From positions 111,168-175,167 of the forward strand of contig CAXHJY010000998.1 of NCBI GenBank assembly GCA_964016885.1: a stretch of DNA of 64,000 nucleotides, given 5' to 3'. Both the position numbers and the translations under genes were made by a program. Shown one piece after another: positions 1-64,000 of the stretch; the first letter of the stretch is position 1, and every line of letters starts with the position of its first letter. The DNA is from Eledone cirrhosa. Taxonomy: Eukaryota. Below the pieces are notes generated by a model. It was not told where the DNA came from and ran no database searches. It saw only the letters and a list, made by a program, of their open reading frames with translations.

Positions 1-222
1 GCTTCTGTCGCAATCTTCCTAATACGGCGATAAAACTGAACAATCTCCAGCTTGTATACATATTAACCTCTAAAATAAGGCAATAAAAGCCACATAGATA
101 GATTTTTTTAAACATATATAAAGGATGTGGGTAAGAACATGATTAAATGATAAAAGTAATTGAAAGATAGAAATCTTTTTCGGTAACATATATATGTTTA
201 CATATGTGTGTGTGCGCGCGTG

Positions 223-328
<106 letters not shown>

Positions 329-1239
329 CACAAAGAGAGAATGCTTATTAACTGATACATAGAAAGGAACCAGGAAAGACAAATGAGAGATACTCGAAGA
401 CCAAATGATTTTAAAGCTGAAATTTTCATTTATGAATGCCATAAAACGACTTAGTTAAGAATAAACCCTACACATTAGAACAAGATTACAAAACATCAAA
501 CCAGAGAATAGTCGAATACTAACAAATCTGAGAATATATAGCAATGTGGTGGCAATGAAGAGAAATATAACAGAATAAATAAACAAACACGTAAACAAAC
601 TACACAATATATATAAGAAAATAAATATATCTATGAATACGAAATCTGTGGTCTTTCTTGACCAATTATCCCTTTCTCATTACCATAGTGTAATAATATA
701 GAATATACCAACCAAGAAAATATATGAATGTATATCTAATAATAGTTTTAAGTGCTGCTAGGCCAGGTTTAATGATAACATGATAGTACTTAAGCAGGGG
801 AGATTATTTAACGTGGATACATCGTGAAACATTGATTAGTGTTATAAAAGAGGACAGAAGGTGTTATAGAAGAAATAAAAAAATATGGCGTCGGTTATAA
901 TAACGAATAGATTGTATGTTTTTCTGTATTTCGTTCAACAAAGGGTTTTGTTTCGTTGTTTTTATTCTATTGCTGTTGTAGTATATTTTGCATGTGGAGG
1001 AAGAATATTTGAATAATTATTCTATGACGAGGGCAGCAGGGTGGCCAGCTATTAATGTAATTGTAGAAAACCAAGATGGCTGACGATATAATTTTCTCTC
1101 TGATTTCTTCGTCTTGTCAAAGAAGAAATAAAATGTAAAATATAAATGCAACAAGAAAAAAACAATGAATAACAACAAATATACCTGTCAAATTTATTCT
1201 GAACGTGCCTTTTGTTATAAATATATATTCATGCACACA

Positions 1240-1318
<79 letters not shown>

Positions 1319-1574
1319 CATCGTACTGGCCTGGAATACGGTGTTTCTTGGATATAGAAACTCCCTCTATATCCTTCTCTGCAGATTTATTGCAGAGAAG
1401 GAGAGAGGGGGAGTGAGTTGCAATAGTAAAGATATAGTAACGGAAGTATCCACCTCCAGGACTAGACTGCAAATTAAGGTGTTATATCGATAGCAGACGG
1501 CCCCTGTCTACTATATATTCAGGTTGTATCCGAATCGAATTTATTTTCTATTTCTCTATCTCCTATCTTTCATT

Positions 1575-1763
1575 GTGGATTGGCGGTATCGGTAGATGGT
1601 CAGACGCCATGCTTTGCAGCACAGAGTTACGGCCCTTTATGATCTGAGTTCAAATCTCGCCGAGGTTAACTTTGCCTTTCATCCGTACGGGGTCGATAAA
1701 ATAAAAGTACCAGTAATGTACTGGAAAATTTACTGGCCTTGTGCCAAAAGTAGAAACAATTAT
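1575..1763 (+). mobile_element. SINE family 1
   Basis: B box GAGTTCAAATC, core GCCGAGGTTAACTTTGCCTTTCATCC..GGGGTCGATAAA, tail GGCCTTGTGCCAAAAGTAGAAAC. Confidence 0.88.
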
Positions 1764-1944
1764 ATGTTTGGGTTCAACGTAATCCTGTTACATAATTCTG
1801 TTGAGACCATCTTGTCTTGCAGCATAATCGGATGACGGAGCTGAGTCATTGAAATATGTGTAGTGATTTCACAGTATTGAAATTCTAAAATAAATCTTCC
1901 AGTTTGTCCTTTCTGTAGTTGTTTTAATGAGTATATATATTTGT

Positions 1945-1999
<55 letters not shown>

Positions 2000-2016
2000 T
2001 TATATATATATATATT

Positions 2017-2080
2017 AGTTTCAGAAGATCCCGTTAAGGGTGAAAGCAGCGATTCTTTGCTTAAACTTTAATCTGTTATT
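2017..2080 (+). ncRNA. Type I hammerhead motif (U4A variant)
   Basis: AGTTT-CAGAAGA-TCCC/GGGT-GAAA-GCAG..TTGC-TT-AAACT; 3' halves of the same family at 49868-49930 (-) and 52662-52707 (+); TA-flanked. Confidence 0.6.
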
Positions 2081-2083
2081 TTA

Positions 2084-2163
<80 letters not shown>

Positions 2164-2361
2164 TGTCGTGGTGGTACAGTTTGTCTTGCCGAAGAGGAAG
2201 AGGGGATTTCTGTTGTTTCAAGCAAGTCTTTTTCCTGAATGACTTACCTCTTCTCTCCATTCTCGTGGCAGACATTTATATAGTCAGACATGTTGACAAA
2301 ACATTTAAATTCAACGAAAGAGAGAATGGTAAACTTATTAACTGTCAAACTAGTCCATAGC

Positions 2362-2425
<64 letters not shown>

Positions 2426-2577
2426 AACAAACAGATACACACGCACACATATATGTATATATATATATATATATACGCATATGAATTAACAAGCAATAGT
2501 TCCAGTGAGACAGACAGCCTGATTGTTGGTTAGTTAGAGAAAGAGAGAGAGAGAAAAGAAGAAAGGGAGAAAGAGCG

Positions 2578-2636
<59 letters not shown>

Positions 2637-2857
2637 TAGGTGAGTATGTAGGTGAGTATGTAGGTGAGTATGAATGTGAGAGAGGGATAGAGAGACAGAG
2701 AGAGAGATAGAGAGAGACAGAGAGGGAGAATGTAGGTGTGTATGTATATATATATGTGTGTGTGTCTGAAAGAGAGAGAGGGGGAGAGAGAGATAGAAAG
2801 AGACAGAGAGAGAGACAGAGAATGTAGGTGTGTATGTATATATATATGTGTGTGTGT

Positions 2858-2893
<36 letters not shown>

Positions 2894-2933
2894 AAGAGAC
2901 AGAGAGAGAGAGAGAATGTAGGTGTGTATGTAT

Positions 2934-2989
<56 letters not shown>

Positions 2990-4282
2990 ATGTAGGTGTC
3001 AATGTTTGAAAGAGATTGGGTGAGAGTGAGTGCAAGAAAGAAACAGAAAGAGACAGAAATATAGAGAGAATGAGAGAATGAGAGAATGAGAATGAATGAA
3101 TGAAAGAATGTGTGTTATTCTCATTATATGTTAGAATTTTTAGTGTACTAGACAAGTTTCTTGTCTAGCCGAGTACAGAAGAGTGTCACAATTAGAAAGC
3201 CACTTCCTCCTCACATCCAAACATATACAAGATATAGGAGTAGATCAAAACACTAACAAAATAACCTTCAAAACAAACGTAGACAACAATAGTTCCAACA
3301 CGTTTCACTACCAAGAACCCCCTTTATTTAAATGAATTCACCCATAAAGCCTACACTGAGATTTACTCACGTCCTAGATTGTTATGCAGCGCAAGTAACA
3401 ACGAAAAGAATGAAATATTTGCACGTACAGAGGAACGGGTACCTTATAACGACTGTGTAGTGTGTATTGTATTTTCTTTATTTTTTAAGGTGGCGAATTG
3501 GCAGTCTTTAGAACGTAGAATAGAATATTTCGAACTTTGAGTTTCATATAATACTTTGCAGTGCTTCTTCATTCTCTCTGAGCTTTGAGTTTCATAGAAT
3601 ATTTTGTAGGGCTTCTTCATTCTCTATCAGCTCTGAGTTTCAAACCTGAAAAATACAACTTTGATTTTTATTAATTCAAGGTCGATAAAAACGGACCAGT
3701 CTGGTGCTGCGGTCGATTATTTCTTTTCTAATTCTTTCCCACTTCCTCTCTATCATTCTCCTGTTCAGACCTGTAGAGGGAGAGGTTCTACAAAGTTCTA
3801 CATAAAAACATGCTTTATGTCATTGCGGCACCCTTATGACTTCATCAGGAATTTCGAGTCCATAATTTTAGACATTTTCTGCTAAATCTATACAGGATGT
3901 TAAGAGATAAACAAACTATTTGACGCCAAATTCTGTTGAAATTTCACAAATACTGGATATTTTAACAAGGATCTATACATTAGCAAATATACTATAAACG
4001 TTTGAATTAATAAACACAATTTTAGACGTTTTTTTGCTAAAATTTTACAACATTTGAAGAGATAAACGGAATATTTGACGTCAAATTCTGTTGAAATTTC
4101 ATTTTATTGCTTTAAATTATTGGAAATATTCCAATAAGATCGATCAATCCAGATGGTTCCGAGATATGACTGTTTGTTGTATTGATTCCTTGTTTAGATT
4201 TCAAATAATTTAAGAGGTTTATCTTTAATTTCTCCATTGGCCTAATTGACAGGAAGTTTCTGAATTCCTCGAGCTGATACAT

Positions 4283-4717
4283 TTGTTGTTGCTATTGCTG
4301 TTGTTGCTGTTCATGATTTTGCTGGAGTTGTTGCGGATATTGTTACTACTGCTTTGTTGCTATTGCTGCTGATGCTACTATTTTTGCTGCTGTTGTAGCT
4401 AATGTTGTTGCTACTATTTTTGATGCTGTTGCTGTTGTTCTCTCTGATATTGCTGCGGCTGCTCTTGCTTCTACTACTGCTGCTCCTGTTGTTACTATTG
4501 TTGATGTTGTTAGTGCTGCTGTTGTTGTTGCTGTAGCTACTACTGTTGCTGTTGCTCTGTTCGATATGTCTGCGGCCGTAGTTGCTGTACTATTGCTACT
4601 ATTACTACTACTGTTACTGCTGCTGCTAATAAGGCTGCTACTATTGCTACCGTTGCTGTTGAATTGCAGCTGCTGTTGCTGGTGCTCTTGCTGCTGCTGC
4701 TGCTGCTGCTGCTGCTA
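4283..4717. repeat. Degenerate (GCT/GTT/ACT)n array
   Basis: Direct reading. Confidence 0.9.
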
Positions 4718-5670
4718 CAGTTTGTCCATGAAATCTGTGATACAAGCCTGACTCAATTGATTTAAGTCCCTCTTTTCTCTATATACCAGTAATTACCTCT
4801 CTGTGGTGTCTATTTCTTATCAAACGTATCAGCAATAGCAACGCAGAATAAAAGACATTAAGAGGGAAATGGAAGGAATCTATCTTTACAACTGTTCCAT
4901 TCCCTCCGCCATCGACCTAATTATACCGGAAGTAGTAACATGATAATATTATAATATGTCATCTTCATATTTATGAGGTTGTTTTCCTATGTTTGTTTGT
5001 TTGTTGTTGTTGTTGTTGTTGCTGTTGTATTTCTAGATCACTCAAGATCTAATGGTCCTATGAGATCAAAGACTTTCTAAATCCGTATAATTTACTACAG
5101 AATACACTTGCCCAAACGCCCGCCAGCTACCCAGTGACAGTGAAAACGGGGTCACTTTATGAAAAGTTCTCTTCTCTTCTAAGAAAGTAGTATATGATTT
5201 GAAAATAATTTGACTCTTATTTCTAGCAATTCCAGCTATTGCATAGAACCAATCCCATCGATATTCGTCGGGTGTTTTCATAGCCATGGTTGGTTCCATA
5301 GGTGTTTTCACAGCCATGGTTGTTAATTGAGGAAACTTATGATCAAAACAATCCAGTCGTGACCATCTCGTGCTTTTATGCGAAAAGAACCGAAAATCAC
5401 ATTCAATAGGGCTCTTTCTAAAACTACTAGGGTAAGTCGAGATTCGGGTGCTATTTCTATCAAGTCTAACCTCAGATTTAGAGTCATTTTTGTTAGCTTT
5501 GGTGAAAGCCGTTGTTAATGATTCGTTATATATTTAAATCGGTGTTAATGTCTTCTGATATTTAAGGCAGTTTTCTAGTGAATCATCCTATAATATCATA
5601 ACTGCGTTAAACTTAATATTCGATGAATCAAGATTGATAATATTTGTAACCGAAAACCTTTTGGAGTTAA

Positions 5671-5919
5671 CCCTTTAGAATTCACATTATTCTATATTTA
5701 CTATTATATTTTCATTGTAAAGATTTTATCTCACATAATTATCTCACATAATTATCTCACATAATATTAAATCTATGAGCTTTTGATGTTATTTATTTTG
5801 ATGTTATTTATTTTGAGAACAATACCTGAATGTAGGTACGAGTGGCCGGTTATGGCAAGTTTGAACAGAAAGAGGTAAGAGAATTCTGGCCGGATATGGC
5901 CGGTTTAAATGCTAAAGGG
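5671..5919. mobile_element. piggyBac-type MITE
   Basis: TTAA|CCCTTTAG ... CTAAAGGG|TTAA: terminal inverted repeats with TTAA target duplication, 249 bp. Confidence 0.85.
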
Positions 5920-6301
5920 TTAATACAATTAAGTAAATCTCTTTATCGCAGTCCCCGCCATGTAGCAGTGACCCAATGACTGTGAAAAGGAAAGTAGTGT
6001 AAAATTAACAATAGATAACTTATTTGGAAAACAAATATTCTTTTTTTATATTTTACGCTTCGTAAAAACAAATGCTAAAACATTTAGAAATGGAGAACTG
6101 GATGAAGAAGGTTCAAGTACAGGAAGGGTTACTCAGTGATAAAACACAGGCAAATGTGTAAATAAGGAAAACCTATTCCATCAATGTCAGACAGGAAAAA
6201 GAATTAGCGAGGATTTTTTCCCCAATTTACATATGTATGTCCGTCCCTGTGAAAGTATGTACGCCTATATGTGTGAATATATATAGTTGTATATATATAT
6301 G

Positions 6302-6336
<35 letters not shown>

Positions 6337-6454
6337 GTGCGTGTGTGTGTGTGTATGTGTATGAATATATATATATATGTGTATATATACACACACACAC
6401 CCTACCTGAACAGACACTCACACAGACCCACACAAACACACACAGAGGAATATA

Positions 6455-6531
<77 letters not shown>

Positions 6532-6984
6532 AACGTTTGTTGTGGAAACGGGGGAAGATTAAATGTATCAGTGTTTATATATTTGATCTAAGCTGATGAT
6601 TTGCTCCGGTACCACTCCGAGATTCTCGCTTCTGTGAGTTCGTTCATTTATTTTTTTCATGGCTGTATGAACTCACAGTGCTGTGAAACTCGGAAAAGTG
6701 ACATATTGTTTTATATATTTATACACACACACACATTCACGCATACACACACATTCACACACACACACACAAACACACACACACATTCACGCACGCACAC
6801 AAACACACACACACACGCACATACACTCAGAAGTACACAAACAAACACATACACACCCAGAAGTACAAAAACACACACACCCACTCTCCGAAGCACGCAC
6901 ACACACACACACACATATATATATAAACTTAGGAGGCTACGTACACACAGACACACACACACACACACATATATATATACATAT

Positions 6985-7027
<43 letters not shown>

Positions 7028-7641
7028 TATGTATAAACTTGGGGGGCTATGCAGCTTTTCAATTCCCCTGACCCCAGTGTTGCTACAAAATCCGCATATC
7101 GTCAAATGGGCTCTGTCAACTAGCCAAACCAGCAAAAGTAAATATATTTAACACGTTTTAATGGCTGCTTCCCTGTTTTACATCATCTACACCTCATACA
7201 CCTATGCGTCAACATATATCTCGTTATCGCCTTTAATATTTATCTCATAGCTCTGAAAATTTACTTATTACCTAATGTACGACGTACAGTAGAATAATAC
7301 AAACTAATCACACATATTTAAAAAAAAAGATAATAGTGCTGCAGTGTTAATGTTCAGATATGTCTCTTATGGTCGTCATAGTCAACACCATAGGAGTATA
7401 ATATTACTGCAATGTTTAATGGTCAGTCAATTACACCATGGTTTTAGTTTCTGACCGCTTCACTTCACGTATAGCACTAGAGCAAGCACAAAATTTGAAG
7501 AAACGAATTAAAATGTCAACACGTATGTAAGTGTGTGTATTTTAGCACACCTATACAAACATATACTTTTATGTATATATATATATATATATATATATTT
7601 TAGTAAGTAAGTTAATTTTTATAATTTTCTTATTTTACGTC

Positions 7642-7692
<51 letters not shown>

Positions 7693-7764
7693 TGCTGGTA
7701 TTCATCTGCCTGATGTTCATCGATCTGTCTAGTTCTTTTTTCTACCAGCGTATAATGAAATAAA

Positions 7765-7932
7765 ATTTACATTTTCTATATATTTTGTCTGAGGAGAACA
7801 TGTTTTGCTTCATGCTATACATAAAACTTTGCATCTTCGAAATATATAAAATGTAATAAATAGAGATGATATAAAATGTATATATTTCGTTTATTACTAC
7901 GATTATATTAAACTTTAATCTGTGATTTTAAT
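7765..7932 (+). mobile_element. HHR-like module related to family H
   Basis: TATTTTGT-CTGAGGA-GAA...TTC-GAAA-TATATA-AAATGTA; within a TA-flanked island. Confidence 0.5.
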
Positions 7933-7939
7933 ATATATA

Positions 7940-7985
<46 letters not shown>

Positions 7986-8073
7986 ATATAACGATAAATT
8001 AACGGAGCCATAGACTCTCGCTATTCCCTATCAATAATGTGCTCGAAGGAAAAGGAATCCTGAGCTCTTTAAA

Positions 8074-8181
8074 ATACAATATGTTGAAAAAGTAACACAC
8101 TAGTGAGGGATAGTGCGCCATCAATAAAACAGTTTTATTAATGGCGCACTCTCTCTCTCTAGTGAGTTACCTTTTCAACAT

Positions 8182-8188
<7 letters not shown>
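8074..8188. repeat. Imperfect hairpin, ~55-bp arms
   Basis: ATACAATATGTTGAAAA..AGTGCGCCAT / ATGGCGCACT..TTTTCAACATATTGTAT, abutting (TA)n. Confidence 0.85.
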
Positions 8189-8217
<29 letters not shown>

Positions 8218-8699
8218 CCATGGTTCAACTAAGCACTCTTGCGATATTAACACATTTTGAACTGCTTAACTTCAATGACTGTGCTTGTAAATAGCATTAA
8301 CTTTTCTTCCACATTGACTTTTTACGTTCCACATTATGCACGTTTTTTTTTTCTTTTTCCTTTTTCTTTTCACTTCTTAAACCTTGTTTGTATATAACAT
8401 TATTCTTTCTGCACCTTCTGTTTAACATGTGCGACACCACACTACTACATTTCACTATCATTTGATAATGCATATAAATGCAGAAACCGGTAATAGACAA
8501 TAATTAAATATATAAATAGATAAATAAATGCCATTGTTAAATAATAAATAAATCAACTAATACCTTAACACTTCACACAAAGTAAAACATTTCGTTTTAA
8601 TCATTTTCTAACCCAGAAAAAAGAGAGAGAGGGACAAAAAAAGGAAAAACAAAAAATATTTTTCTTCCTCATATTCGTCCCGTTCTCCCTATTTTCAGG

Positions 8700-9080
8700 A
8701 GGAATTTATTTACAGTCTAACAATTTCTGATTTCTTATTTACAGTCTAACAGTTTCTGATGACATGATCGAGCTAGCATCGTATTTAAAATTGAATGGCA
8801 CTGCTTCTATTGTTCAGCAATTTTTAGACAACTCAATCAGAGAAACAATTGTTAGACTGTAAATAAATTCCCATTTTTTGTACTGTTGACCATGTTATTC
8901 TTCACATTTTTTCAATGTTATTACTCCAGGATAAACTTACATAGGAATACAAGTTAAATCATAAACTCGCCATCTACGTAAACCTCTTGTTGAGTCAAGC
9001 AACGCCGTACGCTAAAACTATCCATAATAAGAAGTATTCACAACATCTAACTGGATTACCTATAACGATATTTTGTTATC

Positions 9081-9127
<47 letters not shown>

Positions 9128-9320
9128 TATAAGTCAGACACGTCGAATTTTCTTTGCTCTTTCCAATATAAAGCTTGAAACGAATAAGACTGCTTGTATT
9201 TCTGTTTGTTGTCTCCTTGAACTGACATGATGCTAGCTCCATCATGTCAGCAGAAATTGTTAGACTGTAAATAAATTCCCCTTTTGTGTACTGTTGACCA
9301 TGTTATTCTTCACTTTTTTC

Positions 9321-9323
<3 letters not shown>
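8700..9323. repeat. Repeated and inverted module GAAATTGTTAGACTGTAAATAAATTCCC
   Basis: Direct copies 8848-8916 and 9255-9323; inverted copies at 8701-8780. Confidence 0.8.
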
Positions 9324-9389
<66 letters not shown>

Positions 9390-9643
9390 CACATGTATAT
9401 GTATATATATATATATACATATGTATTTTGTTTATACATATATAATAATATATATACAGATATGTATATGTATATATATACATATACATGTATATGTATT
9501 TTATTCTTATTAATTTATTTCACATTTGACTTTACAACTGTATTAGTAACAATCCTAACAGCAAGACATACACCAATAACATGAAGAACAAGTGTATATA
9601 ATAAAACGGTTGTAAAGAAGGTATACACACATGCATATGTATA

Positions 9644-9694
<51 letters not shown>

Positions 9695-9918
9695 ATATAT
9701 ATATATATATATATAATATATGTCTGGGACAAAGTTTTGTTAGTCTTATTACATTGATACACACAGTCTACATCTCGTTCCTGTTGTGATGTCACAGTTC
9801 ATTGGAAGTCATAATAATGTCGTTTGCACACCTCCCACATATATATAGTTGCATATATATATTTATATATATACACACACACAGACACACATATATATAT
9901 ATATACACACACACACAC

Positions 9919-10094
<176 letters not shown>

Positions 10095-10272
10095 CTATAT
10101 ACTTTAGCCATTAGACCAATGTTATATACGTTATATAAACAGATGTTTTACTCATTAGATTTGATATAAAAGTTCTTGTTACGCTTTATTAGTTTTTCAT
10201 TCATACATAAATATAGATATGTGTGCGTGTACGTGTGTGTGTGAGAGAGAGAGAGAGACAGAGAGAGAGAGA

Positions 10273-10329
<57 letters not shown>

Positions 10330-11318
10330 CGCAAGTCATCATTATCATCATCATATCAATGGCCCAAGAGAAATATGCCGCGGGTGTTCTTCACAATCAC
10401 TTGATTTGCTAGAAGTAGCAGCTAAAATTCCCTCAAAATGACATAATTACTTCATTTATAACGCCTGCACATTGGGTTATGTAGCTCAACAAAGGACGAG
10501 GTTATCACGGCTGGAATTTCTTTGATGAAATATCTCTCCCACTGTATTAAACATTATGATATTTATTAAGGAACGTTCACATTTCCTTTTAATGTTCTAC
10601 TTCATTGGTATATAAATATATAATTGCAAAAACAGATGTGACAGAGGCACGCGCTCACATATAGACATTTCCTCCGTTGTGAATGTGTATATATATATAT
10701 ATGTACTCCTGGAAGCATGTCGGCTCATGTTTTCTCAATTAATCATTTAAACACCAATCAACTAGAACAGCTTCCTAGGGTGAACCCTCGATGTACCATG
10801 GTGTTTCGTGATATAAGCTGCCATTTAAGAAAATCTAATAAAAATATTTCTATGTAAAACATTTTGTACTTAATTTAAAGTCTTATTAAAATAACAATTA
10901 TGAGGAACTTCTGTTAACTACATATATGGGTTCCGAAATTTTTGGAAAATTGCATAATGGATTTAACGAAATAACTCATTTTATGCACATATATCGTTCA
11001 AAACGTGATTAACACATCTTTTTTCTGTTGTATCTGAAGCTAATGGCTGGAAGAACAAATGGGCAAAATTACTTAATTATATAATGAAGAGTAATACATT
11101 ATTAAGGTCGCCTGCAAAAGGTGCGACAATATGGTATTTTTTGTAAAGCATTGGGAAATGCAAAATGGATTTGCTAATCTTTGATGTGAAAAGCTCTGCT
11201 CGAGAACCCGACAAAACATCGGAGATATATAGAGCAACTGCCTAAATAAACTAAACATGAATGCATACATATATACATACATCAATACACACACAGGTAT
11301 ATATATATATATATATAT

Positions 11319-11500
11319 AGGAACGAGTAAGACCCCGACGGCTGAGCTTAAGCCGTTTCGACGGCTAATTCTGGACTGAATTAGTCCAGTGGGTAATAGG
11401 AACGAGTAGGAACGAGTTCCTATTACCCACTCTACTACCCTAAGTATTGAGTACTTTGGTGCGTTATGGTCCACCTGGTTCCTTACCACTTTTCCTTCGT

Positions 11501-11501
<1 letters not shown>
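11319..11501 (-). mobile_element. TA-flanked repeat family A (3' half of a hammerhead), rearranged
   Basis: Reverse complement contains GAAACGGCT-taagctc-AGCCGTC; internal inversion; matches 14350, 15415, 53526. Confidence 0.75.
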
Positions 11502-11532
<31 letters not shown>

Positions 11533-11690
11533 AATCAGGATGGAATCAGTGTGAAACTATTCAGACCAGTAGTTAATCCTTGGGGTTGTAGAGTATGGCT
11601 ACATTATAAAGTGCAAGGTCCCAACGGTTGAGCTCTTGCCATTTCAACAGATAGTTCTAGAGTCTGGAATATATATACACACACATCTCT

Positions 11691-11721
<31 letters not shown>

Positions 11722-11891
11722 CGTGGGTGTGTGTGTGTGAAACATTTCTCGGTTGCTTTTGCTGCCATCGTCTATATGAGGTTTACATACGACTTCAGCT
11801 CTTTCAAAATCTTAATAAATAATTGATTAACACTCTGAGGTAATGAATTTATTTCGTGTATTATTGAATTATTGAGTGTTCAGATAAATCA

Positions 11892-11959
<68 letters not shown>

Positions 11960-12263
11960 CAACCTATTCATATATATACATATATTTACATACGTTTATA
12001 TGAATGTATTTAGGTATGTTATACAACAGCGGGCATTAGAGAAGTCGATCCGACTATGTAATAATATAGTTCTTTTAAAATCTTCTCCATTCAATCGTGT
12101 ATAAAATTATTTATTACAGAACATACGATCTAAATCTCTCTGATGATGATTTCTGTAGAGAAAGACTCCATCAATCGTTATCTCATGACTTACAGAATTA
12201 AATAACTACACCCTCTTTGGCAGAATCTGAAAAGACAATAGAAGGTGACGGATTTGGTTCAAA

Positions 12264-12354
<91 letters not shown>

Positions 12355-12361
12355 AATATAT

Positions 12362-12470
<109 letters not shown>

Positions 12471-12963
12471 TCACCTTGATTACTTTGACCGACCAGCCTG
12501 TCGGGCGTCCATTCAACGCCGCTGGTCACAGCACGCCGTCCATTCCTCTCTGGATCGTGCTTTCCTCATCCATGTATTCCCAATCGTATTCTTAAAATCG
12601 TAACTCCACCCTCGTGGAGGCCTTCCGAGTGGTCGTTTCCGCTCGCGCGGGTACCACTCGGCAACTGCGCGGGTCCACCGATTATCAGTGAATCGAGCGA
12701 CGTGTCCAGCCCATCTGAACTTGGTGCGCATATATTCCGTGACGACGTCCCTCACGCCGGACTTCTGTCTGATGACTTCGCTCCTGATGTGTTCTCTCAA
12801 CGGCATAAGGGATGTGCCCAAGGGGAGGTTGGACAAGACCACCCGCGCCAACCTCTTCAATAGCACAGTTTTACCTGCAATGTTACATGGCAGTGAAACT
12901 TGGGCTACAACGAAGAGAGAAAAGCAGATGCTGGTAACGGCTCAAAGAGCCATGGAGAGGTCA
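12471..12963 (-). mobile_element. RTE-clade LINE 3' fragment with inverted 5' part
   Basis: - strand LREHIRSEVIRQKSGVRDVV...RWAGHVAR...RPLGRPP..W; + strand 12799-12963 LFNSTVLPAMLHGSETW...AQRAMERS, the immediately upstream RTE ORF segment; (TA)n on both sides. Confidence 0.92.
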
Positions 12964-12971
12964 ATATATAT

Positions 12972-13013
<42 letters not shown>

Positions 13014-13089
13014 TTTCTGAATTTGTTTAGCAAGATTCTTTATCTGAAATCGTGTGTTTCTTATTGGCAACATGACCCTCCCAAAGTAT

Positions 13090-13148
<59 letters not shown>

Positions 13149-13596
13149 ATACAATAACAGAGATAGTTTAAAGCTAAACTCTGACTGGTAACCATCTCAA
13201 TCAACAAACATTAGGTTATATTTAAATACAAACCCAATTTAAGTGTTTGGGGTGCTAACAATATGTATAATGTGGAAAAACCAGTTGTATTATTTTATGA
13301 GATATAATTAAAGTTAAAGTATATCTCTCTTTCCAAACAATTGTTTCATTATAAGTCTTCTACAAGTTGGGAGAATATTTCCAGTTTATGTAGAAGCCTA
13401 ATATATATTCATGTAAGAATATATTTAGGTGGGCGCTTATAAATCATCAGTGGAAGCCCATTAAACTTTGATATAAGAAAGAAAATATTCTTACCGCGTA
13501 AATATATATATATATGTATATATATATATATGTATATATACATATACATTGATATATATATATATGTATATATGCATATACATACATGTATATATT

Positions 13597-13633
<37 letters not shown>

Positions 13634-13636
<3 letters not shown>

Positions 13637-13898
13637 GGCGCATGGCTTAGTGGTTAGAGCATTGGGCTTGCAATCGAAAGGTTGTGAGTTCAATTCTCAG
13701 GCCGGGTGGTGTGTTGTTTCCTTGAGCAAGACACTTTATTTCACGTTGCTCCAGTTTACTCAGCTGTAGAAATGAGTACTGGCCTGCCCGCCCAGCCAGT
13801 GGGATTGCGTTATCTTATGGCTAAAACAGCACGACGTGCTGTGACCAGCGGCTCCGATTGGCGCCCGACAGACTGGTCGGTCAAGGTTATCAAGGTGA
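13634..13898 (+). mobile_element. tRNA-derived SINE (family 2) with RTE-derived 3' tail
   Basis: A box TGGCTTAGTGG, B box GTTCAATTC, central CCTTGAGCAAGACACTT; tail 13830-13898 matches the RTE 3' end at 12471-12540; (TA)n on both sides. Confidence 0.9.
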
Positions 13899-14349
13899 TA
13901 TATATACATATATGTATATATACATATATGTATATATATATTCTTCTCATATATATATATTCTTCTCATTAATGTTTTATTTTTCTAAAGTCCATCTGTC
14001 TGAGAAGAGGGTTAAGTGTATCCATCACCCTGTGTGTTTACGACCAAGTAGATGCATGTTAAATATCAGCCGACCAGTAGGTTCCATCTGGTAACTGTAT
14101 AATTTCCAGTTGTCTTGTAATGAATATTCTCCTCTGTCTATACATCTAGAACAGTGTGTCTATTGGATCAGAACTCTATCCAGCGAATATATTTTTCAGA
14201 AAAATATGTGCGCGTCCTGGAGCGCAAATAAAAATATTGAATGATCGCTTCTATTTGATTCAGTTTTCTGACTATTCAATCTGGTAGCAAAGAAATACTA
14301 TTGGTCTTTGTGTATATACACTCATATATATATATATATATATATATAT

Positions 14350-14547
14350 AACGAAGGAAATGTGGTAAGGAACCAGGTGGACCATAACGCACCAAAGTAC
14401 TCAATACTTAGGGTAGTAGAGTGGGTAAAAGGAACCAGTAAGACCCCCGACGGCTGAGCTCAAGCCGTTTCGACGGATAATTCAGGACCTAATTCCAGAA
14501 TTAGCCGTCGAAACGGCTTGAGCTCAGCAGTCGGTGTCTTACTGGTT

Positions 14548-14550
<3 letters not shown>
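14350..14550. mobile_element. Family A copy ending in a ~120-nt hairpin
   Basis: AGGAACCAGTAAGAC...GTCTTACTGGTTCCT inverted arms at 14430-14550, (TA)n on both sides. Confidence 0.8.
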
Positions 14551-14640
<90 letters not shown>

Positions 14641-14934
14641 GTGAGGTTTTTTTACAAAATGAAAAATAACCGAGGTGCCCTACATGACTGAAAGTATAAA
14701 GGAAAAAAGATGAAATCGAAAATGCAACTGGAGTCTTATTTAAAAATATATATTTATTTATTTGGTTCCTTTACCGGTTTCGCAGTTCTTCTGCTTTTCA
14801 AAAGTAGAGTTGAGATGGAGGGTCTGTGGTTTTTCACATATATATATATGTCGTAATTTTTTACTAAAGAAATTTTAGCCTGATACTGGGGTTTAGAACA
14901 CTCTAAGAAATGGAAAAATATGAGTATTGACGTA

Positions 14935-15010
<76 letters not shown>

Positions 15011-15379
15011 AACTATCATTTACGTCGGGTCCAGACTCCCTATAATATAATTTCATGTATGTATGTATAAAATTGAACAATTTCATTTATATATATATGA
15101 ATATATAGTATATATAAACAAACACGGCTGTAGTTTATATATATACGCCCGTGCGAACACAAGGAAACGTACCCAGGAATAAAGTAGGTGATATTATTCA
15201 TATGTTGTATATATTAGTGAAATTGCATTTTATTACTTCTCAGTGTTTCGCGATTGTTTATGCGGTAATATATATATATATATGCATATATATATATATA
15301 ATATAAATATATATATATATATATAAGACGAGAGAAGAATTAATTTTATGTATGAGTTTATTCACTACATACATCCACT

Positions 15380-15414
<35 letters not shown>

Positions 15415-15416
<2 letters not shown>

Positions 15417-15552
15417 CGGGGAAATGTGGTAAGGAACCAGGTGGACCATAACGCACCAAAGTACTCAATACTTAGGGTAGTAGAGTGGGTAATTGGAACG
15501 AGTAGGACCTCCACGGCTGAGCTCAAGCCGTTTCGACGGCTAATTCTGGACT
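15415..15552 (-). mobile_element. Family A copy
   Basis: High identity to 14350-14487; truncated in the stem II loop; (TA)n on both sides. Confidence 0.8.
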
Positions 15553-15849
15553 ATATATATATATACACACACAGATATGTTGAGCGTGGGTACAAGTGAC
15601 TGTGTTTCGACTTGAAATAGTATAAGATACGTGAGAAGGAAGGAAATATAAATAGACTTTCGTCAATAAAGTGTGGGGGTAACATTTGTGAGACAGAGTT
15701 GTCGGGCTGGCACGTACACTCACACACACACAATCACACACACACACACTCACACACATACACACACACACACGCCTATATAAATGTCCTTGGGAAGGAA
15801 TAGAACCGTTCAACCCATGCAATAAAAAAAAAAGTGCAGGTAATATAAA

Positions 15850-15961
15850 AATTGTTTCTACTTTTTGGCACAAGGCCAGCAATTATTCCAGTGTATTACT
15901 GGTACTTTTATTTTATCGACCCCGTAAGGATGAAAGGCAAAGTTAACCTCGGCGGGATTTG
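15850..15961 (-). mobile_element. SINE family 1, 5'-truncated
   Basis: Same core and tail, reverse orientation. Confidence 0.85.
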
Positions 15962-16653
15962 GGAGGTAATATGATAATGATGATGATGATATATTAGCGA
16001 CCAGCTTTCTTGTAGACATTGTAGACATAGAGGTTGTAGTGAAGTTACTAATGGTTGTATTTTGGGTATGTTTTAGTTATGGTAAAGAATGTGGCTTTGT
16101 ATGTGTCTGTAGTACTTGTGGTTTTGGTAGTATAATCTGTGAGTTTTGATTTCTTTAATCAAAGGGCAGTTAATTAGAAAACGTAAGGAAATAATCCTTG
16201 TTTCGTTTCAAGAAAAAAACTGTTTAGTTCAGGCTGATTGGTTGGCTGTACAAATCGGAAAACTTTTATTTAGTTCAATCTGATTGGTTGATTCTACAGA
16301 GCAGTACCCTTTGAAGATCAAAGACGTCTGGTAGAGGTGGGTGGACCAAGAACAACAAAAATTAAAGGGGTGGGGGTGGGGGTGGGGGATATAGTCAGAA
16401 AGAAGTAGATTAAAACTCAGGAAAAGAAAAGAAAATAATAAAATAGTTAAGATTGGAATTGTCTAGACAATACTAATTATTTCTTATACTGGAGCAAAGC
16501 CGGATATCGTTGTTGTTGTTGTGGTTGTTGCTGTTGTTGTTATTTTTGTTGTTGTTCTTGTTGTTGTTATTTTTGTTGTTGTTGTTGTTTAAATGCAAGT
16601 CATTGAAACAGAAGTTTGTAATTGGTCTTCAACCACAGGTGAACAACAATGAA

Positions 16654-16825
16654 GGATATTTATTACTAAAGCCGTTCCAAATGAGACCATCCAGCATAAC
16701 ATTATAGATAATGGTCCCAGGATTTGGTCCCCAAGCACGGGTAAGTAGCGATACGGGATATTTATGACCAAAGCCGTTCCAAATGAGACCATCCTACATA
16801 ACCTTATATATAGTGGTCTTAGGAT
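16654..16825. repeat. Tandem duplication, ~103-bp period
   Basis: GGATATTTAT..AAAGCCGTTCCAAATGAGACCATCC occurs twice. Confidence 0.85.
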
Positions 16826-16939
16826 CATCAAATACTTATGTTTTCATTGATGTTGTTTTATTGTAGCCTGGACAAAGTATACATACTGTAGTAGTAGTAG
16901 TAGAAGTAGTAGTATTAGTAGTAGTAGTAGTAGTAGTAG

Positions 16940-16970
<31 letters not shown>

Positions 16971-17118
16971 AGTAGTTGTAGTAGTAGTAACAGCAGAACA
17001 AGCATAAGAAATTTAGAGGGACTGCATGTGAAGCGCGAAAATATTCTAAATTGATAAACATACAAACAAATAAATATGTGGCTGGCTCTGTCTCTCTCTC
17101 TATCTCTCTTTCTTTCTT

Positions 17119-17199
<81 letters not shown>

Positions 17200-17285
17200 G
17201 TGTGTGTGTGAGTAGTATGTATATAGATATAGATATAGTTAGATAGATAGTTAGATTGATTGATGGATAGATAGATAGATAGATC

Positions 17286-17346
<61 letters not shown>

Positions 17347-17689
17347 GGAGATAGATAGATAAGGAGAGAGAATGGGAAGCCAGAAGCGAAAAGGAAAGAA
17401 ATTCATGTATCTATATCTCTCTCTATATATATATATATCTATATATATACATATGTATGTATATTTATATATGTATGTATATATATATATATAGACATAT
17501 ATATATAGAGAGAGAGATAGAGGGGGGGGGGGGCTAGAAAGCAGGTGTTGTTGAAGCAGATGTCATAGGAGAGAGAAGGGGGGGGGGGAGCAGTGATAAT
17601 AATGTTTAATGTTGCATGAACAGAAAATGACGAATACCAGCCTAGAACTGCTTTAGTTTCTTGTTGGGAGGTGATGACGTCTATCGTTA

Positions 17690-17701
17690 TACATACATAC
17701 A

Positions 17702-17735
<34 letters not shown>

Positions 17736-17773
17736 CATACATACATACATACATACATACATACATACATACA

Positions 17774-17807
<34 letters not shown>

Positions 17808-17960
17808 CACACACACATACATACATACATACATACATACATACATACATACATACATACATGCATATATATATACATATATATATATATTTACATACAT
17901 ACACACATATATACTTACATACATACATACATACATACATAATTACATACATACATACAT
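17690..17960. repeat. (ACAT)n microsatellite
   Basis: Direct reading. Confidence 0.95.
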
Positions 17961-18353
17961 ATATATATATATGATGGCTGCCCCCTCGTTATCGAGTATG
18001 GCCATTGCACGATATACCATTATTAATAAGTATTAATTAATTATATCGTGCAATGCCTGTGCGTGAAGAAATTTTTTAAAGTGAGGAAAGACTGTGCACT
18101 GAGCCAATCCCACTCTCTGAGCGACAGTAGCTATAACCTGAATAGAAGAAAAGATCAAAATCATCGGTAACTACTGAGTGGCAGGTTTTATCTCGGATTA
18201 TCCCAGTTTCCTGAGTTACCTTCTCCTAGAAGAATTCCCTGACAAAGGCTAGGGGTCCTTCACTCCCAGTGGTTTAACCGCGTGATCGGATGTCCAGCTA
18301 GACTATTTCTATGTCCCTGCGCATATACATACACATGCACCCATGTATTTAAT

Positions 18354-18527
<174 letters not shown>

Positions 18528-18643
18528 ATGTATGTATATATTGTTACATTTGGGGAGGGTCATATTGTTATATTACTGCCAGAAATAATAACAGAACACA
18601 CTCACTGTTTGGTTTGGTTTTCGCTTCCGTATCTTTTATATCT

Positions 18644-18726
<83 letters not shown>

Positions 18727-19279
18727 GCAACCACAATGAATAGGACGGTTGATAAGCTAGCTGGAGCCACAAAAGCGCCATAAAAAAATCAATGTAAAAG
18801 TAATTTAGATGTATTAGAAATTAACTTTATTGAGTGATCATGTCGGTTTAAATATCTATATTAGTGGTTCTTTGTAGAGTAAGTAAGTATAGTATGATCT
18901 ATGGTGTTAGAGAGAAGAAAGGCAGATTATATTGTGATGATGGTAGACATCGTTCATTATCAGCATTGTTATGTTCGTTTGAAATACTCATGTGGTGAAA
19001 CGAGCACACACACACACATGCACACACACATGCACACATACACACACATACATAGACACATAGACACACACGCGCACAAACACACACACACACACACACA
19101 CAGATATATATATAAATATATAGTAAAACAAGGACGAATGGTTACACTCCTTCATTACGTTTATTGGTTGGTGACGCACGTTTCGTTATTGATCAGCTCA
19201 AGGTTCGATCTATATCGATCTAGCCCGACTCTGTAATCAGGAATATATTAGGTTAACGCTTGAAATAGCAGGGAGAGGG

Positions 19280-19317
19280 TTTTGACGTTTCGAACGCAAG
19301 TCCTTCATCAGAAGAAA
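19280..19317 (-). ncRNA. Minimal hammerhead motif
   Basis: Reverse complement reads TTTCTT-CTGATGA-AGGAC-TTGC-GTTC-GAAAC-GTC-AAAA, followed by a TCAAGCGTTAACCTAATA tail like that at 50334. Confidence 0.65.
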
Positions 19318-19432
19318 GAATGAGAAATAAGATAGATTGAAGGGACGGGCGGGTTGGAATTGGAAAAAAATGTCTGTAGATAAAAATAACAGGTCCATTC
19401 ATGTTGACATCTCTTGTCATTCATGTTGAAAC

Positions 19433-19463
<31 letters not shown>

Positions 19464-19501
19464 AAATGTGGAGAGGAAGCACACGAGTTATGATATATAT
19501 A

Positions 19502-19851
19502 TATGAAAACGGGGAGAAAGAGACGATTATTAGGAAGAAAAATATATTATTTTCCTTTTTTGTTTCTCTCTCTCTTTTTTCTGGGTTAGAAAATGATTAA
19601 AACGAAATGTTTTAATTTGTGTGAAGTGTTAAGGTATTAGTTGATTTATTTATTATTTAACAATGGCATTTTTTTAATCTATTTATATATTTAATTATTG
19701 TCTATTACCTTATAATATCAACTAATACCTTAACACTTCACACAAAGTAAAACATTTCGTTTTAATCATTTTCTAACCCAGAAAAAAGAGAGAGAGAAAC
19801 AAAAAAGGAAAAACATATTTTTCTTCCTAATAATCGTCTCTTTCACCCTGT

Positions 19852-19858
<7 letters not shown>
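19502..19858. repeat. TA-flanked inverted repeat, ~145-bp arms
   Basis: 19502-19645 vs 19717-19858; a non-folded copy of the family lies at 8489-8697. Confidence 0.9.
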
Positions 19859-19887
<29 letters not shown>

Positions 19888-19889
<2 letters not shown>

Positions 19890-19996
19890 AAGGCGGGTAA
19901 AATTCCCGAGATCCATGGACGAGTTCTCTCCAGCGGTCTCTGTCCCTCATTATCGCTGCCGTGTCATGTCCTAAGGACAGACACTGGTCTGTTGGA

Positions 19997-19999
<3 letters not shown>
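19888..19999 (-). mobile_element. Second RTE-like LINE 3' end with a ~30-nt 5' inversion
   Basis: AAIMRDRDRWRELVHGSREFYPP*; 19969-19999 is inverted relative to the copy at 20344. Confidence 0.8.
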
Positions 20000-20071
<72 letters not shown>

Positions 20072-20309
20072 TAAATGAAAAAGCAATGTTGTCTCTGATC
20101 GAGAGGAAGTGAAAGTGTATTTAAATACATATACAAATGAGAAAATGTATCGCTAGAACAGCCAGTAAAACAGCAAATAAAACATTTTCCCCATCGCTGT
20201 CTTTAACACTTTCCTCATCGCTTCTCCAAACAATTTAGGAGTCTTTTCCTACTATATCAAGTGTTAAACTCATTTGTTTCTTTATTGTGTAGCTTTTCTA
20301 CGGTTTGTA

Positions 20310-20342
<33 letters not shown>

Positions 20343-20343
20343 C

Positions 20344-20498
20344 TATGGCCGGTAAAATTCCCGAGATCCATGGACAAATTCTCTCCAGCGGTCTCTGTCC
20401 CTCATTATCGCTGCCATCTCCTGCGTCTTCAACAGACCAGTGTCTGTCCTTAGGGCATCAACATACGTTAACCTTGGTCTTCCTCTTCCAGTGTGTCC
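20344..20498 (-). mobile_element. RTE-like LINE 3' end
   Basis: GHTGRGRPRLTYVDALRTDTGLLKTQEMAAIMRDRDRWREFVHGSREFYRP*, typical RTE C-terminal GRPR..Y.D / DR..WR motifs; TA-flanked. Confidence 0.82.
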
Positions 20499-20623
20499 AT
20501 ATATATATGTGTGTGTGTGTGTGTGAGTGTATTTATTTGCGTGTGTTGTATGCGTGTGTCATTGTAGATATATTAGAACAAATGAATACGTCGAAACCGA
20601 AAACAGATAATACTGATAATAAT

Positions 20624-20812
20624 TGTTTCTACTTTTGGCACAAGGCCAGCAATTACCCAGTACATTACTGGTACTTTATTTTATCGACCCTGTAAGGATG
20701 AAAGGCAAAGTTAACCTCGGCGGGATTTGAACTCAGACCATAAAGGGCCGTAACTCTTTGCTGTAAAGCATGGCGTCCGACCCTCTACTGATACTGCCAA
20801 TCCACTGCCCTA
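20624..20812 (-). mobile_element. SINE family 1, full length with TSD
   Basis: Core and tail; ATAATACTGATAATAAT duplicated on both sides. Confidence 0.9.
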
Positions 20813-21483
20813 AATAATACTGATAATAATAATAATAATAATAATAATACAAAGAAGAAGAAGAAGAAGAAGAAGAAGAAGAATGTTGGACAACAGAAGC
20901 GAAGGAAAAAATGGTGACACAGCAATTACAAAATACACACACACCAGACTAACGAAGAGAAGAACAAAGTATCTTATTTAGAAATGTCTGCAAATGAAGT
21001 TCTACGAAGTTTCTGTGTCTATCTTCGAGGTGTTTTGATAAAATCTTCATTACTAGAAGACAGGTAACATAATTGATGCCGATTTTAACAGTTATTTTGA
21101 CATGTGACGTCTGTAGTTGAATTATAGATTAGATGAAATAATTGAAGTAAATATGTTTGGCGTAGAATATAATGTCGACTGATCAATCGACACAAACGAC
21201 AGTATGTATTTCTCTCTCTCTATATATATGTACACCCGTATATAATCAGGTACACTGTCGCGAGAAGTAACATAGATACAAACGTTGTATCAGTTTAGTC
21301 AATTTAAATCGTATCCAATACTAGACTAGTACATATTTTATAGATAATCGTAGGACTAAAAATGAAAGACAGCTGACGAATGTAATTCAGAAGAGATATG
21401 TCTAAAGTGATAGAATACTAACTCTTCAACAAAAGCAAGATAATTGATAAATAGATAATTCTCTATATAGATAATAAACACAT

Positions 21484-21815
21484 CTACAAGGATATGGTCC
21501 GCACGTGGAAGAGCCGAACTCCCACTGTCATCGCCTCCATCTCTCTCGCCCTCCCCATATTTCTGTATGGTGAGCAAATGGGGTCCCACGTGCTGGCCTT
21601 CTCACAGCCCCTGCGGAAAGAATGGAGAAGGCGTTTCCCCGGAGGATGGTGAGCGAGAGGCGTTGGAAGAGCCATTCCATCTCGCGAGGCTCCCACCCGC
21701 GTCTGGCTAGCTCAGTGCCTATGGTGGTGAGTAGGGAGGTAGTCCTAGGGCCAAGGACACCAGAAGTCTCCACTTCCAAGGACACGACCGCAAACCTGTT
21801 GGAGGGCGGACCGGT
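21484..21815 (-). mobile_element. CRE-like (RLE-endonuclease) non-LTR retrotransposon 3' fragment
   Basis: GC-rich island; VETSGVLGP...RE.EWLFQRLSLTILRGNA..IL matches the C-terminal ET.G..G / QRLS.A.QRGNA signature. Confidence 0.8.
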
Positions 21816-22271
21816 AATTGGAGAGTCTGAAGTTTTATACCGAAATTCATTTTGTCTCATACACAATTGAAGTTAAGCTAGGTAAATTATTAAACAATAT
21901 ATGTCTAAATATAAAATTATATGTAGGCGTTTAAAAATATACGGTATGTTCACGAAAAACATTTTGGAGACCTTTCCTTGTGAATTTTAAGGCCTTCAAA
22001 ATTTTATTCATAAACATTTTGTAGGCCTTAAAATATATTTTTAAATATGAAATACGTACATTCATATGTATATCACTATTTCGGAGCACCAACACAAATT
22101 TATAAGATTATATATATATATATATATATTTATATGTGTTGTTAACTAATGATTGTATGTATATATATATATATAATCAGTACATTGTACGTCTCTGTAT
22201 AATTGCCTTTGTGTCTTTTATAAAAGATACAGCATGTCAATACATACCAATATTTAAATACAGAGATGCGT

Positions 22272-22335
<64 letters not shown>

Positions 22336-22489
22336 ATATATATATACGCACATGCATAATATACACACACATATCTGTCAGTAATTAAGAAGTTCAGTGC
22401 ATCTGCCAAACACAGAAAATCAGGCGTCCTAGACGCACACGTTTGTGCAATGGTGTATGTTTGTGTTAGTATTTCGTTATGTATATATG

Positions 22490-22720
22490 TGTGTGCGTGC
22501 GTATGTGTGTGTGTGTGTGTGTGTGTTTATGTGTATGTGTGCATGTGTATGTACATGTGTGTGTATGTGTGTGTGTGTTTATGTGTGTGTATGCGTGTGT
22601 ATGTACATGTGTGTGTATGTGTGTGTGTGTTTATGTGTGTGTATGCGTGTGTATGTACATGTGTGTGTATGTGTGTGTGTGTTTATGTGTGTGTATGCGT
22701 GTGTGTGTGTGTGTAAGTGT

Positions 22721-22780
<60 letters not shown>
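22490..22780. repeat. (TG)n-derived ~52-bp higher-order repeat
   Basis: Recurring GTGTATGTACATGTGTGTGTATGTG..TTTATGTG units. Confidence 0.85.
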
Positions 22781-22781
<1 letters not shown>

Positions 22782-23024
22782 CAGGACATTCAGTAGGGAA
22801 GGCGACAGTAGTCTTATCAAACCACAGCTTATTACATCCATTATCGCGATATTTATCAACGGTTTTTATTTGTTTACCTATTATTATTATTACTATTATT
22901 ATTAATGTTGCTGTTGCTGTTGTTGTTGTTGTATTTCATCTTATTTCACTGAGTGAACTGGTTTATCATTGGTGTAGCTAGATTTGCACCTTTCTATCTT
23001 TATAATATAATAGTGGATTATAAT

Positions 23025-23212
23025 GGTGGATTGGCAGTATTGGTAAAAGGTCGGACGTCATGTTTGGAGCATAGAGTTATGGCCCTTTATGATCTGATTT
23101 AAAATCCCGCCGAGGTTAACTTTGCTTTTCAACCTTACGGGGTCGATAAAATAAATTACCAGTAATTTACTGGGATAATTACTGGCCTTGTGACAAAAGT
23201 CGAAACATTTAT
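23025..23212 (+). mobile_element. SINE family 1
   Basis: Same head, core and tail as 1575. Confidence 0.88.
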
Positions 23213-23231
23213 TATAATAAACAACCTCTCA

Positions 23232-23655
23232 ATCAACTTACATCCAACCAACCAGCCATCCAACTAGCCAACCATCCATTCAGCCAGACAGACAGACGGC
23301 CAATCAGTCAGCCAGCCATCTAACCAGCCAACCATCCAACCAACCAACCAGCCAGTCAGCCCTCCAGCCATGCAGCCAGCCAGACAGACGGCCAATCAGT
23401 CAGCCAACCATCCAACCAACTAACCAACCATCCAACCAACCAACCAGCCAGTCAGCCCTCCAGCCATGCAGCCAGCCAGACAGACGGCAAATCAGTCAGC
23501 CAACCAACCAACCAACCAGCCAGCCATCTATCCAGCCATCCAGCCAGAGAGACAGACAAAGAGTCAGCGAGAGTCAGCCAGCAAGCAAATGCCAGCCAGC
23601 CAGTCAGACAGACAGACGGACTATCAGCCAACCAACCAGCCTTTCAGCCAGCAAG
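23232..23655. repeat. Degenerate tetranucleotide array (CCAG/CCAA/ACAG)
   Basis: Direct reading, with internal higher-order duplication. Confidence 0.9.
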
Positions 23656-23821
23656 TCTGGTAACAAATCATTTAAGGTTTTTGGGGTGGTAGTGGTGGTG
23701 GTCTTGGTGGTGTTGGTGGTGTTTGGGGAGGGTAGTAGGATTCTGCAGAGAGAGTAGGAGGAGTAGTAAGAGATAGAAGAAAAGGGAGAACTGTAGGAAT
23801 CCATAAGATTAATTAATATAG

Positions 23822-24024
23822 ATTTCCAATCTAGACACAAGGCCATCAATTTGGTAGGGTGGGGCGAATATCGATTATATCGATATCAGTATTTGATTGT
23901 TACTTTATTTTATCGACCCAGCAAGGATGAAAGGCGGGAATTGAGCTCAGAATGTAAAGGGCCGTAACTATATGCTGCAAAATAGGGTGTCCGGCACGCT
24001 ACTGATACTGTCAATCCAGTGCCC
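23822..24024 (-). mobile_element. SINE family 1, longer-tail variant
   Basis: Core with an internal deletion; CACAAGGCC tail. Confidence 0.8.
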
Positions 24025-24330
24025 AACAACAATAATAATGAAATTAGCAATAGCAACAACAACAACAACATAAATACAGCAACAACATCAACAATAATAC
24101 TAACATTAATTATAACAATAACATCAGCAACAAATACAAGTGTAATTCTTACAAAACCAACTCCATGCTTTTAAATAAAAAATCTTGCACGTGGTTATAA
24201 AAATGAATTGAGACACTTTACTCCAATAGTTGACTGGTACTTCATTTTATTATATCCATTTCTATCGCAGTAACATAACCGTGATTTCAACTTCAGATCT
24301 AGACGTCTTGAGTGTTCTGCTTGGAAATGA

Positions 24331-24392
<62 letters not shown>

Positions 24393-24400
<8 letters not shown>

Positions 24401-25193
24401 TATCGAGAATCGGAATCTCGGCCCACGAAATAACGAAACACAATCTTCGAAATGCGTGGCAAAGGGCTCAATAGTTTGGATAAACCAGAGCTATAACTAT
24501 CGTTTAAATACCAACACATAGAGACAATGCTTAAAATCATTCGCACAGCCGAATAAACGATCAGGAAAATTCGAGTCACACAAATAATAAATTAAATGAA
24601 TGAAAAATCTTACCCGGACCCATTAGAAGGATGTTAAATTCCAGCCCTTTCGTCTCCGCGGTTCCCAAATCAGTTACCGTCAGCCTACATAAAAAATATC
24701 TGACTTCTGGTAAAAAGATGAACGAGGGAACCACTTTTTCAACAGGCATTTCGTTCAAAAATACAAAGGCATCCGTTACTAAATCCACGTGGGGTCTAGC
24801 AAGGGAGGGAACCCCTATACTAGGCGTATGAATTCAGTAGTGTATATATTTGTAAAAATACAAAATATCACATATCGAATTAGAGTTGTCAACAGACGGG
24901 TTACAATCAACATGAGCTATTCATCAGTCAATAAGATCAACTAAAAAATCAATAAAATTAACTGGTCAATAGCTAAAGACTGGAGATAAATACAAATAAA
25001 TTATCGAGAATCGGAAACTCGGCCCACGAAATAACGAAACACAATCTTCGAAATGCGTGGCAAAGGGCTCAACAGTTTGGACAAACCAGAGCCACAACTA
25101 TCGCCCAAATACCAACACATAAAGACAATGCTTAAAATCATTCGCACAGCCGAAAAAACGACCAGGAAAATTCGGGTCATACAAATAATAAAT

Positions 25194-25197
<4 letters not shown>
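24393..25197. mobile_element. TA-flanked element with ~205-bp direct terminal repeats (601-bp period)
   Basis: 24393-24597 repeated at 24994-25198; no TG..CA LTR ends; degenerate CTGATGA motif on the - strand near 24925. Confidence 0.75.
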
Positions 25198-25230
<33 letters not shown>

Positions 25231-25359
25231 TGTATTTAAGGTCGAGTGACGCAACTTCGAGTGATTAGCGGACTTTAGACTCACCTATTCAATGAAACAA
25301 TTGTTAATACTGTAAATAAAACCCTTTTTGTACAGCCGACCATATTATTCTTCACTCAT

Positions 25360-25424
<65 letters not shown>

Positions 25425-25432
25425 ATACATAC

Positions 25433-25533
<101 letters not shown>

Positions 25534-25874
25534 CATGTACATATATATATATATATATATACACACCAAATCTTGTTTAGCTTTAATTTTATGTGTCGTT
25601 TAGTATGGCAAACTACTTAGTGTTGCTCTCTTTATTACACATTATATTAGCTATGACACTGTGGGGGTACACAAACAATTTTACCCCCATTAACACTCAT
25701 TTACCATTTTATTTCATAGAATATATGCTTTAATTTTATATATTTGTTTTCTTTACATGTATGTCGATATTGTTGCTTTTATTGTTGTTATTATTGCTGC
25801 TGTGGTGATGAGGGGGTAGGTGAATGTGTGTTTATTTAGGAATGATATATATATATATGTATATACACACGCAG

Positions 25875-25907
<33 letters not shown>

Positions 25908-25955
25908 TATATATATATTCATACATATATATTATACATATATATATATATATTT

Positions 25956-26033
<78 letters not shown>

Positions 26034-26068
26034 GAAAGTAAAACAAAGAAGCCTTCAATATATATAAC

Positions 26069-26148
<80 letters not shown>

Positions 26149-26697
26149 ATATATGAGTGTGTGTGTGTTAGATAGTGTGTGTAATTGTGTGTGTATATAT
26201 AAGTATGTGTATATTTTATCGTTTTTCTCAACACACACAGTCCTCGTTCTCTCCCATAAGTCTCTTTTTCCTAGTTGGAATATATACGATGACATAAATT
26301 GCCTCAATCAACACTTGGCATGTTTTTCTGTATAAAATGGTATTGTATAGTGTAGTATAGTATTGTGTGTTATAATATAGAATACGATAAAGTGTATCAT
26401 AGTATAATAAGGTACAGTATAATATTCTACAGATATAATCGTATAGTATCGCATTGTTTATATATAATTTATAGATTATATATACACAGTACCCACAAAT
26501 GCCCCCATATTAATTCTGGTACATACACACACACACAATATATATATATATATATATATATGCAAAAGTTCTATTTAAAATTGTTGGGATACAACAAGTA
26601 AATATTTTATAACTGATATAAAGCACTCGACAAGTGCTTAACACTATAACTAATAAAATAATTATAAACATCTCACTATCCAGACAGCTTCCAAAAA

Positions 26698-26859
26698 TAA
26701 TGGTTGCATCTAATAGGGTACGTCAAAATTATTTATAAAACTGTTTATATATTGTATTTTGTCTGATGAAGGCATACCATATTTTAATTTGGTATCCCTG
26801 AAATATGTATAATGAATAAATATGGTTTTATAAATATAGTTTCCATTTATTTAATATCG

Positions 26860-26860
<1 letters not shown>
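26698..26860 (+). mobile_element. HHR-bearing TA-flanked module, family H
   Basis: CTGATGA 26763-69, stem II AGGCATACCA/TGGTATCCCT, GAAA-TATG-TA; homologous to 34866-34998 (-) and 56008-56175 (+). Confidence 0.7.
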
Positions 26861-26932
<72 letters not shown>

Positions 26933-27050
26933 GTGTGTGTGTGTATGTATATATTTAGGTATAGAATTTAAAATCTGATCACACATGACCATCTATGATA
27001 TCTCAAATATATATATATATAGTATATATATATATATATATATATATAGT

Positions 27051-27169
27051 GAAGGCGTGTGGCTGAGTGGTTAGAGAATTGGATTCGCAATCATAAGGTT
27101 GTGAGTTCGATTCCTGGACCAGGCGATGCGTTATGTCCTTGAGCAAGACACTTTATTTCACATTGCTCC
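27051..27169 (+). mobile_element. SINE family 2, 3'-truncated
   Basis: A and B boxes, TCCTTGAGCAAGACACTT. Confidence 0.85.
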
Positions 27170-27671
27170 TTCTACCTGGAGTTGCGACCGATAGATAGTA
27201 TTAGCAATTGGAAAGACCAACGGAAACATTGTTCCCTCGGTCCGATTTGACGAAAGTCGATCGTCTTCTTATATATATATATATATATATATGTATATGT
27301 ATATGTATATATATATATATAGGTATGTGTGGGTTCATGGCCAAAAGGCATTGGCAATTACACAATTATTCATTACACACATAACACAGACATATATAAG
27401 CAGACATATCTGGCATCAAAACTCACGCCTAACAACATAGTGGAAAAACAATAAAACTGAACACAACAGAGGAAGGCATGAAGACAACAAACAACAGATG
27501 CATTTAAGTAAATAATAGTAATAGTAATAACAACATAATAATAATAATAGTAATAGTATTAACAACATAATAATAATAATAGTAATAGTATTAACAACAT
27601 AATGGAATATAAATATGTGAAAATAGGAGTGAGCCATTGTGTAGAATGTATAACAGCTTAATTTTCTTTCT

Positions 27672-27715
<44 letters not shown>

Positions 27716-27825
27716 ATGACTGCCGTTCCACTACGTCGAGAAGAAAACCTATTTTTCTTACTTATTTTCAACAGTATCAACTTTTAATGGACATTTAATA
27801 GGGAGAGGAAAATGAAAGAGAGGAG

Positions 27826-27863
<38 letters not shown>

Positions 27864-28110
27864 CACATACGCGTCATACACATACGCCGTGATGTGATCC
27901 TTAAAAGATCTCTTAATTTTTTGACGAGCAATTTTAACAGTTGTTTCATTTTTTGGTGTCTACTTGTCCTTTTATGATTGAGAATGATATTGTGTGTATA
28001 TTGTTTTGTTTGTGTGTGAGGGAGAGATAGATAGAGATGCATAGAGAGATACATAGATAGATACATAGATAGATACATAGATAGATAGGGAGATAGATAG
28101 ATAGATAGAT

Positions 28111-28148
<38 letters not shown>

Positions 28149-28718
28149 GTAGATAGATAGATAGATAGATAGATAGAGAAATAGATAGATATATAGATAT
28201 GTTTCTTTATTAGCCACAGGGGCACAAAAGAAGGAGACAAATACAAAGGGGGAAGTTTACATACAATATATAAATAGATAGAGAGGGAGAGACAGAGAAC
28301 CCGACAGAAAGAGAGTGTTTGCGTGTGTGCACAGGCATATTCTTAATGTCTATATATGGAACATTTGCAATATTCTGGCCCGAAATCGTTCCGTAGCATA
28401 TTAGCATAAAATCCTCGATATATACTTAACAAGTGTTTTATAATATTAAAACGAACTATATGTATATTATGACGCGAACTTCAAACTGTCACTGTAGACC
28501 TTATATAATGTGTTGTTTTTTAAGATGTTAAAGAATGGTTTAAGAGAAATTCGGCTGCTATTTCTAGGTACCTTTCCAATATAACATTGAGTCTTATTTT
28601 GTGTGGGATTATGCATGTTTGATTGGAGGGAGGGTGGGGCACGTATCTTTGTATGAATATTTCTCATTCTATCCTTGATGTGTACTTGTGTGTCTCTCTC
28701 TGTCTCTTTCTCTCTCTT

Positions 28719-28751
<33 letters not shown>

Positions 28752-28777
28752 GTGTGTGTGTGTATTTATATATAAGT

Positions 28778-29323
<546 letters not shown>

Positions 29324-30264
29324 TTTGTGCGTGTGTTTTTGTGTATGCGTATCTGTACATGTGGTTGGGTTTACGTAAATATACGAATGTGTGTGGTAGG
29401 AGTGTTATGTTCTTCTTTAGGCAAGGATTTAAAATGATTTGTTGTTAATGTTTAATTGTTGTTTTTTATGTTGGTTTGATGAGAGTTTTTCTTTGTTTCA
29501 TCAATTTTGTTTCTCTTTTTGTCTTTTCCATTAACCATTAAAATTTATTGTCTTTTCGTATATTTATTTCTTTGCCACAGTACAAGTGTGAAATACATGG
29601 CTATTTATTGAAATAGGGGTCAAATGCAATTACGATATTATTGCAGTATAGTGTGAAATTAGGGATCGCAAGGATCATCTCGTTAAAGCCCCCTATTTTT
29701 TTGGTGAGTGTTTGTGTGTGTGTTTTATACGTTTTTTCTGTGAATATTGACGAGGTTGCTAGAGTTAGTTTGTATCAATGTTTTAGACTTTTTTCTGTTA
29801 TTGTTTGTTCTTTTTTTGTTCCTTTTTTCCTGTTAGTGGAATTTGAGTTTTGTGTTTGTTTAATTTTTATTTGGCATTTTGCGCGGGAGGTAACGGAATA
29901 TTAGTCACTTTTGTGTTATTTTTGCGTCCATTTTCTAGTTTTCAGATTTTTTCTTCTTTTTATGATCCTCCTCCACTCCTGGCATGTTAACGCATGTTAA
30001 AGTTAATCTTTTCTAAAATTAGAAGAATCCTTAAAGCCGAAGTTCGATTCTAGTCTACAGCCTATTTGGTATAACATGGAATTAAGAATACATTGAAGAG
30101 ATGATTATCATCCATATAGTCAGTCAATAATTAGTTGGAGGCTCAAACTGTTAGAAATAGCAGTAAATTTCATTCATATCAAACTCTGGTGTCTTGGATA
30201 GGAAAGAATTAAAATGGGATAATATAATCTAAGTCTGTCTCAAGAAAAGAGGCTTGTCAGACAG

Positions 30265-30430
30265 GTGCGCATCCCAGTTTCGTGGCATGAAGCGACTGAG
30301 AGCACAAGAACGCCCCATAGACAGGAGGCCAGTCCTTCGCAGGGTTAAACCTCCAGCAATTGCTAGGTTCGATTTCAGCTTAATACAGTGGAGCAACGTG
30401 AACTGAAGTGTTTTGCTCAAGAACACAACT
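30265..30430 (-). mobile_element. SINE family 2-related body
   Basis: TTCTTGAGCAAAACACTT...AACCCTGCGAAGGACTGG...TCGCTTCATGCC on the - strand. Confidence 0.65.
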
Positions 30431-30471
30431 TACAACCCAGAAAGTCGGGGTCTTAGGACTGAGCTCTTCCG

Positions 30472-30511
<40 letters not shown>

Positions 30512-31375
30512 ACACACGCACACACACATATATATATATACTTACATCGATTTGTTTGTTGTTTCCCGTTTTTTCGCTGTTTTTCTCTTTTCTCTTTTCT
30601 TCCCTTTTCCTTTTTGTTATCCTATATTTTCTTCCTCTCCTCACCGTTTTTTCCCCAATAACTTACCTTAGTTATTGAACGAACTGGGGCGAGATTGTTT
30701 GTCTTTAATGCGTAGAAATATCCAAGAACCCCAGCAGACAACTGATGAAGAAAAACTTTCTCTCGTTCTTGCTTTCTTCTTTATATATATATATATTTAT
30801 CATTTATTTTGTTTTGACCTGCTTAACTTGATTTGGTTTTTGGCTTGGGTGGTTAATGCTTTCTTGACCACCTTTTCAGTTTTGTATGGCTTCTTAACAC
30901 ATTGTTTAGCTCTGGTTTTTAACTATTGAGCACTTTGCCAATATCATTTCTGATTTTTGCGTTTCGCTTCGCTTTTCCTGCCCGCTGAAAATGCGATTCT
31001 CGCTGAATCTTTATTTGTATTTTTATTTATATATAAATGGAAAGTATGACAGGAAGGTATACGATGCTTACGATAGCTAATACGCTTGAAACTAGTACAT
31101 CGTTCTTGTGTCAGTGTTTAACAAAAAGGCGACGATGGTTGCCTGAAAACTGTACGACGTAATTCGGGCTGTTTGTTTACAAACAAACCGAACATTATAA
31201 TAAATGTTCGGTAAACCCATACGTACATATATATATATATATGTGTGCATGTATGTATATATATACATACTATTGTACGTCTGTATACATATATGTATGT
31301 GCGTATACATACATACTTACACTTATATATATATATATATATAAATGTTCTTTCTGGCATATTAATTCACATTAC

Positions 31376-31435
31376 CTGATTTTCTAGAAGGAACAAGAGT
31401 TCGCTGAGTGCGATTTGCTTTCTTGAATCATGATA
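31376..31435 (-). CDS. Candidate internal coding exon (YHDSRKQIALSELLFLLENQ), product unknown
   Basis: Acceptor tgtgtttcag, donor CAG|gtaatg, 60 nt, open in phase 0-0, non-repetitive sequence. Confidence 0.5.
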
Positions 31436-31507
31436 CTGAAACACACAGGGACACATACATACAATCTAATAAGAACGAAGCAGATATATAAAAGGAGGTT
31501 TAACCAG

Positions 31508-31545
<38 letters not shown>

Positions 31546-31562
31546 GTGGGGTGCGAATGAGT

Positions 31563-31674
<112 letters not shown>

Positions 31675-31705
31675 AAATCTATCAGAGATGGATAGAGGAG
31701 GGGGA

Positions 31706-31774
<69 letters not shown>

Positions 31775-32406
31775 AAGCGAGAGAGGGCGAAATGGATAGG
31801 AATAAATAAAGAAAGAAAGAAAGAAGAAAGATAGAAGACTGCGAAGGACTATCAGCTGCAAACATTAAGATGTCAAGACATGGATACAATAAATAAGAAT
31901 GAGAAACAGGAAACAGGAACCTATGAAATCTGTGCTAGAATGTTTTGGATATTTAAGGGTCATAAAATAAGAAGTCCCTCAAGATCTCAAATGTTGGGCT
32001 TTGACTTGTCCCCTCTTTGTTTGTGCGTTTTCTATATTTTTTTTTATTTTAAATTTTCTGTCTTTTTCCGAAAGAATTTTATTCAGAGAATATATTTATA
32101 TATTTTTGTTGATTTTGGTTGTCATTATTGTTGTTCTTTTTCTTTCTTTTGTTTACTTAAGTGTTGGAAATACGTTGACCACACATACCGACAAAATATG
32201 TTACTGTAACTGTGATCAACATAATACACACACTAACACACACATATAAACATACACACACTAACCACTAACACACACACATATAAACATACACACACAT
32301 ATATATGTATATATACAAACATACGCATACACACACACATATATATACATATATATATATATGTTTGTGTGTGTGTGTGCGTGTGTGTATGCGTACGTAT
32401 ATATAT

Positions 32407-32449
<43 letters not shown>

Positions 32450-32565
32450 TAGATAGATAGATAGATAGATGCGTACGTATATATGTGTGTGTGTGTGCGT
32501 GTGTATGTATATATGTGTGTGTTTGTGTGTCTATAGGCATATATAATTATATTTGTATATGTAAA

Positions 32566-32647
<82 letters not shown>

Positions 32648-32904
32648 GCACAAACTGACACATACACACAAATATATATGTGTTTATGTGTGTGTGTGTC
32701 TATGTGTCAGTTAGTGTGTATATATATATTTCATATATACAAATATAATTATATAAATATATACAGACATATATATATAGAGAGAGGAAGAGAGTGAGAG
32801 AGAGAGAGGGGTACGAAAGAGAGAGTGGGTGTGTGAGAGAGTGGTAGATACATTTATACAGGGATAAGATGTTGCTATTTCAGAAAATAAAATCCTTATT
32901 TAAA

Positions 32905-33040
32905 TAATTGTTTTCTACTTTTGGCACAAGGCCAGCAATTAACATCGTTAACATCGGCGGGATTTGAACTAAGACTATTAAGGGACGTAATTATGCTGGA
33001 AAGCTGGCGTCGGACGCTCTACCGATACTGCCAATCCACT
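32905..33040 (-). mobile_element. SINE family 1 with internal deletion
   Basis: Tail and head present, core missing. Confidence 0.8.
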
Positions 33041-33888
33041 ATAATGTACACTTTAAATATTATTAGAATTTTTGCCTGAAACACAACAATAACACTTTTT
33101 TTCAGGCAGATATGTTTGTGTAGATTAGTATTTCCGATTCACAATCACGTGATTAGGACTGTTCGATCTCACAAGATGAAAACCTGTGATCGTTTCATCT
33201 ACCATCACCATAGCTCAGTGATATTCTCATGGTAACAATTGGGTTCTGATTGATTGTGTGCAAATCTGACATTTCGTTTAACACAACCGTTTATATCATG
33301 GATATATACGGCGTAATTTACACAGAATTTGTTGGAATTCCACTGAGGTCATCTCTGCCTTTTAACTTTTCTGAGACAATAAATAAAGGACGAATATGGG
33401 AACAGTAAATTGGTGATGGATTATTAAATATTTGACCGAGATGCTTTGCGGTATCTGGTCCATCCATGATCGTTCTAAGTTGGATTACCATCTTCTGTTA
33501 CAGGAAAAGCGACAACGCTTCTTCCTTGAGCTGCTAAAACGAGTGAGGAATGCACAGTAATGCTAAGTCCAAAGGAAATATTATTTACTTGGTTTAATCG
33601 GGTGATCAACCCCAGTCCCTCACATAAACTGTTCTATCTATTAAGCCTTTGTTTCCAGTGTAATCATATCAAGATATCTTTTCTAACAGTATTGCAGACC
33701 ATAAGAAACTATAATATCAGTTGTCGTTTCTCTCCCAATATACAATAAAACAATGCAATGGAAGTATCGGCTAAGAATATCAAACTCTATGGTAATTGTA
33801 TCGTTACTTAATACAGCTAATGTTGGTGTTTACTTCATCATTTTAAGCCAGATGGTGTAAAACTGAGGTCAAGGTCATTCCTAGCGGT

Positions 33889-33981
<93 letters not shown>

Positions 33982-33982
33982 G

Positions 33983-34032
<50 letters not shown>

Positions 34033-34104
34033 TGCGAAAAGTAAATGAAAAACAACATCGGGACATGATACAGTAGAATGAAGATTTATATTATTTTAAT
34101 GCTT

Positions 34105-34149
<45 letters not shown>

Positions 34150-34772
34150 CTGTGTGTGTGTGTGTGTGCGTGTGTGTGTGTGTACACACAGAGGGAGGGG
34201 GGCTAACCACACATGTGGAATGCCAGTATTTGAGATTAAGATAAAAAATAAAAAAATACATCACCACCAACCAACCACAAGACCAGCAGTAAAAACAAGA
34301 ACAACAACAATACAACATCAACAACAAAAACTACCCGGCATTGTCTACCCGGCAAGTCGTAATAAAGAGATGACTATTCTTAGTCTCTACTCTAAACGGG
34401 GGGTACGTTCGTTGGTTTATGGTATAACATGGAATAAAAACTTCAAGAACAATAACACCAACATTTCGAAGAACAACAACAACAACAGCAACAACGTAAA
34501 AAATATGACGACAACTGCAGTAACAACAAGAACAAGAACAACATCACTAGAAGCAGTAAAATATAGGGATGTCTTAGAAATATAATTTTCTGTATACAGC
34601 TGTTTAGTTAGGCTATTGAAAAGAAATTAAGGTCCTTAATGAAGAAGATTGCTTCATATTGTAAAAGTTGGCTGAGCATGTCTTATCTCTCAGCTGTGCT
34701 GACAGCTGTTACTTTAAACTTTCATATACAATACATACTACATTCTCATCCTCCTTATGTTTGTAAATATAC

Positions 34773-34863
<91 letters not shown>

Positions 34864-34865
34864 TA

Positions 34866-34996
34866 TACAATATATTAACAAATGGAAACTATATCTATAA
34901 AACCATATTTATTTCATTATACATATTTCAAGGGCCACCAAGCCAAACTATGGTGCGCTTTCATCAGATAAAATATAATATAGGTTAGTTTTATAA

Positions 34997-34998
<2 letters not shown>
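34866..34998 (-). mobile_element. HHR-bearing module, family H
   Basis: Reverse complement CTGATGA-AAGCGCACCA..TGGTGGCCCTT-GAAA-TATGTA plus the same 3' tail. Confidence 0.7.
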
Positions 34999-35028
<30 letters not shown>

Positions 35029-35058
35029 GAAGAGAAAAACAGAGACAGAGCGTTTGTC

Positions 35059-35155
<97 letters not shown>

Positions 35156-35310
35156 GAGATATATATATATAGAGAGAGAGAGAAAGAGAGAGAAAGAGCG
35201 AGAGGGAGGGATATATCATAATGTTATTACTCCAGGTTTCACCTTGCTCTTCTCAGATGTGAATTGAGTCAAATGACCGAAAATCAATACAGCCCCACAC
35301 ACACATATAG

Positions 35311-35341
<31 letters not shown>

Positions 35342-35347
35342 TGTATG

Positions 35348-35378
<31 letters not shown>

Positions 35379-35502
35379 GTATGTATGTATGTATGTGTGT
35401 ATTATATATATATATCCTTCACTTCATTAGTATAAACACTCATCATGCATCGTGTACTACTCCAGTTAAAGTCCTCCTAGCTTTGCCATTGCATATATAC
35501 GG

Positions 35503-35537
<35 letters not shown>

Positions 35538-35938
35538 CATACATGTTATATATGTGAGTGTGAGATGGGGGGGGGCTTACATGCTTACATATTACATATA
35601 TCCAGAGATTGAGAAAATAGGAAGGACACGTCGTTCTCAATAAGGAAATTAGCCAAGCCCCTAAAACAAGGCAGTCACTGGGACAGACTACGACCTGAAT
35701 TTCAAAGTGCTGTCATGACTGAGGAGTTCCCATCTCCACGTGTCTTTGGTAACAACAATTTCTCAAGAAACAAAGGTTTTACTATTTTCAAGCTGTCACC
35801 ATTAAAACATAATGGCCAACCCCTTTTCCTTTTCACTCTACAATTTTTCAACTTCCGCTGGTTTCCAAAAAACGTAACCCACTCATCACACTCTACTTCC
35901 GGTCTATTCGGTACGTTTCCCCCGCCTCCATCTGAGAA

Positions 35939-35987
<49 letters not shown>

Positions 35988-36161
35988 ACCCCTCTCTCTC
36001 TCTTTCTCTCCCGGACATCGTTAAAAAATTCTCACTCACTCTACGTGTATGAATATTATATTACATGCTGAACTAACAACACAATTTCGAATATACATAT
36101 ATATATATATATGTGTGTGTATATATATGTGTATATATATGTATATACATATGCATATATG

Positions 36162-36236
<75 letters not shown>

Positions 36237-36744
36237 GACCGATGACAGGAATCAAGAAACTAGTGGTTAACAAACAAGCTCTCTGGTAGAAGAAAAGGTG
36301 ACATGAGACTGAGAGGGGAACGTTGAGAGGTGAGTTTGTAGGGAGGTAGAGAGGACAGGGAATATGTTAAAATAGTTGGAGGGCGATAATAAAATGGCAG
36401 TCGGAATGAAATAAAAATGTTTCAGCCATTGATGTGTTTCTTTTTAGATCTCTGAACGTTGAGTATATTATGGTTGGATGTGATAAACATATACACAGCA
36501 CTCAATCATACACAGTAATAGAATCAGAAAGAACTACGTTTACATATTGACATATACATATACATACGGACACACACACACACACTCACAGAGAGAGAGA
36601 GAGAGAGAGAGAGGGGGAGGGGGGGAGAGAGGGAGAGAGAGAGAGAGGGAGAGAGAGAGAGAGAGAGTGGGAGAGAGAGAGAGAAAACCGAAACAAATTT
36701 ATTAGATAACTTAACAGAGGCAACGTAAAGTACAAATAATAATG

Positions 36745-36893
36745 GTTTCTCATTTAAGCACAAGGCCAAACATTTTGGGTGAAGGGAAAGTCAATTAAAT
36801 CGACGCCAGTACATTAGTGGTACTTTATTTTATCGAACTCGTATGGATGAAAGACAAAGCTAAACTCGGCTTCATTTGAACTCCGATCGTAAA
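36745..36893 (-). mobile_element. SINE family 1, diverged
   Basis: GGTACTTTATTTTATCGAA..GGATGAAAG core. Confidence 0.75.
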
Positions 36894-38018
36894 CTAATAT
36901 GGATCTCTGATGGTTTTTAGAGCCGTCACCAGCGTGGTGGGTATAAGTGGAGCGTCGGAGGGTGGTGGATTTAGAACATCAGGGGTGAGGTATTTTGATT
37001 GAGAGAACGTGCTTCAGTATGTTTTATGTATACTCTATTTTCTAAATGCTGCACTGTCATCTAGTGCCCATATCAATGTCGACGGTTTCCGATAGATTTA
37101 GCTGTGATGGAGAAACTAAATTCTCGTAAGACGTAAAGAATATTTCGAGAGCCATCTTCAGTTGATTCTAAAACAGTTGACTACAACCAAATGGTACTCT
37201 ATTCACCTACATCCGGTGCTACTAAAATCCCTGGTCTTTCATCTTTGTCTGGCCACTTGTCATATGTAATGGATTGATTTTCTTGACCCCACCCACTATT
37301 AGAAACCCCCCTCCCTTTTCTCTCTCCTACTTACATTCTCTATTTCTCACAGAGCCTCTTACATTTTAATACACATTCTGTCTTTAACTCCGGCGCTGTG
37401 TCTTACATTTTGCTCATAGATGTGTCCAGATGTTTGTAGAGAGGAATAAGGGGACAGAGAGAGGAGTAGAGATAGAGAGAGAAGAGAGAGAGGGGGGGGG
37501 GAGAAAGAGATAGATAGATAGAGAGAGAGAGGTGGGGATGACAGTGAGTGCTATGATTTTGGTGAGCTGGAGTCGGTTTGTAGAAAAATAGACACGGTTC
37601 ACATGTAATCAAAGAAATATAGTCAAATTCTCAGATTTATTTTTCTAACAAAACCAGATTGTGTTTCAAATTTCTGCTTCAAATAACTTCTCATGTTTCA
37701 GTGAAATGTAAAATTTGCTAATAATCCTATTCTGCCTACCAAATAATCAATAATGCTACTAACAGGGCCAGTACGAGAAATTATAACAGACGTGAGGCAC
37801 TCATTTCGAACTAGGGGCCTAAGATATTATATATCAAAAGTCGACTATTGTTATAGTCTGTCACATTGGGAGAACTACATTTCTAATTTCAATTTTTCCC
37901 AACGCTTCTTAGATCAGACAAACAAAGAGGAAAAGAAAGTACATTAAGGGGGTGTTATTAGCAATACAGTTTACACTACTGGTTTATATATATTTATATA
38001 TATATATATATAGTAAAA

Positions 38019-38180
38019 TAATTGTTTCTGCTTTTGGCACAAGGCCAGCAATTAACCAGTGTATTACTGGTACTTTATTTTATCGACCCCATAAGGATGA
38101 AATGCAAAGTTAACCTCGGCGGGATTTGAACTCAGAATGGCAAGGGCCGTAACTCTATGCTTCAAAGCATCATGGTCGGC
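38019..38180 (-). mobile_element. SINE family 1
   Basis: Core and tail. Confidence 0.88.
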
Positions 38181-38227
38181 TGTACAATAGGGTTTATTTA
38201 CAGTATTAACATTAAACAATACCTTAT

Positions 38228-38315
<88 letters not shown>

Positions 38316-38754
38316 CATGTATTCTAATATTAAATTTGAATCCATGTTACACACATAGACATATACGCAGATATTTGCACACACACATACACACGAATGA
38401 TATTTATTAGGCCGCAACTAAGCTTTCCTCCTACTTCCTCGTGTCCCTTCCTTCGCCCCGCCTCCTCCTACAGATTTTATATTCCTCTTAACTATTTAAC
38501 TATTTATTTCTGTATTTCTCTGTTTATTTCAATGTCGTTGTCATTCTCTGACGTGTGGACTTCATTCACATTGCATGTGTGGAATCATGAAATTGTATTG
38601 ATTCCGGGGTGGGAGTTTAGCGTTGTTGTGGAGCTGGTGTAATGTCGGGGTGGATGAAAGGGGTCATGTCGGTGCAAATGTCAAGTAACAAGGATGTTTA
38701 AATAACCAACGAATTTCCGACTAAATTCACTCGGTTTTCTGAATAAATAAATTA

Positions 38755-39172
38755 TAGTTTCTGATTTAGGGACAAGGCAAGAATTTTAGGGAGGAGTAAA
38801 TCAATTAAATTTACCCCAGTGCGTTACTGGTACTTTATTTTATCCATCTCGTAAGGATGAAAGGCAAAGCTAACCTCGACGGCATGTTGAAATCAGAAGT
38901 AAAGGGTCGTAACTCTCTGCCACATAAGAATATGTCTGACCTTCTACCCATGCTGTTAATCCACCGCCCTTACTGAATAATTAAATAATTGTTTCTGCTT
39001 TTGGCACAAGGCCAGCAATTACCCCAGTGCATTACTGGTACTTTATTTTATCGACCCCCGTAAGGATGAAAGGCAAAGTTAACCTCGGCGGGTTTTGAAC
39101 TCAGAATGGCAAGGGCCGTAACGTCAAAGTATGGTGCCCGACCCTCTACCGATACTGCCAAATCACCGCCCC
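38755..39172 (-). mobile_element. Two adjacent SINE family 1 copies (older 38755-38970, younger 38990-39172)
   Basis: The younger copy is flanked by a 19-bp TSD TACTGAATAATTAAATAAT (38971-89, 39173-91). Confidence 0.88.
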
Positions 39173-39728
39173 TACTGAATAATTAAATAATAATAATAAT
39201 TCTTTATCTATTGGCCACAAGGTCTAAGACATATACAACAATACACAAGATAGGGTTTGTGGGGATTTACTGGTAGGCCTTGGTGTACAACCTGTCTCTC
39301 CTCTACAATCATTATAAAATCAAGTAGTGTATAGCTACTTCTTCGGGTTACCATGATACACCGATACTCGTCTGTAGTCGGTGCCTTATTGACTAGGAAT
39401 TGCTACCTCAAACACGCCTTTCGATCCCTTATATTATAGAGGTGGTCTAAGCCCACTCCCGGCTTCCACGCAGCTTCGATCTAAATAATTTCATTCACAA
39501 AGAGTTATATTGACTTAAGTCTAGCTTAGAATACACACTGGTACTGGGTCATGTAGAGATGTGGAAATCGAGACGGCAAGTTGGTAAATTGAACCCATTC
39601 AATCATCCATAATCGTTCACGTACATAACAGAAGTTCATATCTGAGAGAAGATGCAAGGTTATAGATAAAGAAACGCACGAATACATAATCATACATACA
39701 CACACACACACATAGAAATGCACACACA

Positions 39729-39791
<63 letters not shown>

Positions 39792-40017
39792 GCGAATATA
39801 TATATATATATAAGCGTACACAACCCTCCACACATGTATCGGAGACATTACTATAGAGAAGAAAGGAAGAGACACGCAAAATAAGGCTTAGTACCATTAG
39901 TAATATGAACATTAGTTGAACACTAAATTATCAAAAGTCATTTGAAATACTTAACCCTGCTTAAGGAGCGGTGTTCATCAAGGTGTCATATTGTCGTGTA
40001 TGCCAATGTAAGTGAAG

Positions 40018-40113
<96 letters not shown>

Positions 40114-40249
40114 GAGAGAAGAGAGAGAGAGAGGGGGGGATTGAAAGAGATACAAGGAAACATTATTTTAACCATCTATCTTTTGGAATATGATACAACC
40201 AATTATAGGTAAGTTGTGAATCATTGTAGGGTAGGGCCTTTAAAATAAC

Positions 40250-40627
40250 GAACACACCAACAAACCAATACAACATCCCACCAACACACCAACAAACCAA
40301 CACACTAACACACCAACACACCAACACACCAACACACTACCAAATACACCAACAAACCAACACACCAACACACCAACACACCAACACACCAACAAACCAA
40401 CACACCAACATACCAACACACCAACATACCAACACACCAACAAACTAACACACCAACACACCAATATACCAACACCCCAACATACCAACACACCAACATA
40501 CCAACACACCAGCATGCCAACACACCAACACACCAATACACTAACACACCAACACACCAACACACCAACACACCAACATACCAATACACTAACAAACTAA
40601 CATAACAAGTCACCAACAAAACTAACA
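40250..40627. repeat. 8-bp minisatellite (CACACCAA)n
   Basis: Direct reading. Confidence 0.95.
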
Positions 40628-40787
40628 CGCCGCAAAGCTGTGTGTAATCTTCCTAAAACGTTGTAAAACAATATGTCTGATTTTTTAGCAGCGATCAGAT
40701 TACGATGTGACCTATCCTTTGAACTAACTGAAGATATCAGCACCTTTGCTTTTGCATTATGGAAGCCATAAGAAGTGGCTTTTGTAA
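40627..40787 (-). CDS. Candidate exon (TKATSYGFHNAKAKV...NVLGRLHTALRR)
   Basis: Acceptor tttgtactgtag, donor CGT|gttagt, 53 open codons; phase 1-0, compatible with both neighbouring candidates. Confidence 0.33.
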
Positions 40788-41357
40788 CTACAGTACAAAT
40801 AAATAAATAAATGTATAATTATGTTCTTATATATCGGTTTTGTTCTTGATATAAAGTCGTTGTTGTAGTTGTTATTGTTGTATTGTCATTGTTGTTGTTA
40901 ATGTTATGTCGTTGTTGTTGCTGCCATGTTTCTATCGCTGTTTTGTGTTGTTTTCTTTGTTGTTTAGTACCGGGTCAGTTCTTAACGATAAGACCTATGA
41001 CGAAAGGCGAAACGTTTCAAACGTAACCAACAGTTCTTATTTCGTTTCAGAAATGCTGGAGTATTTTGTCTTAAGCCGTGGAGAGGTCGAGCGTTCTAGC
41101 TTCTGATAACACTGTTTCTTTTGGTATAACTAGGACTACATTATTGAATGTGATCATATATTTTTAGGCGAAAATAGGTGAGTGAAATCAGTGAGAGGAT
41201 GGAGATCTGTGGAAAGAGTTTGGAAAGAAAGGAATGTAATTGGTCGTGAATTTTTTCTCATTCCTATGTATATTCATATGTATTCACATCTATATTCACG
41301 CATAGTTATTTGTACACACATATTTATATTGTGTACATAGATATATGTACATACACA

Positions 41358-41416
<59 letters not shown>

Positions 41417-41641
41417 AAAAGTATGACCCCGACGGCAGAACTCAAGCCGTTTCGAATGATAATTCTATATATTTCTATATATACAAATATAAATACAAAT
41501 GTACGTCAATACTCATCTTTTTCCATTTATCTGAGGGTTCTAAACCCCATTATCAGGCTAAAATTCCTTTAGTCAAAAATACGGTGAAAGCTATTCTATT
41601 TTCTAATTTCAAACCTGCTCACTGTTTCAAAACATACTTAC

Positions 41642-41674
<33 letters not shown>

Positions 41675-41874
41675 ATAAAGATGAAAATGTGAGTTGAAGT
41701 TGTTAATCCTTTAAATATATATAAAATATCATTGAAATATGTATAACGGCTCAAATAATAAAAGATTCTAACACCTTCAATTTCGCATTTTCATCTTTAT
41801 TGAATATACTCCATCACCCCTGTCATTGGGAATATGGCGTTGAGTACTAGAACTGAATTGCTTCCTTGTATACC

Positions 41875-41962
<88 letters not shown>

Positions 41963-42250
41963 CTTTAATAAGTCGGGACGCGACGGTTGAGCTCTTGCCG
42001 TTTCGACAGCTAGTCCCAGAAGACTCTTTTCATTTTTATAGATTAGATTAAGGGTCAGGAAACTTCTAATGACAGGAATATGATGTTTTTTTGTGGAATA
42101 GTATACAAGATATTCTATGTCAAAGAATCAAGATGTTTCCGTTCGTTGAAAACACAATGTTGTCTCTACTGGCTGGTGCACTTAGACATTTATAATACTG
42201 AGCCTTATTGTAACCTTCACTGTAATAGATATGTTATGTTGCGCAATTAC

Positions 42251-42375
42251 CATATTTCAGTTTGTTGAACCATAGCTTGACTTTAGATATTATCATATTC
42301 ACACAATTATCTGCGAAGAACGCTTCAAATAGATTTATTTTCCTATAAAGAAGCAATTTTATTGATTCACGTAAT
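42251..42375 (-). CDS. Candidate exon ([41 protein letters not shown])
   Basis: Acceptor ttgcacctaag (or ttctttatag), donor ATG|gtaatt; phase 2-1. Confidence 0.33.
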
Positions 42376-42403
42376 CTTAGGTGCAACAGGCAAATGTCGT
42401 GGG

Positions 42404-42568
<165 letters not shown>

Positions 42569-42665
42569 ATGTGTATATATATATATATATTTGTATATAT
42601 ATACATATATATAAATATATATATATTATGTGCATACACATATATATATATATATATATACATAC

Positions 42666-42756
<91 letters not shown>

Positions 42757-42818
42757 TAATAAAATGTGGAGAGGAGGCACACGAGTTAGGATTTATATAT
42801 ATCTATCTTTCTCCCTGT

Positions 42819-42877
<59 letters not shown>

Positions 42878-43148
42878 GTACATACACACACACATATATA
42901 TATAGTGATGCATTTTAGATATGCTTTTCCTATGCATTTACAATTTCCTATACCCCCCTCCCCCGCTTTACAATGGTTTTATTGCCGAGTTCTTCACATT
43001 AGCATGTTGACTAAACTTTATTGTTTCTCATTCCATAGCCAACTCTTTGATGTCTCCACTTGTTTATTTCTTCTTGTCTTTGATTTTGATTCTGTTTATT
43101 TAATATAAACCCTATATATGCGTGTGTGTGTGCATGCATGAAGTTAAG

Positions 43149-43315
<167 letters not shown>

Positions 43316-43707
43316 TACTGCGCACTGGATAAATGTACGTAAATCATCCAACACAGCTATAATAGTGTTTGCAATATAATAAAACATATCTTTCTATATT
43401 CGCAATTGGTAGAGCGCTGGGTGGTATGCTTCGAGGTATGTGTTCCGGCTCATTGCGTCCTTCCTGATTTCAAATTGCATCGAGGGCATTTTTTTTTTCT
43501 CTATTTCAAAATGATGCAATACGAAGATGATCTCATCAGGGGTCAATTGCAGAATTATTTCCATAAGACGTTAGACAATAGGATTATGTCGAACATAACC
43601 AGAGAATAGAAAATAGAATATAAAGGACTGATTCGATTCGAGGAGAACCTGCCAGACAAACCCCGAACTACCATGTCTACCTATTGGTGAAAAGCTGAAC
43701 ATAAATG

Positions 43708-43777
<70 letters not shown>

Positions 43778-43794
43778 GCATATATATATATATA

Positions 43795-43830
<36 letters not shown>

Positions 43831-43869
43831 TATTATATATATATATACATACATACATACACACACACG

Positions 43870-43900
<31 letters not shown>

Positions 43901-44030
43901 AATATATATATATATATATATATATTAATGCGATGAAATACCAATGATGGTTGGCAAATCACTGATGAGGGACTAATTTTATAATATGTAACCCATGTGC
44001 AACCACGCAGTATTCCTCTTTCTTCCCATG

Positions 44031-44353
<323 letters not shown>

Positions 44354-45060
44354 CTACTACAAAACTCGTTCCATGGACTGAGTGGTCTCCTACTTCGGAC
44401 ATAACCCACCAGGGTTCTACTATTTATGTATCTCTCTCTCTCTATATATATATATATATGACTGTTATTTCACATATTATATAATTTTTATATGAACCAC
44501 TGAAGAACGAAAATTAAATTTGACCTCACAACTATTTCGTCTTAGAACGTAACGAATTCAACAAATATCACATATAGCATTTGCCTGATACACTTTCGAT
44601 CCTGCCAACCACCCACTAACCATGGAGAAAATAATAACATACACACATGCATAAATATTTACAGACACATACATACACACAGAAATGCATAAATGCTCAT
44701 AGACACACATACGTAATCATATAATTTCATATATATATAGAGAGAGAAACGTACAAAGTAATATACATTCATATAGAAATATACCTACTAAGCAAGGAAG
44801 AGAGAAAAATGTCATGATTTTTCAGGTGCATGCCTTATCCGAACGGGTTAGCAGTACAAAGTTGAGTGATACGGCTACCATTGTCAACGGAAACCATATT
44901 GAAGACAGTTTCATGGCGGTAGATTGGTTTCTCTTTTTAAGCGCTCGTCAGGAAATGATAAACTCCCTGTCTTTGTTTACAGCCCCCAATCTGAACTACT
45001 GATAAGAGATAACATTTCAGTTTCTCATTTAGACAAGCAATACATTGCAATCTGTCGTTC

Positions 45061-45140
<80 letters not shown>

Positions 45141-45149
45141 CTGTGTGTT

Positions 45150-45231
<82 letters not shown>

Positions 45232-45554
45232 CGACTCAGATTTACAGAGCACACCTGGCACATCAAAAGTACGAAAACGACCAATGTTACACAAGAAGGG
45301 ATGAAGTGTAAGTTAAAATCACTAGACACATAAACACACATGTACACACACGTATATGTATATATACCAACATATATACATATATATACATATATACATA
45401 CACACAAACTCATATAATTAATGAGAGAAGCAGACATAAGTTAGAACAGATAGATACAAATATAAAGCAAATAAATTTGGAAAGAAATGCAACTGATAAC
45501 AGATTAATTCCAGTGTAAACTAATATATTTCTTAATGAACAACAACAGCAACAA

Positions 45555-45557
45555 ATA

Positions 45558-45613
<56 letters not shown>

Positions 45614-45629
45614 GCTGCTACTACCATAA

Positions 45630-45726
<97 letters not shown>

Positions 45727-45727
45727 G

Positions 45728-45798
<71 letters not shown>

Positions 45799-45814
45799 GC
45801 TGCTACTACCATAA

Positions 45815-45895
<81 letters not shown>

Positions 45896-46020
45896 AATCA
45901 CGACTATCGTACAAGTAACACGTGCTTCATTTCAACTTTGATATAATGGCGACAGGACCAGCAACAACAACAACGACAATGGCGTCAACGAAGACAACAA
46001 CGAAGACGTCAACGACGACG

Positions 46021-46078
<58 letters not shown>

Positions 46079-46262
46079 CGACAGCAACAACACAAAATAT
46101 GACGTTGACAACAACAACAACGATGACATCAACGACACCACCACCACCAACAACAACAACACCACCACCACCACCACCACCACCAACAACAACAACATCA
46201 ACAGCAATGTCAACAACAACAACGATAACAACTACCAAAATGATGACATCAACACCAACAAC
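45555..46262. repeat. Trinucleotide arrays (ACT)n, (ACA)n, (ACC)n
   Basis: Direct reading. Confidence 0.95.
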
Positions 46263-46816
46263 ACCCTCTAAGACAGTTCCCATGACAATGAGGATTGTTA
46301 TCAATTAGATGAGACATTTTTGTATGTTAGATTCAAAGCAATCATGTAGTGGGAGTCAATATGGATGTAATAGATTCAATCGATCGCCAGTAACTGATCG
46401 ATACCTACTTAACGGAGCCCAAAATTATAAAAAAATATTGATTTTTCAACAAAGAGACAAACTAGGCACTTATGATTTCGAGTGGGGTGTAGTAAATTTA
46501 GCGGACCCTGTATGAGATATAAACTTAATATCTAAATGAAGTTGACTGCATAAGGATTTATTAGGGGCGAAGGAAAAGTCGATTAAATCTTTCCCAGTGT
46601 ATTACGGGTGCTTTGTTTATCGACCTCGTAAGTTAGATTGGAGCATCGAAGCAGCTTAAAAGTCTGGGTTTATATTATATAAAGATATGATTACCCACAC
46701 GTAGTCGTTTTTCTTACTGATTAACCTATGTATGGACTCTGAGTAATGGGTTTGTATTTCTAACGTACAAACCCTATTATTTCATTGATTGAATAAGAGA
46801 CAACTAGCTTCGTGAA

Positions 46817-46864
<48 letters not shown>

Positions 46865-47773
46865 ACCGTAAGTGTGTGTATTTACTTAAGTAGATACAAA
46901 TGTATTATTGTGTCTTGTGTAGGAGAAGATCTTTAGAATTCAGAGGGTGGTGGTATCTGTGTATATATTTGTGTTTGTGTATAAATGATTGTGTATATAT
47001 TTGTGTTGTGTATAAATGACTGTATATATATATAGAGGCACAGAGATGGTTTCATTAAGATTCAAATACCACGACCACCAGCTGAATCATGCAAATATTC
47101 AACCCATACACTTACATATATTAAATACACTTATACAAACACATATATACATACTCTGACGCTCATTCACACGCACACACAAACGCATATACAGACACAC
47201 AGACATTGCAAAATACACTGACACTCACACATATACGCATATACACACACGCACTTATACAACCTCACACGCAGGCATGTAAACATATGCACACATTTTG
47301 ACCTATGTTGAAAGAAAAAAAAATACCGAAAGAACGTAAGAAAACACTAAATGAAAAAGGAAAATATCTAAAAGTAAAAAACCCGAAAGCTAATAGGCCC
47401 CAAATGGCCGATGATGGGCCCCAAATTTATAACAAGATTTGCAGCTTGAGTCGGGGCGTTTAAATATGTCAACGGATATAAAACAACAGCTTCTCTCACT
47501 CCTTCACAAGAGAGTGAAAAATACAAGGGGTAGAACACACGTTAATCTTATTTGTTGAAAGATCAAGACATTTGTTAAACATTCTGTATAAATAATTTGG
47601 ATACTGGAACGGAGAAGATACTTTACAGATATACATACATACACACACGTAGTCAGACTCAGCCAAAAACACACATACATACACACATACATATACAATT
47701 ACACTCATATATATGCGTGTGCATATATGCGTCTCCTCACACATACATACAGACACACATACACACATGCACA

Positions 47774-47887
<114 letters not shown>

Positions 47888-48235
47888 CACGGCAATGATG
47901 AACATTCACGCAAACACACCGAGAACAAACATAAATAAATTTAAGCAGCCACACACAAAATGCATATATTTACAATCCTAGAATTACATACTCAGTTACG
48001 AATAGCATAACCTAAACTCTGTCCCCCAAATTAACCAAAATAAAAAGGCCTTTTTTAAAAGACACCTTCGAAAATCATCCTGCAGCAGTAACTTCAAAAG
48101 TGACATTAATCAGACAAGTTCCACGATTTGTTGTAGGCTTGTAAAGGATAAGAGCAGACACACCTCTTACAAGACAAACCAATAAATAACATCGATATAC
48201 GTTACCCACAGATATGCGTATAATACGCATTCACG

Positions 48236-48267
<32 letters not shown>

Positions 48268-48292
48268 GTAACTCCGCGTTACATTCCCTGGC

Positions 48293-48324
<32 letters not shown>

Positions 48325-48331
48325 TATAATC

Positions 48332-48522
48332 TATAATAAACAATACAATATAATTACCTCATTACCAGAGGTTTCCCGAATAAGACGAATACGAAAAACG
48401 TCCTCATTCGTTCGTCGGATAAGGCAATTCCTTATCCGACGAACGAATGAGGACGTTTTTCGTATTCGTCTTATTCGGGAAACCTCTGGTAATGAGGTAA
48501 TTATATTGTATTGTTTATTATA
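48332..48522. repeat. Perfect palindrome, 93-bp arms, 5-nt loop
   Basis: Arms checked base by base; loop CAATT at 48425-29. Confidence 0.95.
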
Positions 48523-48737
48523 CATTAAATTTAGCTCTGGCACTTACATAGAGCACTCTTCACTCCTATGACTTTTTCAATTTTCAACGGAAACTTCAAT
48601 ACTTGGTAGAATATAGGCATTTTTATTTTATATAAAAATAACTTGTACACATCTAGAAGTTTCATTCGCAGGAAACCAACAGGAAAGTTTATATATATAT
48701 ATATCGCTAGGACACCGATAATTACACACACACACAT

Positions 48738-48866
<129 letters not shown>

Positions 48867-49284
48867 GTATATTAGTGTGTATAGTGTGATGATATTTGTT
48901 ACTGAAGGTTGTGTTATTTGGGTGTGGTATATTATCATTGTACCTTTTGAAACCATGAGTAATCTTGATATCACAACATATTGTCTTTATCAGTTAACAC
49001 GTTTTCTTAACTTAAATTGTTTGCTTTATTTCATTATTTATTTTTTTGACACTGTTTAAATTGTTTCAGTTAAATACTTTTGGAACCAAAAGAAATGTAA
49101 GATAAAACCAAGGAAAACAAAACCTAAATATAAAGATTAAAAGAATCTAACTCAGTGTGGACTGTGGCAAATATATTTGTATAATGTTCTCATTTGTAAA
49201 TATATTTTAACTAGATCTATCGGATGAACTAAATAGCGTACATATATACATCCTTACATGCATATATATATATATATATATATA

Positions 49285-49664
49285 TGCAGTTCTGTTTACA
49301 TGCCAACACAAGAGCAATGATGAAGGGTTCATTCTACTGACATGGCTTTAAAAATGAGGCTCGTATACAGGAAACTGCCTGGCCAGTCTGCTGATATGCA
49401 AATCTGGCTGATCAGTGGATCTGCTAATATGCAGATCTGACTGATCAGCCGGTCTGCTAATATGCAAATCAGGCCCATCAGTCACTGTATATTTTAGAAA
49501 ATAGCATATAGTTTCACTAGCTCTGACAGTTGGCAGGTGAACAGTGAGCTGTACTGACGAAGGGTGATATCCAGAAGCATTAGTGTCTGCAGTTCTGTTT
49601 ACATGCCAATACAAGAGCAAGAATGAAGGGTTCATTCTACTGACATGGCTTTAAAAATGAGGCT
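49285..49664 (+). mobile_element. Retrozyme/Penelope-like non-autonomous element: 303-nt unit plus ~77-nt terminal redundancy
   Basis: Direct repeat 49285-49361 / 49588-49664, starting right after a (TA)n tract at the base following the HHR cleavage site; three internal 33-nt repeats at 49381-49480. Confidence 0.75.
49546..49595 (+). ncRNA. Type I hammerhead ribozyme (one core variant)
   Basis: Stem I GAGCTGTA/TGCAGTTC (extendable: TTGGCAGGTGAACAG pairs with CTGTTTACATGCCAA); CTGACGA 49554-60; stem II GGGT/ATCC; GAAG (for GAAA) 49574-77; near-palindromic stem III CATTAGTG; GTC triplet, predicted cleavage after 49587. Confidence 0.8.
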
Positions 49665-49935
49665 TGTTTGCATAATTGCAAACGAATCGAATGTTATTGT
49701 TAATATTCGAAAAACTCAGATAACATTTATATATATATATATATATATGTATGTATATATATATATATAGTAATAATAATAAATGTGAAGACTAAAATCC
49801 AAAGAAGGCTCGATAAGGATAAATATATATCAAATATATAAGAACCCTAGAGCAATAATTATTAAAATATTTATTAAAATAACGGATTAAAGTTTATGCA
49901 AGGAATCACTGCTTTCACCCTTAACGGGATTTATA

Positions 49936-50002
<67 letters not shown>

Positions 50003-50015
50003 CCGAGCGAAAAGA

Positions 50016-50100
50016 ACCCTCTGACGAAAGTCTTTCTTTTCAATGGATTTCCGCACGGATTATCCATTTATTTTGAGACTTGAAACCGTACGGTAAGGGT
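50016..50100 (+). ncRNA. Canonical type I hammerhead ribozyme
   Basis: ACCCT-CTGACGA-AAGTCT...(long stem II incl. AATGGAT/ATCCATT)...AGACTT-GAAA-CCGTACGG-TA-AGGGT; all core bases intact, palindromic stem III ACCGTACGGT, GUA triplet 50093-95; island flanked by (TA)n. Confidence 0.88.
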
Positions 50101-50278
50101 AATTACAGCAGGTACAGTGAACTTTTTAAAATTTATTTTAAAACCTTTTCTTATTTGCTAAACCTTGATTATATATATATATATACCCTCCTTTATTTAA
50201 TCTTTTTTCTACACTATTCAATTATATATTTTTGCTATTTTCTATCGATAATATTTTTTGTTTACTATTTTCCTTTTG

Positions 50279-50410
50279 GGTCATCGCTGATGAAGGACAA
50301 ATGCACGAAACGTTGACTACTTCACTCTTTCCCCAAGCGTGAAACTAATAAACCTAATGTTATTGCATCTTCTTCGCTCGTTCGATTCGTTTTTATTAAT
50401 TTGTAAAATA
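50279..50410 (+). ncRNA. Minimal hammerhead motif with downstream PLE-type tail
   Basis: CTGATGA-AGGAC-AAAT-GCAC-GAAAC-GTT-GACT (stem II damaged); the tail CAAGCGTGAAACTAA recurs at 29116-29285 on the - strand. Confidence 0.55.
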
Positions 50411-50637
50411 TATTAGTATTTTCTTTTAATTTTCAACAATATCCTTATACTATCTAAGACTGGGAAGAGCCGAATCTGGGAAGAGTGGCTATTAAAGGCA
50501 GATGTGAGGATAGAACCTGTGGTCGTGTACTCTACGTTGCATACTTTATAATTAAACAAATGGAGCTGTAATGAGATTGGTGAATAATTGATAATGGTAA
50601 GGTTATTACAGTTTGTATGAGTATGTATGTCTATGTA

Positions 50638-50752
<115 letters not shown>

Positions 50753-51244
50753 ATGTGTGTGTGTGTGTGTATGTTTGAACTGAATGAATGTGTGAATGTG
50801 TGTGCATGTGATGAAATGAAAGAATGAGCAAGAATATATTGCATTTAGAAAAAGCCTTTTATTTTATCCAAAAGCACCTACTGGCACGCACATAAGCTTG
50901 CATATATATATATATATGCTATCATATATGTACGTATATATTGTCTATGTATACATGTATGGAGGTATGTATATGTGTGTATGGTGTGTATATGTAGTCA
51001 TTTTCTTTAAGAATCTATACATAATTATCTGCACCCTATATTCAAACGCACGCACGTAGTCATGCATTGAGAAAATGGTTGTAACACACACACACCAGTA
51101 ATATTATATATATATATATATGTATGTATATACATCTATATAATATATATACATATATATATATATATATACATATATATATGTGTCTATATATATATGT
51201 AATATATATACATATATAACATATATATTGTATATATAATATAC

Positions 51245-51326
<82 letters not shown>

Positions 51327-51483
51327 ATACGTGTCTGTGAGATCTATAGTAGTTATTGATTACCGACATGCAATCTACTAGTAATAGGAATGTTTTGTCT
51401 TTATTCATCTTAATCACGTACTTTAACACTTATTTAGTTATATAGTTATATAGTTATATATACTCCTTCATAAGACAACGTAG

Positions 51484-51942
51484 ATGAATGTGTGTTCCTA
51501 TGAATGTGTCTATAAATGTACCTATGAATGTGTTTATGAATGTGTGTTTGAATGTGTCTATGTATGTACCTATGTATGCGTCTATGAATGTGTCTATAAA
51601 TGTACCTATGAATGTGTGTATGAATGTGTCTATGAATGTGTCTATAAATGTGTCTATGAATGTGTTTATGAATGTGTGTATGAATGTGTCTATGTATGTA
51701 CCTATGTATGTGTCTATGAATGTGTGTATGAATGTACCTATGTTTGTGTCTATGTATGTCTATGAACGTGTCTATAAATGTGTTTATGTATGTGTCTATG
51801 AATGTGTCTATGAATGTGTCTATGTATGTGTCTATGAATGTACATATGAATGTGTGTATGAATGTGTCTATGTATGTACCTATGTATGTGTCTATGAATG
51901 TGTCTATGTATGTGTCTATAAATGTGGTGTCTATGAATGTGT
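51484..51942. repeat. 12-bp minisatellite (TATGAATGTGTC)n
   Basis: Direct reading. Confidence 0.95.
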
Positions 51943-52116
51943 CAATGCATCTATATATATATATGTCAATATGTATATATGTATGGTTGTGTGAATCTAT
52001 GGATATTTTTCCTTAAAGTTTCTAGTAATGACATGTCGGATATATATCAGAAACAACTATTAAACACAGGCCCAAAAAATTTAGTAGTGATATATATGTT
52101 TTTATGTGTGTGTGTT

Positions 52117-52211
<95 letters not shown>

Positions 52212-52292
52212 TGATTCACTCTACCCGTTTCTTCCTTTCTTGATCTCCCTCTCACCACACTTCTTTTGTTAGATCTAACCATGACAAATTTT

Positions 52293-52335
52293 CCTCACAT
52301 TTCCGCCATTTTGTCTGTGGCGTCATCTAGTTGGT
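52293..52335 (-). promoter_or_regulatory. Candidate divergent start region
   Basis: - strand CAAAATGGCGG (YY1-like) followed by AAAT|GTGAGG; CTCF-like CCAACTAGATGACGCC just upstream. Confidence 0.35.
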
Positions 52336-52710
52336 GGATGGAAGAATATCTCGTTATCACGCTTAATATGTCTTAAGTACACCTGCAACTGGACTGGACA
52401 ATGTTTAAAGGTGTATTACAGCATATAAAACATTAGATTACGGTTGGACATAGGATCAACTTCACTGGACACACGTTAATGATATGTATTAAAGGTGGGG
52501 CAAGTGGACTTAGTGATGTAGCGTTATCATGGTTTCAATCCCTACTTTCATCTCCTCTGAGGATAATATTCTAATGAAATGCGCAGGAAATTGTGAGAAC
52601 TGTGTCATATATACATCTATCTATATACATCTATATGTATGTATTTATGTATGTTTATGGATAGGGTGAAAGCAGCGATTCTTTGCTTAAACTTTAATAT
52701 GTTATTTATG

Positions 52711-52914
<204 letters not shown>

Positions 52915-53034
52915 AATATGTATATATATAAATATATATCTAATATAGGAATAGCTTCTATATTAAATATGTATACTCTGCTATCTATTGAGTACCCCAC
53001 TTACTGTGTTTACCTCCGATTGAACCCAGGATAA

Positions 53035-53094
<60 letters not shown>

Positions 53095-53460
53095 GTATGC
53101 ATCTATGTCTCTGTCTGTGGTAGGGTAAGCCTGTTTCAGTATATTTAAATATAGACATAGAGACATACCATATAGATTTAGGAAATATTTGAAAATACGG
53201 TCTTAGAACATATGGAAGGCTGGAATGGAATGTGAAGTGAATTTGAAGAAGTAATTGCTGTTAATGTAAACCTTATTGTTATTTCCTTCTACTTCAACAC
53301 CTGTCTTCCTTATAACGTCCAACGATACAACATATTAGAGATTTCTTGGCATGCTAGAACAGGAAATATAAAGAGTTACCTTCTCTTGTTCATTTATAAC
53401 ACACAGGCTCACTCATACATACATGTACATGCACAGACACACATAAAAGATGATAGGCAT

Positions 53461-53525
<65 letters not shown>

Positions 53526-53528
<3 letters not shown>

Positions 53529-53616
53529 CGAAGGAAATGTGGTAAGGAACCAGGTGGACCATAACGCACCAAAGTACTCAATACTTAGGGTAGTAGAGTG
53601 GGTAATAGGAACGAGT
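53526..53616 (-). mobile_element. Family A copy (short)
   Basis: Near-identical to 14350-14440; (TA)n on both sides. Confidence 0.8.
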
Positions 53617-53638
53617 ATATATATATGTGTGTGTGTGT

Positions 53639-53819
53639 GTAATTATCGGTGTCCTCGCGATATATATCAACTTTCCTGTTGGTTTCCTGCGTATGAAACT
53701 TCTAGACGTGTACAAGTTATTTCTATATAAAATAAAAATGCCTATATTCTACGAGCGTATTGAATGGCTTTTTTTTCTATGGTCACCTTCCGATCCCCAT
53801 CGCGAGGACACTGATAATT

Positions 53820-53820
<1 letters not shown>
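53639..53820. repeat. Island with 21-bp inverted termini
   Basis: TAATTATCGGTGTCCTCGCGA / TCGCGAGGACACTGATAATTA; body matches 48607-48724 in reverse. Confidence 0.8.
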
Positions 53821-53901
<81 letters not shown>

Positions 53902-53976
53902 TCTAGAGGTATACGATTCACATGTGTCTTTATTCCCATTTGGATATATCTATTAGTTTCAATATATATCTATCTT

Positions 53977-54100
53977 CTCGCGAGACCTATTTTGATGTTC
54001 TCACTAAATCGGTCCCATGGGAGAATACAAGAAACTTTTTTCTCAACTATTTTCTCGACATGGCGGATTTAGATGTACATTTGTGTCATTGTGGGTGAGT
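53977..54100 (+). promoter_or_regulatory. Candidate promoter and first exon
   Basis: Palindromic TCTCGCGAGA at 53977-86, YY1-like GACATGGCGG at 54057-66, strong donor GG|GTGAGT at 54095. Confidence 0.45.
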
Positions 54101-54391
54101 CTCACTTTGTGTGTGTGTGGGTGTGCGTCTGTGCTTATGTATGTGTGTGTTTATTTACGTATAACAATACTGTCAAAGGGAGTATAGATTAGTGCATACA
54201 CATCAATCGTTCTTCTTCTTCCATGGTGTGATCGTTTTGTACTCTTTTTTTACCGTGGCTTGTTGACAAAATGGCTGTTTCTGCCTTATGTTCTTAGTTA
54301 AATGACCGTGGAAGATTTTTCTAAAGCACAACCAACCATAAACACGCGCGCACACAGACACAGACACTCAAACACAAACACACAAACATAA

Positions 54392-54425
<34 letters not shown>

Positions 54426-54557
54426 TTCATTAAACACACACACAAATATACAAACACTCACGAACACTCACAAATACTCACAAACTCATAAACCCACACA
54501 TGCACACACATTCAGTTGATAATACAACCATTAAGAACAATCCTGGTTTAAACGTTC

Positions 54558-54606
<49 letters not shown>

Positions 54607-54804
54607 AATTTTAGTACACCACTAACGAAGCTTTAGTTCGCGGCCAAGCTAACGAATGCAAATTCGGTATGTAGCTTTAGCACTCGAATGGGAATAGTAC
54701 CCCAGAGTAACAACAATACGTTTAGACAGCTTAGCAAATCAAATATAGCGATCGGCAGTCCAGCCGCATTACCACAGCAACGAAAATACAGGACTCAGGA
54801 AAAG

Positions 54805-54876
<72 letters not shown>

Positions 54877-55676
54877 TGTAGTTAATACGAAGCATTGGTC
54901 AACTATTCATTTCATCCATACGAGGTAGTAAAATATATTATTTAAGCATTCTGTTTGCCTTCAAAAATCCAATCGTATTTTATAAAATGATATACACAAT
55001 TATTCTACCTAATTAAGGTAGGACTTATAACACCTCTGTAATTCAATGTAGTGTGGATATTAATATCTCATCGAAAGAAAGTGAAATCTGGTTTTGTGGA
55101 ACCATAATATCTTATATGTTTTAGTGTATTCATAGAACTAGAAGGTGAGATATATAGTTTGAAATACGAAATAAATAAAAAAAAAAACAGGTTCAGTGCT
55201 TAATAAATCAATGTTTTTACATTGTCTCTAAGGGGGAAATGAAGCTTGATGAAATGAATATATTGATTGATCGATAGTAGTTAGGTAACCTCCTAATATA
55301 AGCTTCGACAAAACACGCCCATCTCACCGTTTATCATCAGAAACAAAAGTATAACGCTTGAAACGATCGTAAGAAAATTTATTAATAAGTACTAAAACTC
55401 GACTTCTTGTTTTAATTGTACAACTTAAAAGTATATTACATAAATAGGTATACTTTATTTGAGGCCTTCATTTATTTGCAGGTGATGAACGTCTTAATTG
55501 TAGATTTATGGAGTTGGTCAGTCTAGAGAAATGTCTTGGTGATACTGGTTGAATATTTGTCAGCTTCGAAAACTAATGTCAAAGAAAGAGTACATAAACA
55601 AATAAGGACACACATGCGGACACACACACGGACAGACACACGGATACACATGCGTGCAGATACGCACACACTTGTG

Positions 55677-55784
<108 letters not shown>

Positions 55785-55960
55785 GAATAAATATAACGAG
55801 TTTTTAATTTTATTTATTTAATAGATTTACAAACGTTTCTTTCATTTCAAACACAGTACGAAGAACCATTTTATTTCTCTCTACAGAATTCCCTAGAATC
55901 ATTAGACAATACAAAAATATATTTAATCACTAACCGCCTGTTCGAACATCTCCATTTCGA

Positions 55961-56175
55961 ATAAATAAATATTGACATACCCTTAAAAAATGCAACCATT
56001 ACTGTTACAGTAATGGTTGCATTTTTTAAGGGTATGTCAATATTTATTTATAAAACTGATCTATATTATATTTTGTCTGATGAAAGCACACCATAATTTA
56101 ACTTGGATGTCCTTGAAATATGTATAATGAAATAAATATGGTTTTATAAATATAGTTTCCATTTGTTAATATCGT
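55961..56175 (+). mobile_element. HHR-bearing module, family H, with 5' fold-back
   Basis: Perfect 44-bp-arm palindrome 55961-56051, then CTGATGA 56077-83 ... GAAA 56115-18 TATGTA and the shared tail into (TA)n. Confidence 0.72.
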
Positions 56176-56205
56176 ATATATATATATATATATACATACA
56201 TATAC

Positions 56206-56320
56206 GGCCAGAGCTCAGCCGTGGGGCCCTGACTCTTTTCCTATTGCCGACTATACTGCTCTAAGTATTGAGTGCTCCGGAGCGTTATGGTCCACGTGGT
56301 AACATACTACACCTCCCTTG

Positions 56321-56322
<2 letters not shown>
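56206..56322 (+). mobile_element. Family A subfamily copy
   Basis: Similar to 59623-59740; TA-flanked. Confidence 0.7.
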
Positions 56323-56380
<58 letters not shown>

Positions 56381-56381
56381 T

Positions 56382-56434
<53 letters not shown>

Positions 56435-56640
56435 GCATACACATATAATAATACTAAGAGCATTAATCACCATAAATATCCTTGCTAAATGCTAAAACAT
56501 CGTAAAATGTCTTACACTGTGAATATCCGCATATTTTCGTGTTTTAACATTTGAACCAAAGAGAGTAGGAAGATAGAGATAGGAGATTAGAGAGGGAAAG
56601 TATATAGAGAGATGGAAAGGGAGAACTAGAGAGTGTTTAC

Positions 56641-56718
<78 letters not shown>

Positions 56719-56719
56719 G

Positions 56720-56754
<35 letters not shown>

Positions 56755-57224
56755 GTATAGAGAGAGAGAGAGAGTGAGAGGGAGAGGGAGAGGGAGAGGG
56801 AGAGGGAGAGAGAAATTAGTGGGGAATAGGAGGAGGGAGGGCTTACATAGTAGACAAACCGTCTAGAAATGGGCGACATAGAGTTAAAGATCAAACGAAA
56901 GTCTTGATTAACCCATACAGGGCAAAATCCTCCTTGTCTATTATTTCACTCCATGAAAATGGTAGTAGTGGGGTCTCTGATTTATTGGTTTGCTGTTGCA
57001 GTAACAGCTGAATAATAATAACAACATTGTGAACTTAAGTAAGGGGCTTTTTTTAGGGGCCTGCTCATATGTATTTGTCACTACCCCTTTGAAAACAGTT
57101 CACCCATACAAGACCAATCTGAAGAAGTCAAATAATTTTGTACTTTGAAATTTTAGCGAACAGCCAACACCAACCGCTCACTCACATATTATATATAATA
57201 CACACACATTCACGCACGCACATG

Positions 57225-57280
<56 letters not shown>

Positions 57281-57657
57281 TATATAAGAGTGCGCGTTGG
57301 GTAAACTCAACTTTATAATAAAGAGACGTTCACCTAAGATATAACACAGTTTGGTCTATGTTACATGGGACCACATGAATGCAAAGGAAGTTAACTAAGT
57401 TACTACTCACACGCACCCATACACATACACACACATACACATACACACACATACACACAGTCGCATGCACACACGCCATAACACACACATACACATATGC
57501 AAACAATCGCACATTTATATACATTTGAACGTATAAAAGTAAAAATGTAGCTCTAGAAATAATCCAGCATGAATCTGAAACACACACACACACATACAGA
57601 GAAACAAATATACAAACACACACACACACACACACAAACACAAACAAATACACACAG

Positions 57658-57724
<67 letters not shown>

Positions 57725-58047
57725 GACACACACAAACACAAACAAATACACACGAACACACAGACACATACACACACAGACACACACAAACAAACAAATA
57801 CACACAAACACACACACAGACACAGACACTCACAGACACACACACACTCACACACACACTCACAGACACACACAAACAAACAAATACACGCAAACACACA
57901 CACACAAACACACACTATCTTCGAAAAGAAACAAAGAAGCCACATGAGTCTTTCCTCAATTCCCTCAACACAGTTTTATCATATCAAAATAAATTAATTT
58001 CTGCTGACATGGAAATTTCAATTTGACTTCTTGAACTTCACTTAAAC

Positions 58048-58191
<144 letters not shown>

Positions 58192-58740
58192 GTAGTAATA
58201 GAGAACGAAGGAAAGATGGAGAGAGGGATGAGTAATAGTAAGAGAGAAGGAAGGAAAGATGGGGAGGGTAAAAGCAGACAGACAGACAGACAGTCAGACA
58301 GAACAGATCTATCACTAAAACATTCTAAAACAATTATTGAAATTTACATTTCCGCTAGGCCAAAAGTCTATTACGTAAGCGACACTATTTCGCTCAATCA
58401 AATACACACACACGCACAAACGCATACACGCACGCACTCAAACACACACACACACATATATATATATAAATGTGTCTGATGGTAGCTAAAATGCTTCCAT
58501 AGGCGGTATGCCGATTGAGCACTCTATGCTCTTACAGAGCAGAGTATGATAGAATAGAAAACGAAAAATCAGTGATGCATCTGAACTCAATTTATTGTGT
58601 GTAACACACAATAAATATATATCATCTCTAATATAGAAATGGATTCTACAAGACTAGAACTGTTTCATGCAAGAGAAAACATCAGACTTTCCTGGTGATT
58701 TCTTTTGAATGAAACAGATTTTGTTCTGTAGAAGTTATTC

Positions 58741-58957
58741 CAAGTCTAAACTTGCTCGAACTATATATATATATATATATGTAGCAACCAGTAAGACCCC
58801 AACGGCTGAGCTCAAGCCGTTTCGACGGCTAATTCCTTGAATTAGCCGTCGAAACGGCTTGAGCTCAGCCGTCGGGGGTCTTACTTATATATATATATGT
58901 ATATGTATATGCATATATATATATATATATATATATAGTTCGAGCAAGTTTAGACTT
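58741..58957. mobile_element. Nested palindrome around a family A hairpin
   Basis: Inner hairpin 58790-58885; outer inverted AAGTCTAAACTTGCTCGAACTA / TAGTTCGAGCAAGTTTAGACTT separated from it by (TA)n. Confidence 0.8.
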
Positions 58958-59460
58958 TTAATGAAGTAATAGTTACCTCTAAGATACCTGCAATATAACA
59001 GGGTCATTGATGAGAAATATCCCCACCCGACGGGAGATACTTTTTTACATAATGTTTCACATTAAATTGAATAATAAAGTTTTATTGGAAACTCTTGTAA
59101 ACGTGATGGTTGAGGGGTTCAAATAATAGATTTGCAATCACGTATTTGCGGGTTCATTCCTTTAAATGGCACCTTAGATTAGATAAGTGTCTACTATCAG
59201 AGATCTGAGTCGACTGAAGCCATGTGAGTAGAATCACGCTGGAGAATGAAACTGCGGTAGGCCATTACCTGGGTGTTTTACCTCGCAGCTTTGAGATCGG
59301 AATTGTGTCAAACGTGATAATATTCCTCCAGGTACACCTTTAAATATACATCAGAGGAAGTGATTAGACGGATGTGGAAATTCACTGGTCTTGTATCACA
59401 ATATATGACTACTTCTACCTTATATATGGATTGTTTTACTGTCTGGGTAGTATATATATA

Positions 59461-59740
59461 TCCGAACTAAGTCAGCAGTATTGTCGAAACGGCTAGAGCT
59501 CAGCCGTTGGGGTCCGGACATTTTTCCCATATATATAATATATATTTATATATATATATATATATTATAGTTCGAGCCATTTCGACAATAATGGTGGCTT
59601 AGTTCAGATCTAGCTGTCGAAACGGCCGGAGCTCAGCCGTGGGGCCCTGACTCTTTTCCTATTTCGCACTATACTACTCTAAGTATTGAGTGCTCTGGAG
59701 CGTTATGGTCCACGTGGTATCATACTAAACCGTCCTTGTT
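59461..59740 (+). mobile_element. Family A subfamily copies (two islands)
   Basis: GAAACGGCT-agagctc-AGCCGTT and GAAACGGCC-ggagctc-AGCCGTG; the second matches 56206-56322. Confidence 0.7.
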
Positions 59741-59750
59741 ATATATATAT

Positions 59751-60121
59751 ATACAAATAGTAACACAAAGTAACACAATGAAATTAAATAAAAAACGGTT
59801 AATTCATAGTACAACTCATTATTTTACGATCGTTTCTGGGGTGTAGTTCCCCGTATGTCCATTCTATTATTGATCTATGTAAAATATATTACAAAATATC
59901 ATAGTAAGAAAATATACATACGTCTTCAGAAATAATGAAGACGGCGGGTAGTGAAGACGTATGTATATTTTCTTATTATGATATTTTGTAATATATTTTG
60001 TAATATATTTTGTAATATATTTTACATATATTTTACTACCCCCCAGAAACGATCGTAAAATAATGAGTTTTACTATGAATTAACTGTTTTTTGTTTAATT
60101 TCATTGTTTTACTATTTGTAT
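59751..60121. repeat. Imperfect long inverted repeat
   Basis: ATACAAATAGTAA...TACGTCTTCA / TGAAGACGTA...TTACTATTTGTAT; arms contain GAAACGATCGTA. Confidence 0.88.
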
Positions 60122-60861
60122 GTTTGACTCTGTATCCAATGAATTATATCGTTGAAAATTTTGTATTTTAAACATTGCTTCACGACATCTACATACGGAT
60201 TTCATTGAGTTTTCATACGGTTTAGACCCTACCATTGAGTGGTAGATTTATCTGTATATATATATATATATATAAAGGAGATCAATAGAATTGTTTGAAT
60301 CTCAATTTTATATATATATATATCAACTAGAAATTGATTGACATATAATTAAACATATGAAACAATCACAGGGGATAATTTGTAAAAGTGTGTAAGCACA
60401 CATAGCTAGGTAGGTAACTAAATAAAGTTTAACACGAACTTCAAAAATAGATACCTTATAATTTGATTAATCTTCCTCGTATATATTGCATTAAAGAAAT
60501 ATATTTATATATATATATAATATATATATAATATATATATCATATATATATATAATATATATATAATATATATATCATATATATATATAATATATATATA
60601 ATGTTTAAATAAATAGAATGAAATAAAAATGTCATATATTAGCGAATTCGAATAATGGTTCCTACACACAGACAGAAGCCCCCCCCCCCCCCCAACATAA
60701 TGTAATGGGTCGGTGTGTTTCTGTATGCATATATATATAGATATAGAAGGAATAGTGTCCGAAATGTTAAGACATTTTTCTTACTATAGCAAGCGTTAAA
60801 GTAATTTCTTAATTGTACTCTCTTTTTTGCTTTGTTCTTTCTATTTATTTTGTATATATAT

Positions 60862-61016
<155 letters not shown>

Positions 61017-61115
61017 CGTGTGTGTAATTATTTTCATTCTTGAAAATTTTCAAAACTCCGCTTTTTACTCTTAAATATTCTTTCTTTGTCTCTCTCCCGC
61101 CTCTCTCTCTCTCTC

Positions 61116-61174
<59 letters not shown>

Positions 61175-61192
61175 ATCTCTCTATCCCTCTAA

Positions 61193-61270
<78 letters not shown>

Positions 61271-61405
61271 TACTCTCATTTACTCACTCTATCTATCCAT
61301 CTAAAATATTCATCGTTCGCTCCCCCCCCATTCCATGTTTCTCTCTAATTCTCTTTAATTCTCTTTTTTTTCTCTCTCTCTCTCTCTCTTTTTCTCTATC
61401 TATCT

Positions 61406-61467
<62 letters not shown>

Positions 61468-61679
61468 ACCTAGCTCTCTCCTTCTCTCTATCTCCCACTA
61501 CCCTCTCTACAATGTTATCTCATTGTTAGGAAATGGCAAGCAGATGTGAACCAACTGATTAATTTGTGGAAACAGCATAAAACATGTGTCTTGGAGATGT
61601 TTCCTCTCAACGTTGATGGACGTCTCTCACCAATTCTACATATTTAAAGGAACACCACCTAACATGGGACACCCTATAG

Positions 61680-62350
61680 CTGGTTGACAAAGTCGCTAGA
61701 AATAGCAGATGCATCTCACTCAAATCACACAAAAGCCGTCTTAAAAAAAAAAAGAATAAGCAAACGAAAGACATCGTACGTGGCATATCGACCAGTTAAA
61801 CATAGTAGCTAAATCTACCTCATACCATATTAAAGCTGTCACAAAGCAAAAGGGCAAGCCGAGGTAAGGGCGTCTTCGTAGTTAGTCGATCTGTTACGCT
61901 TAATAACTAATATCCTACATTATCATCGACTTTGTGAAGGCGTATGGCTTAGTGGGTAGAGAGTTCGATTCACAATCATGAAATCGTGAATTCGATTCCC
62001 AGAGCGGGCAATCTATCTTGTGCTTGATCATAGCACTTTATTTCTCATTGCTTCCTTGATTTGATCTGACAAGTCCCACCCACTCAATAAGCAAATGAGG
62101 TCTGATATCTTGTCGATTCAGATCAAATCATACACTACCATCGTAATAAGAACGAGTATTAGGCAATGAAGGAATTACTACGTAGTTCGACCTTTAAGAG
62201 ATAGCAGCCAAATCCTTCCTTAATTCACAAACTAATATTAAAAAAATAGGAAAATATAATCCAGCTAGGGAGCTTCTGTTTGGTTACTCTGCGTTAGAAA
62301 TGGTAGGCCCATGTTCCATTCTCCCTCAAATAACACGGTTTGCCGACCTT
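61680..62350 (+). repeat. Decayed array of an AGAAATAGCAGCCAAATC..CTCAAATCACAC module
   Basis: Copies near 61697, 62197 and 62294; dispersed copies near 10409, 30151, 28548 (-) and 5445 (-). Confidence 0.55.
61936..62053 (+). mobile_element. SINE family 2, diverged
   Basis: GAAGGCGTATGGCTTAGTGG head, TTCGATTCC B box. Confidence 0.7.
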
Positions 62351-62781
62351 GTAAAGAGAGAAACATAAACATTTCAAAGATACCAGGGCTACAATGTTGC
62401 TGGTTCTCGAGGAAAATTAATTTTATACTAACAAATTCTTTATTATCCGCAGCACGTATTTAAAAAAAATATATATTCTAGATTTATCCATCGTGGTAAA
62501 CAACTCTAACAATTCCACACTGTTTTCGCAATCTACAACAAATTATTAGATGCCGAAGTAGAATCTCATCAAAGTATCTAAATTTCTCTTGTCTCAATAA
62601 TTCAAGTATCTCGGTGCCTACTTTGATATTAATGTTCCGTGTAGCAGCGTCCCTGGGTATTTCGACTATTCATTAATTCAATTCAAACATATGGTGTATG
62701 TAATTCATACATATCACACAATGTAAATCTTCCTTTTATCAAGCTGTACCGAGAAAGACAACCCCACGTAAACACTTATGT

Positions 62782-62877
<96 letters not shown>

Positions 62878-62919
62878 GCGATCACACACACACTCACACG
62901 AGCACACAAACATGTTTAG

Positions 62920-62985
<66 letters not shown>

Positions 62986-63077
62986 GCACTCAAACATTTA
63001 TATACACACGTTTACATATCTATTTATCTATGTAAGAGTGTGTACATATGTATATATGTATATACGTGCATGTACAC

Positions 63078-63123
<46 letters not shown>

Positions 63124-63337
63124 GGAGGGCTATTTAATACTATTGAAGTCTTCTCGATGGTCCTCCTCCCCCACTACTGTGATGTGAGAACAACCACGGT
63201 ACTGACACAATACATATTTCAAACGTCCAAATATACAACAACACCAACAACAAACACTGCATTGAAGTAACTCAAAACCAACTCTACTACTACAACTAAT
63301 ACTTCTACTACTACTGCTGCTACTATTACAACAACAA

Positions 63338-63405
<68 letters not shown>

Positions 63406-63557
63406 ATTAAGATAAACATCGCCACATGCCTCCTCTCTTCTTACAACGAACTCTCTATTTCTACAACTCAAGCGCCATCTTGATTTTCCTCTCTGCACCT
63501 TTCTCATCGTTTCTTTTCTCCCTTTCTCTCATAAAGACTATTCCCACCCACTTGCAT

Positions 63558-63611
<54 letters not shown>

Positions 63612-64000
63612 ATATATTCCCCTCTCATCTTATCTCTTACATTATCTGTTTTTCCATCGCTCCCTCGCACTCTATCTCCTGTGACAGTACCTTCCGTCTT
63701 ACTTCTCGAAACTCCTGTTGTTCAGATGAGGAGTAGTGAGAGAAGAGACTAACAGGATAGTAGTATAGTCGTTATAGTATGGTTGTTATAGTATGGTTGT
63801 TATAGTATGGTTGTTAAACCTAATATAGTTGTTGATGTGGTGTGTAGTGAGTGGTAGGGTTACTGTTGTAGTGTTGGTGTTGTAGGGTTGGTGTGTGGTG
63901 AGTGGTAAGGGTATATGTTACTGTTGTAGTGTTGGTGTTGTTGAGGTAGTGTGTAGTGAGTGGTAGGGGTAAATGTTGTTAGTGTTGTAGTGTTGTTGAT

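Follow-up and report, generated by a model that had tools for sequence, protein, structure and literature searches.

ADAR-type A-to-G patches have been described in BLV proviruses (PMC8025556) and, according to a review, in Rous-associated virus, avian leukosis virus, HTLV-2, and STLV-3 (PMC12925331). LTR elements carrying G-to-A edits by APOBEC are fixed in vertebrate genomes and were reported to be absent from 19 invertebrate genomes, in a paper whose main text does not contain the word "ADAR" (PMC4866542). LINE-1 restriction by ADAR1 has been reported to be independent of editing (PMC5224506), and neither "ADAR" nor "editing" occurs in the main text of a 2026 octopus repeat annotation (PMC13282606). 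ADAR scars fixed in a germ line nonviral retroelement were not reported in the open-licence titles and abstracts covered by our searches.

We analyzed a stretch of Eledone cirrhosa DNA (assembly GCA_964016885.1, contig CAXHJY010000998.1, positions 111,168 to 175,167 of the forward strand), which is called the window below and is 64,000 nucleotides long. The feature under study lies at 24393..25197 in window coordinates and carries a scar of A-to-G changes on one strand that is real, highly nonrandom, and larger than first described. Like the proviral cases, it has at least seven A-to-G changes in a short span of one terminal repeat, amounting to near half of the As, and apparently written via reverse transcription (PMC8025556, PMC12925331). 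Whereas those proviruses are infectious and edited in somatic cells, the element is noncoding and nonviral and has aged like its sister copies in an animal genome. With the APOBEC fossils it shares a clustered, strand-biased, consensus-polarized scar of deaminase type in a genomic retroelement, but the fossils are G-to-A changes made on cDNA of LTR elements, whereas the changes here are A to G in an element without true LTRs (PMC4866542).

In build, the closest described systems are Naiad and the nonautonomous Chlamys Penelope-like elements, which likewise insert at (TA)n, are truncated at the 5' end, form pseudo-LTRs from partial tandems, now and then carry inverted pieces, and lack a canonical hammerhead (PMC8557442). 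Naiads have been reported in Octopus (PMC8557442). Unlike them, the element has no reading frame, and no autonomous partner sharing its 3' end was found among 35 GIY-YIG loci; the likeness is one of anatomy. Non-LTR retrozymes also consist of noncoding tandem units and are thought to ride on Penelope-like elements (bioRxiv 10.64898/2026.07.22.740005). However, the element lacks their hammerhead, and its pattern of changes argues against two passes around a circular monomer.

Structure of the element and its family

Family copies were collected from the window's own 3.0-Gb genome, where a first look gave 3,111 candidates. Loci were then sampled by similarity searching and by exact motifs (at least 339 exact motif matches), an approach that recovers heavily changed copies poorly. 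The parts of the element are as follows.

24333..24392 (array 24333-24397), no strand: (TA)n target run bordering the fixed end, which is probably the 3' end of the RNA; in 152/157 elements, the fixed end has a TA run within 25 nt
24393..24993, minus strand: full 601-bp noncoding unit, the minus strand being the probable RNA sense
24393..24597, minus strand: left repeat, corresponding to the 3' end of the unit and predicted to fold into a long imperfect hairpin; no A-to-G change at its first 37 A sites (24393-24578)
24994..25198, minus strand: right repeat, a 5'-truncated second copy of the unit forming a pseudo-LTR-like partial tandem
25197..25229, no strand: (TA)n run at the truncated end

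Segments 24393-24597 and 24994-25198, offset by 601 positions, form a gapless alignment. The left end is fixed in the family, with 198 of 239 segments beginning at unit base 1, and right ends vary between copies from short pieces to two units, indicating that the build is a partial tandem of a 601-bp unit and a truncated second copy and not an LTR element. The terminal repeats of LTR elements and TRIMs have a fixed length and TG...CA ends. Such repeats are absent here, as the element ends in AAAT...AAAT and the second repeat ranges across copies from about 40 bp to a whole unit. The right-hand member of what had been annotated as a pair of terminal repeats is therefore the truncated unit. A TA run adjoins the variable end in 117/157 elements. 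Because the 3' end is fixed and truncation is at the 5' end, the minus strand is likely to be the RNA strand, and the changes described below are read as A to G. Unit bases 190 to 225 (window 24582-24617), an AT-rich stretch just past the predicted hairpin, are the stop point for 55/222 segments, and this preferred truncation makes the repeats resemble fixed terminal repeats.

Apart from frames running through the microsatellite, the longest reading frame overlapping the unit is 85 aa from stop to stop. No match to any Rfam family came near its gathering score, and the single CUGAUGA is not followed by the conserved GAAA that completes the hammerhead core motif. We rejected an identity as a non-LTR retrozyme, for which a type I hammerhead is expected in each unit. 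The features found are those of Penelope-like elements: a full unit preceded by a 5'-truncated tandem copy, a fixed 3' end, a microsatellite target, and inverted pieces, which lie beside 7/176 family loci. From this anatomy we assign the element as nonautonomous, (TA)n targeting, and Penelope-like in build.

For an autonomous partner sharing the 3' end, no nucleotide match was found in 35 loci, taken from 150 listed of 10,597 GIY-YIG candidates; three frames of these 35 loci contain RVT_1. Sequence shared beyond the truncation points, considered as a trace of such a partner, turned out to be other TA-nesting repeats or segmental duplicates. Three of the candidate loci (L148, L149, and L150) have reverse transcriptase frames of 844 to 1,096 aa ending at the GIY-YIG match and belong to at least two Penelope-like families.

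Rare variants are common to both units in 16 of 43 other tandem pairs, and any one left/right difference occurs in two loci at most, indicating that the units are usually identical at insertion. This fits young, homogeneous tandem masters and also regeneration of the tandem in other events.

A-to-G changes in the studied copy

The two repeats of the copy differ at 13 positions, eight of which are T on the left and C on the right, with seven of these within 34 nt, exactly as the initial annotation described. It proposed A-to-I hyperediting of element RNA that was then reverse transcribed and integrated, and gave C-to-T deamination of the left copy as the alternative. Polarization by the family state decided between them. 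At the seven clustered sites, T is present, with single exceptions, in both repeats of the first 29 other loci and in 16 or 17 of 17 sister segments. T is thus ancestral, and the right repeat gained seven Cs, which places all seven on the editing side. The eighth difference, at 24561 (vs 25162), has C in 49/49 other repeats covering the site. It is a C-to-T change in the left repeat and not an edit. Deamination of the left copy is therefore true of that one site; as an account of the cluster it is refuted by the T found there in left and right repeats alike, and we give it practically no chance.

Compared with 12 sister loci, the studied copy has 32 differences: 16 T to C on the forward strand, 1 A to G, and 15 others. 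Thirteen of the 16 are packed into two patches, the second of which, in the spacer, is new, and three are single.

25073..25106 (unit bases 80-113), minus strand: patch 1, 7/12 A to G (25073, 25082, 25093, 25095, 25104, 25105, and 25106)
24642..24666 (unit bases 250-274), minus strand: patch 2, new, 6/13 A to G (24642, 24646, 24647, 24654, 24657, and 24666)
24579, minus strand: single A to G relative to sister copies and the right repeat; less sure, as C is present in other subfamilies
24820, minus strand: single A to G, T in 63/63 other segments
24908, minus strand: single A to G, T in 52/52 other segments
24561 (vs 25162), plus strand: eighth T/C difference, a C-to-T change in the left repeat

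Together, the patches have 13 of 25 As changed, including adjacent changes in A runs (25104-06 and 24646-47). Position 24642 is less sure as an edit, since C is the usual state in older subfamilies. With 24579 and 24642 excluded because their states are common in other subfamilies, 14 A-to-G changes are firm. Patch 2 also contains one C-to-G change. The left repeat has 0/12 As changed where the right repeat has 7/12. Changes of the APOBEC type (G to A) make up 4 of the 32 differences and are unclustered. The other left/right differences (5 in 205 bp) are in line with the family mean of 286 in 10,530 bp (2.7%). This ordinary number suggests that the copy has aged like its sisters, carrying a normal load of later mutations, and thus that the insertion passed through the germ line.

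Uniqueness of the pattern within the family

Rare variants were scored in 254 segments (81,119 bases), the studied copy included, and 184 other loci served for comparison. The rate counts cover segments of at least 82% identity, and those below this level were examined separately. The background in the 184 loci is symmetric, with minus-strand rates of 3.73 per 1,000 for A to G (68/18,222 A) and 4.18 per 1,000 for T to C (130/31,111 T). At the family rate, 0.74 A-to-G changes would be expected in the studied copy versus the 14 firm changes seen (Poisson, 8e-14). In 100,000 random placements of 16 changes on the 188 A sites, 33 produced a patch of at least seven changes within 35 nt, and none produced a patch of 7 along with one of 6. 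Scanning for strand-biased A-to-G clusters, as had been suggested, gave an unbiased spectrum and no cluster of at least four same-type changes in 40 nt in the 184 loci; the only other cluster of three is T to A. The pattern was thus seen in 1 of 185 sampled loci, which is not an unbiased rate of edited copies because the sampling misses heavily changed ones.

One other locus (L011) was considered as a second edited copy and rejected. It is the next outlier, with nine A-to-G changes of 29 (P = 1.5e-4), of which two come from a diverged neighboring piece and the seven in the main element are dispersed and unclustered, several with a 5' G. Low-identity segments contained no hyperedited copies. 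No edited Penelope copies were found among eight reference families, a small sample picked for intact GIY-YIG. A cluster of five A-to-G changes in a 78%-identical Penelope copy was set aside, as its spectrum is balanced.

If the Cs had come from gene conversion or by descent from a diverged subfamily, copies with the same haplotype should exist, and C is indeed common in other subfamilies at 24642 and 24579; the assembly may also lack some copies. However, every other copy in the genome differs from each patch by more than 2 or 3 mismatches. For patch 1, the 28-base stretch with five of the seven changes has no other genome match at two or fewer mismatches, and a T/C-tolerant motif found one match with a single C among 100 matches listed of 110, so the C haplotype is not the common subfamily that would have spoken against the initial annotation. 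The patch 2 haplotype is absent elsewhere in the genome, and among the 92 matches of its tolerant motif, all listed, none of the 91 others carries two or more of the five firm changes. The spectra of older relatives (69 to 82% identity) are balanced. Conversion or subfamily descent is accordingly highly improbable, as is chance, for which the probability is below 1e-10.

An assembly or polishing artefact, such as edited RNA reads or a bad consensus, has somewhat more in its favor. The locus is on an unplaced contig, of which the assembly has no second haplotype, its left flank (24110-24330) is single copy, and the haplotype was not found in seven public DNA runs. Positions 25075-25101 were uncovered at 99% likeness in these runs, a result that counts neither way, as the runs may come from another animal, three of them are reduced representation, and contigs drop rare variants. 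Against an artefact, the bias is limited to the element, with no T-to-C change in the repeat adjoining it at 25228-25365; the changes run in one direction and obey a neighbor rule; no other copy is able to donate the Cs; and the private base at 24651 survives within patch 2. Judged on this pattern, assembly error is unlikely. Over the other repeats in the window, with the element's block removed, 39 T-to-C and 48 A-to-G differences were counted in 8,194 columns, some of them microsatellite misalignment. Misalignment also accounts for an apparent A-to-G excess at 18486-18638, 7914-7985, and 12970-13236.

Neighbor signature and deaminase domains

The 5' neighbors of the 16 changed As are U9 A6 C1 G0, compared with U59 A42 C22 G49 at unchanged As. 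The depletion of 5' G is significant for all 16 sites (0/16 vs 49/172, P = 0.006) and for the 14 firm sites (0/14, P = 0.012). The initial annotation had based its ADAR context on 5' U or A at 7 of 8 sites. All seven edits do have such a neighbor, but on these patch 1 sites alone the bias is not significant (P = 0.12); significance comes with the 14 to 16 sites. Within the patches, the changed fraction by 5' base was 7/8 for U, 5/11 for A, 1/3 for C, and 0/3 for G, and among ordinary A-to-G changes outside the studied copy, 24/64 have G as the 5' neighbor. Depletion of 5' G is the ADAR motif common to metazoan hyperediting, with octopus giving the strongest signal in the survey (PMC5625713). 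The same survey found that invertebrate hyperediting favors 3' A, not G (PMC5625713). Here, 5/6 As with a 3' G in the patches are changed, a preference that is not significant (P = 0.10 to 0.11).

The host genome has 12 PF02137 (A_deamin) matches at four places, an assignment at the domain level that may denote ADAR, ADAD, or ADAT1. At 13.64 Mb of C6, an ADAR-type deaminase domain (L300 and L301) lies in one 700-aa open frame with no introns there and is interrupted by an in-frame insert of about 800 bp.

RNA folding and candidate duplex partners

The unit fold is strong (z = -6.4), and the repeat forms a predicted long hairpin. The mean pairing probability of the changed As in the fold of sister copies was 0.31 vs 0.72 (L003) and 0.49 vs 0.68 (L030). 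In these predictions, the changed As are mostly unpaired, in loops of the element's own fold, which counts against ADAR. Pairing of patch 1 with patch 2 was tried and rejected, since 28% of random segment pairs are as good and the forced pairing carries a penalty of about 21 kcal/mol. The studied copy has no adjacent inverted piece, and no duplex partner was found. If ADAR acted, its partner strand would probably have come from an antisense transcript or from a short inverted segment in the source locus and not from the element's own fold.

Inverted pieces of 39 to 64 bp are located directly beside three family copies (L013:1451-1489, L103:1130-1193, and L214:1248-1289). Read-through RNA over these pieces would form short duplexes comparable in length to the patches.

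Origin of the changes

The main rival to ADAR editing is an error-prone polymerase of the Pol eta or iota type that inserted G across from template T over short stretches, either while the second strand of the insertion was being made or in later repair. The signature of Pol eta is likewise A-to-G change in a WA context (PMC8639439), and 15 of the 16 sites have a 5' A or T. Such a polymerase needs no double-stranded RNA, fits the predicted unpaired positions, and could have left the one C-to-G change in patch 2. The density and purity of the patches count against it. With 13 of the 25 patch As changed, only one private change of another kind occurs there, and about one is expected in 59 nt from the copy's own background. 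The error rate of Pol eta is a few percent per template T, and its errors are not confined to this type. Moreover, the flanking repeats counted above are unbiased. We therefore give an error-prone polymerase a small but appreciable chance of being correct.

Misinsertion by the reverse transcriptase itself, with a skewed dNTP pool leading to G opposite T during synthesis of the second strand, would tie the strand to the element and suits the adjacent changes in A runs (25104-06 and 24646-47). It predicts changes along the whole copy, however, instead of two patches and 0/37 changed As in the first 186 nt, and leaves unexplained that none of the 49 As with a 5' G changed. We regard this explanation as very unlikely, less so than gene conversion but more so than an assembly artefact.

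The explanation that we consider probable is that the element RNA was edited, by an enzyme that we infer to be ADAR, was reverse transcribed, and was inherited as DNA. The editing proposed in the initial annotation is thus supported, by the ancestral T and by the second A-to-G patch in the spacer. In the sequence of events that we propose, a tandem source locus would give a linear minus-strand RNA longer than one unit, and ADAR would deaminate a few single sites and roughly half of the As within two short double-stranded patches. A borrowed Penelope-type reverse transcriptase would prime at the TA run and read inosine as G. The cDNA would run from the unedited 3' hairpin via the spacer and over the junction to end at unit base 205, and the edited cDNA would then be inserted through the germ line.

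A single linear RNA longer than one unit is the probable template, since the patches flank the unit junction and the left repeat is without the changes of the right repeat. The 0/12 on the left versus 7/12 on the right indicates that the same RNA bases were not copied twice. As edited copies are rare, two patches flanking the junction also favor one molecule. Editing of an RNA:cDNA hybrid between two passes around a circle could give patch 1 but not patch 2, which was copied once, and was set aside.

If this account is correct, RNA editing, which is ordinarily transient, gave rise to a heritable DNA mutation in an animal without the participation of a virus, and a transposing RNA was exposed to ADAR in the germ line. 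For the formation of Penelope-like pseudo-LTRs, the 7/12 versus 0/12 pattern would exclude copying of the same RNA bases twice. These implications concern one lightly edited copy in 185 and a presumptive enzyme. More tentatively, and with some doubt, we suggest that germ line ADAR may mark transposing Penelope-type RNAs through antisense duplexes of about 35 to 50 bp. The patches might then serve as molecular barcodes, showing that a single linear read-through RNA already contained the pseudo-LTR, which would then not have arisen from rolling around a circular monomer or from a jump at the end of the unit. Scars across the genome would, if so, map germ line RNA duplexes and settle how pseudo-LTRs form.

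Neighboring repeats and segmental duplicates

Five family copies on C1 (L248 to L252; 211.9 to 213.0 Mb) lie within 1.1 Mb in both orientations with flanks that are about 99% identical and are segmental duplicates. At 25228-25365 in the window, a second abundant repeat adjoins the element between TA runs; it has 2,358 first-look candidates with copies about 96% alike, and several matches have an adjacent inverted copy. A 97-bp tandem duplication at 29091-29311 (99% identical) starts in a TA run, and its unit matches a repeat beside other family loci.

Follow-up and report, generated by a model that had tools for sequence, protein, structure and literature searches.

A decayed hammerhead repeat in the Eledone cirrhosa genome, probably moved by Penelope-like enzymes

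The stretch of DNA analysed here (the window) comprises 64,000 nt of the Eledone cirrhosa genome and holds, at 49285 to about 49730, a short element with a hammerhead ribozyme motif. This element is probably a decayed, deleted copy of a 437-nt non-coding hammerhead repeat that was likely moved in trans by the reverse transcriptase (RT) and GIY-YIG endonuclease of a Penelope-like element (PLE). It is an element of a known kind (non-autonomous PLE or non-LTR retrozyme), and the population signals among its copies are of moderate mechanistic interest. In this ORF-less, high-copy family a truncation cliff at the cut, a strict pairing of short and long arms and an allele identity within insertions become countable, and these counts bear on the in vivo cutting of PLE hammerheads and on the origin of partial tandems, inverted arms and the one-sided tail. 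The 437-nt unit could also serve, as a natural substrate, in the PLE assay already established in vitro. Literature searches outside supplements found no count of truncation at the cut, of short/long arm pairing or of allele sharing between arms or units. No description of the family was found either, in a search that lay mostly outside subscription journals and outside Repbase, Dfam and supplements, so the family is possibly already catalogued.

The window copy and its hammerhead

Unit positions are numbered from the predicted hammerhead cut as 0. The window copy contains the following features.

49262-49284, no strand: left part of the (TA)n target tract (sequence; TA-rich 3' flanks across the family)
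49285-49361, + strand: upstream partial unit, 0 to +76 from the predicted cut, with its 5' end at the site (repeat and family alignment)
49359-49362, + strand: private deletion junction with 3-nt microhomology GCT, about 134-137 nt of the 437-nt unit lost (single genome match)
49382-49482, + strand: three 33-nt repeats with a long rod as their predicted fold (repeat search, folding)
49529-49553, + strand: hammerhead stem I, 5' strand (core and stem inspection)
49554-49587, + strand: hammerhead core with stem II and the palindromic stem III; 49587 is the last base before the predicted cut (core and stem inspection)
49588-49610, + strand: hammerhead stem I, 3' strand, the start of the second unit (core and stem inspection)
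49588-49730, + strand: second partial unit, 0 to about +143, ending at the short 3' end of the family, the putative proximal RT start (family alignment)
49728-49769, no strand: right part of the (TA)n target tract (sequence)

The island begins with TGCAGTTC at 49285, directly after (TA)n, and its 5' end corresponds to GTC|TGCAG, as the sequence-only reading of this DNA had described; the first T of the island can be assigned to the TA tract instead. The three internal 33-nt repeats named in that reading were found at 49382-49482. Its end of the island at 49664 was too early, as 49665-49730 also belong to the element, which extends to about 49727-49730 and is followed by (TA)n.

The window copy contains an 85-nt direct repeat at a spacing of 303 nt and is about 94% identical to another copy of the family. 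The family unit measures 437 nt, and natural two-unit copies have a period of 436-442 nt. The deletion junction has one match genome-wide, namely in the window. Because the family unit is longer by about 134 nt and the junction is private, the window copy is read as unit positions 0 to +76, a deletion, and positions -229 to +143, and its apparent 303-nt period results from this private deletion in a 437-nt unit. The alignments of all other good matches begin only at query position 75, owing to the roughly 134 additional bases that intact copies have at that point. The 303-nt monomer proposed earlier is therefore private to the window copy, and a 303-nt subfamily was rejected on the same unique junction. 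No contig from four sequencing runs at the locus spans or confirms this junction. TGCA occurs on either side of the left TA tract (window 49254-49288), and the 8 nt before that tract equal unit positions +10 to +17, both possibly by chance; a similar TGCA doubling is present at the 5' junction of locus L111.

The hammerhead is open at stem I (type I layout). Its core consists of CTGACGA (49554-49560), stem II (49562-49572) and GAAG (49574-49577), followed by CATTAGTG and TC|T; cleavage is predicted between 49587 and 49588. Stem I comprises 22 pairs, in agreement with the earlier estimate. The window copy carries the variants U7C, a G-U pair in stem II and A15.1G (GAAG). Rfam hammerhead models gave no match to the window copy at the gathering score or at E<=10, and the hammerhead was therefore called by its core and stems. 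The window 303-mer folds at a z-score of -5.1, and the 437-nt monomer is strongly self-paired in its predicted fold.

Conservation was assessed in 117 complete hammerhead regions from loci picked on sequence 3' of the core. Each position of the core CUGANGA / GAAA / UH is conserved at 92-98%, and all 12 core positions are intact in 68 of these 117 decayed copies. GAAA, expected earlier as the consensus, is present in 102/117 copies and GAAG in 1/117. The 22 stem I pairs are kept at 78-98%, stem II at 85-93% and stem III at 95-99%, and the core is invariant among subfamilies. Pairing is kept at 4/5 polymorphic stem I sites by one-sided wobble shifts; two-sided compensation was found in none of the 117 regions, and the common allele -42 A (15/117) breaks a stem pair. 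The family hammerhead has an extra nucleotide between A9 and 10.1, a G10.1-C11.1 pair, an unpaired A between C11.1 and G12, and a palindromic stem III, for which the duplex of two halves is predicted at -8.8 kcal/mol versus +1.7 for the monomer hairpin. In an autonomous PLE family of the same genome, stem II is likewise flanked on each side by an unpaired base. The earlier assignment to a type I hammerhead of the dimer type, within a repeat that resembles retrozymes and PLEs, was right, and the motif is predicted to be self-cutting at GUC|.

Other repeats are present in the window. Three hammerhead-like motifs of another family lie at 26763 (+), 34967 (-) and 56077 (+), with a layout as in loci L284 and L297. 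A near-perfect palindrome with arms of about 100 nt and a 5-nt loop (48321-48533) adjoins a TA tract and looks like a head-to-head insertion of another element. A weak Rfam tRNA match (31 bits) at 13643-13700 is likely the head of a tRNA-derived SINE.

The family and its 5' ends around the predicted cut

Exact 22-mers at position 0 and at +84 have 1,399 and 4,024 matches, respectively, in the 3.0-Gb genome (reversed controls, 0 each); these are 22-mer matches, not copy numbers. The GC content of the unit is 0.40. Copies with two hammerheads exist and form a minority. The 5' ends of the longest copies are scattered from -470 to -698, and these copies share no non-unit sequence; among 29 further long copies picked by score, most 5' ends fall between -470 and -641, preceded by unrelated DNA or an inverted arm. 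An exact two-period pattern gave five matches in the genome, two with about 2 units and three internally deleted. This genome-wide pattern revealed no long tandem array of the unit, and a master tandem array was rejected as the source on that basis.

No RT/GIY-YIG ORF is attached to the unit in long copies, in which the upstream sequence is the unit again, up to about 2 units. Similarity to PLE proteins within the unit was confined to that seen in other copies of the repeat. The two short ORFs of the unit match no Pfam family, and a coding role was rejected on these two results. An antisense frame of about 93 codons, which spans both the hammerhead and the 33-nt repeats, is open in 13/46 copies (for example L263:1493-1774 and 1935-2216); it matches no Pfam family, and common 1-nt indels would shift it. 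PLE protein matches occur in 21/263 loci, three of them in a repetitive N-terminal stretch of one query, and the two closest cases (L073, L107) are unrelated neighbours 3' of the element. That the copies are merely 5'-truncated terminal repeats (pLTRs) of an autonomous PLE would agree with the insertion hallmarks, every one of which is of PLE type, and is nevertheless very improbable, given that the unit is preceded by the unit and never by an ORF, and that PLE protein matches are so few and the closest unrelated.

The genome does contain PLE families with RT and GIY-YIG domains, with 95-98% protein identity within families, and some carry their own hammerheads. A first look gave 10,596 GIY-YIG candidates, of which 150 were scored. 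Terminal homology to the repeat was absent among the matches listed for the first 1.2 kb downstream of the stop codon at 19 GIY-YIG loci, which represent about 6 families and were drawn from the 10,596 candidates. Several young PLE families with a CxxxxCxxC linker are found at loci L279-L298, and these are presumably Neptune-like. One PLE family (L282, L283, L286, L294) has its own hammerhead with palindromic stem III and two 3' ends about 40 nt apart.

A sister hammerhead repeat was identified at L323:1-3600 (G000:C3:308735900 onward), with 6 tandem units of about 441 nt and (TA)n. Its units are at least 98% identical and alternate in an A-B pattern, and a short 5' arm in inverted orientation is also present. 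The sister repeat shows homology to the present family through the hammerhead (score 89 versus 43+-6.6 for shuffles, maximum 68.5), and it is a better candidate than this family for an active circle-forming retrozyme. A related motif also occurs in L290.

The distribution of 5' ends was determined in two sets of copies. Set B consists of the first 100 matches of the +84 22-mer in genome order and is not fully independent, as some members are two arms of one insertion and two pairs resemble segmental duplicates; set A consists of 88 sites and partly overlaps set B. In set B the 5'-end rate per nt is 0.39-0.44% at +83 to +25, 1.06% at +24 to +11 and 1.63% at +10 to +1, and reaches 3.68% at 0 to -2 (6 ends versus 0.94 expected, P=4e-4), followed by 0.62% at -3 to -15 and 0.38% at -16 to -45. 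The 5' truncations thus form a ramp over about 25 nt and a cliff at the cut, a zone and not a one-base peak. The peak is weaker in set A, with 1.5% at 0 to -2 (4 of 88) versus 0.3-0.6% at -16 to -330.

Genome-wide, abrupt 5' ends were found in 21/1399 matches at 0, 23/1403 at +8 and 10/4024 at +84, counts for which the three upstream filters admit slightly different fractions of random flank. Exact ends at the cut are in excess over +84 (P=1e-6) and equal in frequency to those at +8 (Fisher P=0.88), and a single-base pile-up at the cut was rejected on the latter control. On inspection by eye, 4/21 ends at the cut and 2/23 at +8 proved to be indels, and the +8 ends include two duplicate pairs. 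The pile-up at GTC|TGCAG expected from the sequence-only reading is accordingly seen as an enrichment at and just 3' of the site, without preference for the exact base.

Run-off of RT from cut RNA, together with end trimming, predicts a ramp and cliff of the observed form. The excess near the site, the window copy included, could instead reflect stalling of RT or microhomology joining in stem I, with no cleaved RNA end involved. Such an origin would account for the equal rates at +8 and at the cut and for the 3/21 exact-end loci that join an inverted arm near stem I, two of them via clear TGCA microhomology. Stalling is also confounded with run-off, because the 3' strand of stem I covers the same 25 nt. 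It is nonetheless rather unlikely as the explanation: the 3' strand of the 33-nt-repeat rod shows no ramp in set A (0.54% versus 0.50-0.57% nearby), and the rate drops sharply just upstream of the cut. The 5' end of the window copy likely came from self-cleaved RNA, as first proposed. The over-representation of ends near the cut agrees with this origin but is weaker than claimed, as +8 equals the cut and most copies start elsewhere.

Among the set B copies that reach the site, 51/57 pass it intact, a read-through of about 90%. Excess ends account for about 17 of the approximately 78 copies that enter the zone, so most templates appear to have been uncut, circular or jumped. The suggestion that the GAAG variant left the internal site uncut fails on this read-through and on the single GAAG among 117 copies. 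A 303-nt monomer or circle, uncut owing to GAAG, is scarcely credible for the same reasons, despite the 303-nt period, GAAG and good fold of the window copy, since its junction is unique in the genome and GAAA prevails elsewhere.

The 5'-truncation rate about doubles after roughly one unit from the start site (-300 to -520; 1.1-2.6% versus about 0.5% per nt; sets A and B). Such a rise would be expected both from RT meeting its own cDNA on a circle and from source loci of limited length.

Insertion signature, allele sharing and a possible cycle

The family has two 3' end sites, at about +143 and at +160 to +181, about 36 nt apart. In set B, 50/100 3' ends fall at +130-150, 35/100 at +155-190, and 15/100 are shorter; a SINE follows 8/100. 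At least 10 nt of TA are present in 64/100 set B 3' flanks versus 10.8% in the flank background. The (TA)n targets mask any target-site duplication, which in non-LTR retrozymes exceeds 4 bp when present. A head-to-head inverted arm is present in 63/100 set B copies.

The SINE, labelled by its appearance as a tRNA-like element of about 190 nt, has its 3' end at the same unit base in about 19 of the first 120 loci. It sits at unit position +109 to +112 (L003, L006, L029, L070, L071, L078, L087, L090, L105, L108, L113, L115 and others), with flanking duplications mostly of 0-16 nt, and apparently prefers one site within the family unit.

A total of 140 distinct head-to-head arm pairs were collected; 72 with a SINE-interrupted, shorter or internal end were excluded, and 68 had both ends classed as short or long. 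One short and one long end are combined in 64/68 pairs (permutation mean 34, maximum 50), and in 43/45 pairs at loci not chosen for length (sets A and B). The short-tailed arm reaches further 5' in 22/43 pairs, so neither arm is a sub-copy of the other. A tail on one arm only is already known qualitatively. According to the available part of PMC11167929, the tail corresponds to the distance from one RT start site to the other, and cutting and extension take place on both strands of the target.

Allele sharing was determined between direct units and between inverted arms. The two units of each insertion were compared in 60 insertions that exceed one unit in length. They have 136 variants in common versus 46+-8 under permutation, and no fixed differences between unit 1 and unit 2 were found. 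Common alleles are shared in 108/131 cases versus 28%, and rare alleles weakly, in 10/267 versus 3.5+-1.8 (1.3%). Inverted arms share common alleles in 110/138 cases versus 35% between insertions, and rare alleles in 27/273 versus 1.3%. As linear copying of a two-unit source as it stands would let the units drift apart, the duplication is likely remade in each cycle, and the likely routes are a circle or an end-to-end jump. The arms are most simply read as the result of priming twice on a single RNA source, once from each start site.

Processes after insertion would also yield shared alleles, whether by gene conversion, by tandem duplication or by the folding back of a single cDNA that is then extended. 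Locus L263 is an exact dimer whose units share private changes, including an inactivating C3A change of the core, which suggests DNA-level duplication there, and self-priming has been proposed for head-to-head repeats in the accessible text of PMC3846280. As a general account these processes are improbable. Units within an insertion are only 93.8% identical versus 92.0% between insertions, which indicates that ongoing conversion is weak, and simple fold-back would leave one arm contained within the other, contrary to the 22/43 pairs noted above.

These observations fit a scheme in which twin priming on a single RNA is combined with copying beyond one unit, the template possibly being a circle. 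In a cycle of this kind, a locus longer than one unit would be transcribed, and two hammerheads would associate via the palindromic stem III and slowly cleave at GUC|U, leaving uncut RNA, linear RNA that begins at the cut and, probably, 437-nt circles closed by ligation. A PLE protein would then nick both strands of a (TA)n tract; here the target bias is observed and the enzyme is putative. Each nicked strand would prime cDNA on the same RNA, at about +143 and about +165 to +180, the positions of the observed ends, and the two cDNAs would be joined head to head, or one cDNA would be joined straight to the target, as in the window. RT would run off the cut 5' end, as is likely for the window copy, or would round a circle or jump between ends, giving more-than-unit copies whose units are initially identical.

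A more specific reading is possible, and is put forward tentatively: the copies may be a fossil record of the Penelope cycle in vivo. Only a minority of germline templates would be cut by the hammerhead, and the remainder would be copied past unit length as 437-nt circles. A PLE protein acting as a dimer would prime from the two cut target strands on a single RNA, at two fixed sites about 36 nt apart. If so, one step would explain why an arm is inverted, why the tail is one-sided and why the pseudo-LTRs are identical, and the unit would be a minimal cis-acting substrate for PLE-driven insertion.

Copying may also proceed without a circle, if RT copies uncut linear transcripts of loci of 1.5-2 units, end-to-end template jumps regenerate identical units, and the hammerhead is largely a passenger. 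The high read-through (51/57) and the five two-period matches genome-wide, none a long array, agree with this. So do two literature findings, as far as the available portions of the sources extend: hammerhead-less Naiads also form partial tandems (PMC8557442), and uncut RNA is the main in vitro substrate of an anole PLE, with no reads ending at the cut (PMC11167929). The core and stems are, however, kept across subfamilies, and the truncation ramp ends at the cut, and this alternative is considered somewhat unlikely. A jump on a cut monomer gives the same junction as a circle, and the copies cannot separate the two. Twin priming with more-than-unit copying accommodates either route.

Comparison with known systems

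Animal non-LTR retrozymes are described in PMC7229834 (Cervera & de la Pena 2020), and more-than-unit copying round a circle is proposed there and in PMC4209133, both as represented in their available text. Like these retrozymes, the family has a non-coding unit of 150-450 bp with a type I hammerhead and a GC content below 50% (here 437 nt and 40%), its predicted monomer is highly self-paired, it co-occurs with PLEs, and more-than-unit reverse transcription is proposed. It differs from them in consisting of dispersed partial tandems of up to about 2 units, without arrays, in the dominance of PLE-style two-site 3' ends and inverted arms, and in being known from DNA copies alone. The available part of Li et al. 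(bioRxiv 10.64898/2026.07.22.740005) argues that such hammerhead repeats are non-autonomous PLE derivatives and records in vitro cleavage of 1/9 dimers.

The EN+ PLEs (Penelope/Poseidon and Neptune) are closest in their insertions. In the portions of PMC8557442, PMC3846280 and PMC11167929 at hand, they share with the family 5' truncation, partial tandems, an inverted 5' arm, a tail of 30-40 nt at one end, (TA)n targets and a hammerhead just upstream of the RT starts; PMC8557442 and PMC3846280 describe for PLEs partial tandems, an inverted 5'-truncated copy, the 30-40-nt tail at one end and AT-rich targets. Unlike them, the family has no RT/GIY-YIG ORF, and no homologous autonomous partner was found in the sample of 19 loci.

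The minimal, dimeric hammerheads of PLE type (Cervera & de la Pena 2014, PMC4209133, in its accessible part) resemble that of the family in the extra base A9/10.1, the G10.1-C11.1 pair and the palindromic stem III/loop 3, whereas stem I of the family is far longer (22 pairs), stem II is short (4 bp), an extra A precedes G12 and no Rfam model matches. Chlamydomonas MRC1, a non-autonomous PLE, is likewise ORF-less and forms pLTR-like partial tandems, whereas PLEs of the MRC1 type are similar to their partners in the 3' end and come from a clade in which hammerheads are mostly lacking (PMC8557442, available text). Judged from its sequence features, the family appears to work like a non-autonomous PLE and has most of the characters of non-LTR retrozymes, apart from arrays and with circular RNA a predicted feature.
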